This document shows positions 1 to 64,000 of a DNA stretch of 64,000 bases, in pieces. A program made the position numbers and the translations under genes. This DNA comes from an uncultured virus (IMG/VR IMGVR_UViG_3300034190_003093) (taxonomy: Duplodnaviria; Heunggongvirae; Uroviricota; Caudoviricetes). Where the stretch lies: positions 1-64,000 of the IMG/VR virus record IMGVR_UViG_3300034190_003093; one strand, written 5' to 3'. Numbering within the stretch: the stretch's first letter is position 1; every line of letters starts with the position of its first letter. The notes under the pieces are model-generated. The model was given only the letters and a program-made list of their open reading frames with translations. It was not told where the DNA came from and searched no databases.

Positions 1-327
1 AAAGCTTATAAACCCGATGTTCCGTTTTGTATTGGCAGTTACAGCACATTAATTGGATGGTATGTAGAAGAACTCGGGCATAGTGTGGTTTACTTAGACC
101 CACTTGCTGATGATCAAACCAACGTAGTTGAAAGTATTGATGAAGCAAGTGTAGTGCTTATGGCACACAATAGATTCATTACATACGGCTATACCGGTGA
201 TGTTCGCGACGACAGTTTCTATTGCCCGCTTCCTAGTGGAAGCACAGTGGTTGATCCATGGAGACGCTTGCCTAAAACAATGAAAGATATAGAAGTAGTA
301 CATTATGGAAACACAAGACAAGCCTAG
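1..327 (+). CDS. UDP-glucose/GDP-mannose dehydrogenase family protein, C-terminal part (5' truncated by window)
   Basis: Frame open from base 1: KAYKPDVPFCIGS...YLDP...VVDPWR matches the C-terminal UDP-binding domain pattern (AYKPD...S...DP). Confidence 0.7.
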   Translation, partial: KAYKPDVPFCIGSYSTLIGWYVEELGHSVVYLDPLADDQTNVVESIDEASVVLMAHNRFITYGYTGDVRDDSFYCPLPSGSTVVDPWRRLPKTMKDIEVVHYGNTRQA

Positions 328-832
328 TAAAAAGTGGTGGCAGGGCAGCACAGCACCAGTCTGGCAAAATGCATTTGAAGACTTGCCTTATAGCAACGAG
401 CCTTTCAATGATCCTGTAAGCTTGGCTGAGTGGAGAGAGTTAGGTTATACACAAACCAAGTTTACAGGCGACATGTATGACATGCGTAATCCTGCACCCA
501 AATGGATGGATAAAATTCAAACTGTATTACCATGGAAACACTTTTCTTGGAGTGTATACCGCATGGGACCTGGTTGCTGTCTCCCTACACACAGTGACAC
601 TTATGCACGTTTTATCAAGTATCACAATATCAATGATGCTGATACTATACATAGAGCAATCTTCTTTATGAAAGACTGGGAAAGTGGACACGTGTTTGAA
701 ATAGATGGTGAACCACAAACAAAATGGCACGCTGGTGATTATTTTATATGGCAAAATGACACTGAACACCTAGCTGCTAACGTTGGTAAAACGCACAGAT
801 ACAGTTTGCAAATAACTGGAGTTATAGAATGA
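305..832 (+). CDS. 2OG-Fe(II) oxygenase-like/cupin protein
   Basis: HSD...H metal triad, DWESGH, AANVG..RYSLQITG; paralogous to 17161..17832. Confidence 0.7.
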   Translation: METQDKPSKKWWQGSTAPVWQNAFEDLPYSNEPFNDPVSLAEWRELGYTQTKFTGDMYDMRNPAPKWMDKIQTVLPWKHFSWSVYRMGPGCCLPTHSDTYARFIKYHNINDADTIHRAIFFMKDWESGHVFEIDGEPQTKWHAGDYFIWQNDTEHLAANVGKTHRYSLQITGVIE

Positions 833-1749
833 AAATTCACAGTTACAATGAGTGGGATCAATTAAGAGAGATCTATGTTGGTGTGGCTACACATGCTAAC
901 TGGCCCAGTGATGATCCAGTGTTTGCCAACGAAAGTGAAAAAACACTATGGAAAGAAACGCCAGTTCCTGGTGGAGCAGTACCAGGCTGGATCATTGATG
1001 AAGCAAACGAAGATTTGGATGCTCTTACTAAATTACTTGAAGGCGAGAGTGTAAAGGTTAATCGCCCAACTGATCTTGATTTTCAAGAAATAGGGGGTAT
1101 GTATAATTATTGCCCACGTGATAGATTTCTAATTGCTGGAGACAAGATACTCGATCCAGCAATGATGTACCCTTGTAGAGATCTTGAGGAACAATGTTAC
1201 CTCCCGATGCTAAGTGATAACACTGTTGTTCACATGCCAAGGAACGAAGGCATGACATTAGATGCTGCAAACATATGCAGGCTAGGTGATACCTGGATTT
1301 ACCTTGAAAGCGAGTCAGGTAATAGATCTGCATACGATTGGTTGTGTGATCGCTTTCCGCACATCAACATTGAAAAAGTTAATTTCTACGCTGGTGTACA
1401 CATCGACAGTACTATTGTTCCGCTGCGTGAAGGACTCGTGGTTTGCAATCAGCCTCGCATAAAGTCAAAGGATAATTTGCCACCAAGTATCAGAAATTGG
1501 GACATTATTTGGGTCAACGACATGGTTCCACAAAGCTTTCATGAATATCCATATGCTAGCAAGTGGATTGGTCTTAACATGTTGGCCGTTAATAGCGATA
1601 CCGTAATAATGGATGCTGCCCAGACTGAACTTATAAATACATTAGAGAAACACAAGTTCACAGTTATACCACATACCCTACGACACAGTAGAACACTAGG
1701 CGGCGGACATCATTGTGTGACACTAGACACTTGGAGAGAAAATGATTGA
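829..1749 (+). CDS. Amidinotransferase (glycine/inosamine-phosphate amidinotransferase family)
   Basis: SYNEWDQL, NYCPRD, DAAN, HIDST and GGGHHCVT with catalytic Cys. Confidence 0.88.
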   Translation: MKIHSYNEWDQLREIYVGVATHANWPSDDPVFANESEKTLWKETPVPGGAVPGWIIDEANEDLDALTKLLEGESVKVNRPTDLDFQEIGGMYNYCPRDRFLIAGDKILDPAMMYPCRDLEEQCYLPMLSDNTVVHMPRNEGMTLDAANICRLGDTWIYLESESGNRSAYDWLCDRFPHINIEKVNFYAGVHIDSTIVPLREGLVVCNQPRIKSKDNLPPSIRNWDIIWVNDMVPQSFHEYPYASKWIGLNMLAVNSDTVIMDAAQTELINTLEKHKFTVIPHTLRHSRTLGGGHHCVTLDTWREND

Positions 1750-2764
1750 CCAAAATGCAATCAACAGTTTAATTGAAGTTCAACTCAAGCAGTCTGTTGA
1801 CCAAGCAGTTGAACAATTAGTTGAGGACACTATTGAAAACTTGTTGTTCGATGAACAATGGTTAGCAAAAATCCAAACACACATTGCTCGTGAAATGAGT
1901 GATCGAATTACCAAAACAATTCGACAAGAAAACATCAAAGATGTATTGCGTGAAGTAGTTATTGAAAATGCAGGTATACTTACTAAAGACATTAACGGAG
2001 AGCTCACAGTCGAAGATGGTTTAGTTGTTGTAAGAAAACATCTAAGTGCAGACAGCATTGACGTAGGCGAACTAGATATTGCCCAAGATGCATACATGCA
2101 CGGGTCACTTACAATTGATGGCGATTTAGCAATCAAGGGTCGCATCAACGTAAACAACAGAAGTTTTGTAGAACTTGCCGAAACTATTGAAAAAAATGCG
2201 CTAGACAAACTTAAACATGATTTTGTTGAAACTATGAGTGACACACTTTTTGAACGCATGCAAAATGGCATTGATTTACAACAACTAAGCGTCGGCGGCG
2301 AGTTGCTAGTTGATAACGGCACTCTTAGTTCGCACGTTAAACGTACCAACATTACCGAAGTTGGCAAACTTGATGATTTGCAAGTAAACACTTATCTTAG
2401 TGTAAAGAACCATAGAGTGGGTATTAACACTCCAAATCCCGCTAGTGCACTAAGCATATGGGACAACGAAGTAAACATCGAAGTAGGCAAGCACAGTGCA
2501 AATACTGGGCAGATTGGTACAGCAAAACCACATAACCTAAGCCTGGTAACCAACAATCAACAGCAATTAACAATCAACAAAGATGGACTAACTTGGGTCA
2601 AACAATTACAAATTGGTCGCAATAAAATTTCTACATCGCCGGAAACTCCTGGGTACGAAGGTGCAAAAGGTGATCTAGTGTTTAATGCTAACTATAAACA
2701 AGGCGCACCGTTCGCCTGGTTATGTTTGGGTGCATTTAGATGGACGGAGTTGAAATCAGCATAA
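1742..2764 (+). CDS. Hypothetical protein, possibly virion-associated
   Basis: Coupled 340-aa ORF; helical N-terminus, beta-rich VGINTPNP segment like tail proteins. Confidence 0.5.
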   Translation: MIDQNAINSLIEVQLKQSVDQAVEQLVEDTIENLLFDEQWLAKIQTHIAREMSDRITKTIRQENIKDVLREVVIENAGILTKDINGELTVEDGLVVVRKHLSADSIDVGELDIAQDAYMHGSLTIDGDLAIKGRINVNNRSFVELAETIEKNALDKLKHDFVETMSDTLFERMQNGIDLQQLSVGGELLVDNGTLSSHVKRTNITEVGKLDDLQVNTYLSVKNHRVGINTPNPASALSIWDNEVNIEVGKHSANTGQIGTAKPHNLSLVTNNQQQLTINKDGLTWVKQLQIGRNKISTSPETPGYEGAKGDLVFNANYKQGAPFAWLCLGAFRWTELKSA

Positions 2765-3327
2765 TGCAAGTTAGTTGGGTAATATCAGCAGAATACAAAG
2801 ATGACAAAGCAAAACCAGAGCAGCTAAAAGCCATTGGCAACACCTGGGGAAGCTGGAAAACCTGGCGGTTATACAATACTGCTAATGTATTGTGCGCCAA
2901 TGACGAAAAGGCACGTGAGCTAATTAAACGTGCCTTCCATGGCGTATGTAACTTTTACATACCACAACAGAGTTATGCAGCATTAGAAAGACCTCCTGGT
3001 GTAAATGTGTTTGATGGGAAATTTCCAACAGAGTTCGACAACCAAGAAGATATTGTTGCTATGCATCTTGTTAGCAAAAGCGACTTGGTGCTATTGCTAG
3101 GATTTGACTTGCAAGAAATAACAGACACTGATCCAACTGCTAGACATCTTAAAAAGAATTACCAGGCGGCCGCCAGCGGAGTAATTAAAAACAACGCAGA
3201 CACTACCTGGGTTGTGATTGATCATCTAGAAGATCTGGCTAAATCTTTTGCAAATATGGAAAATATCTCTTGCGATACTTACGAGAATGTGTTACAATTA
3301 TTAGGTAACTTAGACATAGATACCTAG
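2764..3327 (+). CDS. Hypothetical protein
   Basis: TAATG overlap with upstream stop. Confidence 0.6.
   Translation: MQVSWVISAEYKDDKAKPEQLKAIGNTWGSWKTWRLYNTANVLCANDEKARELIKRAFHGVCNFYIPQQSYAALERPPGVNVFDGKFPTEFDNQEDIVAMHLVSKSDLVLLLGFDLQEITDTDPTARHLKKNYQAAASGVIKNNADTTWVVIDHLEDLAKSFANMENISCDTYENVLQLLGNLDIDT
3270..3298 (+). promoter_or_regulatory. sigma70-type promoter of uvsE
   Basis: TTGCGA-N17-TACAAT with TG extension; GGAGG RBS downstream. Confidence 0.5.
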
Positions 3328-3335
3328 GAGGTTCC

Positions 3336-4376
3336 ATGGTTGCTCGTATAGGCTTTGCTTGCAAGTATTTGCACGAAGATCAAACACAAAAGAAAAAGAT
3401 CCTTGAAGAATTGCAACGCCCGTTAACGGAGCGCAGCACAACAGTTACTTGGTTAGGCAGACAAACACGTGAAGTAGCAGAAGAGCGTTTGTGGGATATA
3501 ATGATTCACAATGCTGCCGCAGCAAAACGATTGGTTGAGTATGTTGGTAGCCTCCCTGCAGAGTTACGCATGGTACGAATTGGTAGTAACCAGCTTCCTT
3601 GTGCTACTCACCCAGAATGGCGCTACTTCTGGCAACGTCCAGATGTGATTGCATACGGTGAAAAACACTATGGCATGGTAGGTGACACAGCACGAGCACT
3701 TGATGTTAGACTATCCATGCACCCAGGACAATTTGTTGTGCTTGCAAGTGATAATCCTGAAATTGTAGAACGGAGCATAGAAGAATTTGAATATCACGCC
3801 ACTCTCATACGGTGGATGGGTTACGGCAAGAAGTTCCAAGACTTCAAGTGCAACGTACACATCTCAGGCCGACAAGGTCCAGCCGGTATCAAAGACGCAA
3901 TTAAACGCTTCACGCCGGAAGCCAGAAACACTATTACAATCGAAAACGACGAAAACAGATGGGGAATCGACGACAGTCTTGAGCTTGCAAACGATCTCGC
4001 TTTGGTGCTAGATGTACATCACCATTGGGTACGTGAAGGTTCGTACATTGAAGCCAACGATGACCGTATTAAACGCATTGTAGACAGCTGGCGTGGCGAG
4101 CGACCAGCCATGCATTACAGCCAAAGCCAAGAACAAATCTTACTGCCACTTGATACCCACACACGCCCTGATCGTGCAGCACTGATGGAAAGTGGTATTG
4201 CCCGAGGTAAGCTACGAGCACATAGTGATTACCTTCCTAATGATGCATTGAATGATTATGTATTGTCACACTGGCACTGGGCAGACATTATGGTAGAAGC
4301 AAAGTGCAAAAATCTAGCAAGCGCAATGTTGTTACAACATTATTACAGCAACAACGAAGAAAAACTAGTTGCTTAA
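3336..4376 (+). CDS. uvsE: UV damage endonuclease
   Basis: RIGFAC, RLSMHPGQF, IENDE, LDVHHH, HYSQS, RAHSD, MVEAK motifs. Confidence 0.93.
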   Translation: MVARIGFACKYLHEDQTQKKKILEELQRPLTERSTTVTWLGRQTREVAEERLWDIMIHNAAAAKRLVEYVGSLPAELRMVRIGSNQLPCATHPEWRYFWQRPDVIAYGEKHYGMVGDTARALDVRLSMHPGQFVVLASDNPEIVERSIEEFEYHATLIRWMGYGKKFQDFKCNVHISGRQGPAGIKDAIKRFTPEARNTITIENDENRWGIDDSLELANDLALVLDVHHHWVREGSYIEANDDRIKRIVDSWRGERPAMHYSQSQEQILLPLDTHTRPDRAALMESGIARGKLRAHSDYLPNDALNDYVLSHWHWADIMVEAKCKNLASAMLLQHYYSNNEEKLVA

Positions 4377-4398
4377 AATTTAATCAAAGGAGACTAAC

Positions 4399-4578
4399 AT
4401 GTACAAAGGTACTGGACACATTCACAAAGATAAATTTACTAAAGTAGGAGATTTTATGCACGGGTATGCACGGTCAAAAGGTGGTATCCGTCCTGCAGAA
4501 GAATATCGATCTGCTCGCCGTAATGCTGCTAGACTGAGTTACAGAATTGCAAAGTTAGCAGTTAAAGCTGAATCTTAA
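4399..4578 (+). CDS. Small basic hypothetical protein (59 aa, not in ORF track)
   Basis: AAGGAG RBS, MYKGTGHIHK...KAES stop. Confidence 0.6.
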   Translation: MYKGTGHIHKDKFTKVGDFMHGYARSKGGIRPAEEYRSARRNAARLSYRIAKLAVKAES

Positions 4579-5369
4579 TCATTTTTATTTGGTAACCATT
4601 CAATATGGCGTTGTATGTATTTGACGTACTCATCAATCGAATGATCACTAAAGTTGTCTATTTTACCTTGTTTTAGACCCATGCAAATGCCACGCCATTT
4701 GTCTTTGATTAATTGCCATCCAGTGGGTGTACGCACTCGTCCGTAGGCATTGAGATAATATAGATTACCATGATGCACATATCCCATAATAGCAAGAGGA
4801 ACAGTAGTGACAATGTCATTATTGTTCTTCCAGCGATGATGTACTACACCTAGACTCTTAACATACTTGCGCCAGCCTACTCGCGGGCTACCAAATGTGT
4901 GTAGTTCGGCTGGATCATTTAGTTCTATATTGTGCACACAACGGCTAGCCATGATAGTAGCCATTGCTGCTCCCAAACTATGTCCACAGAACCAAAGAGT
5001 TTTGTCTAAATTTGTTTTGCGCAACAAATCTTCTTGTATCATTGGCCAAAGGTCGTCGACTTCCTTTTTAAATCCTCTGTGCACCCTGCTAACTGTTTCT
5101 GCAAGAACCGGCATTGCTTTTAAGTCTGCTTTGATATCATTAAACTCGCTGGGTTGTGTACCTCGGCATGCAATAACCAGGTCCGTTTTATTCATAAAGC
5201 GATATGCTTGTGCTCCGTCTTTATCGTAAAACTCTACTGTAGTAAACCCCAATTTTCTTGCTTCCTTGGTTGCTGTTTTTACATCAAAGTAAGAAATACG
5301 AGACAACTTAGCCATTAACAAACTACGTTGTTTGCAATGCAATGCATTAATACTCGATGGGGTACTCAA
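4575..5369 (-). CDS. Lipase class 3 family protein
   Basis: CRGT, VHRGF, GHSLGAA nucleophile elbow, TFGSPRVG, NNNDIV, DHS. Confidence 0.9.
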   Translation of the reverse strand: MSTPSSINALHCKQRSLLMAKLSRISYFDVKTATKEARKLGFTTVEFYDKDGAQAYRFMNKTDLVIACRGTQPSEFNDIKADLKAMPVLAETVSRVHRGFKKEVDDLWPMIQEDLLRKTNLDKTLWFCGHSLGAAMATIMASRCVHNIELNDPAELHTFGSPRVGWRKYVKSLGVVHHRWKNNNDIVTTVPLAIMGYVHHGNLYYLNAYGRVRTPTGWQLIKDKWRGICMGLKQGKIDNFSDHSIDEYVKYIQRHIEWLPNKND

Positions 5370-5441
5370 AATAAAACTCCTATATTGTTATTATATTATT
5401 TATCGTATACCTTTCAGTAACATCCATAAGACATAATTCGG

Positions 5442-5469
5442 TTGACAATATTTTGATATATGCTATATT
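5442..5469 (+). promoter_or_regulatory. Early sigma70-type promoter
   Basis: TTGACA-N16-TATATT with TG extension. Confidence 0.65.
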
Positions 5470-5501
5470 AGTGGTGTAGTTAATATAATCAGGAGGTAAT
5501 C

Positions 5502-5750
5502 ATGTCAACCGCTACATTCATGTTGTTGTTTAGTCTTTCTATTACAGCACCCGACGGAGCACAGCTCGACGAAGTCGTTAACGTATACAGTAGGAGCTTC
5601 TCAACTGAAGCAAAATGCAACCGTTTCCTTAAAAACTATGGAGCATTGATTCGAGGAAAAGGTCTGCGCACATTTCAAGGCATGCTCAAAGATGAGTATA
5701 CAGTTGAACTAAACAGCGTGTCATGCAGCCAGATCGATAAAAACGGTTGA
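5502..5750 (+). CDS. Hypothetical exported protein
   Basis: AGGAGG RBS, hydrophobic N-terminus, two Cys. Confidence 0.6.
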   Translation: MSTATFMLLFSLSITAPDGAQLDEVVNVYSRSFSTEAKCNRFLKNYGALIRGKGLRTFQGMLKDEYTVELNSVSCSQIDKNG

Positions 5751-5775
5751 CACTTGAATACAGTTGTGTTATATT
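5747..5775 (+). promoter_or_regulatory. Early sigma70-type promoter
   Basis: TTGACA-N17-TATATT. Confidence 0.65.
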
Positions 5776-5804
5776 GTATTGTAAGTTAAACGAAAGGATA
5801 TCCC

Positions 5805-5972
5805 ATGTGGGCAATTGAAGCAAGAAACTACGGTGAGAACAAAGACTACTTTTACATGTCAGGATTGACAGAAGAAGAGTCACGTGCTCGCCACGCTAAA
5901 CTTAGTAACAGTGGCGAGTGGGCTTTAGTGCGCAGTTGGGATAAGCGTCAAGAATTTGGAGGCAAATCATGA
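5805..5972 (+). CDS. Small hypothetical protein (55 aa, not in ORF track)
   Basis: AAGGA RBS; ATGA overlap with next gene. Confidence 0.6.
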   Translation: MWAIEARNYGENKDYFYMSGLTEEESRARHAKLSNSGEWALVRSWDKRQEFGGKS

Positions 5973-6607
5973 AGCGCACATTAATTACTATGATGTTGGC
6001 AGGTACATTGTTAAGTGCCTGTTCATCAAGTCCATTGGGCATGAGACAAGCTCAAGGCAACGAAACACCTGTTGCAGATCAAGTGATCACAACAGAATAC
6101 AAAGACCAGGGTGTTGTGTTGAACTACACAGTATTCGGCAATTTAAAAAGCATCGAAGTGTATGGAGTCGCAGCGGCTTGGAAATCAAATCCAGCTGTAC
6201 TTGCTGAAGCAGATGCTAAAGAAAAGTTGGTTAAGTTTGTGTTTGGCGAACAAATTGACAGCAATCGAAGTGTAAAGATTCTTGCTAAGAGTATTGAAAA
6301 CTCTCGAGACAATGCACTTAATGGTATCGAAAATAATTTTACCAGCGAACAACTAACAGCCGAAGTACAAGATGATGAAGCACACGGCACTAAAGAAGAC
6401 AACACAAGTCGACGTATTGCTACACGACTAGATGAAACTGTTGCTGATACAATTACTACTATTGTAGCATCTGGACGTTTAGTTGGTGTACGCAAAAAAA
6501 GTGATAAAGTCATCGACGATGGGCGCTTGTATGTTGCCAAGTATGTTTGGAGTGAAGATGACGCTGAAATAGCAGCGGACATTCGTAAAACTATGGCATT
6601 GTACTAG
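5969..6607 (+). CDS. Lipoprotein
   Basis: Signal peptide with LSAC lipobox. Confidence 0.7.
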   Translation: MKRTLITMMLAGTLLSACSSSPLGMRQAQGNETPVADQVITTEYKDQGVVLNYTVFGNLKSIEVYGVAAAWKSNPAVLAEADAKEKLVKFVFGEQIDSNRSVKILAKSIENSRDNALNGIENNFTSEQLTAEVQDDEAHGTKEDNTSRRIATRLDETVADTITTIVASGRLVGVRKKSDKVIDDGRLYVAKYVWSEDDAEIAADIRKTMALY

Positions 6608-7665
6608 TGCAACGTGTGTTAACCACAATGGCATTACTGGGGTGTATTTTTACCACCCCAGTGACTGCTAATAGTGTTTCAATCCTGCTGCAACCAAGCC
6701 CTGCTGCAATTATACTTGTTGCAGGTAGATGGCTAACAACAAAACGTGAAAAAGTATACAAGGTGCGTGTGCAATGCACTGGTGTTGACGAACAAGCTGC
6801 TCGTAACAATTGTTTTGCAAAAGCAATCAATGACGCAGTTGGATCAATTGTTGTCAGTGATAGCGAAACATCTGGCACTGGCAAAGATAGAGATCTTAGC
6901 TATCATGAACTGCTTAATTACAGCTCAGGTTGGATACACGACTATGAGATAACAAGCAAAGAAAATACAACAAACAGCACACAACTGACTATGAATGTTA
7001 GTGTACAAGGTAATGCTGTTGCTGATCGTGCGTTTGGAAAATCTCGCAGCACTGGAGAGCTTGACGGCAATCGAATTTCTACTATGTTTGAAAGTTATCA
7101 AGAAGAAAATGCAGCCGGTGACAAGTTAATCGATCTGATATTAAGAGCATATCCTCAACGAGCATTTGATGTTGCAATAGGCAAAGCAGGCTACAATGTT
7201 GATGCTGATCGAAATATGATATTAAATGTAAATTTTTCTGTTAAGTGGAACAAAGACTATGTTGCTGCTATCGCAGAAGTATTAGAAACCACCGGTAGAA
7301 ATACAACAAATGCAACATACTGGGCACAGTTAAAAACTAGATCCAGCAACAAAAACGGAACTTATCATAGATTTGACAACATACGTGGTCAGCGTCTTGT
7401 GCAAGGGTTAACATCGCCAGGGCCACAATTGTTGCTAACATTTGGAAATCTTACTGCTGGGTGTTACAACATACCCGAATTGAGTGGACTCACCCAAGGT
7501 ACCAATATGCCCGCTACTAAAATGATTCAGCCAACTGGCCAAGGAGTTGTAATCAACAGTTGGCTAGAATTACAATCTAGCATTGCTGTCACAGTTAGTG
7601 CCGATCAACTCAACAATTTAGGAAATCCAAAACTACAGGTTGTGAACCAGAAACAATGCCTCTAA
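6607..7665 (+). CDS. Exported hypothetical protein
   Basis: GTG start overlapping upstream stop; signal-peptide-like N-terminus. Confidence 0.55.
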   Translation: MQRVLTTMALLGCIFTTPVTANSVSILLQPSPAAIILVAGRWLTTKREKVYKVRVQCTGVDEQAARNNCFAKAINDAVGSIVVSDSETSGTGKDRDLSYHELLNYSSGWIHDYEITSKENTTNSTQLTMNVSVQGNAVADRAFGKSRSTGELDGNRISTMFESYQEENAAGDKLIDLILRAYPQRAFDVAIGKAGYNVDADRNMILNVNFSVKWNKDYVAAIAEVLETTGRNTTNATYWAQLKTRSSNKNGTYHRFDNIRGQRLVQGLTSPGPQLLLTFGNLTAGCYNIPELSGLTQGTNMPATKMIQPTGQGVVINSWLELQSSIAVTVSADQLNNLGNPKLQVVNQKQCL

Positions 7666-9200
7666 GTTCTACGTTCACGCCCTAGGGACTTGTTATCCAG
7701 GTCCCCTCCCCGAGGCTGTGCTTTGACATTACTAGTAGTTTGTCCAGGCGCAGCCTTTTTCTTTACTGGCTGTGTATTTGGAATATCTGTGCTAACATCA
7801 GCAATTTCTGTTTCAGCATCACTGGCACCATTTTTGAGAATTTTAAACACAAAGTTTCCCTTGCCTTGTGTACTCATATATGTTTTATCAGCTCTCATAA
7901 GCACACCAGTAACTGTGTTACTTGGATACACACATTGGAAATCATTGACGTTAATAGTGTCGTCGCTATTACTACTCAGTGTGTACATCTGTACCAATGC
8001 ACTATGATTTAATATTGCACTTGCTGCTTCGCCAAAGTCTGTTTCGGTGTTTACAATTTCAGCAATTGGGTATGCAATAGAAGCCAACATGTGTTCGATT
8101 GGAATAATGCGGCTCATGTCGCGAGCATTACGACCATTGTATAGACCTTGTAGTTTATCGCTGGTAATCACACTCATTACATCGTCATCTGGTCCCATAC
8201 CGGCTAATGATTTTACTTGTTGCTTTTCTTCTGGCGAGATAAAGTCTAGTGCAATGGCAAGATTTAGGCATCCATCTGTGTGTCCGCCGTTCTTGATAAT
8301 TTCCATAATACTAACTGCTTCAGCATATTGTTTTAACAATTTCTGTCCAGCAGGTGCAGTGCGCATGTCTTGTACACTTTTCAGCAAGTTAACAATACTA
8401 GCATTTGCCCCGGCAGCGGCTTTACTTGATATCTTAATTTGTTTGCCTTGAGGGTTGACTAACAAGCTATCAAATAATCCATCTGTGGTTCCTGCATTAA
8501 AACTAATTGTGCAATCACTGTATCCAGATCCACCAAAGAAAATCTGTTCTGCTTCGTCTGCATTTCCGCCTACATTTTTGCCCATAATAAGTGCCATTGG
8601 CTGTAGTATTTCACAAAAGTAATTTGTAAATGCTTCGGCATTCATTTCGCCACGTGGAATGTTCATTGGAAAATCTTGTTCCATGAATGCATTAGTAGCA
8701 CGTACTTCGTCTGAGTCTGCGCCAAATTTTGCAACAATTTGTTTTACGATGCTAGCAGGTGTCTGATTCTGTAATTGTGTAAGAATTTCGGTAGGTTTGT
8801 ATCCAGAATTTTCTTTAACAGCCGCTTTACTTTGATATTTAAAACCGCCTGGCAAATCATTTGGAAATCTGTTTAATGTTTTGTTAGCATTAATTTTTTG
8901 AAACCATCTACCTACTAAGTAGTCCTTGCCTGCACCGTCTACAAACCTTGCTATACCAAACGCTTTGTTTGATCCTTGTGCATTTGCCCATTGTATTTCT
9001 TGAGGGTCAATTCCCAACTGTGCGCCCAAATCTAGTAGTGCAGTGTTGGTTGTTTCTTCATCCTCATATGAGTCTTTTCCAGGAAAAAAGTCTAAACTTT
9101 GGAACGTTAATATATCTCCCTGAGGATTTGCAAATTTTTCTCCCGGTTTACGGTTCGCTAGGCCCACCCCTTCGGTGATAATATCTAAATATTCTCGCAT
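7662..9200 (-). CDS. Late hypothetical protein, possible PD-(D/E)xK-like nuclease fold
   Basis: 512 aa; TAAGTA box upstream; EIL...FDSLL...KISSK; N-terminus MREYLDIITE. Confidence 0.45.
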   Translation of the reverse strand: MREYLDIITEGVGLANRKPGEKFANPQGDILTFQSLDFFPGKDSYEDEETTNTALLDLGAQLGIDPQEIQWANAQGSNKAFGIARFVDGAGKDYLVGRWFQKINANKTLNRFPNDLPGGFKYQSKAAVKENSGYKPTEILTQLQNQTPASIVKQIVAKFGADSDEVRATNAFMEQDFPMNIPRGEMNAEAFTNYFCEILQPMALIMGKNVGGNADEAEQIFFGGSGYSDCTISFNAGTTDGLFDSLLVNPQGKQIKISSKAAAGANASIVNLLKSVQDMRTAPAGQKLLKQYAEAVSIMEIIKNGGHTDGCLNLAIALDFISPEEKQQVKSLAGMGPDDDVMSVITSDKLQGLYNGRNARDMSRIIPIEHMLASIAYPIAEIVNTETDFGEAASAILNHSALVQMYTLSSNSDDTINVNDFQCVYPSNTVTGVLMRADKTYMSTQGKGNFVFKILKNGASDAETEIADVSTDIPNTQPVKKKAAPGQTTSNVKAQPRGGDLDNKSLGRERRT

Positions 9201-9340
9201 AAAATGTCCAATTCTGTTAGCTTTGTATTACTTATCAAATACTCGTTATAATGTACATATTTTCGGACCTAAATAGCTTGCTAATCAAAAAAAAGTTATA
9301 CAAGTATGGTTAGTTAGTATAAACAGAAAGGAGATAAACA

Positions 9341-9574
9341 TTGGATATCTTAAATAAAGTAAAAGGCTGGGCAAATGGCTTAACTGAAGCAGCGGTGAGC
9401 TTGCTTGCACTAGGCATTGTACTTGAAGTACTAGTAGGCGGCGCAAATGTACCGTTCTGGCCAGATATCAACGTTATCGGAAACGTTCAAAGTATCATAG
9501 CAGGATTTTCTGCGCAAGGACTAGTTGGTCTAGTTGCTGTGTGGGTACTTTACTCAATCTATACTAAGCGATAA
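9341..9574 (+). CDS. Small two-helix membrane protein
   Basis: AAGGAG RBS, TTG start, two hydrophobic segments. Confidence 0.65.
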   Translation: MDILNKVKGWANGLTEAAVSLLALGIVLEVLVGGANVPFWPDINVIGNVQSIIAGFSAQGLVGLVAVWVLYSIYTKR

Positions 9575-9585
9575 TACTATAAGAA

Positions 9586-9621
9586 AGTGACGGAGCTTTT
9601 GTTCAGATCAGCTCCGTCACT
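9586..9621. terminator. Hairpin between convergent genes, probable terminator
   Basis: 12-bp inverted repeat agtgacggagct/agctccgtcact. Confidence 0.7.
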
Positions 9622-9829
9622 ACCACAATCCTAATGCTCGGCCATTACCTGCTATAATAGCACAACAAGTAACAACATGTAACACAATCCAAAAGGTTCT
9701 AAATGCTAATGCACGCCTTACATCAGTTTGTGTAATAGGCAAAAACTCTGGTTTATCATCATCGGTTATGCCTATTGGCATTCCGACTGTTCTTGCCCAC
9801 ATTTTTAAAAAACGCCGTTGCCCGCTCAT
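9620..9829 (-). CDS. Small membrane protein
   Basis: 69 aa, C-terminal hydrophobic helix, coupled to upstream micro-ORF. Confidence 0.55.
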   Translation of the reverse strand: MSGQRRFLKMWARTVGMPIGITDDDKPEFLPITQTDVRRALAFRTFWIVLHVVTCCAIIAGNGRALGLW

Positions 9830-9903
9830 TTACTTTCACGGCCTTTAAACGGCCAGCCGTTAAATTCATCGTCGGGCTTGGTGTCTTTTTGTGTTTTGCT
9901 CAT
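9826..9903 (-). CDS. 25-aa micro-ORF (MSKTQKDTKPDDEFNGWPFKGRESK)
   Basis: ATGA overlaps at both ends, exactly bridging glyA and the next gene. Confidence 0.5.
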   Translation of the reverse strand: MSKTQKDTKPDDEFNGWPFKGRESK

Positions 9904-11039
9904 TCTAGTATATCTGCAATCTTATGTGCTAATTTTCTAAACCACGTTTCATCATGCCCACGAGTAGTTTCGGCAGCTGTGCCAATACGAATGCCACTTG
10001 TTTCTACAAAGCTACGTGGATCATTTGGTATACCGTTCTTGTTTACTGTGATACCATTTTCTTCTAGTAAGTCTGCGGCTTGTCTGCCACTATACTTGCT
10101 GTTACTTAGATCCATAAGAATAATATGACTGTCAGTGCCGCCTGTTTGTACTGGCAAATCACGCTGTCTAAACACATCACACATAGCCTTAGCATTGCGT
10201 ACAACCGCCTGTGCGTAGTTTTTATAGTCTTGTGTGTCTGCTTCAATAAAGCACTGTGCCTTGGCAGCAATGATGTGCATAAGCGGGCCACCTTGTGTGC
10301 CAGGGAAGATAGCACTATTAATCTTACGTGTAAGTTCTTCGTTGTTCCATAAGATAATACCGCCACGTGGACCACGCAGTGTTTTATGTGTTGTACTAGT
10401 CACTACATCAGCATAGGGCACTGGATTTGGATACACTCCGCCTGCAATCAATCCTGAATAATGTGCCATGTCAACCAATAGATAAGCACCCACAGCGTTT
10501 GCAATATAGCGCATTTGTGCCCAGTCAACTTCACGTGGATAAGCACTAGCACCGGCAACAATCATTTTTGGTTTAACACGCTCGGCTATATCACGAATAT
10601 TTTCATAATCTAACCAACCTTCTTTGTTTACGCCATACGAATGAGCTTCATAAACTTTACCTGAAATATTAACAGGAGCACCGTGCGACAAATGGCCGCC
10701 GCTTGCTAGGTCCATACCAAGGATCTTATCACCTGGTTTCATTAGTGCTTGATATACTGCTGTGTTAGCATTAGCACCTGAGTGTGGCTGTACGTTTGCA
10801 AACTTTGCTCCGTACAGGTTACACAATGTGTCAATCGCAAGTGTTTCAATCTCATCCATATGCTCGCAACCGTTGTAGTAACGCTTGCCTGGATATCCTT
10901 CTGCATACTTGTTTGTAAATACACTGCCTGCTAAATCCATAACTGCTTGACTAGCAAAGTTTTCACTTGCAATAAGTTCTATTGTCGATTCTTGTCGTGC
11001 TGCTTCTCTATTTAAGATTTGATAAATTTTGTCATTCAT
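9900..11039 (-). CDS. glyA: Serine hydroxymethyltransferase
   Basis: LIASEN, KYAEGYPGKRYY, GGHLSHG, TTHKTLRGPRGG (PLP Lys), PGTQGGP. Confidence 0.97.
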   Translation of the reverse strand: MNDKIYQILNREAARQESTIELIASENFASQAVMDLAGSVFTNKYAEGYPGKRYYNGCEHMDEIETLAIDTLCNLYGAKFANVQPHSGANANTAVYQALMKPGDKILGMDLASGGHLSHGAPVNISGKVYEAHSYGVNKEGWLDYENIRDIAERVKPKMIVAGASAYPREVDWAQMRYIANAVGAYLLVDMAHYSGLIAGGVYPNPVPYADVVTSTTHKTLRGPRGGIILWNNEELTRKINSAIFPGTQGGPLMHIIAAKAQCFIEADTQDYKNYAQAVVRNAKAMCDVFRQRDLPVQTGGTDSHIILMDLSNSKYSGRQAADLLEENGITVNKNGIPNDPRSFVETSGIRIGTAAETTRGHDETWFRKLAHKIADILE

Positions 11040-11437
11040 TATAATGCTGCTACCTTTGTTTGTAATGTGCTAATCAAACTTGCAAGTCCGTTGCGTCTGT
11101 TGCTGCTTAGGATGCCTTCTAATGATAATGCTTCAAAGTCACCACGCTGAATCTTTTTGGCTTCGTCTAGTGGCAAATCATTGAAACAATCACAGACAAC
11201 ATGTGTCACACCTTTTGTAATCATAGCATCACTGTCGTAATAAATTTTAGTTTTATTATCAACTGTGCCTACATCTACCCAAATACTGCTGATACACCCG
11301 CTTACAAGTTTATCATCTGTTCTCAGTTCCGCAGGCAGTGATGTAGGTTTTTTGGCCATGTCAATCAACAACTGATACTGATCCATTACATCGTCGAAGA
11401 TTGACAACTCGTCTGCCCATTGTTGAATTTTGTTCAA
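11039..11437 (-). CDS. sufE: SufE-family Fe-S sulfur acceptor
   Basis: VSGCISSIWV, DSDAMITKG, LSSNRRNG. Confidence 0.85.
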   Translation of the reverse strand: MNKIQQWADELSIFDDVMDQYQLLIDMAKKPTSLPAELRTDDKLVSGCISSIWVDVGTVDNKTKIYYDSDAMITKGVTHVVCDCFNDLPLDEAKKIQRGDFEALSLEGILSSNRRNGLASLISTLQTKVAAL

Positions 11438-11847
11438 GTTCTGTTGCCTCTAAGTGCAAAGAACATACCACCTACCCAAAGTAGAACGTGGAAATGGTCA
11501 TTTAGTAGCACTTCCGACACGCTTTCGGGTTCTGCCATCCAAATAACACCAGTCATAATACTAGCAATAGTGATGCCAGCAAATCGTGTTAACAGATCGC
11601 TGATTTCTTTAAGATACTTTATAAGTGCTCCGCTAACAAGTAACCCTACTCCAGCACCGAGTTCACCATAGGCAACAGTCCACCACACAAGATAAGGTAG
11701 GTCGTATGCTTCTGCTACTTCTATGTCAACTGGGATCTTGTCTAAGCCTTGTTGAATAAAAATGATTGCCAAGGGGATCCTCAGCAACCAATGTGACATA
11801 CAGAACTCTGGGATTTTATTGACAAGTGTTTTAATCAACTTGTTCAC
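11434..11847 (-). CDS. DoxX-family membrane protein
   Basis: LLRIPLA..F..QG..K, ELGAG..L..G, TRFAG. Confidence 0.75.
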   Translation of the reverse strand: MNKLIKTLVNKIPEFCMSHWLLRIPLAIIFIQQGLDKIPVDIEVAEAYDLPYLVWWTVAYGELGAGVGLLVSGALIKYLKEISDLLTRFAGITIASIMTGVIWMAEPESVSEVLLNDHFHVLLWVGGMFFALRGNRT

Positions 11848-12193
11848 CCATAGATGTCAGATAATCAATAATGTCAGCACGTTTGGCTTCTTTGCGCTCC
11901 TTGAAGTTCATCTTGGTGCCTTTAACTAATTTCTTAGAGTTAGTTAGCCACGCATCCATGAGCTCCGGGGTCCACTGTGGATTCTCTTCGGCCCAGGTAG
12001 CAAACTTTTTGCTGTATTTAAAGTCAGCAGTTCCGGTGCCGCGATTCATGATATTCCAAAGGTTTGGCCCAACTTTATTTTTGCCACCTTCTTCGATACT
12101 GTGACAAGAGACACATTTTTTAAATGCCTTGTCGGCTATAGCAGGTGTAGAAAATGTTGCTGCGATTGCAAGTGTTAATAATACGTTTTTCAT
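11831..12193 (-). CDS. Cytochrome c2-like class I cytochrome c
   Basis: Signal peptide, CVSCH, KVGPNL, GTKM axial Met. Confidence 0.92.
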   Translation of the reverse strand: MKNVLLTLAIAATFSTPAIADKAFKKCVSCHSIEEGGKNKVGPNLWNIMNRGTGTADFKYSKKFATWAEENPQWTPELMDAWLTNSKKLVKGTKMNFKERKEAKRADIIDYLTSMGEQVD

Positions 12194-12287
12194 TTGTTTT
12201 CCTATTTTATAATGTACAAACTGGTAATTTATAGTATTTAACAGAAATTTGTGGTGCTAGGATATTCTTATTATGTATGCTACTTGA

Positions 12288-12422
12288 TTAGAAAGTTGGG
12301 TACATTGCATGTTTGTATTCGCTGATACGGTTTGCTTCGCTGTACAAACCTTTGTTGCGTAGTTCTCTAATTGCCATGCAGTATGAGCGATATTCCATTG
12401 CTTTGATAAAACGTTTAAACAT
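12288..12422 (-). CDS. Small basic protein (44 aa, not in ORF track)
   Basis: TAATG coupling; MFKRFIKAMEYRSYCMAIRELRNKG. Confidence 0.6.
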   Translation of the reverse strand: MFKRFIKAMEYRSYCMAIRELRNKGLYSEANRISEYKHAMYPTF

Positions 12423-12610
12423 TATTTGCTCTCCAACATAAGTGCTTTTGCTTCTTCTGTGTAACCCAAACGGTGTAGTTCAGCAGCTGCTCTTGCTCTG
12501 CCTGCTGATTCACCAATGGCCCATACGCCCATTGCAAATGCTACTGCATACTTGCCAAGTGTTTTGATAAACTTGGGCGCTTGTACTGGTAGGTTTCCTA
12601 CTACTTCCAT
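12422..12610 (-). CDS. Small protein
   Basis: TAATG coupling; GRARAAAELHRLGY. Confidence 0.6.
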   Translation of the reverse strand: MEVVGNLPVQAPKFIKTLGKYAVAFAMGVWAIGESAGRARAAAELHRLGYTEEAKALMLESK

Positions 12611-12864
12611 TATGCCCAACCTCTCACATTGCGTGTAACGCTAGAAACTGTTGTGCCTTTTGGATATGACGAATTAGCAATGTGCCAAATGTCGCAGCGA
12701 GTGAGACCAATGTCGTTTAGTTCGCGATTTGATAGTTGATTAAGTTCTTTGATTGTGAAACGGATCAATTTGCGTCTTTGATGCTCATTGATTGCTTTTT
12801 TGATCCAGTTAAAAACGCTAGCAATGCCAGCCTGGTTAAATGTGTTTGCTACTACTGTAGTCAT
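12610..12864 (-). CDS. DUF1127 (YjiS-like) small protein
   Basis: RR..R.TIKELNQLSNRELNDIGLTRCDI signature; GAGG RBS before ATG at 12864. Confidence 0.88.
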   Translation of the reverse strand: MTTVVANTFNQAGIASVFNWIKKAINEHQRRKLIRFTIKELNQLSNRELNDIGLTRCDIWHIANSSYPKGTTVSSVTRNVRGWA

Positions 12865-13035
12865 TGTTCGTATCCTCAAGTATGTGTATGTGTTAAAAAA
12901 TGTATATTGCAACCAACCCTATGCTGCGTTGCAACACATTTATTTATAAAGTATAATACAGAAATTTGCTAAAAACAACTGTTTATAGCGCATACTCGAT
13001 ATGCAATACATGCAATGCTTTTAGATCTTTTCAGG

Positions 13036-13063
13036 TTGACAAGTGTGCAGTTGATGTTATAAT
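13036..13063 (+). promoter_or_regulatory. Early sigma70-type promoter
   Basis: TTGACA-N16-TATAAT. Confidence 0.75.
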
Positions 13064-13092
13064 AGTATTATAAGTTAATTAGGAGAGCAACG

Positions 13093-13326
13093 ATGAAAGA
13101 AATGTTGATTGACAACAATACTACACTCAATTGTAGCATGAAAAAACAGTTGTTTAATGACTTAACATACGATTTAAAAAATTGGAAAGATCCAATTCGT
13201 GCAGTTATTCCGATTGTTGACTTTGCTGAATACAATGCTGCATGCCTTCACTTTACAGGAAAAGAACTAAAAATCATTGACTTTCAAGATCAACGAGTTG
13301 GAGTCGAATGTACCGATTATGAGTGA
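13093..13326 (+). CDS. Hypothetical protein
   Basis: AGGAG RBS after promoter. Confidence 0.6.
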   Translation: MKEMLIDNNTTLNCSMKKQLFNDLTYDLKNWKDPIRAVIPIVDFAEYNAACLHFTGKELKIIDFQDQRVGVECTDYE

Positions 13327-13573
13327 CGCAGAGAAAAGGCTTATCTTAATCACAGACTTTATTGAGCAACGTCTACGCAAAGAGCAAGAACTTGAGTATT
13401 ACCTCAAAGAGCTTGAAGAATTAAATCGAAAGATTGGATACTTGCGCACAGAAGTTGATCTCACTAATACAATTATCAAGATGATTAAGCACGAACAAGT
13501 GTACGATGTCCAGGATAACTTGATAGCAAACAATAAAAATTTGCTGATTAAAAACGACGGAGACGAAGAATGA
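13319..13573 (+). CDS. Coiled-coil hypothetical protein
   Basis: Overlapping start, E/K/R/L heptads. Confidence 0.6.
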   Translation: MSDAEKRLILITDFIEQRLRKEQELEYYLKELEELNRKIGYLRTEVDLTNTIIKMIKHEQVYDVQDNLIANNKNLLIKNDGDEE

Positions 13574-13731
13574 AACCAGTATTGATTGTTACAATGGTGC
13601 TATTATTAGGTGCTTGTTCCAACGTGCCAGGGTATCACGGTGTACAAAATGCACACGGTGCAAAAGAATTGTTTAACAACTGTCTGAGAGACATGTTGGA
13701 CACACGCAACAATAGAGGATCCGGATGTTAA
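13570..13731 (+). CDS. Small lipoprotein (53 aa, not in ORF track)
   Basis: MKPVLIVTMVLLLGAC lipobox; GGAG RBS; ATGA overlap. Confidence 0.6.
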   Translation: MKPVLIVTMVLLLGACSNVPGYHGVQNAHGAKELFNNCLRDMLDTRNNRGSGC

Positions 13732-13739
13732 ATATGCAT

Positions 13740-13982
13740 ATGACATCTCAAACAGTTGATACTATTTTAAAATGGATTGCAACATCGATATTATGTGTAG
13801 GTAGCTACATTGTGAGTGCACACCCAATGTCATATCCGCTTGGCCCACTGGTGCTGTTTTGTGGCGGATTTGTCTGGTTGATAGTTGCGGTTCGGTGGCA
13901 GGAACGTGCACTAATTATTACCAACGGTGTTATGTGCCTCATTACTGTTGTTGGCTTACTTAGATTTTACGAGTATATTTAA
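13740..13982 (+). CDS. Small three-helix membrane protein
   Basis: TAAATA-N5-ATG start; similar to 16787..17011 (KW.A...W.E.ALI..N). Confidence 0.6.
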   Translation: MTSQTVDTILKWIATSILCVGSYIVSAHPMSYPLGPLVLFCGGFVWLIVAVRWQERALIITNGVMCLITVVGLLRFYEYI

Positions 13983-14218
13983 TGACACCTTTAGAAATAA
14001 GTGAATACAAAATGCGATGGATGAGTAACAATCCTCATTCAGTTCGTCTACACAGCGATCTTGACACACAAGGTAAAACATGGTGTAGACGTAACTTAGA
14101 GCGGCACCAATGGAAGATGGATACGTGGACTGATGTGTATGAACATACATTCTTTTTTGAATTGAACGAACATGCTGATCTATTTGCACAGCAATGGCCG
14201 GAGTTTGTAAATCAATGA
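13982..14218 (+). CDS. Hypothetical protein
   Basis: Coupled ORF, WC...W...F pattern. Confidence 0.6.
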   Translation: MTPLEISEYKMRWMSNNPHSVRLHSDLDTQGKTWCRRNLERHQWKMDTWTDVYEHTFFFELNEHADLFAQQWPEFVNQ

Positions 14219-14367
14219 AAGAACATCAAGAACGTTACCACAACTACATAGGTCGCAAATTGCGAGAAGAGGATGCTAAACTTGCAGAGCAATCTGAAGA
14301 CCGTATTGCCATGTTAGAAAAGAAGGTTGCAAAAATAGAACAGTTTATTAAGTCAATCGAGAACTAA
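14215..14367 (+). CDS. Small coiled-coil protein (50 aa, not in ORF track)
   Basis: ATGA overlap, MKEHQERYHNY. Confidence 0.55.
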   Translation: MKEHQERYHNYIGRKLREEDAKLAEQSEDRIAMLEKKVAKIEQFIKSIEN

Positions 14368-14370
14368 TAT

Positions 14371-15000
14371 ATGATTTATTGTTTTGGTGACAGTTTTACG
14401 TTTGGTGACGAGCTTGCAGACCGGAACGATGCATGGCCGGGTGTGCTAAATCAAATGACTGACCATATTGTAGTTAGCATTGCTAAACCAGGTGCTAGCA
14501 ACAGCTGGGTATGCAACAAAGTAATACAAAAATGTTTAGAACACAAGCCAGAATTGGCCATTATTGCTTGGACTACACCAGACCGCTACGAATTCTTTGA
14601 TGAAAATAATAATAGCTTGTGTATTAATATTAATGATAGTACCAATAATCCTTTTGTAAAACAGTTATACAGCGAGTATCACAACTCCACTGGAAAATTC
14701 TTAGAATGGATATGTCAAGCAATACTACTGCAAAATTTTTTAGAAAACCAAAGAATTCCGTATCGATTTGTGCATGCCTTTTCGTCGGGTATCAATGATA
14801 TAATAGATAAAAACAAAAATAGTCCTCATTTTAAAAAAATGTTGGGTTTTTTAAACACAGATTGTTTTATTGGTTGGCCCGGAGATGATTTTATTAAGTG
14901 GAGCCACGGTTCTCCTCTTGGACCAAACGGGCACTTCTTAGAACAAGGGCACAAACAAGTTGCCGAACACATGTATAAACAAATTAAAGATATATTGTAA
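14371..15000 (+). CDS. SGNH/GDSL-like hydrolase
   Basis: FGDSFTFG, GASN, C-terminal GH...GH. Confidence 0.65.
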   Translation: MIYCFGDSFTFGDELADRNDAWPGVLNQMTDHIVVSIAKPGASNSWVCNKVIQKCLEHKPELAIIAWTTPDRYEFFDENNNSLCININDSTNNPFVKQLYSEYHNSTGKFLEWICQAILLQNFLENQRIPYRFVHAFSSGINDIIDKNKNSPHFKKMLGFLNTDCFIGWPGDDFIKWSHGSPLGPNGHFLEQGHKQVAEHMYKQIKDIL

Positions 15001-15002
15001 AG

Positions 15003-15215
15003 ATGCACGAATTGGCCACCACCTTTAATTACAGTGTTAACATTGAACGACCAGCTGGCGACATTGATGGTATAGTTCAATGGTGCAAGCTGAACTTTGA
15101 AGACGGCTGGCGCTGGCATATCAATTGTTTTAGTACCCCAACTACTCCTGGAAGCTATACTTTTTTTCTAAATAATAATGCTGATTATATGGCATTTGTG
15201 TTAAAATATGGTTGA
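15003..15215 (+). CDS. Hypothetical protein
   Basis: WC..NF...W...F.LKY pattern. Confidence 0.55.
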   Translation: MHELATTFNYSVNIERPAGDIDGIVQWCKLNFEDGWRWHINCFSTPTTPGSYTFFLNNNADYMAFVLKYG

Positions 15216-15240
15216 CAACAGCATTTAACTATGCTATAAC
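15212..15240 (+). promoter_or_regulatory. Early sigma70-type promoter
   Basis: TTGACA-N17-TATAAC with TG extension. Confidence 0.65.
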
Positions 15241-15302
15241 TTAATAGTAGGAAGCATAACAGCCCTACACTATTCTTAACTGAATCAAAATGGAGAAACA
15301 AA

Positions 15303-16469
15303 ATGACAGTTAAACTTGAAACACGGGCAATGCCCAAGCGCAACCCTTTTAGCGTTGCCAAAATTCAAAACTTGATGGAACGTAGCCAAGATAAAGATTT
15401 GTATGAAGATCTTGAAACACGCATTGATCCAACAAAAACCCTTCCAACACAAAAACTTATCTCAGATGCAATCAATAGTCTGCGTAATCGTTGCAATGGC
15501 ACTTATGCAACTAAAGACTTTGGCGGCGTTGAGTTTGTAGCATTTGAATTGCTGGATATCAACATTGACAACCAACGTGATGTTGATTGGGATCACGTAG
15601 CACACATCATTGAATCGTTTGATCCTCGAGCAGTGCAAGTTGTAAACACCATCAAGTTGCCCAATGGGCGTTACAGTATCCCAGAGGGTCAGCACACAGC
15701 CGTGGCACTGTACATCCTGTGGAAAGCCGGCATGATTGAAAAAGATTTCACAGTTGCATGTAAGGTAATTGATGCTCTTGCAGTAGTTCCGGGCAGCAAT
15801 ACCAAGGGCGAAGCATTTGGCAACTTCTTGTTCCGTTTGATCAACTATAAAGGTCGTAAAGCTGTTGAACCTTACTTTATGCACAAAAGCCGTGTAAGTG
15901 GTGTACGCAATTATGGTAGCACACTTACAGAAGACTTGCACGCCGAGCGTATCCAGGCTGTGGTTGAACAGGCAAATATGTACACACGCCCAGCAGTCGA
16001 AGCACGTGGGCACGGCGCAAAGCCAGGCATGGTGACATACATTTCAGGTCTCAACCGAGTTGCCGAAATGGAAGGTGAGAACTTTGATAGCGCAATCCAC
16101 GATCTTGAATTTGCATTGAGCTTGCACGATCGTTATTTTGCAAATGAAAAAGGTGTCGACGGTGGCTTTATCCTAGCACTAGGTCGCTATGCTAAACTTG
16201 CACGTAAAAACAAAACAACTATCACACGTGAGTGGCAGGATGCACTGATGCAGTTCTTTAAAACTACATATGCAAGTCCAAGCAAGTTTCATAAACAAGC
16301 AAAGAATCGTTTGGAAAAGTTTAATCGTTCACATGACTTGCCAGGTGGTTGGAGTGACAATTGTTTGTTGAGCATTTTGATCTTAGACTTCTATGCGTAC
16401 TGTGATGCAAACGACTTGGACTTTCCAATCTTGCCAGATCAACACATCAACAAGTACAACGGTATTTAA
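15303..16469 (+). CDS. ParB/Srx-superfamily (DGQHR-like) protein
   Basis: NQRDVDWDHV..I...FDP and EGQHT motifs. Confidence 0.65.
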   Translation: MTVKLETRAMPKRNPFSVAKIQNLMERSQDKDLYEDLETRIDPTKTLPTQKLISDAINSLRNRCNGTYATKDFGGVEFVAFELLDINIDNQRDVDWDHVAHIIESFDPRAVQVVNTIKLPNGRYSIPEGQHTAVALYILWKAGMIEKDFTVACKVIDALAVVPGSNTKGEAFGNFLFRLINYKGRKAVEPYFMHKSRVSGVRNYGSTLTEDLHAERIQAVVEQANMYTRPAVEARGHGAKPGMVTYISGLNRVAEMEGENFDSAIHDLEFALSLHDRYFANEKGVDGGFILALGRYAKLARKNKTTITREWQDALMQFFKTTYASPSKFHKQAKNRLEKFNRSHDLPGGWSDNCLLSILILDFYAYCDANDLDFPILPDQHINKYNGI

Positions 16470-16470
16470 G

Positions 16471-16803
16471 ATGCGTTACTTGTACATATGGTCAAATCAT
16501 TTGGGACGCACGTGTTTTGGTATTACAAGTAATCCCGACAATCGCAAACGCAAGTACGAAGGGCACACAGGCTTTGAAGTTAACTGGACAAAACTATATG
16601 CAGGTCCTAGCAATCACATCGAAGACTTAGAAGATCGTATTAAAAGCGAATTTTGGGATCACTTGTTCTACACTACCACTGGCAAGTACGAATGGATACG
16701 TGAAGACATCAACACTGATCAAATAATACAATGGTTAGAATGGGAAGTTGACAACACTTACGAAAATGTTATAAATGAAGTTGATGTTACAACCAATACA
16801 TAG
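16471..16803 (+). CDS. GIY-YIG-like nuclease
   Basis: YLYIW...FGITSNPDNRKRKY...LE..IK...EW. Confidence 0.6.
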   Translation: MRYLYIWSNHLGRTCFGITSNPDNRKRKYEGHTGFEVNWTKLYAGPSNHIEDLEDRIKSEFWDHLFYTTTGKYEWIREDINTDQIIQWLEWEVDNTYENVINEVDVTTNT

Positions 16804-17011
16804 CAACTAGCATCGGTATTATAATTGCAAATTGAGGGAGAAAGTTCAGTATAAGAGCTTTCTCCTTCCATCTATATCCAACATAGATCCATCCTGTGGC
16901 ACCCACCATCTGTAATAAACTGTTCCAAGGCGTGATGCCTGCTACATGCAACACCATAGCACACAATATAGTTACGGCGCTAGCATACTTTACAAAAACT
17001 ATATGATTCAT
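16787..17011 (-). CDS. Small three-helix membrane protein
   Basis: Hydrophobic, last gene of minus-strand operon. Confidence 0.6.
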   Translation of the reverse strand: MNHIVFVKYASAVTILCAMVLHVAGITPWNSLLQMVGATGWIYVGYRWKEKALILNFLPQFAIIIPMLVAMYWL

Positions 17012-17164
17012 AGTGCACCCCTGTGTGAGCTAGCTAGTTTAATAAGATCATCTAACTCAGTGTGCTCTACATAATGCATATACATTTGGATTGCTTCCAA
17101 ATATTTTAGCATATAAGTGGTTGCCGCTACCCTGTGGCCCAACTGCTATTGTTAGTTGTTTCAT
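17008..17164 (-). pseudogene. Internally deleted P-loop (sulfotransferase/kinase-like) gene remnant
   Basis: Coupled start MKQLTIAVGPQGSGNH stops after 35 aa; a second frame ends HYVEHTELDDLIKLASSHRGAL in an ATGA overlap with the next gene; 157 nt is not a multiple of 3. Confidence 0.55.
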
Positions 17165-17832
17165 ACCTCAATTTGAAGATCATAGTGCGAGAACAGCATG
17201 TGCATTTCTGTTGTTGCTACACCTGTTACTAGTAAGGTACAACGTGGACTTCTGCCTGCGTTTGCTGTACAATGTGGCGAATTAAACCAATCAAAACTGT
17301 AAATCTCGCCTGCACGATACCCTGTGTGAACTTGGTTGCCGTACTGTAAGAAGTGACCGGGTTCCCAATCGTTTAACATAACCATAAATCGATAAACACT
17401 CTTAGGATCTGCTTTATTCCATTTTTCTAATTTATCAACATGCAAGTTCCACACTTGTCCGGGCATCTGCACATGGACTCGGCGCTGTACATCTCTATCA
17501 TCGCCTGGTAGTAAGTGTAGCGCATCAGTCATACGCTGGAAAACAGGTTCAATTGCATAGTCTAGTTTGGTTAAAACCAAGTCAGCAGGCGCACCAGTAT
17601 TGATCAAATCTAGTTCTTCTGCTTCAATGTCTTCACTGCCGTTTGGATTATCAATTGGATTGCGTGTGCGCCAAGTAATGTCGTTACTTTTTTCAACTGT
17701 TCTATCCAGTGCTTCTTTCCAATCACCTGTGAACTTGCCCACATAGCGCATACTGTCATAAGCAGGGTCATGCTTAAATGCATCATAGTGATAGTTGTTG
17801 CGTGGAGCAGTTTTTTCCCAATTGCTTTCCAT
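17161..17832 (-). CDS. 2OG-Fe(II) oxygenase-like/cupin protein
   Basis: HVD...H triad, DWEPGH, TANAG..PR.TL.VTG. Confidence 0.7.
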   Translation of the reverse strand: MESNWEKTAPRNNYHYDAFKHDPAYDSMRYVGKFTGDWKEALDRTVEKSNDITWRTRNPIDNPNGSEDIEAEELDLINTGAPADLVLTKLDYAIEPVFQRMTDALHLLPGDDRDVQRRVHVQMPGQVWNLHVDKLEKWNKADPKSVYRFMVMLNDWEPGHFLQYGNQVHTGYRAGEIYSFDWFNSPHCTANAGRSPRCTLLVTGVATTEMHMLFSHYDLQIEV

Positions 17833-17917
17833 TGCTGTTTATTCCTTTTAAAAATGTGTGTGTGTGTGGAAGAGCCAAATACCCTTCCACACATTAGTCA
17901 TCTACTTATTAATAGCT

Positions 17918-18970
17918 TTACGGAAATAGATTTTCTTTGAGTATTGAGTTAAGTCCCAATGCTTCTTTGTTGAATTTTACCAAGTTGCGTAGTGCATCTT
18001 CTGTGATAAATGTCATTAGTGTGTCACGCATTTGGTCGCCACGCTCACCAATAAACCATTCGTACTTGCCGTTTTTAGCTTCAATAACTGCCATTGACTC
18101 TGGGTCGTTTGCCATTTTGTTCATTGCTGCTACCAAGCGATCACGCAATTCTGGATTACCTTTGTTGACCCAAATTGCTTTTTGTAGACCATCACGGAAT
18201 GATTTAACTAATACATACGCATCGTAAAACTCGCCGCTTGCTTCTACGCCCCAACGCTCTTTAAACTTGATTTCAAATTGGTAACCTGGGAAGTTTGGAT
18301 CATCTACGTGCTTGCCTGTAGCTGGATCAAGCAAACCATGGTGAAACCAAAGTTCTGCATTTTCGTCTGGTGCAATGTGGATTTGGTATGTAGCCGGATT
18401 TTCACGTGAACCTGTTAAGTCGCCACGTTTAAATGCAAGACGGCGTTCTCCGCCACTCATACCTTTAACCCATTTAAAGTTTTCACCAAAGCAAGTAATA
18501 TACTCATCAACGGATTTATCTGGGCCACATGTCATCATTGCCATAGCAAATGCTTCTGGGACAGCACCACTTGTGCCAGCAAAGATTGCTTTATCCATGT
18601 CTGCGCCTTTAACTTTGCCCATGATAATGTTCAAGTTCATAAGACCAATTGAATCATAGTCGGCATAGTTGTAGTCAACTTCTTCTTGCAAGAAGCTTAC
18701 ACCGTTACCGCCATGCGTAACAACAATTGTGTTTTCGTCAAAACGTAGATCGTTATGCCAAGCATTGATACCCGGAATGTCTCGTGCGCCCGGAATGTTG
18801 CGAAGAACAATACGCTCACCTAGATGCTTTGAAAGCTCTTTCATAATGATTTCAGTCCAAACAGTTGTGCCACCGCCTGGTTTTTGCGGGTTTACCACTG
18901 TAATATCAGCTGTTGCTGTGGTTGCTGCAAGTGCAAATACTGCGCCTGCTAGTAGTGTTTTAATTGGCAT
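17918..18970 (-). CDS. TctC/Bug-like periplasmic binding protein of tripartite tricarboxylate transporter
   Basis: Signal peptide, P.KPGGGT, NIPGA, adjacent to tctA. Confidence 0.75.
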   Translation of the reverse strand: MPIKTLLAGAVFALAATTATADITVVNPQKPGGGTTVWTEIIMKELSKHLGERIVLRNIPGARDIPGINAWHNDLRFDENTIVVTHGGNGVSFLQEEVDYNYADYDSIGLMNLNIIMGKVKGADMDKAIFAGTSGAVPEAFAMAMMTCGPDKSVDEYITCFGENFKWVKGMSGGERRLAFKRGDLTGSRENPATYQIHIAPDENAELWFHHGLLDPATGKHVDDPNFPGYQFEIKFKERWGVEASGEFYDAYVLVKSFRDGLQKAIWVNKGNPELRDRLVAAMNKMANDPESMAVIEAKNGKYEWFIGERGDQMRDTLMTFITEDALRNLVKFNKEALGLNSILKENLFP

Positions 18971-18979
18971 GTTTTTCTC

Positions 18980-20518
18980 CTATACGAAATCAATTTTTGC
19001 TTTGTTAAAAAATATTCCCCATATTGCAGCCGCTATTGCTAGTGCAATAAATGCTGCTGGGAAGGGTTCAAGTAATAAATCTTCCCATCCGTAACCGAAT
19101 GTGTTGAATTGTACCCAACTTGCTTCAAGTCTATGTGATAAGATAAATCCAATTAGGAAACTTATACGACTGAATTTAAAATACTTCATACCTAGTCCAG
19201 CCACGCAACACATAGCAAACATAAGATAATCATCAATGAATCCTGTGTACTGTGATGTAGTCCATACTAGACTTGCCATAATAGGCCAGAAGTAATATTT
19301 GAATGGAATATTGGTAATGTAAACTGCATAACGAATGAATCCGTAACTAATTGGCAGAATAATTATCAAGCTCCACAGATAACTGCTCAGTAAGTGGTCA
19401 AAGAACACGCCGTCTGCTAGCACTGCTGGGCTACCTAATTCAAGCCCAACATACATAAGCAAGCCCATTACAATAACTTCAAACGGTGCACCCGGAATAC
19501 CAAACAAAATAGTAGGAACATAACTGGTAGCCTTTTGTGCATTGTTGGCACCTTCGCATCCAATTACACCTTGTACATTACCTTGTCCTACTGGGTACCC
19601 TTCGCCATTGTAATCGTCAACCTCACCTTTTGTTTTTTTGCGTGACAGTGCAACTGTTTGACTATATGCAAACCAATCTGCAATGTTGCCGCCGATGCCA
19701 GGCACTAGTCCTACAAAACCGCCGATGAATCCACCACGCAGTCCGTCCCAACGATATTTCCAAGTGTCCTTGATACCTTGCCACAACTGGTTGAGAATAT
19801 CACCTTTAGTTAAACTAACCTTTGTGGCTTTCATTCTGTATGCACTTACTAGTTCTGGAAATGCTAGTACACCTGCCATCACTGGAATCATTTGAATTCC
19901 ATTTTCGATATAGTCCCAGTCAGTAAAGTAAACACGCCATGTGTCAAAGTCAAAGTTTGGTATTACTGTAATCCAACGCTGTGCTGCGGTGTCTGGGTCC
20001 ATACCCACTAGTCCTAACACAACCCCCGCTACAAGCGCAAAGATGCCACGGATCCAGTATTTGCTGCTAATAAAAATAACACATGTCATTGCAAACAACA
20101 AAAATGCAAACATTTCAGTAGTGCCAAAATACAGTACAATTTTAGTATAATATGGTAGAAACAAAAATACCAGCAATCCCCAAATCAAACCGTTTACCCA
20201 ACTTGTACTAATTGCTGCACTAAGTGCTCGTGCCGCTTGTCCCCGTCTACTCATTGGAAATCCATCCACCATAGTAGCCGCTGCGCCACCTGCTCCCGGA
20301 ACGTTCATTACAACACCGCAAAATGTATCACCGATGCTGCTAGTAACAACTACTGCGGTTGTAAACACTACTAGCATGTAAGGATCATGGAAATACGTAA
20401 CAAAACTGTACACAGCAATCAGCCCTGTGGTTGCACCAGCAACTGGTATTAATCCTACAAAAAATCCATAGAACACTCCTAACATTAATACTATAATATA
20501 TAAGTCAAGAAAATACAT
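18980..20518 (-). CDS. tctA: Tripartite tricarboxylate transporter large permease
   Basis: GLIP..G, NVPG, DGFPM...G.A..AL, GLVPGIGG, EGANNA, VPTILFGIPG. Confidence 0.88.
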   Translation of the reverse strand: MYFLDLYIIVLMLGVFYGFFVGLIPVAGATTGLIAVYSFVTYFHDPYMLVVFTTAVVVTSSIGDTFCGVVMNVPGAGGAAATMVDGFPMSRRGQAARALSAAISTSWVNGLIWGLLVFLFLPYYTKIVLYFGTTEMFAFLLFAMTCVIFISSKYWIRGIFALVAGVVLGLVGMDPDTAAQRWITVIPNFDFDTWRVYFTDWDYIENGIQMIPVMAGVLAFPELVSAYRMKATKVSLTKGDILNQLWQGIKDTWKYRWDGLRGGFIGGFVGLVPGIGGNIADWFAYSQTVALSRKKTKGEVDDYNGEGYPVGQGNVQGVIGCEGANNAQKATSYVPTILFGIPGAPFEVIVMGLLMYVGLELGSPAVLADGVFFDHLLSSYLWSLIIILPISYGFIRYAVYITNIPFKYYFWPIMASLVWTTSQYTGFIDDYLMFAMCCVAGLGMKYFKFSRISFLIGFILSHRLEASWVQFNTFGYGWEDLLLEPFPAAFIALAIAAAIWGIFFNKAKIDFV

Positions 20519-20652
20519 AGTGCAGCCTTCATAGGAAAAATCTGGCTAATCTCAATGAGACTAGTCAGAGACAGACGATTACTCGCCCGAGTTAAAAATT
20601 ATTGGGATAGAAAAAGCTGAACTTCTTTACATTCGAGCGTTAGCTTTTCTTG
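20519..20652 (-). promoter_or_regulatory. Candidate structured cis-regulatory RNA/attenuator upstream of tctA
   Basis: 5' stem with possible loop pseudoknot, then a 13-position hairpin and T5 tract before the RBS. Confidence 0.45.
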
Positions 20653-20658
20653 TTAAAT

Positions 20659-21339
20659 TTATTTAGTACGCCAGACAAAGTACAGTCGATTTTTATGACT
20701 ATCGGTTCTTAAATCAAGAATATCAACGTTTAATTGTGTAGCACAGTTAACTACAAAGTTGCTATCCCATGGATAAAATGATATCCAGTTTGATTCATCC
20801 TTGTGGTGCGGCAAGCCAGGGTTTGCTCTAAAGAACATAATCGCACCTGGGTTGCACAAGTTTACTGCATGTTCTAGTTCTGCAAAAACTTTATCTGTGC
20901 TGCCAAAGTTGATTGATCCCAGTGCTAGCACTACATCATATTTTTCTTGCGGGTGATGATCCAGCAATTTAACAGTCAAATCAGCAGCATCATTGTAGGG
21001 GTCAATACCTATAATATTATCAATCTTGTGTTTGAACTCGTGATAGCCACATCCGATGTCTAGTACTTTGCGTGGTTTTAGTTTGTTAACTTCGTCAATT
21101 AATGCTGGGCCGCTGTACTTATATTTTGACATTTCGCCTTGCCAGTGATTTCTAAAGTATTCGTCCAGCACTTTGTCGTCAATTCGATCAACCAGCTCGC
21201 CGATATTATTATAATCTACACTGTCGAGTGAAACATTGAATGTACCCTGGATAGCCTGATGCAGTGTGTTTTTGTTGCGCAACAACTGCGGACTAGTATG
21301 CAGCATTTGCTCCAGTTTATTTAAGATTTTATGATTCAT
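20659..21339 (-). CDS. Class I SAM-dependent methyltransferase
   Basis: VLDIGCG, GIDP, YDVVLALGSINF. Confidence 0.8.
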   Translation of the reverse strand: MNHKILNKLEQMLHTSPQLLRNKNTLHQAIQGTFNVSLDSVDYNNIGELVDRIDDKVLDEYFRNHWQGEMSKYKYSGPALIDEVNKLKPRKVLDIGCGYHEFKHKIDNIIGIDPYNDAADLTVKLLDHHPQEKYDVVLALGSINFGSTDKVFAELEHAVNLCNPGAIMFFRANPGLPHHKDESNWISFYPWDSNFVVNCATQLNVDILDLRTDSHKNRLYFVWRTK

Positions 21340-21881
21340 TGAATGCCTTTTAGCGTGGTCATGAGGATGTCGCTGTGTTTTTTATGTTGTGCCCATTGTA
21401 ACTTATGTTGGCGAGCAAAGTCAAGTATTAATTTGTTCTGTTGATGAATCTGAACAGCCATAGTTGATTCATTTTGGTACCAATCATAGTTTGGGTATGT
21501 GATATCAAATCCGCCGGCTTGTAACCACCATTGCATGCTAGCAGGACCTGGCCGATACACAAGTGTTATCCAAGCATCCGGGTAGCGTTCAACAATCTCG
21601 TCGAAATAATAAGGCCATTCGTGGCTCATTAATAACTTAATGCCGCCGGCTTTTGAAAATGGTGCATCCAAGTTATACTCATCTAAGTCGGTATTGAATT
21701 CCATGCCCGTGCCAAAGTATGCATCCTTGTGTCCAGAAAAGTCACCATGTGTGTACACACGATGTGGTGCCCTGTCTGATGTGTTGTATTCTGGATTTAG
21801 TTTGATTTCTTGTGCTATTCCACTCCAGCGACTGCCGGGCACACCTGTGAAAAACTCATACTTGGGTAAAGATGTTGTCAT
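21336..21881 (-). CDS. P-loop/sulfotransferase-like protein
   Basis: N-terminal FTGVPGSRWS, later SH and LVYR resembling a sulfotransferase fold. Confidence 0.45.
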   Translation of the reverse strand: MTTSLPKYEFFTGVPGSRWSGIAQEIKLNPEYNTSDRAPHRVYTHGDFSGHKDAYFGTGMEFNTDLDEYNLDAPFSKAGGIKLLMSHEWPYYFDEIVERYPDAWITLVYRPGPASMQWWLQAGGFDITYPNYDWYQNESTMAVQIHQQNKLILDFARQHKLQWAQHKKHSDILMTTLKGIQ

Positions 21882-21938
21882 ACATTTAATTATCTGTAAA
21901 ATATACTCAAGAAAAATAAACTTTTTGGCATTTAGAGG

Positions 21939-21967
21939 TTGACCTTTTCTTTAGTTTCGGTTATAGT
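21939..21967 (+). promoter_or_regulatory. Early sigma70-type promoter
   Basis: TTGACC-N17-TATAGT. Confidence 0.65.
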
Positions 21968-22002
21968 ATAACTACAAAGAGAATAAAAAACAGGAGCAAA
22001 CA

Positions 22003-22470
22003 ATGTTAGCAGAAGCAATCATAAGTTTAACAGTAGCCTTTAGCAGCCCAGCAGAGCACGAGTGTCTTGCCAAGAATATTTACTTTGAAGCACGTAACCA
22101 AAGCGTGGCAGGAAAAGTAGCAGTATCACATGTGGTGTTTAATCGTGTCAACAGCAAGCGTTTTCCAGATACAATTTGCGGCGTGGTGTACCAAGGTGTA
22201 AAAAACAAAGACGGATCAATGAAACGCCATATGTGCCAGTTTAGTTGGTATTGCGATGGACTTAGTGATGCTCCTAAAGATCAAGAAGCATGGGAAGCTG
22301 CACAAGTGTTGGCATCAGAAGCATTGGTATTACACCAGCAAGGATACGATGGCACAGATGGGTCCATGTGGTATCATGCCAAGAATGTCAAACCAAACTG
22401 GCGCCCAGACTTTAACTTTGTTGGGCAAATTGATGACCACTTGTTTTATAGAGAGAAAAAACGCAAATGA
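22003..22470 (+). CDS. SleB-like cell wall hydrolase (Hydrolase_2)
   Basis: CLAKNIYFEAR, NRV...FPDTICGVVYQ, CQFSW, IDDHLFY. Confidence 0.9.
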   Translation: MLAEAIISLTVAFSSPAEHECLAKNIYFEARNQSVAGKVAVSHVVFNRVNSKRFPDTICGVVYQGVKNKDGSMKRHMCQFSWYCDGLSDAPKDQEAWEAAQVLASEALVLHQQGYDGTDGSMWYHAKNVKPNWRPDFNFVGQIDDHLFYREKKRK

Positions 22471-23156
22471 AATCGCACTTAACAGCCGTTGCACTAGCGT
22501 TTGGCACACCGAGTACCGCGGCTGATACTTCGCAGTACTTTGTTGAACTATACGATTACAAGTATACCGAGCCGGGTTTAATGTCCAAGGCTTCGTCATA
22601 CGGATTTGCTGGCATTGGATATCAAGATTACAAGTCTCGATATCAAAACGGATTTGTTGGCAATGCAAAGTATTTTGTCGGCACAACAGACTATACGTCG
22701 AGTAATACTGGCAAAACTAAAAATGACCTCACAACAGGTCTGTCGGGCGAAATATCATACAAATATAATTCTTTTTATATCGGGCTAGGCTTTCGGCAGC
22801 TAAATGATCGTTGGGGCGGCAAACAATCATCTACTGGACACTTCACATACAACAGAAGGTCGCAGTATCTATACGCACCGCTTGGCAATATAATATACAA
22901 CAACCGTGGTGGGTATTTCAAATATCAAGTTAACTATCTAATCAGTGGTAACCAAACTAGTTACATAACCCAAGCAGGCTATTCTCAAACAACTAATACC
23001 CAAGACAGTGGCTATGGAGTTGAATTAGAATGGTTGCCCAATCACAACTATGGTGTGTTTGCCACGCACTGGAACATTGCCGATTCATCTGTTAACAACG
23101 GATTGTATGAACCGCAAAACACTACCACCGAGTTTGGTTTTAAATTATTGTTCTAA
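22467..23156 (+). CDS. Outer-membrane beta-barrel protein
   Basis: Signal-like N-terminus, Tyr/Gly-rich alternating strands, C-terminal EFGFKLLF beta-signal. Confidence 0.65.
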   Translation: MKSHLTAVALAFGTPSTAADTSQYFVELYDYKYTEPGLMSKASSYGFAGIGYQDYKSRYQNGFVGNAKYFVGTTDYTSSNTGKTKNDLTTGLSGEISYKYNSFYIGLGFRQLNDRWGGKQSSTGHFTYNRRSQYLYAPLGNIIYNNRGGYFKYQVNYLISGNQTSYITQAGYSQTTNTQDSGYGVELEWLPNHNYGVFATHWNIADSSVNNGLYEPQNTTTEFGFKLLF

Positions 23157-23186
23157 CCGAAATCATCAAAACGGACAATGTTGGGT

Positions 23187-23215
23187 TTGACAACTTGGTC
23201 GTTTGATGCTACACT
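23187..23215 (+). promoter_or_regulatory. sigma70-type promoter
   Basis: TTGACA-N17-TACACT. Confidence 0.6.
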
Positions 23216-23269
23216 GTTTGCATGTTGTTAGAAAACTAACAGCGAAATCACAATTGGAGACAAATTAAT

Positions 23270-23548
23270 ATGACAACCACAACTACCACAACAAAGCAAG
23301 ATAAAGTACTTAATGCACTTATGGCTGGTGAGCAACTCACAGGCAAGCAAATTTCAGCACGCTTCGGCGTAGGTAATGCTCGTGCAACTGTATCAGCATT
23401 GCGCATGAAAGGCTTTGCTATCTATGCTAACGAGTCAACAGACACTAAGGGTCGTGTGAAAATCAAGTATCGCTTGGGTCGCCCATCTCGTGCTGTTGTT
23501 GCTGCTGGTTACAAAGCACTTGCGGCTGCATCACGTGCCGCAGCCTAA
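23270..23548 (+). CDS. Small winged-helix DNA-binding protein
   Basis: LT.KQI..RFGV.N.RATVS.LR..G..IY; own promoter and terminator. Confidence 0.7.
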   Translation: MTTTTTTTKQDKVLNALMAGEQLTGKQISARFGVGNARATVSALRMKGFAIYANESTDTKGRVKIKYRLGRPSRAVVAAGYKALAAASRAAA

Positions 23549-23573
23549 ACTTTAACAGTTTAAATTTACAACT

Positions 23574-23603
23574 AAAAAAGCTGCCCTAGGGTGGCTTTTT
23601 TTT
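23574..23603 (+). terminator. Intrinsic terminator
   Basis: A-tract, gctgcc-ctag-ggtggc stem-loop, T8 tract. Confidence 0.8.
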
Positions 23604-23624
23604 ACGATTAATGCAAAATACAGG

Positions 23625-23653
23625 TTGACCTTTTTATTGTTTTAGGCTATACT
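23625..23653 (+). promoter_or_regulatory. Early promoter cassette
   Basis: TTGACC-N17-TATACT. Confidence 0.75.
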
Positions 23654-23677
23654 ATATGTAACAGCTAGGAGAAAAAC

Positions 23678-23860
23678 ATGCTTATCGTAAATGACATCCA
23701 AGACACAATTACAATGAAAAACAAACTGTCTGGGTTGCTTCGTCGCTCCAACACATTTGATATGTCCAAGTCAGACATCCAAGTTGAACTTGATATGATC
23801 ATCGAAGATCTTATTAAAAATGAAGCCCGCATCGAAAGCAACATGCAGGAGACAGTGTAA
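23678..23860 (+). CDS. Hypothetical protein
   Basis: AGGAG RBS. Confidence 0.6.
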   Translation: MLIVNDIQDTITMKNKLSGLLRRSNTFDMSKSDIQVELDMIIEDLIKNEARIESNMQETV

Positions 23861-24039
23861 TGCAAACATTTACTTTTGAAGCGTATGGTAAAACTTTTAA
23901 AGTACAAGGCAAGACTGCACTGTCTGTAATGGAAGATGCAAATCGTGAATTACTATGGGGAAATAAGCAATACAAACAGGGCGCCTGGAGTGATGGCCCA
24001 ACGAAATTCTGCTGGATTGAAGGAAACTTTTTTGATTAA
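23860..24039 (+). CDS. Hypothetical protein (59 aa, not in ORF track)
   Basis: AGGAG RBS, TAATG coupling. Confidence 0.55.
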   Translation: MQTFTFEAYGKTFKVQGKTALSVMEDANRELLWGNKQYKQGAWSDGPTKFCWIEGNFFD

Positions 24040-24054
24040 TTGATACGATTTAGG

Positions 24055-24083
24055 TTGACCTTTTTATCAAGATCGGCTATACT
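24055..24083 (+). promoter_or_regulatory. Early promoter cassette
   Basis: TTGACC-N17-TATACT. Confidence 0.75.
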
Positions 24084-24130
24084 GTATATACTAGAACGGC
24101 AATCCACTGCCTTATCATCGGAGAAATATA

Positions 24131-24328
24131 ATGCACGATACAACAGATAACACTATTGGTCTTGTAATGATCACAATCATAAGCATAGTACTGGGATACT
24201 ATGCTGTTCAAACAATACAACACGATACTATGTTTGGTTCAACTGGTTCGGCGGCACACACTGTAACACAACAAGTTAATGAGCTGACAAAAGCAAAAAT
24301 ATACATTGCTACGTTAGGACTAAATTAA
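24131..24328 (+). CDS. Single-pass membrane protein
   Basis: GGAG RBS, N-terminal TM helix. Confidence 0.55.
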   Translation: MHDTTDNTIGLVMITIISIVLGYYAVQTIQHDTMFGSTGSAAHTVTQQVNELTKAKIYIATLGLN

Positions 24329-24351
24329 TTCTCAAATATGCAAAATAAAGG

Positions 24352-24380
24352 TTGACCTTTTATTACATTTCGGTTATACT
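24352..24380 (+). promoter_or_regulatory. Early promoter cassette
   Basis: TTGACC-N17-TATACT. Confidence 0.75.
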
Positions 24381-24405
24381 GTATGTAACAGTTAGGAGAA
24401 ATACC

Positions 24406-24765
24406 ATGCAAATTCTTGTACAACACGCAAAAACAGATCGTAACACAGGTAATGTAGAAGGCTTCCGTGATGTAGCAATAGTTAGTGTTCCGGAAGAAAT
24501 TTCGGCATTTGGTACTACAACTGATTGCCTTGAGTATGCTTATCGTTGGACAAACAATGTATTGGGCTCCTGGAGTATTAAACAAAAAACTTTCGAAGAC
24601 GGTCTGGAAAACGGTGACTACAACGAAGACGTTACTGTGCTTTACACACGCCCAGATGGAATGGGTCAACGTTCAAGCATGATGGGTGACCGCTTTGTTG
24701 TAGACGGTGTTGTTTACAAATGTGCAGTGTTTGGCTTTAAAGTCGTGGAGCGTGAAAATGCCTAA
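24406..24765 (+). CDS. Hypothetical protein
   Basis: AGGAG RBS; LEYAYRWTNN, RSSMMGD. Confidence 0.65.
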   Translation: MQILVQHAKTDRNTGNVEGFRDVAIVSVPEEISAFGTTTDCLEYAYRWTNNVLGSWSIKQKTFEDGLENGDYNEDVTVLYTRPDGMGQRSSMMGDRFVVDGVVYKCAVFGFKVVERENA

Positions 24766-25417
24766 AACAGATCCAGTGGCGTATTCAGCAGCTGACATAT
24801 GGGGCGCCGCAGTGCATGCAACCAATGTTAATGGCGGCTATATTAAAATGCCACAATATGCAATTGACGAAAATGATACGCATATTGTGGTTAAAATACC
24901 CAATCGAGATGTTGCAAAACAAGCTCTTGCTGATGGTGTTGTTACTGAGCAAGATCGCCAAACAGGCAAAGAAGCACAACAATACTTGTCCAGTCGCTTG
25001 GCAATGAAAGCATTGTCTGGTCGATTGTCAGACTTTGAAAGTGTGCTGGCTAGTACAATATCTTTGGAAGAGTTTATTGTGCCACAGGACAGAAGTAAAA
25101 TTGGTGTTGTTAACAGCCAAATTGCAAGTTATCAACGCCAAGTTCAAGAAGAGTCATTAACACAACATTCTGTGTGGGGCTATGTTAGCGAAGTTGGCAT
25201 GCGTGTTGACACACAAGTCACAGTAGCATCCTGCTACTATATCCAACAGTATGAAAAGTTTCGGTATGTTGCTATTACAAAAGAAGGACACAAAACCAGC
25301 TTTTATAACAGCAAAGAATACACACCGGGTACTACAGTGGAAATCCGCGGCACTGTTAAAAAACATGCGGAAAACGTAACTATTTTAAATAGAGTAAAGA
25401 TCAAGGAAACAATGTAA
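24758..25417 (+). CDS. Hypothetical protein with probable C-terminal OB fold
   Basis: YV..VG.R...V...I.GTVKKH...T.LNRVK. Confidence 0.55.
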   Translation: MPKTDPVAYSAADIWGAAVHATNVNGGYIKMPQYAIDENDTHIVVKIPNRDVAKQALADGVVTEQDRQTGKEAQQYLSSRLAMKALSGRLSDFESVLASTISLEEFIVPQDRSKIGVVNSQIASYQRQVQEESLTQHSVWGYVSEVGMRVDTQVTVASCYYIQQYEKFRYVAITKEGHKTSFYNSKEYTPGTTVEIRGTVKKHAENVTILNRVKIKETM

Positions 25418-25794
25418 TGGAAAAAACATTCACAGTTGCTGGTACAGCAACACAGCACGGTATTACTAAAGTTCGCTTTGCCAATGATTTTGTAAGCCGA
25501 TATAAAATTCTTCTAAAAAACGGCTGTGATCCAATTAATTTGATTGAGCTGCCAGAGCCAATGACTAAACTTGAAGCACTAAAGCATTTGGAAAGCCTCG
25601 ACTGGCCTGGTGATGACGGCTATGCTGTTACCAGCAAGCTTTATGAAATTATGAAGGAAGCCAAAAAAGGCGAATTCAAAAAAGAGTTTTCACTAAGTGA
25701 AATTCGTTCACGTAAAGTAGATGTATCTCCTATTGAGATTTTGCAACAAACTGGATTCATGGACGTTGATGTTTCGGAGCTTGAATTGGAATGA
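25417..25794 (+). CDS. Hypothetical protein
   Basis: FTVAG...KVRFAND...LIELPEPMTK. Confidence 0.6.
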   Translation: MEKTFTVAGTATQHGITKVRFANDFVSRYKILLKNGCDPINLIELPEPMTKLEALKHLESLDWPGDDGYAVTSKLYEIMKEAKKGEFKKEFSLSEIRSRKVDVSPIEILQQTGFMDVDVSELELE

Positions 25795-26402
25795 CAACAC
25801 TGTCTGAACTCGACAAAAGAATGTTTGAGTATATCAATCATCTACACTTTGAAGATATAGATCCTGCAAACTTACCGTGGGAAGAATATATCCAACGACC
25901 GGTGTACACACCTTGGGAATTTCCTCAAGAACTAGAATTGATGTTCAAAACTATTTTTGTTGATAACAAAGACATTATTAATAATAAAAAAGTCCTAGAC
26001 ATTGGCTGCGAATACGGCACTAAAATACCTTGGTTTGCTAAACTGCAACCAAGCGAGTTGATATGTATAGATCCAGACAAATCACACTTTACTATTGCAA
26101 ATTATGTTAGTGACCTAATTGGCAGAACAACAACAACCAAAACTCATTGTGCAACCTCTAGAGCAGAAGATTTTGATCTAACTGCTGAAACAATATTTTT
26201 GTTAAGTGTGAATCATTATGTGGACGATCAATTTGAAATATACAAAAATCTTAACTGTACTCACTTGGTGATAGACACACACACCGACCATGAGATCTCA
26301 CTAGCAGATATTAACAATTTCTTAGGAAAAGAATATACCATCGAAAGTGAAGTATATATCAGAACAAACAGAGCTGTAGTAAGGTACAAAAAAAATGAAT
26401 AA
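25791..26402 (+). CDS. SAM-dependent methyltransferase
   Basis: VLDIGCEYG, IDP, LSVNHY. Confidence 0.75.
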   Translation: MTTLSELDKRMFEYINHLHFEDIDPANLPWEEYIQRPVYTPWEFPQELELMFKTIFVDNKDIINNKKVLDIGCEYGTKIPWFAKLQPSELICIDPDKSHFTIANYVSDLIGRTTTTKTHCATSRAEDFDLTAETIFLLSVNHYVDDQFEIYKNLNCTHLVIDTHTDHEISLADINNFLGKEYTIESEVYIRTNRAVVRYKKNE

Positions 26403-26440
26403 CTTCGTACTAGGACAATCTGTGGCTAAATATCACTGTA

Positions 26441-26710
26441 ATGTTTAAAAGCTACGATAAACTCGAAGAGATATTTGGCAAAGATGACGCAGTTGCTGGA
26501 ATGGTACTGTCGTTGTGTGCAGCAATGTTTGACAACGGTGTGAAACTAGTACACATTGGTGGGCTCATGAGAATGCTGGGAGTACCCAATGATGTGGCTT
26601 GCGAACATGACGAAGAAGCAATAGAGTTACCAGATAACTTTTACGAACAATTAGAAGAAATGGAAACAGAGTTAGAAAGCTTTGTGCCTGCTTCAGCTAC
26701 CGTACATTAA
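26441..26710 (+). CDS. Hypothetical acidic protein
   Basis: TAAATA box 8 nt upstream. Confidence 0.55.
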   Translation: MFKSYDKLEEIFGKDDAVAGMVLSLCAAMFDNGVKLVHIGGLMRMLGVPNDVACEHDEEAIELPDNFYEQLEEMETELESFVPASATVH

Positions 26711-26726
26711 TTAGGAGATAAAATTT

Positions 26727-26903
26727 ATGTCAGCCCATGATACACTTGTTGAACAATTTGAAACATACTTGTTAGAACATGCTAAATTTGAAGAAAAGGG
26801 TGTAAAAGCCTCTGCAACACGAGCTCGTGCTGCACTACAAGCAATTGGTGGAGCAGTCAAAGAGCGCCGCAAAGAAATCATTGAAAAGAAAAATTCACTT
26901 TAA
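26727..26903 (+). CDS. Hc1-like (histone H1-like) small protein (58 aa, not in ORF track)
   Basis: AGGAG RBS; KF..KGVKASATRAR.AL...K.RRKE. Confidence 0.65.
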   Translation: MSAHDTLVEQFETYLLEHAKFEEKGVKASATRARAALQAIGGAVKERRKEIIEKKNSL

Positions 26904-26904
26904 T

Positions 26905-27084
26905 ATGCCAACTGTTGAACTTTCTGTTATCGCCGACCCCAACAACCCAGATGAGTTGTTACTGCAATTGCCTGATTCACTACTCGAATCACAAGATTGG
27001 AAGGTCGGCGATACACTACAATGGAACGAAACAGTCAACGGTGCCTGGACACTAACAAAAAATGATGAATCAAACAGGGATTGA
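26905..27084 (+). CDS. AbrB/MazE-like DNA-binding protein
   Basis: LLQLPDSLLES.DWKVGDTLQW. Confidence 0.65.
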   Translation: MPTVELSVIADPNNPDELLLQLPDSLLESQDWKVGDTLQWNETVNGAWTLTKNDESNRD

Positions 27085-27304
27085 CGGTAGACTTTCACTA
27101 ACCGGCGATCATGCAGACATCGAAATTAATGGCGTTAGCCTCAGCGACACACTCGCTGCTATCAACGAAAAACTAGCTATACTTGTGCCCAATCCAGCAT
27201 TGGAACAAGAAAGTGCGGAACTGGCTGCTATTCGGCGTGAGTACATAAAGCTGGAAAAGCAGTTAATCGAAAAAAAACTAGCCTGGGAATTACTAAACAA
27301 ATGA
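27062..27304 (+). CDS. Hypothetical protein
   Basis: ADI.ING.SL...L..I..KLAIL.PN..LE. Confidence 0.55.
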
Positions 27305-27621
27305 CATATGTTGTAGAAGAAGAATGTATCAAATGCAAACACCAAGATTGTGTAGCAGTATGCCCAGTAGACTGTTTTTACGAAGGCGAAAACATGCTGG
27401 TAATTAATCCTGATGAGTGCATTGATTGTGCAGTGTGCGTACCTGAGTGCCCAGTTGATGCGATTGTAGCCGACGACGAAAGCACACCATTCTGGATCAA
27501 TTTAAATGCCGAACTTGCAGAAGCATGGAAAGACAATCAGATTACCGAAGTTGGAGAATCGCCAGCAGACGCTGCTGAATGGAAAGGCGTTCCAAATAAG
27601 ATTGAGCTACTAATACGATGA
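27301..27621 (+). CDS. fdxA: 7Fe ferredoxin
   Basis: [21 protein letters not shown] and [12 protein letters not shown]. Confidence 0.9.
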
Positions 27622-27779
27622 TACGCTGGTATGATTATGCTATAGCATTTGCGTTTGCAGATTTGATATGGACTGTGCTGTTTCTGCCTTATGTTGGATT
27701 CATAGTTGCATATGCTGCATACGAATATGGATGGAGTGCGTATTGTAACTATAGATTAAACCAAGAATATAGAGTATAA
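27618..27779 (+). CDS. Small membrane protein (53 aa, not in ORF track)
   Basis: ATGA overlap; MIRWYDY then hydrophobic. Confidence 0.55.
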
Positions 27780-27838
27780 AGTTGAAAATGCAAGAACGTT
27801 ATCATGAATATATGTTACGAAGAATTAAGGAATATAGA

Positions 27839-28195
27839 ATGACAAACCCATTCAAAGACATTGATGAATTTGGTACAGCGTGTGATCAAGAACCTAGTGA
27901 AGAAAACTACAAAATGTATCTTAGTCTCATTGACGAAGAATATGATGAACTGTTAGATGCTGTAGTAGCACAAGACAAAGTAGAACAACTCGATGCACTA
28001 GTAGACATTCTGGTTGTTACTATGGGTGCTATTCGTGCCGCAGGCTGGGATGGCGAAGCGGCTTGGAAAGAAGTAATGGACACAAACTTTGCTAAGATTG
28101 ATCCAGTCACAGGCAAAGTACGCAAACGTGAAGACGGCAAAGTATTAAAACCAGAAGGATGGAAGGCTCCAGAACTTGCACAGTTTGTAAAATAA
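27839..28195 (+). CDS. MazG-like all-alpha NTP pyrophosphohydrolase
   Basis: LIDEEYDEL, LDALVD, NFAK, REDGKVLKPEGW; possible upstream start at 27788. Confidence 0.8.
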   Translation: MTNPFKDIDEFGTACDQEPSEENYKMYLSLIDEEYDELLDAVVAQDKVEQLDALVDILVVTMGAIRAAGWDGEAAWKEVMDTNFAKIDPVTGKVRKREDGKVLKPEGWKAPELAQFVK

Positions 28196-28207
28196 TATAA
28201 AAAATAC

Positions 28208-28263
28208 TTGACATTCATTGAAACTCCTGCTATACTTGTTTTAAGTTAACCAAGCAGGAGTTT
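28208..28263 (+). promoter_or_regulatory. sigma70 promoter nested in RBS-sequestering inverted repeat
   Basis: TTGACA-N17-TATACT; aaactcctgct/agcaggagttt perfect 11-bp inverted repeat. Confidence 0.7.
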
Positions 28264-28267
28264 TTTA

Positions 28268-28651
28268 ATGACTATGCAACTTGTTGGTCCTTATATGACC
28301 ACAACAAACTACAAGAAGCGTAAAGCTAAAAAGAAAACACAAAAGTTGCTTCAGGCAGAAGCTGAGCACGAAAAGTTTATGCGTAAGATGGGGGTAAGCC
28401 AAGAACAACTTGAGGGAAAGCTGTATGACAAGTATGGCAAACGCAAGAGTGTTAATGAGCGGCCAGACTACGATACCGGCCCACGTATGACAAGTGATAA
28501 AATTGCAGGGCATGGCGTGCGCAAAGAAAGTCACACATACAGCGGCGAGCGCCAACTGTTAGGTATTGCAACTATGCACAAAAGTAATATGGTACCTATT
28601 TTTGCTGATAAAAAAGAAGATGCTAAAGATATTGCAAGTATGAGGAGATAA
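28268..28651 (+). CDS. Basic hypothetical protein
   Basis: C-terminal GIATMHKSNMVPIF...MRR. Confidence 0.7.
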   Translation: MTMQLVGPYMTTTNYKKRKAKKKTQKLLQAEAEHEKFMRKMGVSQEQLEGKLYDKYGKRKSVNERPDYDTGPRMTSDKIAGHGVRKESHTYSGERQLLGIATMHKSNMVPIFADKKEDAKDIASMRR

Positions 28652-28654
28652 AAT

Positions 28655-28933
28655 ATGACCAAGTATTTAGAACAAACTGTACAAGACAGCGTAAAAGCTC
28701 AACTAGTTGATGGAATTGTAGAAATCAACTTTCTTAAATCAGATGGCACAACTCGCAAGATGAATGCAACATTAAATGAAAACGTTGTTCCTAAAGCAAA
28801 CAAAGAAGATCCACTTAGTACCAAGGCAGTGCGCAAAGTCAATCCAGAAGTTTGCGTAATATGGGATGTTGACGCTGCGGGTTGGAGAAGCTTTCGATGG
28901 GACCGGCTGCAAGAGATATCAACAACCACATGA
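28655..28933 (+). CDS. SH3/WYL-like beta-barrel protein
   Basis: F.K.DGT.R.M.ATL...WD....WRSFR. Confidence 0.7.
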   Translation: MTKYLEQTVQDSVKAQLVDGIVEINFLKSDGTTRKMNATLNENVVPKANKEDPLSTKAVRKVNPEVCVIWDVDAAGWRSFRWDRLQEISTTT

Positions 28934-29142
28934 ATACCACAACCAACATGTATATCGTGCATACATATAACAAAATTAAACAAGGTTGCAATCGGTTTCA
29001 CGGCGTGTACAGTAGTAAAGAACTTGCCGACATAGCAGGTAAAGAATACTGCAAAACATGGGGAGAAGAAACTTTACACCACATAGTTACTATTGCTGCA
29101 CTAGATGATATTATTAATAGTGTGCAGAAACAATCAGAGTAA
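28930..29142 (+). CDS. Hypothetical protein
   Basis: ATGA overlap; GVYSSKELA. Confidence 0.5.
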   Translation: MNTTTNMYIVHTYNKIKQGCNRFHGVYSSKELADIAGKEYCKTWGEETLHHIVTIAALDDIINSVQKQSE

Positions 29143-29150
29143 ATACTGCT

Positions 29151-29861
29151 ATGCAACAAATTACAAACATGAAAAAAATAGTAGGATTCGGCGATAGCTT
29201 TGTGTATGGTTCTGAATTACAGCGTGAAGGTCATAGCTGGGTTTCACAATGTGCAGAAAAACTCGAAGTAGGTTACGAAACAACCAGTGTACCTGGCTGC
29301 GGCAACGAAAACATTTCGATGCAAATATTAACATATTTTGCAAATAACCCAAAAAAGAACACTCTGGCAGTTATTAACTGGACGTGGGGAGCTCGATGGG
29401 ATTTTTATGTTCCAGGGAAAGAACAATGGACCACATTAGGTTTATCGTGTGTGCCTAGTAAACTAGCACCATTAGTAGGACTCGAAGAAGCAACAAAGAT
29501 ACTCGAGTTTTACAACAAGTATCCAGGACATAGCACACTATGGGACAAGTTTAGATCACTGCAAACTATTCATTCAACTCAACAATTTCTAAAATTACAC
29601 AACATACCTAGTGTGCAAACATACATGGACTCTGAAATTTGGGATACAAAATGGCATGCACCGGACTATATTCGTACACTGCAAGACCTTACCAAAGAAC
29701 CATTACAAACATTTGAAGGTGAAAGTTTCTTAGATTGGAGTTACACCAATAAATTTGAAGTTACCCAACCATGGTTACATCCTCTTGAAGATGCTCATAA
29801 TGCTGCATGCGACTTATGGATTGATGTTTATAGACAGGCTCTAGCAAACATGCCTTCATAA
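29151..29861 (+). CDS. SGNH/GDSL-like hydrolase
   Basis: FGDSFVYG, GCGN, INWTW..R.D, HPLEDAH. Confidence 0.65.
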   Translation: MQQITNMKKIVGFGDSFVYGSELQREGHSWVSQCAEKLEVGYETTSVPGCGNENISMQILTYFANNPKKNTLAVINWTWGARWDFYVPGKEQWTTLGLSCVPSKLAPLVGLEEATKILEFYNKYPGHSTLWDKFRSLQTIHSTQQFLKLHNIPSVQTYMDSEIWDTKWHAPDYIRTLQDLTKEPLQTFEGESFLDWSYTNKFEVTQPWLHPLEDAHNAACDLWIDVYRQALANMPS

Positions 29862-29883
29862 CACAATATCAATAAATATGTAC

Positions 29884-30441
29884 ATGCAACAAGAAATTAG
29901 AAAATACATTCAACTAACCGAAGACAAACAAGAAGAGAAATTAGCAGCCGATGCACTGCCGTACGACAGTGGTGCATTAGCTCCTGTGCTTTCTAAAGAA
30001 AATGTTGACTACCATTACAATGTGTTGACCAAAGGATATGTAAATCGTTACAACAACAACGAAGGCGATCCTAAATTTAATTACGGTGGAGCAAAACTTC
30101 ACAACTTATTTTGGCAACAGTTACAAGCACCCAAAGGCGCAAACAGACCTACCGGGACAATTAAAGAATTTATCGACGCACACCACGAAGACTACGACAA
30201 TTTTAAAAAAGAAATGTTGCGTGTTGCAATGACACTTCAAGGCAGCGGCTGGGTGTACCTTGCTAAGAATGGCAAGATTAAAACTACGCCTAACCAATCA
30301 TACAAAACAGATATACTATTACCAATCGACATGTGGGAGCATTCGTTTATGGATTATGTGCCTGCCAAAGACGCTAAGAAAAAGTATATAAACAATATGA
30401 TGAAGATCATCAATTGGAATGCAATCAACGGGAGATTATAA
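29884..30441 (+). CDS. sod: Fe/Mn superoxide dismutase
   Basis: LPY...L.P, YHY, LHNLFW, QGSGW, DMWEH, INW. Confidence 0.9.
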   Translation: MQQEIRKYIQLTEDKQEEKLAADALPYDSGALAPVLSKENVDYHYNVLTKGYVNRYNNNEGDPKFNYGGAKLHNLFWQQLQAPKGANRPTGTIKEFIDAHHEDYDNFKKEMLRVAMTLQGSGWVYLAKNGKIKTTPNQSYKTDILLPIDMWEHSFMDYVPAKDAKKKYINNMMKIINWNAINGRL

Positions 30442-30608
30442 TGATTAGACGATGGATTAAAAGTAGAGTAGATGAGCGTACTTCTTGGGATGGTGCTGTA
30501 CTAATCGGAGTCGGCTTGGTCATTTTGATTGCAGGGCCATTTGCTAAATTAGCTGCATATGCTGCTATTGCATACGGTGCTTGGGCTATTTGGCAGAAAG
30601 AAGACTAA
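30441..30608 (+). CDS. Small membrane protein
   Basis: ERTSWDG plus two hydrophobic segments. Confidence 0.6.
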   Translation: MIRRWIKSRVDERTSWDGAVLIGVGLVILIAGPFAKLAAYAAIAYGAWAIWQKED

Positions 30609-30609
30609 T

Positions 30610-31068
30610 ATGAAAAAAGTATTAATAGCAGCAACTATTAGTTTACTATTAAGCGGGTGTTTGAGTGCTAAACCTAAATGGACAGATCCAATTACTACAA
30701 TTAACAGCAAAGTGCCTCCGGGTGAACTATTACCTTTACAAGATACTGTAACAATGCTTGAAACAAAAACAAGCGACGGCAATAGATTACATGTTATAAA
30801 AGGCACACGCAAAGCAGGAACAAGAGTTGGTATCCATGTACACAAGTATGGAGGTCATACTTGTGTTCTTAGCGGAATCATGACTGATTTTGTAGAAGGT
30901 AGTGAACCATCGCATTACCCAGCAGGTACTTGTTATTATATGCCAGCAGATACACCAATGGCAGCGGCAAACTTAGGCGAAGAAGATGCTGTATTAATCG
31001 ATACATTCATCCTACCATACGGGGAAGATGAAATTACTATTTTAGAACCAAATTGGGAGTTTAAATAA
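30610..31068 (+). CDS. Cupin-domain lipoprotein
   Basis: LSGC lipobox; IHVH.YGG.TCVLSG, G.CYYMP. Confidence 0.7.
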   Translation: MKKVLIAATISLLLSGCLSAKPKWTDPITTINSKVPPGELLPLQDTVTMLETKTSDGNRLHVIKGTRKAGTRVGIHVHKYGGHTCVLSGIMTDFVEGSEPSHYPAGTCYYMPADTPMAAANLGEEDAVLIDTFILPYGEDEITILEPNWEFK

Positions 31069-31072
31069 CAAC

Positions 31073-31357
31073 ATGGTGATAACTCTTACTGAATCCGCTA
31101 AACAATACATGAAAAAAGTTGGCAAACCAAATGTATCGCTGTCTGTGAAAGGTGGTGGGTGCAGTGGCTTTCAATACGAATGGGGTGTAACTAACAAGGA
31201 AGCAACAGTGGATCATCTATGGCTAGACCCAATGGCAGAAATGTTTGTGTTTGGTTGTACAGTAGATTATGTTGAAGAACTAGGTGGTAGTTATTTAAAA
31301 GTATCTAATCCAAATGCAACAGCCAGTTGCGGCTGCGGGGAAAGCTTTGCTGCTTGA
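31073..31357 (+). CDS. IscA/HesB A-type Fe-S carrier
   Basis: GGGCSGFQY, NPNA.ASCGCGESF. Confidence 0.92.
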   Translation: MVITLTESAKQYMKKVGKPNVSLSVKGGGCSGFQYEWGVTNKEATVDHLWLDPMAEMFVFGCTVDYVEELGGSYLKVSNPNATASCGCGESFAA

Positions 31358-31390
31358 TCCATAAATACACTAGTATTAAAGGATCGTTAG

Positions 31391-31846
31391 ATGGCACAAC
31401 AAATAATCAATTTAGGAACTTCAGCAAACGCAGGCGATGGTGATAATCTTCGCAGCGCAATGGATAAAACCAACGACAACTTCACAGAAGTTTACACTGC
31501 TGGTCCTGTTGGATCAAACATCACCATCGCAAACAACTCAATCACAAGCACAAACACAAATGGTAATATATCACTAGCCACAGATGGCACCGGTGTTATT
31601 CAAATTACTAATAACGTTATCCCCGATACCAACGATCTACGTTACATCGGCAGTGCAACCAATCGCCCACGTGGCATATATGCAGGCAGTGCTGGCATTA
31701 TTAGTTCTGGTCCACTAACACTTCCTGTTTATGCCGATACCGCAGCAAGAGATGCAGCAATTACTACGCCTGCAGCAGGCATGATTGTGCTTACCGGAAC
31801 AACATTTCAAGGTTACAACGGCAGTGCCTGGGTCAACATAAGCTAA
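31391..31846 (+). CDS. Virion structural protein (baseplate/fibre-type N-terminus)
   Basis: MAQQIINLG..AN.G.GD.LR.A..K.N.NF.E; TAAATA box upstream. Confidence 0.7.
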   Translation: MAQQIINLGTSANAGDGDNLRSAMDKTNDNFTEVYTAGPVGSNITIANNSITSTNTNGNISLATDGTGVIQITNNVIPDTNDLRYIGSATNRPRGIYAGSAGIISSGPLTLPVYADTAARDAAITTPAAGMIVLTGTTFQGYNGSAWVNIS

Positions 31847-31898
31847 TATAACTTACTCCAAGCCATAAATACTCATAACAGCAAGTTAGAGGATTACA

Positions 31899-34412
31899 AT
31901 GGCAAGACAGATTATCAATGTAGGCGCAACAGCCAATGATGGAACAGGCGATGGTCTTAGAAACGCCTATATCAAGTGTAATGATAACTTTCAAGAACTG
32001 TACAACACTACAACCACACCTACTGAAATTATCAACGGCACATCAAATATAGCTGTTGCTGAAAATGCTAATGTTACAATTAGTATTGCCGGCAGTGCCA
32101 ATGTTGTCAACTTTTCAGGATCTTTAACTGAGTTTACTGGGAACGCTAATATCTCAGGCGATTTAGCAGTTGGTAACAGTTTCACAATTACGCAAGATGT
32201 AACAGTTGGTGACCAGCTTGTTATCAACGGAACACTAGGTAGTAATCTTATCCCAGACGGCAACAGCACTAGAGACTTAGGGTCGAGCAGTGCAAGATGG
32301 AAAGACATATATCTAAGTGGTAGCAGTATTGTACTCGGAGACATTGTATTAAAAGCAAGTGCTGGCAATGTGCTCAGTGTGTTTGGCGCAGATGGTACTA
32401 CACCCGGCAGTATTAATCCTACTATTAGCAATGGAACATCGTCGATTGCCATCCCAGCAACTGACGGTGATGTGCAAATAACTGCAAATGCAATAAACAC
32501 ACTCACAGTAAGCGATGCTGGTGCTAATATCACAGGATACATTGATGCAACCGGTAATATTACAGCAACCGGCAATATACAAGGTGGTAACCTAACAATT
32601 GGCGGATTATCAGCAAGTTCTGATGTTACTGCTACTGGAAACATTACTGGAGCGTATTTTATTGGCGATGGCGGATTTCTTTCAAACGTAACGGCTGCGT
32701 CCAACGTTGCTGTTACACAGATTGCAAATGGAACAAGTGTTGTCGGTATTAGTAGTTCTGGCGGTAATGTTGAACTAACATCTGGCGGTGTACTTGTATT
32801 TGAAACAAATGGCACAACTATAGATTTCCAAGTTCCACTTCTTGGCGATGGTAGTCAGCTAACAGGCATTGATGCTACACAGATTCAAAACGGCACTAGC
32901 AGTATCGAAGTTACTACAAGCGGTGGCAACATCGAAGGCAATGTAGGTGGTGCTACAATCTTTAATGTTGCAAGTACGGGACTAGAATTATCTGCTAATA
33001 TTGCAATGGGCAGCAACTACATTACAGGTCTCGCTGATCCTTCGGCTGCGCAAGACGCTGCTACTAAAACCTACGTTGACACAATTGCAGCCGCAGGCAT
33101 TCACTACCACGATCCAGTTAGAGTTGAACAAGAAGGCAACTTAAATGCTACGTACAACAATGGCGCAAGTGGTGTAGGTGCTACACTAACCAATGCCGGT
33201 ACACAGGCAGCTCTTGTTATTGATGGCGTTACAATGGTTGTTGCTGACAGAGTATTAGTATATGAACAAACAGATGCTAGTCAAAACGGTGTGTACACTG
33301 TTACCGATATTGGTAGTGTTAGTACAAACTGGGTATTAACACGTGCCGCAGACGCTGATTCATATTCGCCAAGTGATCCTGATTCACTAGGACAAGGTGA
33401 TGCTTTCTTTGTGCAAGAAGGTGCTGCGGGTGCCGGTGAAACATATGTAATGAACACAGTAGGTACAATTACATTCGGTACTACTGATATAACTTTTGTA
33501 CAAATTTCAAGTGCACAGATTTATAGTGCAGGCAACGGTATTGACTTAACCGGTGTTACCTTCTCATTAGACAGCACATATGACGCAACATTTAACTCAA
33601 TAGCTGGTTCAGGTACAAGCCTGACTGCATTAAATGCAACTCAATTAACCACAGGGACAGTACCAAGTGCTAGACTAAGCGGGACATACTCGATCACTGC
33701 GGCCAACGTTACAAGTCAATCAAATAGTGCAACTATTACCGCAGCAAGTACAAACACTGCTAACCAGATCGTGCTAAGGGACGGAAGTGGTGCATTTAGC
33801 GCAGGGGCAATTACAGCCACAGGCGCTGGAATCACCAATCTAAACGCAAGCAACTTAGCAAGCGGCACAGTACCAAGTGCTAGACTAAGTGGAACATATT
33901 CAATTACCGCTGCTAATATTACAAGCCAGTCAAACAGTGCAACTATTGCAGCAGCAAGTGCGAACACGTTTAACACAATCGTATTACGTGATGGCAGCGG
34001 TAACTTTAGTGCCAGTACAATGACAGCACAAGCTACATCAGCCCAATACGCCGACTTAGCAGAAATGTATTCAAGTGATGAAGATTATAAACCGGGTACA
34101 GTTTTGATGTTTGGCGGTGATGCTGAAGTAACAGTAAGCAACGAAGACGCTAGTCCGAGAGTAGCAGGTGTAGTTAGTACTAATCCTGCACATTTAATGA
34201 ACAGTGATGCAATAGGTGTTGCTGTTGCATTAACAGGCAGAGTACCAACTCATGTTGTTGGGCCAGTTCGCAAAGGAGACATGATGGTTTCCACTGCAAC
34301 TGGTAAAGCAAGGGCCGAAGCTAACCCAGCAATGGGCACAGTGATTGGTAAAGCGTTAGAAGATTTTGACGGAACTCACGGAACGATCGAAGTAGTAGTA
34401 GGAAGGCTCTAA
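31899..34412 (+). CDS. Tail fibre-like protein
   Basis: Same N-terminal motif, NGTS repeats, DAATKTYVD, C-terminal ADLAEMY...GRVP...IGKALE domain. Confidence 0.8.
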   Translation: MARQIINVGATANDGTGDGLRNAYIKCNDNFQELYNTTTTPTEIINGTSNIAVAENANVTISIAGSANVVNFSGSLTEFTGNANISGDLAVGNSFTITQDVTVGDQLVINGTLGSNLIPDGNSTRDLGSSSARWKDIYLSGSSIVLGDIVLKASAGNVLSVFGADGTTPGSINPTISNGTSSIAIPATDGDVQITANAINTLTVSDAGANITGYIDATGNITATGNIQGGNLTIGGLSASSDVTATGNITGAYFIGDGGFLSNVTAASNVAVTQIANGTSVVGISSSGGNVELTSGGVLVFETNGTTIDFQVPLLGDGSQLTGIDATQIQNGTSSIEVTTSGGNIEGNVGGATIFNVASTGLELSANIAMGSNYITGLADPSAAQDAATKTYVDTIAAAGIHYHDPVRVEQEGNLNATYNNGASGVGATLTNAGTQAALVIDGVTMVVADRVLVYEQTDASQNGVYTVTDIGSVSTNWVLTRAADADSYSPSDPDSLGQGDAFFVQEGAAGAGETYVMNTVGTITFGTTDITFVQISSAQIYSAGNGIDLTGVTFSLDSTYDATFNSIAGSGTSLTALNATQLTTGTVPSARLSGTYSITAANVTSQSNSATITAASTNTANQIVLRDGSGAFSAGAITATGAGITNLNASNLASGTVPSARLSGTYSITAANITSQSNSATIAAASANTFNTIVLRDGSGNFSASTMTAQATSAQYADLAEMYSSDEDYKPGTVLMFGGDAEVTVSNEDASPRVAGVVSTNPAHLMNSDAIGVAVALTGRVPTHVVGPVRKGDMMVSTATGKARAEANPAMGTVIGKALEDFDGTHGTIEVVVGRL
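33657..34010 (+). repeat. Two ~210-nt (70-aa) tandem repeats in the fibre gene
   Basis: acagtaccaagtgctagactaag at 33657 and 33867; GTVPSARLSGTYSITAAN twice. Confidence 0.85.
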
Positions 34413-37400
34413 ATGGCACAACCAGTCTGGGTAACACCTGCCGGCAATCTTGGAACCATAGCCGAGAGTCTATTTTTCCACCAGCCAATTGTGGCAACTG
34501 ATCCCGATGGCGGTGCTGTAACTTACTCACTAATTGCTGGACAATTGCCTGCAGGTGTACAAGTAACAACAAATGGAATTGTTGAAGGTGTGCCAACAGC
34601 ACAAGCAATGGTTAAAGGTGTACCAAGTGAAGTTGCCGAAAATGTAACATCAACTTTTGCAATTCGTGCAACAAGCACTGATGGACAGATTAATGATCGA
34701 ACATTTTCATTAACTGTTACAGGCCAAGATATTCCACAGTTTACTACACCATCTGGTTCATTGGGCACATTCTTTGATGGAGATACAGTTAACATTACCA
34801 TTGGTTTTAATGATCAAGATCCAGGCGATGTTGCGACTATTAGTGTTGACATTGGAACTCTTCCGCCAGGCTTGAGTTTAAATCCACTCACAGGTGCCAT
34901 CACTGGATACATTTTGCCAATTAGTAACTTGCCAAATGATGCCCAAGTTGGGTACGATGCTAGTGAATTTGATTTGTACCCATTTGCGTTTAGTACTCGC
35001 AGTATTAACCAAACATACGAATTTACAGTAAAAATTACCGATGGGAAAGATCAAAACCTAAGAACATTCTCGATGTATGTTGTTAGCCGAGATAGTTTAA
35101 CAGCAGACACAACAGACTTTACAGCTGATTCTGATGTACTTACAGCAGATCTTTCGCCATTCCGTACTCCTCTTATTATTAACTATCCGGATAACGGCAT
35201 TATAGGAACGTTTAGGCACGACAATTTCTTTGCATATCAAATCGAAGGATTGGATCTCGACGGTGATTTATTCGAGTTTGAAATTGAACAAGGCGACAGT
35301 AGTGATATTCCCCCGGGCATAACGTTTGATCGATTCACAGGATGGTTAACTGGATTCTTCCCAGATCAGGGTGCAACAGAACTTCAATACACATTTGCTA
35401 TTACTATTTACAAGAAAGACAACAACAGCATTGTAAGTGAACCTTACGAATACACAATGACTGTCATCGGTAACATCGAAAGTAGTGTCACATGGTTAAC
35501 TGGTACATTGATTCCAGGCAGAGATGTTAACGATCCTATATACAGTTTAGGCGAAATCAGCAACGGTGCAATCAGTATGTTTTCCGTTTTGGCAAGCAAC
35601 CCAAGTGACAGGTCGTTGCAATTTAAGTTAAAACAAGGTACATATCCTTCAACGCCAGGACAGTACAACTTGCTACCGCAAGGATTAAGTTTACTTGAAA
35701 GTGGGCATATTGCAGGTCGTGTTAGCTTTAATACATTTACGTTTGACGGCGGTACAACCACGTTTGACAAAGAAGCAAGCACTAGATTAACAACAACCGA
35801 AACTACATGGGATAAGAATTTTGATTTCACAGTAGTAGCATACAGCTCAGATGGATTGATTAGTGTTAGTAGGACTTTTCGGATCACTGTTGACAGAGAA
35901 TACAACAGCCCATACCAAGGATTGTATATCAAAGCAATGCCTGACCATGCAGACAGGAATCTTGTAGACAGTTTGTTACAAGATACTGATATCATTCCGC
36001 CTAGTAGAGTGTATAGAGCCGATGACCCATATTTTGGTATTGCAAAAAATGTAACTTACACACATGCATATAGCTTGGATACTGCTACACTTGACGAATA
36101 TTTGGTTGCACTGAGCAAAAATCACTTTCGAAAGAAGTTAATACTTGGCAACATAAAAACAGCACAAGCATTAAACAGTGACGGAACAGTTGCATACGAA
36201 GTTGTGTACAGTGACGTAATTGACACTGGCGTAAACAAACTCGGAGAATCGCCGCCGCAAAGTATTAATCTGCCGTATCCTGTTACAGTGCCGAATCAAG
36301 CAGCCACCGAAGCTCGAGAATTAGTTGATGAAAACTTTAGCAATGGCAGCATTGGAGATCCGAATGTAACTGCACTTAATCAAGTAAGCGAAGCATATTT
36401 AGAAGAAGCAAGAGATCTAAACCTTCTAACCAATGTCATGAGTCAACTAGCTAGAGATTGGGTTGGGCAAGGACAACCAGGAGATCCTGCAGAACGTTGG
36501 GATGGTAACAAATATATTCCAAATCCTAAAGCAAACGATACTTTTACTCCAGCACCAAGTAACCAATGTCCGGTAAACATCAACGAACCGTTACGATATG
36601 AGAAATTTAGGTCAGCACTCGAAGCACTCACAGCAGATGATATTATATGGTGTGACTATACAGTAACCATCAACAAGGATCCCAATGGTCAAAAACTAGA
36701 TCCGCCTAAGGTAGTTCGCAGTGTTGCACCGTTTGGCTTTTTAATAGAAGTAGGTGATACTGCATACATCACAATGCGTGGCACACAAACTTCATATGAT
36801 TTTACGTTAGACTTTATGAGTGGAAAAGTTATAAATCCAATTGCCGGCTTTGGTAAAGGTAAAACACAAAATGGATTTACTATGGCATACAAAGGTCTTG
36901 GTCCTGACCCTCTTGAAGTTCGAGCAGCAGATGTTCCAGGTAAGAGTTTGTACACTGTGTTAAACGACACCACTAAAACAAAAATCAAAATTGGAGGACA
37001 CAGTCTTGGAAGTTCGATCAGTACATTGATTGCCAACTATGCTCAAAGTTTGAACAAATTTAACCGCGTCGAAGGTTATGTGAGCGCATCACCAACAGTG
37101 GGTAACCAAATATACGCTGATTACTTTAATGCTCTTGAAGACAAAGACGGTAACACGCTGGGCAATAACTTTTACAGGCTTACAAATAAAAATGATCTCG
37201 TACCAACACTTCCTGGGCCATTATTGGGATTTATTCCAGTTGCTCAAGAAGTTTTGTTTGATACATTGTATACAGACTCTAATGGTAAAAAAGACATATC
37301 AAAGAATCATTCAATCTGTTGTTGTTACTCGTATGCACTTAGACATCCCCAGAATCCATACAATAATAAAAACGAAGATGGTGTGGAGAATCAGTGTGAG

Positions 37401-38906
37401 TTTCCTGTTGGGCCAACTAATTATTATGCGCCAATTGATCAACACTTTGACAACTTGATATTGTATTACAGTTCTTTTGTATACGACCCAACCACAGGCG
37501 AAGTTGATCAAACCATTAGCACTGTGTATCCGAATAGTTTGGTTAACATGCGAAATCAAGTTGTCGATGTTGTTGGACAAGAAAACACAGTGTTGCCATT
37601 GTGGATGACCACAAAACAAACAGATGGTAGAGTATTAGGCTTTACTAAAGCGTGGGTGATTTGTTATACCAATCCAGGTGAAAGTGATAGAATTAGTTAT
37701 AACATACGCACACAGTTTGGTGAAATACTAAATCGCGTGGACTTTATCAGTGATAGATATATACTAGACAACCAACTTACTGCAAACTGGATACCAAACG
37801 AAGATTCAACAGACGGTGGAGCATGGAACCCATCACCGCCACTTGGCACTACGTTTGATGTTGAATTTAATATAAGTGGTTTGTATGTTTCAACATCGTT
37901 GGTTGCTGACGCTACTAATAGTGAAATCTTTGACAGAAGCTTAACGGTTAACGGCATACTAGTTGTTGCAGCAGGAGCAGTTGGCGGGCAAGAGGCTGTA
38001 CCTGATGCCTGGGTCAAAAAGGTTGGTAGAAGTTATCAACTGTTAATGGACAAAGATGCAACGGGAATCAATACTACAGCACAACAACAAATGATCCGCA
38101 CACTAAATGGTGCAGCTGGAACTTGGCATGCTGGCTACCAAACTGCACAACGAATTGGGTATGGCGGCGGCAGTTCTTATTCTCCAAACTGGCTAACCGA
38201 TATAGGTGCAGCATCTTATGCTGGTTACACAGATTTTTTAGACCAGCATGCAGTTAACGACATGGTATGGTATAAAAACAACAACGGCTGGAACGGCACT
38301 GGAACTAAAGACATTGAAGAAGTGTTTGAACACATTATGCATACAATACATCTATATGGTGTACGTGGCGGTGTTCAAGGATCAGTTACTGAACTCAACT
38401 GGGACAGTGAAAATAACCCAGGAACATACACAGGCACTGAGTTATTTAAAGCAATGGAACAAGCAATTGACAATGGTATGTATGATGCTGGCGCAAGTGA
38501 CCCGTACGACCCACAGGAAGCAGGTGTACTAATGAAAGAGTACATGTATTTGCTAAATTGGGGCATGTGGGAGATGAGTGTTTTTTGGGCTGGCGAAAGT
38601 CTAGCACCGGAATGGAACGATCTAATGAGAACACCATCTGGCATATTAGCAAACAACCCATTAGGGCATGCACTGTTTGAGAAGTACTTTGCACCTGTAC
38701 TGAGCAAACCAAACTTTGCTACATTGAATAGCATCTTCCAAGACAACGATCAGGGAGAAGCAGGTTATGTTGCAACTAGTGCAGTTAACAATGCAACCAC
38801 ATTCGATGGCAATAGTTTGAGGTTTACTACACCCGTAGATATGTACGGTAAGACGGACAAATACGATAAATATCTTGTATTTCCGAAGACAACTATTTTA
38901 GGATAA
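34413..38906 (+). CDS. Large virion protein with Ig-like repeats, lipase-3 insert and putative metal-binding insert
   Basis: LPAG/LPPGLSL...G.ITG repeats; MRGT, GHSLG, NDLVP; EEVFEHIMHTIH. Confidence 0.75.
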   Translation: MAQPVWVTPAGNLGTIAESLFFHQPIVATDPDGGAVTYSLIAGQLPAGVQVTTNGIVEGVPTAQAMVKGVPSEVAENVTSTFAIRATSTDGQINDRTFSLTVTGQDIPQFTTPSGSLGTFFDGDTVNITIGFNDQDPGDVATISVDIGTLPPGLSLNPLTGAITGYILPISNLPNDAQVGYDASEFDLYPFAFSTRSINQTYEFTVKITDGKDQNLRTFSMYVVSRDSLTADTTDFTADSDVLTADLSPFRTPLIINYPDNGIIGTFRHDNFFAYQIEGLDLDGDLFEFEIEQGDSSDIPPGITFDRFTGWLTGFFPDQGATELQYTFAITIYKKDNNSIVSEPYEYTMTVIGNIESSVTWLTGTLIPGRDVNDPIYSLGEISNGAISMFSVLASNPSDRSLQFKLKQGTYPSTPGQYNLLPQGLSLLESGHIAGRVSFNTFTFDGGTTTFDKEASTRLTTTETTWDKNFDFTVVAYSSDGLISVSRTFRITVDREYNSPYQGLYIKAMPDHADRNLVDSLLQDTDIIPPSRVYRADDPYFGIAKNVTYTHAYSLDTATLDEYLVALSKNHFRKKLILGNIKTAQALNSDGTVAYEVVYSDVIDTGVNKLGESPPQSINLPYPVTVPNQAATEARELVDENFSNGSIGDPNVTALNQVSEAYLEEARDLNLLTNVMSQLARDWVGQGQPGDPAERWDGNKYIPNPKANDTFTPAPSNQCPVNINEPLRYEKFRSALEALTADDIIWCDYTVTINKDPNGQKLDPPKVVRSVAPFGFLIEVGDTAYITMRGTQTSYDFTLDFMSGKVINPIAGFGKGKTQNGFTMAYKGLGPDPLEVRAADVPGKSLYTVLNDTTKTKIKIGGHSLGSSISTLIANYAQSLNKFNRVEGYVSASPTVGNQIYADYFNALEDKDGNTLGNNFYRLTNKNDLVPTLPGPLLGFIPVAQEVLFDTLYTDSNGKKDISKNHSICCCYSYALRHPQNPYNNKNEDGVENQCEFPVGPTNYYAPIDQHFDNLILYYSSFVYDPTTGEVDQTISTVYPNSLVNMRNQVVDVVGQENTVLPLWMTTKQTDGRVLGFTKAWVICYTNPGESDRISYNIRTQFGEILNRVDFISDRYILDNQLTANWIPNEDSTDGGAWNPSPPLGTTFDVEFNISGLYVSTSLVADATNSEIFDRSLTVNGILVVAAGAVGGQEAVPDAWVKKVGRSYQLLMDKDATGINTTAQQQMIRTLNGAAGTWHAGYQTAQRIGYGGGSSYSPNWLTDIGAASYAGYTDFLDQHAVNDMVWYKNNNGWNGTGTKDIEEVFEHIMHTIHLYGVRGGVQGSVTELNWDSENNPGTYTGTELFKAMEQAIDNGMYDAGASDPYDPQEAGVLMKEYMYLLNWGMWEMSVFWAGESLAPEWNDLMRTPSGILANNPLGHALFEKYFAPVLSKPNFATLNSIFQDNDQGEAGYVATSAVNNATTFDGNSLRFTTPVDMYGKTDKYDKYLVFPKTTILG

Positions 38907-38916
38907 GAAGAGAAAA

Positions 38917-39825
38917 ATGACAAGCAATATCAATCCCAACAATATAGATACCACCTACCCTATTGCTGGGCAGGATAACGACAGTCAGGGCTTTCGTGAT
39001 AACTTTACAAACATCAAAACAAACTTTGAATATGCAGAGACTGAAATTGATGATTTACAAGCAAAAGGTATCTTCAAAAGTGCACTAACAGGCACTACAC
39101 TAGACAACGACATGGCCGGTGCGCTAGTAGAAAATATGAAGACACAAGCATTCCGTGGCACTCGTATTGCATTACCTGCAACAACTGGTACAGCAACCAT
39201 TGATTATAGCGCAGGACAATGGTATACTGTTACAACCAGTGGCAGCATTTCATTAGCATTTACTAACATCCCAGCAAGCGGTAATGCAAGTTGGTTTAAT
39301 GTACGAATTACTGTTGCCAATGTTGCACACACCGTAACACTTCCGGCAGCCGTTGGTTCAGCTGGTTCAGCACAAAGCGTAGCAGGCATCCAGGGAATTA
39401 GTTCGAATGTTATTACATTCGCTGAAACTGGCACATATGAGTTCGAGTTCCACACAGATGATGGTGGTACAACAATTTACCTAAGTGAACTAACACGCCC
39501 ACGCAACAGACTTATGAACCCGTTAATTTTAGCAGGTAACGAAGACGTAGCAGATGCAGCAGCAATTAGTTTGGCAGTAACTGCAAGTTATTTCTCAACA
39601 GGTGGTGCAGAAACAGCAACTCTTGCAGCTGGTGTCGAAGGCCAAATTAAAACACTTATGATGGTAGCCGACAGCGGCGATATGGTAGTAACTGTTACTA
39701 ACTGCGGTTGGAAAGCAAGTGGCGACGGCACAATTACATTTAATGATGTTGGTGACGCATGCACCTTGCAATATGTAAACGACAAATGGTTTGCAGTTGG
39801 AATCAATGGCGTAACATTTGCCTAA
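38917..39825 (+). CDS. Virion structural protein
   Basis: YPIAGQDNDSQGFRDNF N-terminus; beta-rich remainder. Confidence 0.7.
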   Translation: MTSNINPNNIDTTYPIAGQDNDSQGFRDNFTNIKTNFEYAETEIDDLQAKGIFKSALTGTTLDNDMAGALVENMKTQAFRGTRIALPATTGTATIDYSAGQWYTVTTSGSISLAFTNIPASGNASWFNVRITVANVAHTVTLPAAVGSAGSAQSVAGIQGISSNVITFAETGTYEFEFHTDDGGTTIYLSELTRPRNRLMNPLILAGNEDVADAAAISLAVTASYFSTGGAETATLAAGVEGQIKTLMMVADSGDMVVTVTNCGWKASGDGTITFNDVGDACTLQYVNDKWFAVGINGVTFA

Positions 39826-39840
39826 TAGGCAAACAATTAA

Positions 39841-39885
39841 TTGACATATCAACTCCTCTGCGCTATAATTAAGTGTAGAGGAGTT
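39841..39885 (+). promoter_or_regulatory. sigma70 promoter nested in RBS-sequestering hairpin
   Basis: TTGACA-N17-TATAAT; aactcctctgcgct/agtgtagaggagtt 14-bp stem with 2 G-U. Confidence 0.75.
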
Positions 39886-39889
39886 TTCA

Positions 39890-40114
39890 ATGGAACATCC
39901 ATTAATTAGTAATATTGATCATCTAACCGAAGCAGAGTTAATTGAAAAAATTACCGAACTAAACAAAAAATATTATGCTAGTTCAAGCATGGGAAATTTC
40001 CAATTAACCAACCAAATTGGCATGGCGATTGAAACCTATCGAAACAAACTAATACAAAAACAAACAAAACAGAACCCTGACAATAATTTTGAGGATAAAA
40101 TAGATATATCATGA
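39890..40114 (+). CDS. Hypothetical protein
   Basis: GAGGAG RBS. Confidence 0.65.
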   Translation: MEHPLISNIDHLTEAELIEKITELNKKYYASSSMGNFQLTNQIGMAIETYRNKLIQKQTKQNPDNNFEDKIDIS

Positions 40115-40764
40115 GTTACTCACGTTTAAGCCTTAGTCCGCAATTTTATGCAGGCATACACACACCACACGGGATTGTAATGAATCGGTACTATGTGGAT
40201 ATACAGATGATGACAATGACCAACAGTTCTTTTGACCATAATATTGCAGTAGAACGAATTAGGTATATAGCAAATGATGAATTTGACAGTAGCATTTTAA
40301 TCAACGAAAAAGAAACAGAAGCAAAAGAATTATTAGAGACAGCAGGTTTTAAGTGCATTACATTCCCAACAAACCCAATTGATCAAGTAGTTGGTCTTTC
40401 GATATTCCACAAATTAAACAATGTAGTCGATCCTGTTGTACAAATTCTCGATGTTAACATACACAGCGATGTTGGCGGTGTTAATTATTTACACAACGAG
40501 GAAGAGGAATCGCCTCTGAGTGAATATGAGGGTTGGTGGCATAATGATGATCCTAGCTGCCACTCGTTAGGAGTTAACAGCAAAGTTGTTACCCTCAAGG
40601 TACCCACATGGAAGAAACTTGGTCTGGAGTGGGAAGACGAAGAAGAAGATTATGAAGATGACGACGAGTTCGAAATTGAATTCGAAGGCGAAGTACTAGA
40701 AGTAACACACCTTGCACCTTCAAACGAAAATGTTGTAGAATTTAAACCCAATGATAAAAAATAA
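40111..40764 (+). CDS. Hypothetical protein with acidic tail
   Basis: Coupled ORF. Confidence 0.6.
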   Translation: MSYSRLSLSPQFYAGIHTPHGIVMNRYYVDIQMMTMTNSSFDHNIAVERIRYIANDEFDSSILINEKETEAKELLETAGFKCITFPTNPIDQVVGLSIFHKLNNVVDPVVQILDVNIHSDVGGVNYLHNEEEESPLSEYEGWWHNDDPSCHSLGVNSKVVTLKVPTWKKLGLEWEDEEEDYEDDDEFEIEFEGEVLEVTHLAPSNENVVEFKPNDKK

Positions 40765-41233
40765 ATTTGGTGAACTGGTATATAACATCGATGATGTAGT
40801 AGATCTTGTTATGAGTGAACAAAACATCTCAGGTATTACTGTGGACCACACTGTGGATCATCCTGATGATGTTGAGTTTGTAAATGCAACTGACAACTCT
40901 ATTACCGTTGAAGAATACGATCGTGCAAATCAACAAAAATGGCTAATGCCAGATGAATACCACGACTTAGACATTGCAAAACATGTTATTGAGTGTTGTA
41001 AAACACCCGAAGAGTTACAAAGAGTTGGGCATGAATTATTGCTGTATCAAGAACGTGACTTGTTTAATTTGTTAAAATATCTCAAGTATCTTGTTGATAC
41101 ATTAAAAGACAATAATATCATATGGGGCGTCGGCCGTGGATCCAGTGTTGCTAGCTATGTTCTATACCTATTAGGTGTGCATAGAGTCAACAGTATGTAC
41201 TATGATTTGTCGCCTGAAGAATTTCTAAGATAA
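40751..41233 (+). CDS. Stand-alone DNA polymerase III alpha fragment
   Basis: GVGRGSSVASYVLYLLG..Y.L..E.FL; ends before the PDID catalytic motif. Confidence 0.8.
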   Translation: MIKNKFGELVYNIDDVVDLVMSEQNISGITVDHTVDHPDDVEFVNATDNSITVEEYDRANQQKWLMPDEYHDLDIAKHVIECCKTPEELQRVGHELLLYQERDLFNLLKYLKYLVDTLKDNNIIWGVGRGSSVASYVLYLLGVHRVNSMYYDLSPEEFLR

Positions 41234-41261
41234 ATATATACGTAGTTAATAGGAGCCACCA

Positions 41262-41882
41262 ATGGCAGGAAAACGTACATACAGGTCATCGCAAGGCAAG
41301 GCAGTAGATTTAGGTGCTTTGTTATTGCAAAACGAAAACACCAGAGCAGTTGGTAACATGGGTGTAAATGCTCGTGGAGATCGAATCGATAATCGCGGCG
41401 GAGTTGTTGATAGCAAAGTAAAACAAACCAATAGGCAATATAATAAACAAATTGGCCCTGTTGATGATTTACCGGTTGCAAGTCGTCGAGCGGCTGCTGA
41501 CTTGGTTCCTGATCCAGTGGTCAATGAAGAAGTGCCTGTAACAGCAAAGACAGCAAAACCACGTAAAAGCAGTGCCGAAAAAGAGGCTACAAAAGTAGCC
41601 AAAGCAAGTACCAAGAAAAAACCAGCAGCTAAAAAACCAGCAGCTAAAAAACCAGCAGCTAAAAAAGCCGAACCAAAGATTAGGGAAGTATCGCCAACAG
41701 TACTTGACATAGAAGTTAAGGAAACTGTTGATACGCCAGAACCAGTAGCAGAAGCTGAGCCTGCACCGGTTGCACCTCGAGGACTTGCAGATGCTATTGC
41801 ACGTGCAAGATCTATTAAACAAGAACAAGCAAAAACCCCACGTCAACTTGCACAAGAAAAAGCCGGAGTAAGGAAAATATAA
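41262..41882 (+). CDS. Basic late protein with PAAKK histone-like repeats
   Basis: AVGNMGVNARGD; TAAATA box and AGGAG RBS. Confidence 0.7.
   Translation: MAGKRTYRSSQGKAVDLGALLLQNENTRAVGNMGVNARGDRIDNRGGVVDSKVKQTNRQYNKQIGPVDDLPVASRRAAADLVPDPVVNEEVPVTAKTAKPRKSSAEKEATKVAKASTKKKPAAKKPAAKKPAAKKAEPKIREVSPTVLDIEVKETVDTPEPVAEAEPAPVAPRGLADAIARARSIKQEQAKTPRQLAQEKAGVRKI
41616..41666 (+). repeat. 15-bp perfect tandem repeat, about 3.4 copies
   Basis: (aaaaaaccagcagct)n encoding KKPAA. Confidence 0.9.
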
Positions 41883-42295
41883 TGGCCACTCAAAATATTA
41901 ACGCAATCAAGGTCGCCCAAAAAATTAAAGCACTACACGACGATGTCCTAGTAGAAGAAATGGAGTTCGGTGAACGTAGTCTAAGCGGCGGGTTGATCCT
42001 AATCAATGATGATGGCAAAGGTTACGGCATCCGCCCACGTTGGGGGAAAATTTACGCAGTTGGCCCAAAGCAACTTGATGTTGAAGAAGGACAATGGATT
42101 ATGGTAGACCACGGGCGCTGGAGTCGTGGGTATCTAATTGAGGACGCTAACGGAGAACAAACTACAATCCGCAAGGTTGACCCCAAAGATATGCTACTAG
42201 TTAGCAACGAAAAACCAAAAGATGATACTCAAAGTATGGCTACTAGCATTGCCGAAAATGCAATGCCTGAATCAAGTAAATTCTACAAAGGCTAA
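41882..42295 (+). CDS. GroES-like co-chaperonin
   Basis: L.D.VLV, GGLIL, G.IYAVGP. Confidence 0.8.
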   Translation: MATQNINAIKVAQKIKALHDDVLVEEMEFGERSLSGGLILINDDGKGYGIRPRWGKIYAVGPKQLDVEEGQWIMVDHGRWSRGYLIEDANGEQTTIRKVDPKDMLLVSNEKPKDDTQSMATSIAENAMPESSKFYKG

Positions 42296-42338
42296 TTAAC
42301 TTCTTTACAAATCAAATATAGTCGTGTATACTATAGAT

Positions 42339-42452
42339 ATGTATTGGGCATGGTATCGCAAACTAAGAAAGCAAGGACACCCTTGGTGGAACAGTTTGGC
42401 ATGGGCCTATTATAACAACAATCATTATGACATAGATGGAAATTATAAATGA
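42339..42452 (+). CDS. 37-aa Trp/Tyr-rich micro-ORF
   Basis: TTTACA-N17-TATACT-N6-ATG; ATGA overlap with clamp-loader gene. Confidence 0.5.
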   Translation: MYWAWYRKLRKQGHPWWNSLAWAYYNNNHYDIDGNYK

Positions 42453-43369
42453 AGCAACTATGGACTGAAAAGTACCGGCCAGCAGATGTTGACGGCTATG
42501 TGTTCCGAGACAACGACCAAAAAGCACAAGTGAAAAGTTGGATCAAAGATGGAGCTATTCCGCATTTGCTGTTTTCAGGTGCGCCAGGTGTTGGCAAAAC
42601 TACATTAGCAAAGATCTTAATTGCCCAACTAGATGTTAACGAGTATGATGTGCTAGAAATCAACGCTAGTCGCGAAAACAGTATTGATACCATCCGAGAC
42701 AAGATCACTGGATTTGTACAGACTATGCCGTTTGGTGACTTTAAAGTAGTGTTGTTAGATGAAGCTGATTATATTTCGCCAAATGGCCAAGCAGCACTGC
42801 GTGGCGTAATGGAAACATATCATGCAAGCGCAAGGTTCATCTTAACTTGTAACTATCCCAACAGAGTTATTCCGGCACTACATAGTCGTTGCCAAGGATT
42901 TCACATTGAAAAAGTAGATTTAACTGAATTTACTGCCCGTGTTGCAACTGTATTAGTAACAGAGGACGTTGAATTTGATCTTGACACGCTGGACACTTAT
43001 GTGAGAAGCACATATCCAGATTTGCGCAAGTGCTTAAACGTTTGTCAAATGAACAGCTCGGATGGTAAACTTACAAGTCCCAATGGCGATGAAGGCACAA
43101 CTAAGGAGTGGCGTATTAATGCTGTGGAATTGTTTAAAGCAGGTAAGATACACGAAGCACGAAAGCTGATGTGCAGCACAGTACGAGCAGAAGAAATGGA
43201 AGATGTATTCCGTTGGATGTACGACAATTTAGAACTGTTTAGCGACAGTGTACAAGGGCAAGATAGTGCTATTGTGATTATCAAGAATGGCTTGGTTAAC
43301 CATAGTTTTGTCGCAGATCCTGAAATTAATTTGAGTGCAACAATGGTAGAACTAGCGCAGATTTCATAG
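42449..43369 (+). CDS. Sliding-clamp loader AAA+ subunit (T4 gp44/RFC-like)
   Basis: WTEKYRP, GAPGVGKTT, LDEAD, SRC. Confidence 0.93.
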   Translation: MKQLWTEKYRPADVDGYVFRDNDQKAQVKSWIKDGAIPHLLFSGAPGVGKTTLAKILIAQLDVNEYDVLEINASRENSIDTIRDKITGFVQTMPFGDFKVVLLDEADYISPNGQAALRGVMETYHASARFILTCNYPNRVIPALHSRCQGFHIEKVDLTEFTARVATVLVTEDVEFDLDTLDTYVRSTYPDLRKCLNVCQMNSSDGKLTSPNGDEGTTKEWRINAVELFKAGKIHEARKLMCSTVRAEEMEDVFRWMYDNLELFSDSVQGQDSAIVIIKNGLVNHSFVADPEINLSATMVELAQIS

Positions 43370-43389
43370 TTTTCTTTGATAAGTAATCA

Positions 43390-43476
43390 ATGGAAGACTT
43401 AGATGATATTCACCAGTGGCAAACCACATGGATCGACGACCCTTGCGACGATTGTACACATTGGATAGGTATAATA
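43390..43476 (+). CDS. 28-aa micro-ORF (MEDLDDIHQWQTTWIDDPCDDCTHWIGI)
   Basis: TAAGTA-N4-ATG; fills the gap before the next promoter. Confidence 0.4.
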
Positions 43477-43482
43477 TAACGG

Positions 43483-43511
43483 TTGACTTATTTTATTTCC
43501 TGTGCTATATT
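43483..43511 (+). promoter_or_regulatory. sigma70-type promoter
   Basis: TTGACT-N17-TATATT. Confidence 0.65.
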
Positions 43512-43542
43512 AAAGCGTAATAATAATATAGGAGCATATTAG

Positions 43543-44151
43543 TTGACCAACCATGAAAAAATTATTGTAACAGACTGCGATGGCGTTTTGTTGAATTGGG
43601 AGTACGCATTTTGTGCTTGGATGACACAACATGGCTACACTGAAATTGAAAATGGCAATAAAGAATACAACATCGGTAAACGGTTTGGTGTTACATTAGA
43701 AGAAGCTGTTAAGCAAGTTGTGATATTCAACGAAAGTGCAGCAATGGCGTTCTTGCCAGCACTGCGTGATGCACGTTATTATGTCAAACGTTTACACGAA
43801 GAACATGGTTATGTGTTCCATTGTGTTACTAGTATGAGTCTTGATCCTAATGCCAAGAAGCTGCGCCAAATGAACTTGGACAAGTTGTTTGGTCCAACAG
43901 CATTTCCAGTACTAGAGTGTCTAGACACAGGTGCAGACAAAGAACAAGCACTCGAGAAATACCGCGATACCGGTTACTACTGGATCGAAGACAAATTTTC
44001 AAATGCAGTTGCAGGACAGAAAGTAGGTATGCGTCCAATCTTAATCGAACACGGTTGGAACATGAACGAAGTTGTGCCAGATGGTATGAAGAAAGTAGTC
44101 AACTGGAAAGAAATATACAAACATATTGTGGGTGAATATATTGGTGGATAA
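43543..44151 (+). CDS. HAD-family hydrolase (T4 gp30.2/nucleotidase-like)
   Basis: DCDGVLLNW, VTS, WIEDK. Confidence 0.8.
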   Translation: MTNHEKIIVTDCDGVLLNWEYAFCAWMTQHGYTEIENGNKEYNIGKRFGVTLEEAVKQVVIFNESAAMAFLPALRDARYYVKRLHEEHGYVFHCVTSMSLDPNAKKLRQMNLDKLFGPTAFPVLECLDTGADKEQALEKYRDTGYYWIEDKFSNAVAGQKVGMRPILIEHGWNMNEVVPDGMKKVVNWKEIYKHIVGEYIGG

Positions 44152-44335
44152 TGATAAAATACACGCACGTATGTTGGAATTGTGTGCACCAATTGAACAA
44201 CAAATTTTAATGTGCGACAGTCGAGAAGACGTACTAATGATGGCGTGTGTCATGTTGGATAGAGTAAAAACCATGCTCGACGGTCAAATTGGTCCAGAAG
44301 GTAGACGTGATATTATCAACGGAGTAAACACTTAA
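44144..44335 (+). CDS. Hypothetical protein
   Basis: PIEQQILMCD; start uncertain. Confidence 0.55.
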   Translation: MDNDKIHARMLELCAPIEQQILMCDSREDVLMMACVMLDRVKTMLDGQIGPEGRRDIINGVNT

Positions 44336-44339
44336 ACAC

Positions 44340-44573
44340 ATGATGGGGCATGGATACTACGGTACAAAACTAGCCGATCAAGAAAAACATGAAGAAAAAT
44401 TTGCTTGGCTTCCAGTGTACAGCACATTTAGCAAGAAACGTATATGGCTAAAAAAGTATCACATTGTGCACATACTATACGATGACACCGGGAAGCCTCC
44501 TATCAAAGGGTCAAGTTGGCCGCTAACTTATACCAAACAAGAATACTTAATAATGTTGTTGAAATGGTCGTAA
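44340..44573 (+). CDS. Hypothetical protein
   Basis: FAWLPV...IWLKKY. Confidence 0.6.
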   Translation: MMGHGYYGTKLADQEKHEEKFAWLPVYSTFSKKRIWLKKYHIVHILYDDTGKPPIKGSSWPLTYTKQEYLIMLLKWS

Positions 44574-44577
44574 CAAA

Positions 44578-44793
44578 ATGAAACCTAATAATAACTTTGA
44601 ACTCACTATAAGAGACGTTGAAATCATCGAATCGGCACTAAGAGCAAAGGCCGGTCGTAGAGGTCTAGCCATTGCCGAAGGCACTGTATCAACACAACTC
44701 CACGAGGAGATGAGAGAGATACAAGAACTCCTAGGACGCATACATGAACAAAAAGTTTGGTATCGTCCCAAGGGGTTTGTGCCCGGTGGATAA
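44578..44793 (+). CDS. Hypothetical protein
   Basis: MKPN..FEL...LLGRIH.QK.WYRP. Confidence 0.6.
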   Translation: MKPNNNFELTIRDVEIIESALRAKAGRRGLAIAEGTVSTQLHEEMREIQELLGRIHEQKVWYRPKGFVPGG

Positions 44794-44811
44794 TCAACAA
44801 AGGAACTGAAT

Positions 44812-45150
44812 ATGAAATATGTAATCGACATTGACGGTACTATCTGCCAAGAAGTAATCATACCCAACAGCGGCGGAAAGAAAGACTATGCCAACCATAT
44901 CCCACTGCCAGCTCGCATTGCGAAAGTAAATGCATTATATAATGCAGGGCATACAATTAAATATATGACAGCACGTGGGTGTGTTAGCGGCGTGGATTAT
45001 TACGACCTTACCAAAAATCAATTAGACTTTTGGGGATGCAAGTATCACGAACTAAGTGTTGGTGAAAAAGAAAACTACGACATTTGGATTGACGACAAAG
45101 CATTTTGGAGTGAAAACTTCTTTAGAGAAACAGGAGAAAGTTATGAGTAG
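44812..45150 (+). CDS. Capless HAD phosphatase
   Basis: DIDGT, TARG, WIDDK. Confidence 0.82.
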   Translation: MKYVIDIDGTICQEVIIPNSGGKKDYANHIPLPARIAKVNALYNAGHTIKYMTARGCVSGVDYYDLTKNQLDFWGCKYHELSVGEKENYDIWIDDKAFWSENFFRETGESYE

Positions 45151-45295
45151 GTTGAATAAAGATTTTAAATATTTGTCAGTTGCATTTCTTGTCATTACAA
45201 TTGGCATGGTGGGTATTCCTATTTTAGCCGCAGCTATTGCTTGGCCAGATAATTGTGCTCAATCTATTATTATTCCTTGCCTAGGCTTAGAATAA
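45143..45295 (+). CDS. Small membrane protein
   Basis: AGGAG RBS, one TM helix. Confidence 0.5.
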   Translation: MSRLNKDFKYLSVAFLVITIGMVGIPILAAAIAWPDNCAQSIIIPCLGLE

Positions 45296-45296
45296 A

Positions 45297-45797
45297 ATGA
45301 GTAAAGTACAAAAGTTCAAGAGTAAAATTGACAACTTTTTTGGTTGGGTTAAAGTTACTGAATTAGTTGAACTTGACAATATTGATGTAAGCGAAGATCC
45401 TGTGCGTCCCGAACTTGATGTAGAATGGCGCACAAGTTACGGACGCAAAATCTACGGATTAAAGTACGAAGACGAGATTGAAGGCATTATCTGTATTGCT
45501 TACACCAATGATGTTCCTTCAAGTTTAAAAGAACTAGACTTGATGAGCCAAAATGCACATTTACAAAAAAATGCAGATACCGCAGTAGCATACACAGTGT
45601 GGAGCCGCAAGCGTGGTGCAGGCAAGGAAATCATTGGCAAGGTGGGTGATATGATGAAAAACTCTATCAACATTAAGACACTAGTGACACTATCGCCATT
45701 GACTCCAATGGCCACACACTTTCACATTCGAAATGGTGCTAAACAAATTGCTATTAACAGCACAACACAAAACTTTAAATACGATTTAAGCGAGTAA
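45297..45797 (+). CDS. Hypothetical protein, GNAT-like fold possible
   Basis: DPVRPEL, YTVWS..RGAG, VTLSP, FH.RNGA. Confidence 0.55.
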   Translation: MSKVQKFKSKIDNFFGWVKVTELVELDNIDVSEDPVRPELDVEWRTSYGRKIYGLKYEDEIEGIICIAYTNDVPSSLKELDLMSQNAHLQKNADTAVAYTVWSRKRGAGKEIIGKVGDMMKNSINIKTLVTLSPLTPMATHFHIRNGAKQIAINSTTQNFKYDLSE

Positions 45798-45800
45798 AAA

Positions 45801-46097
45801 ATGAGTGAATTTATTGTAGAACAATGGAACTTGATTATGGATCACACTAGAAATCCGTTGCGCAACATTCCGTCACTGCCAGTACGTCATATGATTATGC
45901 AAGTTCTTGCCTGGATGTGGGTAATTGTATTCACTATTGCAAGTGGCACATGGGCATATGCAGGACTTAATGCAATTGTACACACAGCCTTGATTACCGG
46001 AATTGTAGTAACTGTTGCAGTATTCGAAACAGCAAAACGTAAGCCAAATTTGTTTAACAAATACAACGGGCGTGCCGCCGGCGGCGAACATGAGTAG
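45801..46097 (+). CDS. Membrane protein
   Basis: NPL..IP...RH.IMQVLAWMW. Confidence 0.6.
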   Translation: MSEFIVEQWNLIMDHTRNPLRNIPSLPVRHMIMQVLAWMWVIVFTIASGTWAYAGLNAIVHTALITGIVVTVAVFETAKRKPNLFNKYNGRAAGGEHE

Positions 46098-46893
46098 ATT
46101 TATTGCAGCAATGGATCACAGTGGTGGTTCAACCGGAGGTGTACTAGATCGCTACAAGGCACCTTGGAACGAACACAACAAAATGGAAACAGTGCATGCT
46201 ATGCGTCTTAGAATGGTCAACAGTCCTGACTTCAACGACAAAAACATCTGGGCAGCAATCCTCTACCAAGACACAGTCACACGTGGCATGGTTAACATCT
46301 TGGATGAAAAAGGTATCGACACGTTCCTAAAGATTGACAGTGGCTGCGATGCTGACGGGACACTCAAACAGTTTCCAGTAAAGCAGATGTTAGAGTTTGC
46401 TACAAATGGTATTGGTCCTCGAATCTACGGCACTAAGATGCGTAGCATTGTACATGGTACAGGTATGATTCATCCTGTGCTTAAACAACAATTTACACTT
46501 GCTCGTACTATTTGGGACTATGGCCTTGTACCAATTATTGAACCTGAAGTGCCTATTGACCATCCCATCAAAGGCGAAGTTGAAGATGCTCTTATGTTTC
46601 ATCTACAAGATTTCTTAGACGAGTTTCCAGGCAAATGTATTCTCAAACTAACACCACCGGAAGTACCCAACTTGTATCATAACCTTACAGTATTTCCTAA
46701 TGTAGAACGTGTTGTGTTCCTAAGTGGCGGATACAGCACAGCAGAAGCATGTAATAAGCTTGGCCTCAATGACAATGTAACTGCTAGTTTTAGTAGAGCA
46801 TTGTCAGAAGGGTTGTACGCACATCAAACCACTGAAGAATTTAACACCCAGATAAGTAACAACATCAGGGTGATAAAGGAAGCATGCCAATGA
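46090..46893 (+). CDS. Class I fructose-bisphosphate aldolase
   Basis: FIAAMDHSGGST, FLKID.G, GTKMRS, PIIEPEV, LKLT Schiff-base Lys, LSGGYS, ASFSRAL. Confidence 0.9.
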   Translation: MSRFIAAMDHSGGSTGGVLDRYKAPWNEHNKMETVHAMRLRMVNSPDFNDKNIWAAILYQDTVTRGMVNILDEKGIDTFLKIDSGCDADGTLKQFPVKQMLEFATNGIGPRIYGTKMRSIVHGTGMIHPVLKQQFTLARTIWDYGLVPIIEPEVPIDHPIKGEVEDALMFHLQDFLDEFPGKCILKLTPPEVPNLYHNLTVFPNVERVVFLSGGYSTAEACNKLGLNDNVTASFSRALSEGLYAHQTTEEFNTQISNNIRVIKEACQ

Positions 46894-47300
46894 AACTTAT
46901 AGCAGTAACAGCACTAATTACATTATTTGCAAATGCATCGTTTGCAGAAACAGTTAGAGATCATTATAAAACTGTTATCGATCAAACTCCTTACAGCGTC
47001 GAGGTGTGCAAAGATGTAAGGCGCAACGGTGCCAGTGCAGCAGATACGCTGTTTGGTGCAATTATTGGCGGAACAATTGGCAATCAACTCGGCAATGGCA
47101 GCGGAAAAGATGCAATGACTGTTCTTGGTGCAATTGTTGGTGCCGAAGCTGTTACTAACAATTCCAACAAACAAGCCGGTGTACAACGTCAATGCCAAAC
47201 CGAAACACGTTACGAAGAACGCCGTCGTGAAGTGTACAGCCACAGTGTGGTAACATTTTATGCAGATGGCAAAAAATATTCACTTAAATTTCAAAAATAG
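46890..47300 (+). CDS. Glycine-zipper 2TM exported protein
   Basis: GAIIGG.IGNQ.G.GSG...T.LGA.VG. Confidence 0.8.
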   Translation: MKLIAVTALITLFANASFAETVRDHYKTVIDQTPYSVEVCKDVRRNGASAADTLFGAIIGGTIGNQLGNGSGKDAMTVLGAIVGAEAVTNNSNKQAGVQRQCQTETRYEERRREVYSHSVVTFYADGKKYSLKFQK

Positions 47301-47311
47301 TAAAATAGTGG

Positions 47312-47340
47312 TTGACATTTAAATTACTACATGCTATAAA
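47312..47340 (+). promoter_or_regulatory. Early sigma70-type promoter
   Basis: TTGACA-N17-TATAAA. Confidence 0.7.
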
Positions 47341-47373
47341 CATGTATAGGTAGTAACAAAGAAGGTACACAAC

Positions 47374-47676
47374 ATGATTTACTCAATGCTTGAAATTGAT
47401 ATCCGTGATGCAGTTTTCAAAGCCGAAAACATGAATACAGACGGTACTATTAATTGGAATTTTGTAGATGCTGAGGTGTATGCATCCAATTTCAATCTCT
47501 GGAAAGACGAAGAGCAGTTTTACGAAGCATTTGACGAAATTGCAGATCAAGTTGCAAAAGAAATGACTCCTAAGTCAACTGCAACACAACTCGAGATGGA
47601 CTTCGATTTGCTTGCTCGTTATCCAAATGCTGTAGAGCAAGTAGAAGTTTTGAAAACAGATTTCTTGGGAATGTAA
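47374..47676 (+). CDS. Hypothetical protein
   Basis: INWNFVDAE; follows promoter. Confidence 0.6.
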   Translation: MIYSMLEIDIRDAVFKAENMNTDGTINWNFVDAEVYASNFNLWKDEEQFYEAFDEIADQVAKEMTPKSTATQLEMDFDLLARYPNAVEQVEVLKTDFLGM

Positions 47677-47687
47677 GAGGTAAAATT

Positions 47688-47960
47688 ATGATGAATCTAA
47701 TAGATACAATGAACGATGTAATCTTTGTTGAAAAAGAAGTCGATCGCATCAATGCTGATACTGTACAAGGTGAACAATCTACTATGGTTCAATCAGATAT
47801 GCGAGATTGGGCGCTGGATAACGATATTTGGGACAGCAGCGATCACAAGTTTGTAGATTGGTTTGACATAGTTGAATCTTATGCGCAAGCTCGTGGCTGG
47901 TACCAAGAAGGCTTTAGTGGCATGGAAGTAATCGAAACAAGTGACTGCTATGAAAATTGA
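47688..47960 (+). CDS. Hypothetical protein
   Basis: GAGG RBS. Confidence 0.55.
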   Translation: MMNLIDTMNDVIFVEKEVDRINADTVQGEQSTMVQSDMRDWALDNDIWDSSDHKFVDWFDIVESYAQARGWYQEGFSGMEVIETSDCYEN

Positions 47961-48258
47961 AAATTTTACAATGGTACCACCTACAGTTGGGACTCACGGG
48001 CAAATCTTACTAGATTTTGGCAAATACCAGTTGAGCGTAATCAACAATGAATGTATGGCTAGTGGCGATCGCAATTTTTTTGAAATTGCAATACTAGAGA
48101 ACCCTGGAGGATTTGTAAGACTCCCGGGGATCACTGAGGATGATGTTAGGCCTTACATGACTTCAGTTGAAGTTAATTCAGTAATCAAAAAGCTGTACTA
48201 TATCACCAAACAAGCTCCTGTTCAAATTAATTTACACCAAAACACAGAATTCGGTTGA
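47950..48258 (+). CDS. Hypothetical protein
   Basis: Y.LSV...FEIAI. Confidence 0.55.
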   Translation: MKIENFTMVPPTVGTHGQILLDFGKYQLSVINNECMASGDRNFFEIAILENPGGFVRLPGITEDDVRPYMTSVEVNSVIKKLYYITKQAPVQINLHQNTEFG

Positions 48259-48283
48259 CAACAGTAATCTCTGATGTTATAGT
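48255..48283 (+). promoter_or_regulatory. Early sigma70-type promoter
   Basis: TTGACA-N17-TATAGT. Confidence 0.7.
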
Positions 48284-48315
48284 ATATGTAACAGTTAAGC
48301 AAACGGAGAGCTACA

Positions 48316-48648
48316 ATGTTTTACATTTACGAACGTTCATCAACTTACATCATGGGCAAGCTTAATAAAGAGACTGGTATGGTTCGTCCAGATTATAACC
48401 ATTCATACAAGACTATGGCAGCTGCAAAAGCTGCGCTCACACGTATGAGCAAACGTTATCGTGCAGACATGCTAGAGTCAGTAAATGATCCATTGTACCG
48501 TTATGGTATTGCAGAAGCAGGATACTTTCACAAGGACATTGAAAAGTCACGCACAGTAAAGAGTATGATGAACGGTGAGAAGTTCTCACAACCAGTAAAT
48601 ACTCCAGCTCATATGAGCCCTGCAAGCGAAACTTATTGGAGCATGTGA
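48316..48648 (+). CDS. Hypothetical protein
   Basis: GGAG RBS; C-terminal NTP...SP.SETYWSM. Confidence 0.65.
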   Translation: MFYIYERSSTYIMGKLNKETGMVRPDYNHSYKTMAAAKAALTRMSKRYRADMLESVNDPLYRYGIAEAGYFHKDIEKSRTVKSMMNGEKFSQPVNTPAHMSPASETYWSM

Positions 48649-48651
48649 GGT

Positions 48652-48930
48652 ATGGCATATTACACCTACACTAAAAATCCAATCGGGGCGTTTGTTGAAA
48701 AAAGCGCAGGCAACACATTTGAATATAGTGTGAATGATGAACCTTTGAACAGTCACTTAGGCGAGGACTTTCCGCACAAGGTCTGGGTCGGTGGAGCACA
48801 GATTAATGACAATGGTTGGAGATTTGCTAATGTTCGAAAAACTGTAGCAGCTATTGTAGTAGACGAGGACGAATATGGATTGCCTGTAATAGAGAAATGG
48901 TTTATCCGCAATCACAAGGAGTATGTATAA
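48652..48930 (+). CDS. Hypothetical protein
   Basis: GAGG RBS. Confidence 0.6.
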   Translation: MAYYTYTKNPIGAFVEKSAGNTFEYSVNDEPLNSHLGEDFPHKVWVGGAQINDNGWRFANVRKTVAAIVVDEDEYGLPVIEKWFIRNHKEYV

Positions 48931-49319
48931 TGGCAACACGTTCAGCAATTGGTTATAAAACAGCATCAGGCGAAGTTAACGCTATCTATTGCCACTGGGA
49001 CGGTGGGTTGGCACACAACGGTAAAATCTTGTTTTTCAACTATCAAAGCATTGAAAAGATCAAAGCACTAATTGCACTCGGTGACGTGAGTAGCTTAGGA
49101 AAAGAAATTGATAGTAGTGTATACTATGGTCGTGATACCGGCGAAACTGATATTGAACCTAAAACGTTTGACGATGTCGACGAATTTGTTACCAGGATGT
49201 CAGAACAAAACTGTGAATTATTCTACTTGTGGAACGGCAATGAATGGATTGTGAGTAATGGTACATTGCAGTTTGATCGTGTAGAAGACTTGATATTGCA
49301 CCCAATGTTTAACTTGTAA
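48930..49319 (+). CDS. Hypothetical protein
   Basis: MATRS.IG...IYCHWDG...YYGRD.GE. Confidence 0.65.
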   Translation: MATRSAIGYKTASGEVNAIYCHWDGGLAHNGKILFFNYQSIEKIKALIALGDVSSLGKEIDSSVYYGRDTGETDIEPKTFDDVDEFVTRMSEQNCELFYLWNGNEWIVSNGTLQFDRVEDLILHPMFNL

Positions 49320-49328
49320 GGAATTATT

Positions 49329-49484
49329 ATGAGCAATTTAGCCAATGAAACTAGTGCAGCCGCAGCCGAACGTATTCGTAAGAGCGAAGCAGCCCGTGCA
49401 AAACGTAAGGCAGTAAAAGAAACTGTTACTACCAAGCTCGAAAACGAATACGCCAAAGCACGTCGATCTCGTAAAAATAAATAG
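49329..49484 (+). CDS. Small basic protein (51 aa, not in ORF track)
   Basis: AAGGA RBS. Confidence 0.55.
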   Translation: MSNLANETSAAAAERIRKSEAARAKRKAVKETVTTKLENEYAKARRSRKNK

Positions 49485-49503
49485 TGTAATTTTGTAAAAT
49501 ACC

Positions 49504-49539
49504 GGTTGACAACTGATTTCTTATATGCTATAAAGTATG
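49504..49539 (+). repeat. 36-bp promoter repeat, copy 1
   Basis: ggttgacaactgatttcttatatgctataaagtatg identical to 49778..49813; TTGACA-N17-TATAAA. Confidence 0.9.
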
Positions 49540-49567
49540 CATAAGTTAAGCAAACGAGGGCTAGAAA

Positions 49568-49762
49568 ATGCAAGAATTGAATGTACACTTTGTAAACCGC
49601 GGATATAGTACAGATGACGGCATTAAATCTGTAAAGCTCGTTAAGCTTGATATCCATCCTGTTACTTCTAAGCCAATAGCAGCAATCCAAAGCCCGTTCT
49701 TTCCAGGAGATGTTCTTGTAGCACAGTTCGAAAATAACGAATGGGTTTGTGATTTAGATTAA
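49568..49762 (+). CDS. Hypothetical protein
   Basis: GAGG RBS, lies between the two promoter repeats. Confidence 0.6.
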   Translation: MQELNVHFVNRGYSTDDGIKSVKLVKLDIHPVTSKPIAAIQSPFFPGDVLVAQFENNEWVCDLD

Positions 49763-49777
49763 AAAATCTAAATTAGG

Positions 49778-49813
49778 GGTTGACAACTGATTTCTTATAT
49801 GCTATAAAGTATG
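49778..49813 (+). repeat. 36-bp promoter repeat, copy 2
   Basis: Identical to 49504..49539. Confidence 0.9.
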
Positions 49814-49840
49814 TATAGCAAGCAACAAAGGTAGTAAACA

Positions 49841-50239
49841 ATGTTAGATCAAACTGTAAAATTCGAAAATGTTGACACTGACACACTAGTATGTGAGCAC
49901 TTTGCTGATTTGCAAACTGAGCTGGGTGTTGATTCAGTTTGGAGCATGTGGGATTTTGGCACAAAGGGTTTGGATTTTGAAGTGTTTGTTAAAAAGATGC
50001 GTAAAGTAACTTACGAATTTGTACGCCCTGACGCAACAAGTGAAGAGTTGATGGCCGACATGCGTGACGGTACTAACAACACAATGATGCAAGTTAGCTC
50101 GTGGGCAATCGACGGCACAGTTAAGTCGCTTTGGTTGGCTGCTGACAGCTGCATTAAGCAAAGCGGCACACATCACCGTTACATCGAAGACTTTGTATTC
50201 GGCGAAGACGGTACACTCGAACTATCCACTGGGAGCTAA
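49841..50239 (+). CDS. Hypothetical protein
   Basis: LW.AAD..I..SG.HH.YIEDF...L.TGS. Confidence 0.65.
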   Translation: MLDQTVKFENVDTDTLVCEHFADLQTELGVDSVWSMWDFGTKGLDFEVFVKKMRKVTYEFVRPDATSEELMADMRDGTNNTMMQVSSWAIDGTVKSLWLAADSCIKQSGTHHRYIEDFVFGEDGTLELSTGS

Positions 50240-50246
50240 GAGTTAT

Positions 50247-50273
50247 GAAAGGGTGTAATTACTACACCCTTTC
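50247..50273. terminator. Hairpin between convergent genes
   Basis: gaaagggtgta/tacaccctttc 11-bp inverted repeat. Confidence 0.75.
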
Positions 50274-50286
50274 CCTTTCGTTAAGT

Positions 50287-51000
50287 TTAGTACAAAGATA
50301 GTACAGTGTCAATAATTGGATGGCGCTGTATATCTGTTTTAGTCATATAACACACAGCTAGCCCTGGGCTAGGTTTTGCGTTTAACTTTGAACACAAGTC
50401 AATTAATCCGTTGTCTGATGTTTTGCGATCTGCTTGTTCAACATCACCGGTGATTACAATTTTACTGTTTTCTCCTATGCGTGTCATCAACATTTTTGTT
50501 TGACTAGGCGTTGCGTTTTGCATTTCATCTGCAACAATGTATGCATTTTTAAACGTTCGTCCTCTCATAAATGCTAGTGGCGAAATTTCAATAGTTTGGG
50601 ACTCGAGCATGCGTTCAATGTCTTTGGTCGTGTAGTATTCACGTAACACATCAAATAATGGGCGTGTCCACGGTTCCATTTTACTGTTTAGATCTCCTGG
50701 AAGGAACCCGTGTTTTTCATCATCAACACCTACTGCCGGGCGTGTTAGTATAATACGCTCACACTCTTTTGCTTTAAAAGCTTTGATTGCTGCTAACATA
50801 GCCAGATAAGTTTTACCTGTGCCAGCTGGGCCAGTTGCAACCACAATTGACTGTGATTCGTCTAGTAGATTTAAGATGAGTTTTTCTTGATTGAGTGACT
50901 TAGGTCTGAGCTCAATGTTGCGATTTTTAATCGCTTGATTAAAGTTTATAGTGTTGTCTTCCCGCGGCTGATATTTTGCTTTGCGTTTGGCTCTCGACAT
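50287..51000 (-). CDS. phoH: PhoH-family ATPase
   Basis: GPAGTGKT, GFLPGDL, MRGRTF, DEMQN, TGD..Q.D. Confidence 0.95.
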   Translation of the reverse strand: MSRAKRKAKYQPREDNTINFNQAIKNRNIELRPKSLNQEKLILNLLDESQSIVVATGPAGTGKTYLAMLAAIKAFKAKECERIILTRPAVGVDDEKHGFLPGDLNSKMEPWTRPLFDVLREYYTTKDIERMLESQTIEISPLAFMRGRTFKNAYIVADEMQNATPSQTKMLMTRIGENSKIVITGDVEQADRKTSDNGLIDLCSKLNAKPSPGLAVCYMTKTDIQRHPIIDTVLSLY

Positions 51001-51161
51001 TGTATCTCCTTTGTCTCAATGTTTGCTACCCTTACTAATACTTAAACCCGTGTGCCACTACAATATAACAGGACTGATAACAAATGCTGCGACACTAAAT
51101 AAAAGACGGACAAAAGCAATCCACAAATTTCCACATACTGCCAATTGTGCTAAATACAGTT

Positions 51162-51728
51162 ATGAAAACACTAGATTCAGATATTTTTAAAAACGACCAG
51201 GACTACTGGATGATTGCTGATAATATTAAAAGCATTTACATGAGTGACGGCAGTATGAACATACTGCTAGACTTTGAAAGAGTTCTCAATGAACTTGATA
51301 TTTTTGCTTTTCGTAATTGGGAGTTAGGTGAACTAGTTGCTGGACCAAACCAGGGTCCTTATAAAACTTCATGTACATTTTTGTGGCCATTAGCACTAAT
51401 GCCTGATCCACGTGGCGCAATGCGTTTGCTGCCGTTTGATTGCGAAGTATACTGGAAGAAAACTACAATGAAAGTTCCAGCGAAGATGAAAAGTGCCAGT
51501 GATTTTAAACCTGGTACAAAAGTTGCCAAACTCGTTGAGAAGCCTGTGTGGCTAGTAGAAGTTATCATGCCCAGAAGCCTAATGTCTGATATTAAAACTG
51601 GATCTGTTGAAATTGAAGATGAAACTGTAGACTTGCAGGATCTCGACGATGCGTACTCTCAAGATCTTGATCAGCAGCAAGTCATGGATCAAGATTCACA
51701 AGAAGAGATGGAGCAAGATAATGTCTAA
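51162..51728 (+). CDS. Conserved-looking late hypothetical protein
   Basis: TAAATA-N5-ATG; LDFERVL, MPDPRG. Confidence 0.65.
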   Translation: MKTLDSDIFKNDQDYWMIADNIKSIYMSDGSMNILLDFERVLNELDIFAFRNWELGELVAGPNQGPYKTSCTFLWPLALMPDPRGAMRLLPFDCEVYWKKTTMKVPAKMKSASDFKPGTKVAKLVEKPVWLVEVIMPRSLMSDIKTGSVEIEDETVDLQDLDDAYSQDLDQQQVMDQDSQEEMEQDNV

Positions 51729-52266
51729 ATTTAATCTCAATGAGGGGTTAGGATACAAAGATTTATGTGGCTTGATGAAAAACACAGTTTACATCGACGA
51801 ATTTTCATCTAAGATGGGCGACGATGACGAGATTGTTGTTGCTAGTTTTTATGTAAGAGATCGTCAAGCGGCTATGGACTTGGTCAACTGGTTTGAAAAA
51901 GGATATGATTTTGTGCTAGATGCCGATATGAGTCCAGGCGAAGTTAAACCAAACCGTTATTTAGTGTATATCGAAATGAAACGCAGAAGTTACACAGGCG
52001 ACAACTTAGAAACGTTGTTGTCTGATTTTAACACACTAACTGAATACGAAGGTGACAATTGGACTTTAGGATACAAAGGCGAAGAATATCCTTTTACAAT
52101 TGAAACCTACAACAACTTAGTGCCCCAGAGTCCGCAAGTATATAGAGAACGTGAGCAATTTGAGCTCAATGAAATGAGAATTGCATCAGGGCTTCCTCCT
52201 AAGACTATATACAACAAACGCAAAGCAAACGATATTAGAAACCTCTTAAACAACGCTGGAATTTAA
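51721..52266 (+). CDS. Late hypothetical protein
   Basis: IDEF.SKMG, EKGY.FVLDAD.S. Confidence 0.65.
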   Translation: MSKFNLNEGLGYKDLCGLMKNTVYIDEFSSKMGDDDEIVVASFYVRDRQAAMDLVNWFEKGYDFVLDADMSPGEVKPNRYLVYIEMKRRSYTGDNLETLLSDFNTLTEYEGDNWTLGYKGEEYPFTIETYNNLVPQSPQVYREREQFELNEMRIASGLPPKTIYNKRKANDIRNLLNNAGI

Positions 52267-52971
52267 ATGCTTTATAAAGGTATTTTTGCTGTCGGTGATA
52301 GCTTCACTCGTGGCGACGAATTAGCAGATTGCCCGGAACAACAAGTAAGTCCATACCAAAGTAGTTTTAGTCAAAGCACTTGGCCGGCATTAATTGCAAA
52401 GTCATTAAATATTGATTATAATGCCGAAGCCATTGGTGGCAAAGGAAACCAATGGATAAGTTTTACAACTAATGGAAACATCAAACAAGATAATATTTTT
52501 ATCATAAACTGGACTTGGTTTGAAAGATTTGACTATGTTGGCACCGAAACTGATATTTGGGAAACAACTCACCCACGGCACGAAAATAAACTAGATCATT
52601 ATTTTTATAAAAATATTGACAACGATATTTGGAATTTATTTAGAAATTTACAACAAATGCACAGTACCATCCAACTACTAAAGCAACATAATATTAAATT
52701 TATCATGACATGCTTAGATCCAGAATATACTACTAAAGTTCTTGATATACGCCCTCATCCATACCCTCGGCCACCGGGCTTAGAGGCTTGGGACCCAGCA
52801 GTTGACCGGTTGCACGGCCAAGTAGTTCCACATATATTAGATTTTGAAGGTCAGACGTTTCTCGAATGGAGCCATTCTAACAATTTCAAATGCGGCCCAA
52901 ATGGGCACCCATTAGAAGATGCACATGCAGCCGCAGCAGATTATATAATAAAAAACAAATTACATCTTTAA
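52267..52971 (+). CDS. SGNH/GDSL-like hydrolase
   Basis: GDSFT.G, INWTW..RFD, GHPLEDAH. Confidence 0.65.
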   Translation: MLYKGIFAVGDSFTRGDELADCPEQQVSPYQSSFSQSTWPALIAKSLNIDYNAEAIGGKGNQWISFTTNGNIKQDNIFIINWTWFERFDYVGTETDIWETTHPRHENKLDHYFYKNIDNDIWNLFRNLQQMHSTIQLLKQHNIKFIMTCLDPEYTTKVLDIRPHPYPRPPGLEAWDPAVDRLHGQVVPHILDFEGQTFLEWSHSNNFKCGPNGHPLEDAHAAAADYIIKNKLHL

Positions 52972-52984
52972 TAATCCAACACAC

Positions 52985-53352
52985 AAGGTTAGCGGGCCAG
53001 TTAGTAATTCCGCTGTGGAAAAGGCTACCGTATAGGAGCACACGTAACACGTTGATCAACACACCAGAGTGTGGAAGCCATCAAACAAATTGGGCTCACT
53101 GGTTGACGTAGATAGCATGTTGGCTGTCGAAAAACTGCACATTACACACAAAAACTCTTTGCACAGGAACGAAGCAAGAGGTAGCTGGAAACAGCGATGT
53201 CGATGTAGGTTGGGAAAGGTCAGAGCCCAGTGTGTAGCAGTATAATAAACACCTACTTCCAAGTTCTCGGCTGGATAAGACTCACATGAAGTTTATCTTT
53301 GAGATGATGGGGCCGTAACAGGTTCCGTCTGACTGAAATGATCTACATGAAA
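52985..53352 (+). ncRNA. Candidate large structured non-coding RNA (family unassigned)
   Basis: Gap without a credible ORF; many helices, GAAA tetraloop, G-U pairs favouring the plus strand, crossing long-range pairings. Confidence 0.55.
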
Positions 53353-53469
53353 TAAAACAATATTATTATCTTCTATTATTTTAAAACAAGAAGTTTGAGC
53401 GACAGCGATAACTTGTTTCGGTGCAAACGAAACATATAAATACCTATATAATAGAGGTACATAAAAAAA

Positions 53470-54339
53470 ATGAGTTTTGAACTACAGAAAGATCATCTAG
53501 CTAAATTAATACCTGGTAATAAAGATGTAGATGCATGGCATGAAGCTCTGGTTGCAGTAATGCCTAAGTATGGTATCAACACTGCCAGAAGAGCAGCACA
53601 TTTTATTAGCCAATGTGCGCACGAATCAAACAACTTCCGTAGTTTATCGGAGAATTTAAACTACAGTGAAAAAGCACTCAATGCAGTGTTTGGTCGTTAC
53701 TTTGGTGCAGCACCTAAGCGTAATGCAGCAGAATATGCTCGTAACCCAGAGAAGATTGCAAACTATGTGTATATGGACGAGTTCCGTAAGTACAAGATGG
53801 GCAACGTAAATGAAGGTGACGGTTGGTTGTTCCGCGGGCGTGGACTAAAGCAATTAACAGGACGTGAAAACTACACACGTTTTGGTAATTCTATTAATAT
53901 TAGTGCAGAAGAAGCAGCAATATATGTTGCAACTCCAAAAGGTGCCGTTGAAAGTGCTTGCTGGTTCTGGGATGCAAACAAACTAAACACTATTGCTGAC
54001 ACAGATGATGTTGTAAAGATGACCAAGAAAATCAACGGTGGTAACATTGGGCTTGCAGACAGACAACAGCGTTATGCAAAAGCAATGCAAGTATTTGGTA
54101 GCCCAGTATCGCTATCAGAAGATGCTGGCGATGATGATTTTGACGTAGATGACATCGGTGTATTACGCAAAGGTTGCAAAGGCCAAGGTGTTAAAATGAT
54201 GCAAGAAGCATTGGGCATTGGAGCTGATGGTGCATTTGGACCAGGTACAGAACGTGCACTTAAAGCATGGCAAACAGCAAACAGTCTAGTAGCAGATGGT
54301 ATTGCAGGACCTGCAACACTAGAGAAACTACTAGGATAG
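53470..54339 (+). CDS. GH19-family endolysin with C-terminal peptidoglycan-binding domain
   Basis: F..QCAHES, ENLNYS, RGRGLKQLTGR.NY, INGG; ADG.FGPGT and ADGIAGP. Confidence 0.9.
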   Translation: MSFELQKDHLAKLIPGNKDVDAWHEALVAVMPKYGINTARRAAHFISQCAHESNNFRSLSENLNYSEKALNAVFGRYFGAAPKRNAAEYARNPEKIANYVYMDEFRKYKMGNVNEGDGWLFRGRGLKQLTGRENYTRFGNSINISAEEAAIYVATPKGAVESACWFWDANKLNTIADTDDVVKMTKKINGGNIGLADRQQRYAKAMQVFGSPVSLSEDAGDDDFDVDDIGVLRKGCKGQGVKMMQEALGIGADGAFGPGTERALKAWQTANSLVADGIAGPATLEKLLG

Positions 54340-54341
54340 GC

Positions 54342-54761
54342 ATGTTTAGTGCTGTTCGCATAGGTTTGGTAATAAGTTTGATTGCAGGAATTGGTGTAGG
54401 CTATCTCTACATACAAAAACTACAAAACGATTTACAAACAGCACAAGAAAATGTTGCAAAAATGGAAGTAGCAATACAAATTAGCGAAGATAGTATTGCT
54501 ACTTTACAAGCCGAAGCTGTGCGCAACGCAGAGCTTAATGCAACACTACAAAAGAATTTACAATCAGCAGAACAGTACGGAGATGAACTTCGTGCAACTC
54601 TTAGAAAACACGACTTAACAGCATTGGCAGCAAGGAAACCTGGGCCAATTGAATTGAGGATGCAAAATGCAACTGATGAATTATGGAATGATTTCCGCAT
54701 TATTACTGACCCTGATGGGTTGCAGTTTGAGACCAGAACCGGAGATAGTAACAGTAACTAA
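54342..54761 (+). CDS. Probable inner-membrane spanin (Rz-like)
   Basis: N-terminal TM plus coiled coil, directly after endolysin. Confidence 0.7.
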   Translation: MFSAVRIGLVISLIAGIGVGYLYIQKLQNDLQTAQENVAKMEVAIQISEDSIATLQAEAVRNAELNATLQKNLQSAEQYGDELRATLRKHDLTALAARKPGPIELRMQNATDELWNDFRIITDPDGLQFETRTGDSNSN

Positions 54762-55035
54762 TACTGTGCGAACCACAGCGCCGATTGTAGCTCGCCCAAA
54801 ATCTACACAAATCAGTGATGTGAAAATCTATGTTGTTACAGCAGAAAACTATGACGAGTTTGTTGAAAAGTTTAAAGAAAAGAATGGTGACCTTGTGTAT
54901 GTGGCACTAAGTGTCAAGGATTACGAAAACATTGGTCTAAATTTTGCAGAACTAAAACGCTACATTGAACAGCAAAAACAAATTATTATTTACTACGAAG
55001 AATTTTATGCCGATCCAGAGTTAACTGTGGACTAA
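54676..55035 (+). CDS. Probable outer-membrane spanin lipoprotein (Rz1-like)
   Basis: LMGC lipobox; overlaps 3' end of i-spanin gene; start uncertain. Confidence 0.7.
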   Translation: MNYGMISALLLTLMGCSLRPEPEIVTVTNTVRTTAPIVARPKSTQISDVKIYVVTAENYDEFVEKFKEKNGDLVYVALSVKDYENIGLNFAELKRYIEQQKQIIIYYEEFYADPELTVD

Positions 55036-55039
55036 TCAC

Positions 55040-55068
55040 TTGACATTGTCCAAACTTTAACGTAAAAT
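55040..55068 (+). promoter_or_regulatory. sigma70 promoter, likely leaderless transcript
   Basis: TTGACA-N17-TAAAAT-N6-ATG with no RBS. Confidence 0.6.
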
Positions 55069-55074
55069 AACATA

Positions 55075-55890
55075 ATGTCGGATCTTTACAAAACATTAGG
55101 TGTAACTAAAAACACCAATGAAGCTGAGCTTAAAAAAGCTTATCGTAAACTTGCGATGGAACATCACCCAGACAAAGGAGGTGATGCTGATAAATTTGCA
55201 CAAATTAATAATGCTTACGAAACATTAAAAGATCCTCAAAAACGTGCAGCATATGATCGTTACGGCACTGTTGATCCACAACAACAAAGACCGCAAGGAT
55301 TCAGGCAGCAAAGTACGCCGTTTGATTTTGATAGTATTTTTGAAATATTTGGACAACGTATGGGCGGCTTTGGAGCCAGGCAACAAAACACGCAAAGACC
55401 AATGGATGCACGAATGAGTATAACCATTGATTTGCCAACCGCTGTAGCAGGTGGAAAAAAGATATTTGCTGTGCAAACACACACAGGACCGCATAGTATC
55501 GAAATTAGCATACCCAAAGGCGTAGTCGATAACGAACATGTACGGTATCCCAAGTTAGGGCCTAATGGCTTAGACTTGGTTATGACTTTTAGAGTTCTTG
55601 GACATAAAAAATGGCATCGTGACGGGCTTGACTTGCACATTGAACAGCCTGTTGATTTTTGGCAGCTGATATTAGGATGCACGTTGACTATTACAGATAT
55701 ACTAGGGCGCACATATGGGTTAACTGTTCCGCCTAAAACCAAACCAGGATGTGTTATGCGAATGCACAACAAAGGTATCGAAAGAGAAGGTCACAACACA
55801 GGTGATATCTTTGTGAAATTAAAAGCAACACTACCGGACAACATACCTGACGAAGTAATAAGAATAATAAAAAACAACCAAAATAAATAA
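55075..55890 (+). CDS. DnaJ/CbpA-type co-chaperone without zinc finger
   Basis: J domain with HPD, G/F region, C-terminal DnaJ domain. Confidence 0.9.
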   Translation: MSDLYKTLGVTKNTNEAELKKAYRKLAMEHHPDKGGDADKFAQINNAYETLKDPQKRAAYDRYGTVDPQQQRPQGFRQQSTPFDFDSIFEIFGQRMGGFGARQQNTQRPMDARMSITIDLPTAVAGGKKIFAVQTHTGPHSIEISIPKGVVDNEHVRYPKLGPNGLDLVMTFRVLGHKKWHRDGLDLHIEQPVDFWQLILGCTLTITDILGRTYGLTVPPKTKPGCVMRMHNKGIEREGHNTGDIFVKLKATLPDNIPDEVIRIIKNNQNK

Positions 55891-55913
55891 CAGTATAAAA
55901 CTAAAGGAATATT

Positions 55914-58199
55914 ATGCAATTAAATCCAGAAATTGAGTCAATTCTCATTGATGCAACTAAACTTGCACACAACAAAGATCATGCATATGTAACAATTGAA
56001 CACTTGTGCCTGTCACTATTGCGTCATCCTCCTTTTTGGAAATGTATTGATAAGTTTGGTGTGAGTCCTGAGGGACTTGATGAAGATCTGGAGTTTCATC
56101 TAGACAGTCTTGAGTCATTGAAACACCCAGTTGTGTCCAAGGGCAGCGAACCTAAAAAAACCAATGCATTAGAACGAGTGTTTAATCGTGCATCAACACA
56201 GGTAATGTTCGGCGGTCGGCGCACTATGACTACAATTGACTTGTGGCTTTCTATCATGGGAGAAAACAACAGCCATGCACATTACTTCATGCTCAAGCAC
56301 GGTGTACTTAAAAAAGACTTTGTAAATTTTTGGCAAGAACATTACCAAGGAAAAGGGGAAAGTGGCATGGCGCACGAACAAGCCAATACTATCCTTAAAG
56401 AACACTGTACTAACATTACTGAATTAGCGAACAATGACAAGCTTGAACCAGTAATTGGACGTGACACAGAATTAAACGATATAATCACAGTATTAGCCAA
56501 GAAATTTAAAAGTAATGTGTTGATGGTAGGCGATCCAGGTGTAGGCAAGACTGCAATTGCCGAAGGACTAGCCACTATGATCAAAGACAATAGAACACCT
56601 GAATTTCTTCAAGGATTTGAAGTATGGGGATTGGAAATTGGTAGTTTGCTTGCTGGTTCGAAGTATCGAGGAGACTTTGAAGAAAAGCTGAAAGATGTTA
56701 TTGCTGCACTTGAATCAAAGAAAAACTGTATTTTGTTTATCGACGAAGCACACACTATGAAAGGTGCTGGTAGCGGCAGCGGTAGCAGTCTCGACTTTGC
56801 TAATATGATCAAGCCAGCAATTACTAAAGGTAATATTAAAGTGATTGCAAGTACTACCTGGGAAGAATTCTACGAAAGCTTTGAGCAAGATCGTGCACTG
56901 ATGCGAAGATTCTATAGAGTCAGCATCGACGAGCCAGACACAAAAACAACAATTAAAATCTTACAAGGGTTGCAGTCAAGGTTTGAAGACTTTCACAACG
57001 TAGCAATACACCCAGACGCAATTATTAAAGCTGTTGATTTGGCTACTCGCTACATGAATGATAAGAAAAATCCTGACAAAAGCATTGACTTGATTGATGC
57101 TGCATGTGCAGTTGAACGTGTAAAAGACATATCAGGACTTGTAGTAACCGAATCATCAATCGAAACGCAGGTAGCAAGAGTTGCTAATATACCAGAAACT
57201 AAAATTGCTGGCGATATGAGTAATAAAATTCTCGAACTTAATTCGCATATTAAACAAAAACTATTTGGCCAAGACCATGTAGTTGATGAAGTATTAGACA
57301 GGCTTTATGTTAACTATGCCGGAATCGGTGCACTTAATCGTCCAATGGGAGCATATTTGTTTCTAGGCCCAACCGGCACAGGTAAAACTGAGTTTGCTAA
57401 ATTAATTAGTAACAACCTAGACATGGAATTGTTGCGTTACGATATGAGTGAATACCAAGACAAGCACACAGTTAGTAGTTTACTTGGTGCACCTCCTGGC
57501 TTCGTTGGGTATGATGACAGCAATCTTGGTGGCGGAAAGCTCATTAGTGATGTGAGTAAGAATCCATACAGTGTGTTGTTGTTTGATGAAATCGAAAAGG
57601 CACACCCAGATGTGTCAAACATCTTCTTGCAAATGATGGACGAAGGTAAAATTTCAGGCGCTAATGGTAAAACTATTGATATTAAAAACTGCATTATCAT
57701 TATGACTTCGAACTTGGGTGCACGTGATAACGAAAACAACAACATTGGGTTTGGGCAAGACTTAAACAAAACAGGCAGTGAAGATAAAGCAGTCAAGGAC
57801 TATTTCAAGCCAGAACTAAGAAATAGGTTGGATCTTATTGTTAAATTCAAGCCATTGGAAAAACTAGCAATCAAGAAAATTGTTACCAAGTTTGCCAACG
57901 AGTTGCGAGTTAGCCTTAATGATAAAAACATCAACCTCATACTATCTGAACAATTAACCAATCACTTGGTAGAAGTTGGTTACGATCCATTAATGGGTGC
58001 TCGTCCACTAGGGCGTAAAATAGATGAACTGATCAAAGTACCATTGAGTAAGAAAATTTTGTTTCAAAAACTAAAAAATTGTCATGTCACAGCTGATTTA
58101 CTTGACGGCAAGGTTGTTCTTACCAGCAAACCTAAAACTAATGTCAGTGCTGAAGTAAATGAGAACGGTGTAGTAGTTGTAAAGGATGACGATGCTTGA
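55914..58199 (+). CDS. clpA: ClpA-type AAA+ unfoldase
   Basis: Clp N domain, two Walker A motifs (GDPGVGKT, GPTGTGKT), IGF loop, no ClpB middle domain. Confidence 0.9.
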   Translation: MQLNPEIESILIDATKLAHNKDHAYVTIEHLCLSLLRHPPFWKCIDKFGVSPEGLDEDLEFHLDSLESLKHPVVSKGSEPKKTNALERVFNRASTQVMFGGRRTMTTIDLWLSIMGENNSHAHYFMLKHGVLKKDFVNFWQEHYQGKGESGMAHEQANTILKEHCTNITELANNDKLEPVIGRDTELNDIITVLAKKFKSNVLMVGDPGVGKTAIAEGLATMIKDNRTPEFLQGFEVWGLEIGSLLAGSKYRGDFEEKLKDVIAALESKKNCILFIDEAHTMKGAGSGSGSSLDFANMIKPAITKGNIKVIASTTWEEFYESFEQDRALMRRFYRVSIDEPDTKTTIKILQGLQSRFEDFHNVAIHPDAIIKAVDLATRYMNDKKNPDKSIDLIDAACAVERVKDISGLVVTESSIETQVARVANIPETKIAGDMSNKILELNSHIKQKLFGQDHVVDEVLDRLYVNYAGIGALNRPMGAYLFLGPTGTGKTEFAKLISNNLDMELLRYDMSEYQDKHTVSSLLGAPPGFVGYDDSNLGGGKLISDVSKNPYSVLLFDEIEKAHPDVSNIFLQMMDEGKISGANGKTIDIKNCIIIMTSNLGARDNENNNIGFGQDLNKTGSEDKAVKDYFKPELRNRLDLIVKFKPLEKLAIKKIVTKFANELRVSLNDKNINLILSEQLTNHLVEVGYDPLMGARPLGRKIDELIKVPLSKKILFQKLKNCHVTADLLDGKVVLTSKPKTNVSAEVNENGVVVVKDDDA

Positions 58200-58869
58200 A
58201 TCTAACTTAGTTCCTCGTTCTAGTTTATACTACAGTAAATATGAGTATGCAATAGGGTTTTATATGCCCGATGTTCATATGGTACGCCACAAATCTCACA
58301 ATCAAATTGATTCAATTTTTAAGAATCGAGAAGACAGAGAATACAGGACAGATTTTCGTTCCTGGAAGTCGTTGTACAGTGCCGGTTTAGATTTGTACGG
58401 ACCCACTGGCGACATTTATCAACTACACGAATTCCTATACTTTATTGAAAATATAAACACAGAGTATAAAATAATAACACAGCGCCATCACGGGCACTTG
58501 TATACAAACGACACAAATCTTTTCCAAGAAGTTAGTGCACTAGAATATCTTAGAATAACAAGTTACAATAAAGTTGACCCAAGACCCGCAGGGACCCTTG
58601 AATTAAAAAATCCAAAACATGACTACAGAACTTATTTTAAAAACAAGCGTATAAGCAATGATGAAAAAGAACAACTAACTAAATTTCTTCTCAATCAAAG
58701 TGATATACGAATAGGCCCGGGGTTGCTGCATTTTATCACACAAATGCCAAATTATCGTTATGTACAATCAAACTATTTTATAGATCACAACAACATAGGA
58801 TTGTTGACTATGATACAAATGATTTGCCCAGCTATATTGAATGAACCTCTAATGTTAATCAAGCGATAA
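58186..58869 (+). CDS. Hypothetical protein
   Basis: 227-aa overlapping ORF. Confidence 0.55.
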   Translation: MTMLESNLVPRSSLYYSKYEYAIGFYMPDVHMVRHKSHNQIDSIFKNREDREYRTDFRSWKSLYSAGLDLYGPTGDIYQLHEFLYFIENINTEYKIITQRHHGHLYTNDTNLFQEVSALEYLRITSYNKVDPRPAGTLELKNPKHDYRTYFKNKRISNDEKEQLTKFLLNQSDIRIGPGLLHFITQMPNYRYVQSNYFIDHNNIGLLTMIQMICPAILNEPLMLIKR

Positions 58870-58877
58870 ATAACATT

Positions 58878-59057
58878 ATGGCAAAGATAAACTCAACATC
58901 TATAGCAATCACAGTAAGCGAACTAGTCAAGGATGATTCACCTGCTACGGAACTTCTCAATGATGAAATTATTGCACAACTCGAGGCAGTAATTTCGCAA
59001 CTAGCAAACGAAAACTCGCAGAGTGGTGTGCTAGTAGAAGTAATCAAAGCAGAATAA
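58878..59057 (+). CDS. Small late protein (59 aa, not in ORF track)
   Basis: TAAATA-N5-ATG; MAKIN...I.VS.LVKD...VLVE. Confidence 0.65.
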   Translation: MAKINSTSIAITVSELVKDDSPATELLNDEIIAQLEAVISQLANENSQSGVLVEVIKAE

Positions 59058-59058
59058 A

Positions 59059-59418
59059 ATGAAATCCAGTAACCTTGTACTAATTCCAGAAACAGTCCAC
59101 AGTGGCACTTCAGTTATAACTGGAGAGCGACAAAAAGCAGTGGGCTATTATCAAGGACAAGGTAACAGTCAGAGTGTAAGATTTATTGCTGACGATTTTC
59201 CTGGGTTGGTGACTATACAAGCAAGTTTAGACACAGACCCAACGGTGGACAGTGAATGGTTTAATGTGTATACCTTTCCCGGCGATAGTGCTGTTGACGG
59301 ATCAACTGCGATTACTACAGATTACAGTATTACAATTTACGGGAAGTTTACTTGGTTACGTGCAATTGTTAGTCAGTTTACTGATGGCGAAATTGGGCCT
59401 ATCACGCTAAGTTATTAG
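59059..59418 (+). CDS. Beta-rich late protein, possibly structural
   Basis: GYY, IQASL..P...WF, G.F.WLRA. Confidence 0.6.
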   Translation: MKSSNLVLIPETVHSGTSVITGERQKAVGYYQGQGNSQSVRFIADDFPGLVTIQASLDTDPTVDSEWFNVYTFPGDSAVDGSTAITTDYSITIYGKFTWLRAIVSQFTDGEIGPITLSY

Positions 59419-59434
59419 GAAGAATAAGAATACT

Positions 59435-60862
59435 ATGTTAAAAAAATTAGTCGTCATTCCAGGAGGGTTTCATCCGTTCCACGCAGGGCACAAAGCACTG
59501 TACGATGCAGCCGTTGAAGCGTTTCCCCGTGCTGATGTGTATATTGCTGCAACTGATGATCAAGCTGCAAGACCTTTTCCGTTTAGGCTAAAACAGCAGC
59601 TAGCGCAAATTGCTGGAATACCAAAGCATAGATTTATTCAAGTTAAATCGCCCTTTCGTCCTCAAGAAATTACACAACATTATGATCCAGCAGATACACA
59701 ACTTATTTTTGTTAGATCTGATAAAGACAGCGGCGTAACACCTCTCCCGGGTGGTGTAAAGAAAGATGGTAGCAGATCTTATTTGCAACCACTTAATAGA
59801 CGCAATCCAGAACCAATGACACAACACGGGTTTATGACTTACTTGCCAACTGTAAGCTTTGGCCCAGGCATGAGTAGTGCTACTGAGATACGTGCTAAAT
59901 GGCCAACTATGAGCGACGGTGAGAGAACCAATCTTGTTAAAAGCTTGTATGGAGATTCAAGCCCAGCAATTGTTAATAAAGCCAAAGAAATTTTTTCAAC
60001 AGTACTCGGCGATAAAACGCTGGCAACAGTCGACGAGACAATTATTGTTAACAAAGGCGACACTGTTGATATCTTGCCAAAAGGCGGGATGGGTACACAC
60101 AGTGAAACTAGTTTACAAAATAATCTCGGTAACAAGCTACGCAGTCTAGCTGACATGTTGGATTCAGGCAAGTACGAAGAACTTGAATATCACATTTATC
60201 AAAGTGGTGTAATGCAATCAATGATTGAAGCACTTGCTCAGTACAAGCGTTTTAAAGACAAAAGAGGCAATCGCCCTGTTAAGCAAGATGTTGAAATTGA
60301 TATTTCAAACGAAGAACAGCAGGTTGATGAAAATCCACTTGCATATGCAGCTCTGCGTGGCGCAGGTCATATAGCATCTAAGATGAATCCTGCTAACACG
60401 GGCATGGTTGGATCAGCACTAAGTGGTGTAGCAGCTGGTATAGCGAAAGCCGCAGGAGCAGACAAGTCACCATCATCAAGCCACACTGTGGGATCTGCAA
60501 GAACAGGTAGTGGATATGTTTCTCCCGGCGATGAGAAAAACGCACTAGATGCAATGGCAGTAGAAGATTATCTACCAGAAGAAGAACTCGTAGAGTACGT
60601 ATATCAAAGCAAACCGCTGCGTGTACTAGACAACATTTCGAGTAGAAAAGACAAACAAGCGTTTCCAATTAAATTTGATGATGGTACTACAGTTGAAGTA
60701 ACTCCAAAAGTCGCTGAAAAATTTATGTCATTGTTCCTTAGACAAAGCCCAGAGGTGCAACAAGACATTGACAAAAGAATTACTCAAAAGCGTCACTTTC
60801 TTAAAACGTTTAACATGTTGATGAAAGATGGACCTAAGACTACTCTTGTTGTCAAAGATTAA
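59435..60862 (+). CDS. HIGH-family nucleotidyltransferase fused to extra modules
   Basis: PGGFHPFHAGH, MSSATEIR. Confidence 0.75.
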   Translation: MLKKLVVIPGGFHPFHAGHKALYDAAVEAFPRADVYIAATDDQAARPFPFRLKQQLAQIAGIPKHRFIQVKSPFRPQEITQHYDPADTQLIFVRSDKDSGVTPLPGGVKKDGSRSYLQPLNRRNPEPMTQHGFMTYLPTVSFGPGMSSATEIRAKWPTMSDGERTNLVKSLYGDSSPAIVNKAKEIFSTVLGDKTLATVDETIIVNKGDTVDILPKGGMGTHSETSLQNNLGNKLRSLADMLDSGKYEELEYHIYQSGVMQSMIEALAQYKRFKDKRGNRPVKQDVEIDISNEEQQVDENPLAYAALRGAGHIASKMNPANTGMVGSALSGVAAGIAKAAGADKSPSSSHTVGSARTGSGYVSPGDEKNALDAMAVEDYLPEEELVEYVYQSKPLRVLDNISSRKDKQAFPIKFDDGTTVEVTPKVAEKFMSLFLRQSPEVQQDIDKRITQKRHFLKTFNMLMKDGPKTTLVVKD

Positions 60863-60921
60863 TTTAGTACTGCCTACAACCTTCCGTTAAATACCTATAT
60901 AATATAACCCATGAGGAACCA

Positions 60922-61833
60922 ATGGCCGAAGATAACAACGTAGAAGACAACAACACCGATATTCAAGTTGAAACAGTCGATCCCAACAAAGTGCAAGTAA
61001 ATATTGATTTTTTACGGCAGCAAAAAGTACATATATGTATGCCATGTTATGGAGGTATGCTAACTGAATCTACTTTTATGAGTTTTATTCGATTTAGTAA
61101 TACAGCAAGGCAACTTGGACTAGATTGGACTGTTGAAACACTTACAAACGAAAGTTTGATTAGTCGTGCCAGAAATACCATGACAGCAAAGTTTCTCAAT
61201 ACAGAAAAGTCAACACACTTGATGTTTATTGATGCTGACATTGGCTGGCAACCTTGGCACTTATTGCTGTTGTTGCATCAAGACAAAGATGTTATTGGCG
61301 GTATGTATCCTCTTAAATCTCTACCAGTTAAATGGTGCGTGAATGGATTCGAAGGTGCAAAAACAGAAGATGACGGAAGACTTCAGGAAGTAAGTAAAAC
61401 AGGAACAGGCTTTTTGTTGATCAAGCGTCATGTGTTTGAAAAACTCGACAACCATCCGTCAGTTGTTCCTTTTCAAAATGACATTGGCCTCGATCCTGCA
61501 CTAAACAAACACATGAAAACCTATTTTGACACTGATGTTCGCGAAGGACGTTACTACAGCGAAGACTGGACATTCTGCGAAAACTGGCGTGATCTAGGTG
61601 GTGAAGTGTGGGTCGACAAGCGTGTGCTGTTGCAACACAGTGGTAGTTTTGTTTTTGATCATAACGAGCAAGGCAACATTTTTAAAGCACTGCAAGCCGA
61701 GATAGAACGCAATGGCCCATTGGAAGCACAAGCTACTGACGTAGGCACTATCGAATTGCCAGGCCAAGCTCCAACAGCACCAAATGGTGCTAGACTTCTT
61801 GCTAAAAACCAACAAAAAAAGAAAGCTAGCTAA
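60922..61833 (+). CDS. GT-A glycosyltransferase-like protein
   Basis: PCYGG, ESLISRARN, FIDAD, GTGFLLI, SEDW.FC. Confidence 0.75.
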   Translation: MAEDNNVEDNNTDIQVETVDPNKVQVNIDFLRQQKVHICMPCYGGMLTESTFMSFIRFSNTARQLGLDWTVETLTNESLISRARNTMTAKFLNTEKSTHLMFIDADIGWQPWHLLLLLHQDKDVIGGMYPLKSLPVKWCVNGFEGAKTEDDGRLQEVSKTGTGFLLIKRHVFEKLDNHPSVVPFQNDIGLDPALNKHMKTYFDTDVREGRYYSEDWTFCENWRDLGGEVWVDKRVLLQHSGSFVFDHNEQGNIFKALQAEIERNGPLEAQATDVGTIELPGQAPTAPNGARLLAKNQQKKKAS

Positions 61834-61848
61834 AGCATAAATACTGAC

Positions 61849-63999
61849 ATGCGAGCATCATGGTTTGAATCTAAAGAAAAAATAACATTATGGCACAACC
61901 CTGGTTACAGGGGTGCCGACATACCTGATGAATTTATGAAGCGTTCTGCTGACAAAGATATACCATTGTCTCAGTTATACGGATTTGAATCCACAGACAA
62001 GTTGAATGCCAAAGAGCATGGAGATCAAGTTTTAAGCATTGCTGTTAAAATGAAAGCAAACATGTGGAACGGTGATCCTATTGTTGTAACCCGTACCACT
62101 GATGGTTATATGATTCTTGACGGTCACCACAGATTTGCCGCTGCAAAAAAAGCTGGGCTTGAAAGTTTGCCAGCAATTGTAGTAGATGCTAGCGAACTTG
62201 AACATCGCAACGATATTCCCAAAGCTAAAGTTGAAGAAGCAAGTGGCTACATTCCAACTAAAGCACAAGCAAAAGATCCTCGATTTAGTAGTGCACTCAC
62301 TGTTGACGTTAAGCCAGGTGAAACACAGCGCCAGGCTGCTAAACTAGGTATGAAGATTGACAAAAAGGGCAGTCCTCCACTACTGCATGCAACAGCAGCT
62401 AAAAACACCAGTGCTAACAAGGCGTATAATCTAGGGTTAGTAGAAAGTTTACAAGCAAAGTATGATGCAATTAGATCTAGCAACGTAAACGAAGAAAGCA
62501 TTAATGAAAGTGTCAACGAAGTATCTAAAGAAGAATTTGACGCTATCCGAAATGGATACGTAGATATCGAATTTGATAAGAAATGGTGGCCATTAAATAA
62601 TGATTACCCATTAATCAAACATATCGGTAAAGCTATTGGTGCAACTAGTTGGACTAGTTGGGGTAAAGTTGGGGTCCCATGGTCAACAACAGAAATGATC
62701 GGTGGTGGTGGCACGTATATGCTTAAAGGGGACTTTGGACATATACTATTAGATGCAGCAAAGAGTTATCGCCCAGAAAAAATCTTAATGTCACAAATCT
62801 CAACGTCAGAACGAGGTGCGGGCATAGGCGGTAAAGTTATGAATGCAATAAAATCATATGCAGATCAAAACAAATTACCGTTGACAGTATATAAAGTAAC
62901 TAACCGGAAGTTTTTCGACAAGTTTGAATGGTTAGAAAAAACAGGCACTGATACATACGAATACAAACTTAATGAAAGTGTTAACGAAGGTTACAAGCTA
63001 CAACTAGAACGTGATGCTGATATGATGGTGTTAAACATTACTGATACCGCAACTGGCAAGCGTACAGAAGTTCGTGGTAAGAGTGGCTATGAAAGTGGTA
63101 ACTACGATGCGAATGACAAACTACATCAGCTATTAGATAGAATTAGCAAAGCATCAAACATCTCAGACTTAATCAATGGCGAAGTTGTAGGTATCAATCC
63201 TAAGCATCCTGACGGTAAGAGTGCAAAGACTGCAACAGATACAGCATTTAACGAAGATGTAAATATAGACAACAAAGAAGGTTGGGGTGCTGTTCCTAAC
63301 AACCAAGAAGTTGACTATTTTGGCATGCGTGTTAAGATGAAACCAAGTGTGTTTTTGAAATTAGCAGAAAGCAGACGTGGTGTTCCGGCAGTTGATAAAG
63401 TAGTTGATCATATCAAAAATGGTGGTGCAATTGGAGCACCTTTTCTTATTATTAGTTACACAGAAGGCAGTACAGCAGAAATCATTGGGCATGAAGGTCG
63501 CAGCAGAATGATTGCCATACAACAAGTATTTGGCGACATTCCTGTTGAAGTACATTTATTTTTTAACAGTAACACTGTTAACCGTGCAAGACATTTAACT
63601 CCAGACATTATTGCTGATATTAACAAAGCAATGTTAAGCCAGGATGACCAAGAACTTAGTGGCCCATTTTTCACAGAAAGCATTAATGAGAAGATTACAA
63701 AGCGTACCCCAATGGGTGATGTTATTGATGATTTCTACCAAAGTGATGCTCCGCAATTCAAAGGTAAAAGTAAAGCAAAGCGTAGACAAATGGCTATTGC
63801 TGCAAAATTAGCCAAAATGGATGAAAACTTTGCAGACGGTAAAGTAAAAGGCAAAAGCAAACCGGGTCGTGTAAAAGCAGCAGGTGCAAGTTGCAACGGT
63901 AGTGTAACTGATTTACGTGCTCGTGCAAAGAAATATTCAGGCGAGCGAGCTAAGATGTATCACTGGTGTGCCAATATGAAGAGTGGAAAAAAGAAATAA
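61849..63999 (+). CDS. Multi-module late protein with ParB/Srx-like and GNAT-like domains
   Basis: LDGHHR, RGAGIG, HEGRSR; modules separated by xNE/xEE linkers. Confidence 0.65.
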   Translation: MRASWFESKEKITLWHNPGYRGADIPDEFMKRSADKDIPLSQLYGFESTDKLNAKEHGDQVLSIAVKMKANMWNGDPIVVTRTTDGYMILDGHHRFAAAKKAGLESLPAIVVDASELEHRNDIPKAKVEEASGYIPTKAQAKDPRFSSALTVDVKPGETQRQAAKLGMKIDKKGSPPLLHATAAKNTSANKAYNLGLVESLQAKYDAIRSSNVNEESINESVNEVSKEEFDAIRNGYVDIEFDKKWWPLNNDYPLIKHIGKAIGATSWTSWGKVGVPWSTTEMIGGGGTYMLKGDFGHILLDAAKSYRPEKILMSQISTSERGAGIGGKVMNAIKSYADQNKLPLTVYKVTNRKFFDKFEWLEKTGTDTYEYKLNESVNEGYKLQLERDADMMVLNITDTATGKRTEVRGKSGYESGNYDANDKLHQLLDRISKASNISDLINGEVVGINPKHPDGKSAKTATDTAFNEDVNIDNKEGWGAVPNNQEVDYFGMRVKMKPSVFLKLAESRRGVPAVDKVVDHIKNGGAIGAPFLIISYTEGSTAEIIGHEGRSRMIAIQQVFGDIPVEVHLFFNSNTVNRARHLTPDIIADINKAMLSQDDQELSGPFFTESINEKITKRTPMGDVIDDFYQSDAPQFKGKSKAKRRQMAIAAKLAKMDENFADGKVKGKSKPGRVKAAGASCNGSVTDLRARAKKYSGERAKMYHWCANMKSGKKK

Positions 64000-64000
64000 T

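Follow-up and report, generated by a model that had tools for sequence, protein, structure and literature searches.

The cassette and its setting

The window, i.e. the whole stretch of DNA that was analysed, covers the first 64 kb of a virus record of 137.5 kb, and an identical 300-kb contig exists in IMG/VR. The source phage is T4-like, as judged from its baseplate and tail-fibre matches. The element described here occupies a gap on the minus strand between a methyltransferase-like gene (20659–21339) and tctA (18980–20518), among the genes of an import-and-tailoring cassette:

17161–17832 (−), cassette gene, probable Fe/2-oxoglutarate oxygenase (HxD...H pattern)
17918–18970 (−), divergent TctC/Bug-like binding protein, 350 aa (profile match to BugD 2f5x, E 6.5e-4)
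18980–20518 (−), tctA, TTT-family membrane permease, 512 aa (PF01970, E 2e-79), first gene after the leader
20659–21339 (−), SAM-dependent methyltransferase-like cassette gene (PF13489, E 2e-6), upstream of the element here
21336–21881 (−), sulfotransferase-like cassette gene

The labels oxygenase, sulfotransferase-like and P-loop are based on motifs, without family matches. An Atlas neighbour of the TctC/Bug-like protein carries PF03401 on 17% of its members, and the probable oxygenase gene lies near the element in 30 of 42 loci. The P-loop (GPQG) cassette gene survives in the window as a 35-codon remnant (17057–17164, minus strand); tblastn gives two fragments, corresponding to the start and the end of the relatives' intact gene, which suggests an internal deletion. 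Adjoining the cassette, positions 22467–23156 (plus strand) encode a 229-aa protein with a signal-like start, a terminal Phe and no family match, possibly an outer-membrane barrel; this gene is near the cassette in just 2 of 110 long loci. Elsewhere in the window, a host-type metabolic gene cluster (9900–12912, minus strand) includes SHMT (PF00464) and ORFs that look, on inspection by eye alone, like SufE, DoxX, cytochrome c and DUF1127; the cluster hints at a host among the Alphaproteobacteria.

A late promoter and the leader behind it

The leader contains the following features, all on the minus strand:

20660–20665 (−), hexamer TAAATA of a T4-type late promoter, which shares bases with the methyltransferase stop codon
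20642–20650 (−), 5′ arm of stem P1, ending in the top pair (U20642); defined by covariation and fold
20635–20642 (−), 5′ core strand UAACGCUC, comprising AAC of the fixed helix, the internal-loop GC and UC of P2
20626–20634 (−), apical loop, variable, 4–20 nt in relatives
20618–20625 (−), 3′ core strand GAAGUUCA, comprising GA of P2, the loop A, GUU, the bulged C (20619) and the top-pair A
20609–20617 (−), 3′ arm of P1, with the Shine-Dalgarno region as its alternative partner in the window's lineage
20604–20606 (−), single-stranded conserved C-tract
20581–20592 (−), small lineage-specific hairpin (predicted fold) containing the proposed pseudoknot partner
20541–20569 (−), second hairpin, with U5 after it (−12.5 kcal/mol; stem of 13 positions with one mismatch; loop of 3 nt)
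20526–20530 (−), Shine-Dalgarno-like GAAGG of tctA, recognised by sequence
20491–20532 (−), out-of-frame AUG (20532) with a 13-codon ORF that overlaps the current Shine-Dalgarno sequence and start

Genome-wide, 30 of the 99 copies of TAAATA fall in the 8.5% of the DNA that is non-coding, many of them before structural genes. Because TAAATA is a phage late promoter, the element heads its own transcript, for which we infer a start at about 20654. The sequence-only reading had placed the leader inside the operon, gating tctA; that placement has to be given up, as tctA has its own late promoter directly before the element. Among the collected relatives (see below), TAANTA stands 8–32 nt ahead of the core in 119 of 119 leaders, part of the set having been found with the promoter in the search pattern. 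A few copies (L458, L010–13, L616–621) have no recognisable TAANTA. In three of four RNA-library runs, contigs cover the promoter, the leader, the hairpin and tctA; they carry no information on strand, start or termination and may be DNA.

The first hairpin is conserved and covaries

The conserved element is the first hairpin alone (20609–20650, minus strand). At its base is the strongly covarying stem P1; above this come a bulged C, an AAC/GUU helix that is almost invariant, a small internal loop and a P2 of 2–3 bp, and the C-tract follows the hairpin. Folded alone, the first stem takes the form that the sequence-only reading had drawn for it, with two UC/GA pairs added above the internal loop. 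The strings and coordinates of that drawing (arms 20650–39 and 20622–09, loop hexamer 20638–33, downstream partner 20590–85) are exact, and the stem itself goes beyond chance, since it also covaries across relatives. The apical loops of relatives are often UNCG- or GNRA-like or hold an additional hairpin. Of the 119 leaders, 88 (12 of 17 lineages) have CCC behind P1, as against 4 of 58 in the next 15-nt window, and this tract is unpaired in 2D models.

Relatives were collected by pattern and by protein. An exact pattern scan of viral contigs gave 60 matches, of which 14 were retained and 46 discarded as coding or chance, many of the discarded ones falling in one unrelated coding sequence. A metagenome scan gave at least 120 matches, with at least 99 kept and 21 dropped before alignment for a poor P1 together with the lack of a cassette gene, and a scan with other promoter variants gave 76 matches, 74 of them real. 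Matches to a looser pattern were almost all chance and were set aside, and a model match in L467 (22 bits) was rejected as coding DNA. Altogether, the element is present in at least 119 distinct leaders (172 loci), each before a gene of one import-and-tailoring cassette; promoter-linked descriptor matches in 3.9 Mb precede cassette genes in 38 of 38 cases. The 137.5-kb virus record holds a single copy.

The first model comprised 56 rows, with duplicates and six long-loop rows removed and the window added, and its core is invariant by construction. Across these 56 sequences, pairing is 100% at each of the three pairs below the core, which have 23–32 double changes apiece, and the covariation score of P1 is 0.475, compared with at most 0.16 for slid partners. 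A second alignment of 38 hand-picked variant rows brought double changes to 11 of 13 pairs, including P2 and the top pair (34 U-A, 4 C-G). Among the core variants, the top pair changes from U-A to C-G, P2 from UC/GA to CU/AG and, at a single locus, AAC/GUU to AAG/CUU; five positions (AA, UU and the bulged C) stay the same in every variant. Loci anchored on tctA likewise share a common core on stems that differ and compensate. Thus, alignment upstream of phage tctA homologues, which the sequence-only reading had proposed as a check, yields a conserved, covarying first hairpin. The first model matches 57 of 80 protein-anchored loci, chiefly of one clade, and the AA/UU bulged-C helix is found in 68 of 130 distinct protein-anchored upstream regions, where ~2.5 are expected. 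As the fixed core is seen in protein-anchored sets, it is not merely an artefact of the pattern. G-U pairs and UNCG loops favour an RNA of the sense strand. The opposite strand resembles the pyrophosphate helix of the TPP riboswitch; this candidate was dropped, as the G-U pairs favour the sense strand and no Rfam family matches. The element is therefore a 5′ leader structure that is both conserved and covarying, as the structural definition of a riboswitch class asks.

Some tctA leaders carry other or altered hairpins at this place. The upstream regions of L005, L007, L008, L010–L013, L015, L018, L097 and L523 have a different, A/U-rich promoter-proximal hairpin, with a tetraloop starting GA and a stem that varies and remains complementary; several of these leaders hold a divergent copy or look-alike of the element further downstream, its loop often with CGAGUG. 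Before tctA in L082–L084 and L092, P1, the C-tract and the second hairpin are as in L106 and the core is altered on both strands, making it either a degenerate copy or a specificity variant.

The element is confined to phage cassettes among the sequences searched

Rfam 15 gave 0 matches at gathering score in the 64-kb window and 0 in ten related loci; with E up to 10, the leader gave just one chance microRNA match, on the second hairpin. The Rfam comparison that the sequence-only reading had suggested thus assigned the window to no family. In a shallow search (only 39 candidates scored per genome), the element was not found in 453 cellular genomes from three groups, and 15 of 16 tctA loci from the genome collection are without it. 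The exception, L354, is a contig of a bacterial MAG that carries the phage cassette, its neighbours and the element; as the cassette and these neighbours are common to phages, it is probably a mis-binned phage contig. IMG/VR holds 484 tctA relatives, and the cassette is absent from isolate phage records. A literature search found no published description of the element. The main text and four supplementary files of Fremin 2023 (PMC10690425) contain neither TctA nor the core string; the element may be among the unnamed candidates of that study. We conclude from comparative sequence analysis that the element is a real, conserved and uncatalogued cis-regulatory RNA, and a new family.

The first gene behind the element is tctA in 102 of the 119 leaders, tctC in 12, a ferritin-like gene with the full diiron ligand set in 3 and the P-loop gene in 2; in L458 a sulfotransferase-like gene comes first. 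An unrelated SSF sodium:solute symporter replaces TctA/TctC in 57 phage loci (L605–L661) with similar tailoring genes, and the element lies directly before the symporter in 5 of these 57 (two leader lineages). By sequence searches, the symporter has a remote DUR3/SSS likeness and the cassette binding protein a remote Bug/TctC likeness. In all, six kinds of first gene and two unrelated transporter families stand behind one element, the pathway association of a riboswitch class. Since the element precedes both kinds of importer, it is tied to the pathway rather than to the TctA protein. All 42 long loci with the element have the methyltransferase, compared with 61 of 68 without, and this is the only gene constant in all element-bearing long loci; 68 of the 110 long cassette loci lack the element.

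Several neighbours deserve mention in their own right. The ferritin-like diiron protein directly behind the element in L241, L249, L284 and L351 has more than 2000 homologues, and its Atlas neighbours are nearly all viral; in L241 and L284 its gene is followed by a Peptidase_C26 amidotransferase and then tctA. A QueE-like radical-SAM gene, recognised by motif only, lies immediately upstream of the element's promoter in L267, L295 and L370. Methyltransferase-like genes, as judged by motif, also flank the closest tctA/tctC pairs of cellular genomes.

The second hairpin resembles a split ribosome-binding site

The hairpin at 20569–41, its five U residues, the ribosome-binding site (GAAGG, 20530–26) and the tctA ATG (20518) are where the sequence-only reading had put them. 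Its interpretation of this arrangement as a terminator or attenuator fares poorly across the family. Many leaders do without the second hairpin: 61 of 119 have the start codon at most 35 nt from the core and no such hairpin. A hairpin at least as stable as −5 kcal/mol occurs in 56 of the 58 long leaders, in unrelated sequences; runs of at least five U occur in 10 of the 58 and of at least seven in none. Terminator-like sites in 16500–23500 number 5, against 5.3 in shuffles. Hence the combination that defines a transcription attenuator, namely a conserved hairpin, a long U-run and an overlapping antiterminator, was not found.

The position of the long-leader hairpins relative to the start codon is more telling. 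When the hairpin ends at most 13 nt from the AUG (31 long leaders), AGG stands at its 5′ foot in 26 and a Shine-Dalgarno sequence beside the start in 2; in the remaining 27, AGG is at the foot in 1 and a Shine-Dalgarno sequence beside the start in 19. Short leaders have a Shine-Dalgarno sequence in 5 of 61 only. Going by sequence layout, the relatives' second hairpins would fit the T4 type of split ribosome-binding site, and by analogy the second hairpin of relatives mostly looks like such a site, a description that does not apply to the window itself. There, the AGG foot has been lost, the AUG after the hairpin (20532), which occupies the position of the true tctA start in many relatives, is out of frame, and a new Shine-Dalgarno sequence and start lie 14 nt beyond it. 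Given this shift, the second hairpin and U5 of the window are probably left over from a split ribosome-binding site and would at most terminate weakly. L050, L064, L284, L293 and L296, like the window, retain a short ORF from the AUG behind the second hairpin although the true start has shifted downstream, and in some of this set the short ORF ends on the new start codon.

Pairing between the hairpin and the start region

The sequence-only reading also had the loop of the first hairpin pairing with a downstream hexamer as a pseudoknot. This pairing is at chance level: when the 90 nt downstream were dinucleotide-shuffled 1000 times, a 6-bp complement to the loop arose in 836 of the shuffles. 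It is broken in 4 of 5 leaders of the window's lineage, where the partner is altered and the loop unchanged, and a GCUC partner is present in 30 of 119 leaders, compared with 21.8 by shuffle. In the predicted fold the partner is occupied by the local hairpin 20592–81, whose stem is kept while the partner sequence changes in L271, L313, L328 and L339. We found no conserved downstream strand over the ribosome site with which the loop would pair, the arrangement of an H-type pseudoknot riboswitch.

A different pairing stands out in the window's lineage. The duplex between the P1 arm and the start region (−11.3) beats 16 of 16 chimeric controls in both directions, as it does in one other lineage of 17, and the full alternative fold in the window has a z of −2.35. 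This helix joins A/U-rich strands, and among five close leaders it shows no compensatory change and one mismatch. Over the 17 lineages, native versus chimeric pairing of either P1 arm with the start region was not significant (p 0.23 and 0.17), nor was family-wide pairing of the C-tract with the start region (p 0.27 and 0.61). P1 is predicted to be the dominant fold already in 94 of 119 leaders without ligand. Forcing P1 alters access to the start region by more than 1 kcal/mol in just 13 of 119 leaders (0.9 in the window), in a comparison that is one-sided by construction. An expression platform exclusive with the aptamer is therefore predicted in the window's lineage and a few others, not family-wide.

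Proposed function and its rivals

Conserved bases held in a freely covarying scaffold indicate that something reads the hairpin. The element probably senses something and tunes translation of a nutrient-import-and-modification operon. Our tentative preference is for a leader of the orphan-riboswitch kind that recognises a small molecule and controls translation of the first gene. According to this proposal, the leader RNA at the 5′ end of the late cassette mRNA would act like a small orphan riboswitch aptamer, with a small molecule of the cassette pathway (the cargo, its methylated product, or SAM/SAH) binding at the bulge and internal loop, and the C-tract probably taking part in ligand binding. 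SAM/SAH or a methylated cargo is suggested because the methyltransferase is the one constant partner; it is a guess from gene association. In the window's lineage, the nascent P1 fold would face a competitor predicted to be more stable by ~2.5 kcal/mol, with the Shine-Dalgarno sequence paired to the 3′ arm of P1 and codons 2–4 paired to its 5′ arm. Since this modelled fold conceals the ribosome site, a bound ligand would switch on translation of tctA. For most relatives no alternative 2D fold is predicted, and any control there would have to come through tertiary docking of the C/A-rich tail, which falls in or next to the ribosome footprint. Neither a pseudoknot nor a conserved terminator would be involved. 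The small number of invariant nucleotides (~5) available for a metabolite pocket counts against a small-molecule ligand, as do the absence from the cellular genomes searched and the many cassettes without the element. A more specific version, which we consider somewhat doubtful, is a phage-specific riboswitch class with a ~45-nt aptamer that senses an imported or phage-modified molecule, different phage lineages having independently acquired different expression platforms (a translational ON switch in the window's lineage). If true, the ligand would name the cargo that the TctA/TctC cassettes and the SSF cassettes import.

A protein might read the hairpin instead. Protein operators typically have a short fixed helix and one bulge, with stem and loop free to vary, and the element resembles them in size and shape. 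In such a model a protein bound to the bulged-C helix would repress or activate translation of the first gene; the pre-formed fold would require no refolding, and in the leaders with a start codon at most 35 nt away the bound protein could block the ribosome. The phage-only distribution so far and the methyltransferase in every element-bearing long locus are in keeping with this, and the cassette methyltransferase (as an autoregulator), another phage protein or a host protein are conceivable candidates. However, the start codon can be as far as 160 nt away, the methyltransferase also occurs in most element-free loci, and no RNA-binding protein was identified; TctA and TctC are ruled out as the regulator because the element heads SSF cassettes too. 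Overall, we regard an operator as possible, short of probable. The element could also act on transcription or decay, either as an antitermination or processivity signal for the late polymerase or as a regulated protection of the 5′ end of the operon message. The element stays close to the promoter (8–32 nt), whereas its distance from the start codon varies (19–160 nt); it is indifferent to the Shine-Dalgarno sequence of the first gene, which few short leaders possess, and the conserved unpaired C-tract could be a second box. A role in transcription or decay is nevertheless unlikely, since the element belongs to one cassette only and the other late promoters of the phage lack it, no conserved downstream terminator was seen, and a few copies have no recognisable TAANTA.

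An element without any sensing function, whether a constitutive 5′ stabilising hairpin or a DNA-level site by the promoter, would account for the 5′-terminal position and for the different hairpins at the same place in other tctA leaders. Neither role, though, would require divergent lineages to share the bulged C, the C-tract and a fixed AAC/GUU helix, and G-U pairs with stable tetraloops indicate RNA, so that we consider this explanation improbable. Least credible, and in our view very improbable, is the model of the sequence-only reading, a pseudoknot aptamer with an intrinsic terminator forming an attenuator inside the operon. Five leaders of the window's lineage do keep the pairing of the second hairpin followed by U5–6, and weak termination there is conceivable; but the aptamer and the hairpin do not overlap and so leave no antiterminator, and the chance-level pseudoknot, the leaders without the hairpin, the absence of U7 and the separate late promoter all speak against it. 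What endures of the riboswitch-like layout is the position, the gene association and the covarying conserved RNA; the pseudoknot and the terminator fall away. That reading was to be abandoned if homologues showed no upstream conservation, or if termination was constitutive and tctA had a separate promoter: conservation is present, and a separate promoter was found.

The element offers a compact, easily synthesised RNA family tied to an abundant cassette of uncultured phages. Its binding partner would reveal either a phage-only riboswitch class together with the cargo, or a new phage translational regulator, and either outcome would mean that lytic marine phages regulate nutrient import late in infection.

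Comparison with known systems

The iron-responsive element carries a CAGUGH hexaloop five pairs above a bulged C on the 5′ side; the element described here has a loop that is free to vary and carries its bulged C on the 3′ strand. The operator of T4 gene 43 (gp43) is a leader hairpin ~40 nt before the start, with UAAC, or CAAC in a SELEX variant (PMC3014915), and these tetramers are those at the 5′ strand of the element's core. However, the T4 tetramer is in a loop and regulates DNA polymerase, whereas that of the element is paired (U-A to C-G) and precedes import genes, and we treat the match as coincidence. T4 genes 38 and 25 have split ribosome-binding sites in which a hairpin between the Shine-Dalgarno sequence and the AUG shortens the spacing (PMC3014915); this layout would account for the second hairpin of the relatives, not for the conserved first hairpin.

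The SAM/SAH riboswitch of Roseobacter-type bacteria, in which an H-type pseudoknot occludes the ribosome site (PMC7367207), resembles the element as described there in its very small hairpin aptamer, extra pairs atop P1 and translational control, and the SAM-dependent methyltransferase that always accompanies the element's cassette adds a further link; the element differs in having no conserved pseudoknot and no Rfam match. The riboswitches found in phages are host classes (PMC5473149, PMC9004378); known riboswitches are reported to be rare in phages, which may use undiscovered classes (PMC5473149). The glutamine (glnA) riboswitch of phage Melnitz and cyanophages (PMC9004378, PMC5473149) is among the few classes reported in marine T4-like phages; it is a known class common to hosts, whereas the element has no match. 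Close parallels are manA (RF01745) and wcaG (RF01761), motifs of marine metagenomes and T4-like cyanophages; like the element, they are orphan candidates for riboswitches that marine T4-like phages carry in the 5′ UTRs of auxiliary metabolic genes (PMC2864571). They precede other genes, the element matches neither in Rfam, and manA is also described from cellular genomes (PMC2864571), whereas the element was not found in those searched. The element is not a member of either motif; by analogy, it would work as an orphan phage leader motif of the manA and wcaG kind.

Follow-up and report, generated by a model that had tools for sequence, protein, structure and literature searches.

New large, strongly conserved RNAs with multiple pseudoknots are rare, and earlier ones are ribozymes, ribonucleoprotein cores or nanostructures. 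ColE1 RNA II and the T4 origin transcripts (oriF and oriG) follow the logic of the R-loop, and T4-type phages use R-loop origins. Here we describe an RNA that bears comparison with these transcripts, as well as with the omega-RNAs of mobile nucleases and with group I introns. It lies in a 64,000-nt stretch of DNA from an uncultured virus of the Caudoviricetes (the window). Comparative sequence analysis confirmed the prediction of a folded, doubly knotted RNA of ~380 bases in the gap 5' of the phage endolysin gene. With a probability of about 0.97, positions 52973–53352 of the + strand represent one copy of a new family of 330–440-nt RNAs from uncultured marine phages (Table 1). It is the only large RNA found tied to a GIY-YIG homing nuclease, and that nuclease is a bare catalytic domain.

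Results

The gap and its homologues

The gap comprises 498 nt between the stop of a GDSL-like ORF (52971) and the start of the endolysin ORF (53470), and contains no ORF longer than 73 aa. A sequence-only reading of the window had taken this interval for its largest gene-free stretch. The gap is real, but five other stretches are longer (574–1458 nt at a 100-aa cut-off). The same reading saw in it a large, pseudoknotted, ribozyme-sized phage RNA, a candidate now supported by hundreds of homologues and by covariation at 13 helices and two pseudoknots. Its description of the RNA as lying upstream of the lysis genes holds in the window and is incidental, since a different gene lies downstream in 63 of 93 homologous loci.

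That reading had also found no known RNA family to match and had suggested an Rfam search, the collection of homologues and a covariation analysis; the first gave no match, and the other two yielded both homologues and helix covariation. None of the 4227 models of Rfam 15 matched the whole 64-kb window at gathering scores. At E≤10, positions 52800–53600 gave just two chance matches, both on the − strand, one outside the RNA and one at its edge, and seven diverse homologous loci gave none at E≤1. ARAGORN reported no tRNA or tmRNA gene in the window.

Blastn retrieved 34 homologues at 72–85% identity with sharp ends, the homologous unit running from about 52975 to about 53365. In all, ~270 homologous loci were gathered from viral and metagenome contigs, and the family numbers at least 120 stretches among viral sequences and at least 120 among metagenomes. 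The RNA is abundant in the ocean virome, with hundreds of loci. Blastn of the gap, and of the nuclease and RNA as a unit, did not match the RNA in cultured phages, the sole match being a 106-nt piece of the nuclease ORF shared with two Synechococcus phages. E. coli genomes gave no match to the RNA at E≤10. Three metagenome-assembled genome records also matched (one Crocinitomicaceae and two Neomarinimicrobiota); we left these out as host evidence because they may be misbinned phage contigs. A literature search, which covered part of the supplement of PMC10690425, found no description of the family. The part covered names solely the genes downstream of each candidate RNA, and our RNA may belong to the candidates left without a name there.

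Table 1. Features of the RNA, its 3' module and the neighbouring genes (positions in the window).
Feature	Position	Strand	Remarks
GDSL-like ORF, 234 aa, upstream neighbour	52267..52971	+	Pfam PF00657, E 4.9e-4, below cut-off
Structured RNA, nuclease-less family copy	52973..53352	+	blastn, alignment A3, covariation
PK1 5' strand	52976..52981	+	pairs with 53118-53123 (H7 loop)
Hairpin H2	52991..53014 (52991-52995/53010-53014)	+	both-side change in 5/6 tested pairs
Hairpin H3	53024..53039 (53024-53026 and 53028-53029/53035-53039)	+	both-side change in 5/5 pairs; 71-88% of cells paired
Long helix H4	53050..53108 (53050-53058/53100-53108)	+	both-side change in 7/9 pairs; encloses H5 and H6
Hairpin H5	53060-53064/53069-53073	+	both-side change in 4/5 pairs
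H6	53077-53079/53093-53095	+	both-side change in 2/3 pairs
Hairpin H7, loop forms PK1	53111..53128 (53111-53115/53124-53128)	+	both-side change in 5/5 pairs
Long-range helix H8, closes core	53135..53240 (53135-53138/53237-53240; 53143-53148/53231-53236)	+	both-side change in 10/11 pairs
Hairpin H9	53155..53180 (53155-53159/53176-53180)	+	pairs 230:255, 231:254 and 232:253 compensatory
Variable hairpin H10	53184..53195	+	both-side change in 4/4 pairs; GNRA loop in window
Nearly invariant core, ~34 nt	53196..53229	+	includes PK2 5' strand 53205-53210
PK2 3' strand and TTCC	53251..53260 (PK2 strand 53251-53256)	+	strand counts in 83 loci
Direct repeat DR1	53284..53290	+	same letters as DR2
Hairpin H13 between DR1 and DR2, 9 bp with three G-U pairs	53306..53329	+	98.6% of cells paired
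Direct repeat DR2, 3' end of conserved RNA	53345..53351	+	identity covariation with DR1
AT-rich spacer	53353..53390	+	fold -0.8 kcal/mol, z +0.44; terminator-like hairpin degenerate
Twin hairpins	53391..53433 (53391-53395/53410-53414; 53415-53420/53428-53433)	+	fold -12.6 kcal/mol, z -2.43
TATAAATA box, module end	53435..53442	+	28 nt before endolysin start; same place in relatives
Endolysin gene (GH19-like and PG_binding_1), downstream neighbour	53470..54339	+	

Covariation and the fold

Folding of the single sequence is no better than that of shuffles (minimum free energy −98.5 versus −97.6±5.2 kcal/mol, z −0.17, for the + strand; z +1.61 for the − strand). Thermodynamics alone gives no signal; it is the comparative data that set the RNA apart. 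Across 77 representatives, 87.8% of alignment cells pair, compared with 35–40% when slid, and 53 of 76 pairs have changed on both sides. The number of cells changed on both sides is 656 versus 211.5±12.9 in shuffles, a value reached by 0 of 500. Many conserved G-U pairs are compatible with the + strand only; those the sequence-only reading had singled out on this ground are real and common across the family.

That the interval is mere spacer, a decayed gene or a short coding gene, with complementarity arising by chance, is hardly credible. The unremarkable free energy and two ORFs of 58 and 68 aa that overlap the region are what such an explanation would predict. Set against these are covariation far outside both controls (slid and shuffled), core indels that are not multiples of three, and conservation at every codon position. 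A decayed gene was considered in its own right and rejected: a tblastx comparison of the gap with 83 loci returned, at E≤0.1, nothing but the gap itself and L003, and six-frame reading revealed no convincing frame.

The 5' end takes part in PK1, in which 99.2% of cells are paired and four of six pairs have changed on both sides; its pairs 52976:53123 and 52979:53120 head the ranking by mutual information. The sixth pair of H2 (52996:53009) and pair 53149:53230 of H8 are not supported. In many family members the insert formed by H5 and H6 is replaced by a simple hairpin. The loop of H9 carries the motif GGAACGA (53166–53172) in 114 of 114 loci. H10 accepts insertions of up to about 70 nt in relatives, the distance from GGAACGA to the core varying between 35 and 103 nt in steps that are not multiples of three. 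The core is invariant in alignment A3 and in 34 loci found by a pattern outside the core segment. H13 has two pairs changed on both sides and four on one side only.

For PK2, confirmation came from three kinds of compensatory change in 83 independent loci. Its strands read GTAGGT:ACCTAC in 69 loci, GTAGGT:ACCTAT in 5, GCAGGT:ACCTGC in 3, GCAGGT:ACCTGT in 1, GGAGGA:ACCTCT in 2 and GTAGGA:ACCTAC in 1, the 3' strand not being found in 2; the variant AGAGGA:ACCTCT also exists. The TTCC that follows the 3' strand could pair with the GGAA of the H9 loop, both being invariant. RNAalifold proposed a competing pairing of GTAGGTTG with the 3' ATCTAC, which we rejected: the 5' strand has changed at a paired position in eight loci, where ACCTAC co-changed and ATCTAC did not. 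In a further RNAalifold pairing, GGTCAG/CTGACT, both strands are invariant and one pair is broken in L337.

Every complementary segment listed from the sequence alone was found where it had been placed. Covariation supports seven of the ten pairings drawn from them, including both crossing sets: tagcggg/tccgctg, cacac/gtgtg, ctctttgc/gcaagag, gctg-GAAA-cagc, gatggggcc/ggttccgtc, ctgc and tacaca with tgtgta and gcag, and gtaggt/acctac. The other three (tgggctc/gagccca, gtagat/atctac and catgt/acatg) show no covariation, with 77.2% of cells pairing versus 76.8% in shuffles; two of the three conflict with helices that have strong support. Four supported elements had been overlooked: PK1 and helices H3, H4 and H7.

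Association with a GIY-YIG nuclease

Of 106 viral loci with sufficient DNA, 103 have a SegE-type GIY-YIG gene (135–149 aa) directly upstream of the RNA on the same strand, as do 61 of 66 metagenome loci. Seen from the nuclease side, the RNA is present behind all 51 close relatives whose downstream sequence reaches 450 nt or more. The RNA starts within the last nuclease codons in over 90% of loci, such that the stop codon falls in its 5' end, beside PK1. Downstream, relatives share the order hairpin, AT-rich spacer, twin hairpins and TATAAATA box. The cassette is present in 22 of 22 relatives found via the usual downstream gene, and there is therefore no empty site for comparison. The partner belongs to PF19835 (SegE_GIY-YIG), the domain spanning residues 3–123 of 149 and hence leaving no room for a DNA-binding domain.

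Intact RNAs also occur away from the nuclease, in at least four contexts (the window and L003; L154 and L393; L380, L384 and L417; L400). A 137.5-kb record has no SegE-like match, and the unit in the window has no intact GIY-YIG ORF. The only SegE-like gene of the genome lies at 257355–257756 of a 300-kb record, 181 kb from the RNA at about 76.3 kb, and has no RNA beside it.

We consider it unlikely that the RNA is a subunit of the minimal nuclease, serving its folding, targeting or regulation as a ribonucleoprotein and acting here in trans with the distant SegE-like gene. The two-way association, the stop codon embedded next to PK1, the absence of space for a DNA-binding domain and the retention of one SegE-like gene in the 300-kb record would all accord with such a role. 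It is harder to reconcile with the nuclease-less copies, with a SegE-like gene that has no adjacent RNA and with a core that is invariant while nuclease identities range from 52 to 100%. Nor does the RNA have a freely varying, guide-like end segment, and the literature, as far as searched, contains no RNA-dependent GIY-YIG nuclease. Two more specific proposals are more doubtful still, namely that the bare GIY-YIG domain works together with the RNA, whose repeats would match the DNA site on which the nuclease acts, or that the RNA represents a new class of large ribozyme cutting at the two repeats. If true, the former would give the first case of a GIY-YIG homing nuclease dependent on an RNA, whether scaffolded or programmed by it.

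The module at the endolysin locus

Homology to L092, L121, L090 and L114 extends to about 53443, placing the ends of the module at about 52975 and about 53443. In relatives, DR2 is followed by a hairpin of 6–10 bp whose sequence varies while its pairing is kept, often with UUCG-type loops. The twin-hairpin motif lies behind the RNA in most homologous loci. The TATAAATA box, the T4 late-promoter consensus, occurs three times in the 64-kb window, versus 5.0 copies expected by chance.

These alignments indicate that the ~470-bp module (RNA, AT-rich spacer, twin hairpins and TATAAATA) is an import, without the nuclease gene, into a jumbo-phage genome. The GDSL-like ORF occupies the usual position of the nuclease gene and is absent from L002-type relatives. 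The endolysin has 416 relatives in viral contigs; among 79 other endolysin loci L003 alone has the module, and in 65 of 76 loci the upstream gene abuts the endolysin within 35 nt. The window and L003 are 97–99% identical over the RNA, compared with 75–93% in the flanks. Five of their eight differences fall inside helices, and in all five the pair is kept by compensatory or wobble-preserving change, as in H7, where 53111 G>A accompanies 53128 C>T. The fold of the window RNA is still maintained. The existence of this nuclease-less copy shows that the RNA functions in its own right.

A promoter scan found one sigma-70-like site (52920–52949), which is not conserved in L003, and a consensus scan found no terminator-like site. 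The RNA lies, together with both flanking genes, on contigs from four RNA libraries of a single study; contigs cannot show transcript ends. We rate as quite improbable a further role, in which the RNA would belong to the upstream mRNA as a 3' untranslated element working in cis on stability, translation termination or read-through into the next gene, and would be left over in the window after loss of the nuclease. The RNA does always follow a same-strand ORF, whose stop codon it overlaps in nuclease loci, and in relatives it is itself followed by a hairpin. However, 380 nt, two pseudoknots and an invariant core far exceed what known 3'-end stabilisers need. Moreover, the upstream gene varies (nuclease, GDSL-like and three others) while the RNA is constant, the window copy is still evolving under structural constraint, and the downstream gene has a TATAAATA box of its own.

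Direct repeats and a possible R-loop

The two direct repeats (7–11 nt) co-change yet stay identical across lineages, with about 12 lineage-specific variants matched in both, among them an 11-mer (L163) and a 10-mer (L154). Letters are identical at 53284:53345 in 75 of 76 loci, at 53288:53349 in 75 of 77 and at 53290:53351 in 74 of 77. Identity is kept in nuclease-less copies too (window, L154 and L380/L384/L417). The repeats are the only lineage-variable single-stranded segments of the RNA. Mutual information revealed no Watson–Crick covarying partner column for them, and no exact reverse complement lies within ±1.5 kb; contig fragments of 11.7 and 8.6 kb each contain two forward and no reverse matches. 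No third copy marks a cassette boundary. Pairing of repeat with repeat via the palindromic CATG was rejected, being possible for some variants only. Co-changing identical repeats are an unusual signature, one that argues for pairing with DNA or for a partner shared by both copies.

Tentatively, we propose that the RNA acts in cis and, as an R-loop or preprimer, re-anneals to the DNA from which it was transcribed. The fold leaves DR1 unpaired, one hairpin away from the same letters in DR2, and the only complement of DR1 found in the module is the template strand beneath both repeats. During passage of the polymerase over DR2, DR1 could replace the nascent RNA on the template, and the transcript might thereby be fixed as an R-loop beside the AT-rich spacer and twin hairpins. 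This structure could serve as a primer for replication or recombination of the locus, which would also favour the spread of the neighbouring homing-nuclease gene. As in a preprimer, an upstream RNA segment (DR1) could pair with the template at a downstream site (DR2), and the spacer and stable twin hairpins travel with the RNA. On the other hand, GC skew is steady across the locus without an inflection, a finding of little weight in such phages, and there is no direct sign of an R-loop or origin. An RNA–DNA contact of 7–11 nt is short, the terminator-like hairpin is degenerate in the window, and neither the invariant 34-nt core nor the need for two pseudoknots is explained. Finally, the tight tie to a nuclease without a DNA-binding domain suits a ribonucleoprotein equally.

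Another possibility, which we hold to be somewhat doubtful, is that the RNA is autonomous, trans-acting cargo of the homing cassette. It could, for instance, be a ribozyme, or could bind or act as a decoy for some factor of the host or phage, and would be kept even without the nuclease because it benefits the phage. In its ribozyme form it would cut at the two repeats and release a hairpin piece of ~60 nt. In its size, its pair of pseudoknots and its invariant single-stranded core the RNA resembles a typical ribozyme or protein-binding RNA, and it is intact in nuclease-less contexts and single-copy in the 300-kb record. A homing gene beside RNA genes has a precedent in SegB of the T4 tRNA cluster, as reported in PMC2330249 and PMC13096335. 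Against cargo of this kind, Rfam 15 offers no ribozyme or other RNA family match, the RNA has no internal guide complementary to the repeats, and the co-travel of spacer, twin hairpins and TATAAATA box would go unexplained.

Comparison with known systems

The crossing of H8 with PK2 recalls the topology of group I introns such as T4 td with I-TevI: a long-range helix and a second helix cross, as P3 and P7 do, with two hairpins between them in the manner of P4–P6, and both systems are associated with GIY-YIG homing genes in T4-like phages. A linker of ~10 nt, not a hairpin, takes the position of P8, and 18 nt separate the P7-like 5' strand of PK2 from the P3-like 3' strand of H8. Unlike an intron, however, the RNA interrupts no gene, lying between a stop (52969–52971) and a start (53470); in relatives it follows the nuclease stop codon rather than sitting inside a host gene. 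Rfam group I models are unmatched even at E≤10. RNase P RNA was also rejected: Rfam gave no match, and instead of joining the 3' end in a P1 helix the 5' end is paired to the loop of an internal hairpin (PK1).

GOLLD, ROOL, OLE and raiA are likewise large and richly structured, were found comparatively in uncultured sequence, and are in some cases phage-borne. The present RNA matches none of them in Rfam; at about 380 nt it is the smaller molecule, and it differs from them in its link to a homing-nuclease cassette. The HEARO or omega-RNAs of IscB and TnpB are similar in being large structured RNAs that lie behind a mobile nuclease gene, overlap its 3' end and spread with it. This adjacency is seen in relatives (103/106 and 61/66 loci) and not in the window, where the GDSL-like gene is upstream. 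The two differ in that the partner here is GIY-YIG, not RuvC/HNH, and in the absence of an Rfam match, the lack of a variable guide at the end and the occurrence of nuclease-less copies.

ColE1 RNA II and the T4 origin transcripts have no sequence or Rfam relation to the RNA, no antisense regulator was seen, and ColE1 RNA II is without the two pseudoknots and invariant core of the phage RNA, whose role at an origin is putative. They resemble it nonetheless in being long folded transcripts with an upstream segment that repeats the sequence of a downstream site, making pairing with the template possible. As with these transcripts, AT-rich DNA and hairpins lie just downstream, and the host of the RNA is itself a T4-related phage lineage.

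An insertion with widespread homologues

The gap 5′ of the endolysin ORF (see table) is about as long as the ~500 nt claimed in a sequence-only reading of this DNA, but it is not the largest gene-free stretch that the reading took it for: with a 100-aa ORF cut-off, five others are longer (12913–14370, 23157–24324, 26403–27300, 5370–5968 and 9201–9774). None of these five has an Rfam match at gathering scores. Single-sequence folding gave no sign of special structure, the minimum free energy being −98.5 kcal/mol compared with −97.6±5.2 kcal/mol in shuffles (z −0.17), with z +1.61 for the opposite strand. The Rfam comparison proposed in the same reading places the RNA in no Rfam family; Rfam 15 gave zero matches across the window at gathering scores and only two chance matches in 52800–53600 at E≤10. 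ARAGORN found no tRNA or tmRNA.

Among 79 other endolysin loci in viral contigs, the gap stretch is carried solely by the close relative L003 (97.6% identity), and at 65 of 76 others the 5′ gene ends ≤35 nt before the endolysin start. Locus L002 keeps the two genes preceding the GDSL-like gene (40–42% identity) but has neither that gene nor the gap, and so the gap lies within an insertion. Window and L003 are 97–99% identical across the gap and 75–93% in the flanks. Window blocks 54100–54300 and 54500–54700 are also 97–99% identical to L003 amid ~80% flanks, and a ~210-nt indel lies close to 54340. The pattern points to mosaic exchange between these phages and so makes identity alone a weaker argument for selection.

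A 19-nt mid-gap pattern retrieved 36 viral stretches, 34 of them true homologues with 72–85% identity over window positions 52975–53365 and unrelated flanks. At least 120 further viral stretches matched a degenerate 24-nt pattern and at least 120 metagenome stretches a looser gapped one (80 fetched in each case); the 24-nt pattern also found three stretches in genome contigs. The element is absent from cultured phages in the collection searched. Three contigs of 73, 335 and 153 kb holding the RNA core (L353, L354 and L355) are filed under MAGs, one Crocinitomicaceae and one Neomarinimicrobiota MAG twice; they are probably phage sequences that were binned with a bacterium, though they may instead hint at the host. 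Many metagenomic contigs stop inside the RNA (L267, L272, L281, L284, L292, L293, L317, L330, L333 and others), as do L086, L098, L101, L103–L105 and L107, several of them 142–149 nt past the stop codon of the nuclease gene described below. Assembly seems to have broken at a conserved core common to co-occurring phages; assemblies therefore probably understate the size of the family.

Covariation defines a pseudoknotted fold

We aligned 77 representatives less than 96% identical, picked from 93 distinct full-length copies. Mutual information revealed many Watson–Crick-compatible column pairs, and a 76-pair model was scored over the alignment, comprising hairpins H2, H3, H5, H6, H7, H9, H10 and H13, long helices H4 and H8, and two pseudoknots. 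In the model 87.8% of cells pair, compared with 35–40% after a shift of the 3′ partners by 1–3 columns. Both sides are altered in 53 of the 76 pairs and in 656 cells (211.5±12.9 in shuffles), values attained by none of 500 shuffles.

Features of the RNA and its surroundings (window coordinates)
Feature	Position	Remark
GDSL-like ORF	52267–52971	5′ neighbour of the gap
Gap	52972–53469	498 nt between GDSL-like and endolysin ORFs
PK1	52976–52981 (5′ end) with H7 loop	99.2% of cells pair; 4/6 pairs compensatory
PK2	53205–53210 with 53251–53256	gtaggt/acctac of the sequence-only reading; variants across 83 loci
DR1	53284–53290	direct repeat, same letters as DR2
DR2	53345–53351	direct repeat, same letters as DR1
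TATAAATA box	53435–53442	within region homologous to relatives
Endolysin ORF	53470–54339	GH19-like and PG_binding_1 domains
G>A with C>T	53111 with 53128	window vs L003; compensatory
T>C	53113	window vs L003; U-G pair to C-G
A-U pairs to G-U	52991 and 53058	window vs L003

Pseudoknotting, anticipated from the sequence, is borne out by compensatory changes in PK2; PK1, absent from the sequence-only reading, shows them as well. PK2 is invariant in the alignment because the search pattern fixed its sequence, and is settled because sets gathered by other routes show its variants: in 83 loci, GTAGGT:ACCTAC 69, GTAGGT:ACCTAT 5, GCAGGT:ACCTGC 3, GCAGGT:ACCTGT 1, GGAGGA:ACCTCT 2, GTAGGA:ACCTAC 1 and 3′ strand not found 2, with AGAGGA:ACCTCT seen in addition. 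RNAalifold offered a competing pairing of the PK2 5′ strand with a 3′ ATCTAC, which was rejected, ATCTAC being unchanged in the PK2 variants. All complementary segments of the sequence-only reading are present, but three long-range pairings (tgggctc/gagccca, gtagat/atctac and catgt/acatg) fail to covary (77.2% paired, 76.8% shuffled), and two of them conflict with H4, H7 or PK1.

Its argument from G-U pairs for the plus strand holds: many conserved G-U pairs across the family set the fold on that strand, the sense strand of every neighbouring gene. The element is a folded plus-strand RNA, folded plus-strand DNA being less likely. H10 changes in length by steps other than multiples of three and tblastx found no protein similarity for the gap; hence its conservation is not due to coding. 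Almost invariant are a ~34-nt segment (53196–53229), GGAACGA in the H9 loop, the PK2 3′ strand with TTCC, and the H13 3′ strand.

Direct repeats are matched within each copy

DR1 and DR2, spaced 54–69 nt apart across the family with H13 between them, co-vary yet remain identical. Repeat columns agree in 75/76 (53284:53345), 75/77 (53288:53349) and 74/77 (53290:53351) sequences, and each of ~12 variants is matched in both copies, even those unlike the consensus (an 11-mer in L163, a 10-mer in L154). The longest shared word reaches ≥7 nt in 85/86, 71/71 and 43/46 distinct sequences of three sets, a few such words being script anchoring errors; its mean is 7.5 nt, compared with 5.6 nt for DR1 and DR2 of different lineages. 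The repeats have no complementary covarying column, and no reverse complement within ±1.5 kb or in two contig fragments. Copies that lack the nuclease have identical repeats as well, so the identity belongs to the RNA module and not to a co-evolving nuclease.

Linkage to a minimal GIY-YIG gene

In L092 and L117 a 149-aa ORF directly 5′ of the RNA matches Pfam PF19835 SegE_GIY-YIG (E 2.3e-35, residues 3–123). Among the 114 core-bearing viral loci, 103 have such an ORF 5′ on the same strand; of the remaining 11, eight are without upstream DNA and three are truly nuclease-less (L094, the window's contig; L089, the contig of L003; and L154). Where metagenome and genome contigs are long enough to judge, the nuclease precedes the RNA at 61 of 66 loci, 17 more being too short, and the five nuclease-less loci fall into three other contexts. 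Nuclease relatives in viral contigs number at least 600; among the best 80, 51 have ≥450 nt downstream and all 51 carry the RNA (46 by strict core pattern, five as variant cores seen by eye). The link is usual, not obligatory, and a ribonucleoprotein of the RNA with the bare nuclease domain seems unlikely. The nuclease stop codon lies inside the RNA's conserved 5′ end, beside PK1; that the RNA is a 3′ untranslated regulator we consider quite improbable.

Synteny prevails at most loci: by single-linkage clustering, the downstream gene is common to 63 of 93 loci and the upstream region to 89 of 102, and all 22 loci found via the common downstream gene with enough upstream DNA hold the cassette. 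The RNA is followed in relatives by a hairpin whose sequence varies with pairing kept, then by an AT-rich spacer, twin hairpins and the TATAAATA box. Most syntenic loci have a conserved basic ~70-aa ORF before the nuclease gene (L092:624–836; L117:2192–2401, minus strand), whose product could be a separate nucleic-acid-binding partner; the 300-kb record has only a weak match (E 0.02). A short AGGCA-containing motif, which may be a promoter or processing signal, lies 10–40 nt 5′ of the RNA in nearly all relatives (including L133, L138, L148, L154, L158 and nuclease loci), forms a tandem array of three in L380-type loci (L380, L384, L417) and is missing in the window.

The window copy is an imported module

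Homology of the window to relatives runs from ~52975 to ~53443, taking in spacer, twin hairpins (−12.6 kcal/mol, z −2.43) and box. TATAAATA occurs three times in 64 kb (5.0 expected by chance), which makes it probable that the box was imported as part of the module, a mobile unit of ~470 bp. In the window the hairpin directly after the RNA is degenerate and no nuclease gene adjoins. A SegE-like gene is missing from the 137.5-kb record but present in the 299,910-bp record containing the same DNA, at 257355–257756 (59% identical) with no RNA beside it; the longer record holds a single RNA copy, at ~76.3 kb. This SegE-like gene (135 aa; in L242:509–1902, together with what follows it), the only one of the jumbo phage, lies directly behind a gp46-like gene, its stop overlapping the beginning of an SGNH-like ORF of 329 aa. 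At its own distant site the RNA likewise follows a GDSL/SGNH-like gene, the two proteins being barely similar (E 1.1).

Window and L003 differ at eight positions within 52973–53352, three unpaired and five in helices, where pairing is kept in 5/5. The window copy is intact and still under constraint, and a stretch devoid of function is scarcely credible. Elsewhere, the window encodes a full DnaJ (J and C-terminal domains) adjoining a ClpB-type double AAA+ chaperone (55075–58199), and PhoH at 50287–51000 on the minus strand.

In one study, four marine RNA libraries yielded contigs with L003-type letters that span the RNA together with the gene on either side; being contigs, they can neither prove transcription nor map the ends of a transcript. 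Numerous further members of the family also align at the core in RNA-library contigs. We found no description of the RNA in the literature searched; PMC10690425, a catalogue of >10,000 candidate viral RNAs, may contain the family unnamed.

A possible role for the repeats

The sole complement to the repeats found is the template DNA itself, which favours action in cis; a cargo RNA or ribozyme that acts autonomously in trans is conceivable though doubtful. In the cis model, to which we give a probability of about 0.3, DR1 of the nascent RNA would anneal to the template at DR2, and an R-loop would thereby be fixed beside the AT-rich spacer and twin hairpins. ColE1 RNA II and T4 origin transcripts act through R-loop logic, and the cis R-loop proposed here would follow the same logic.
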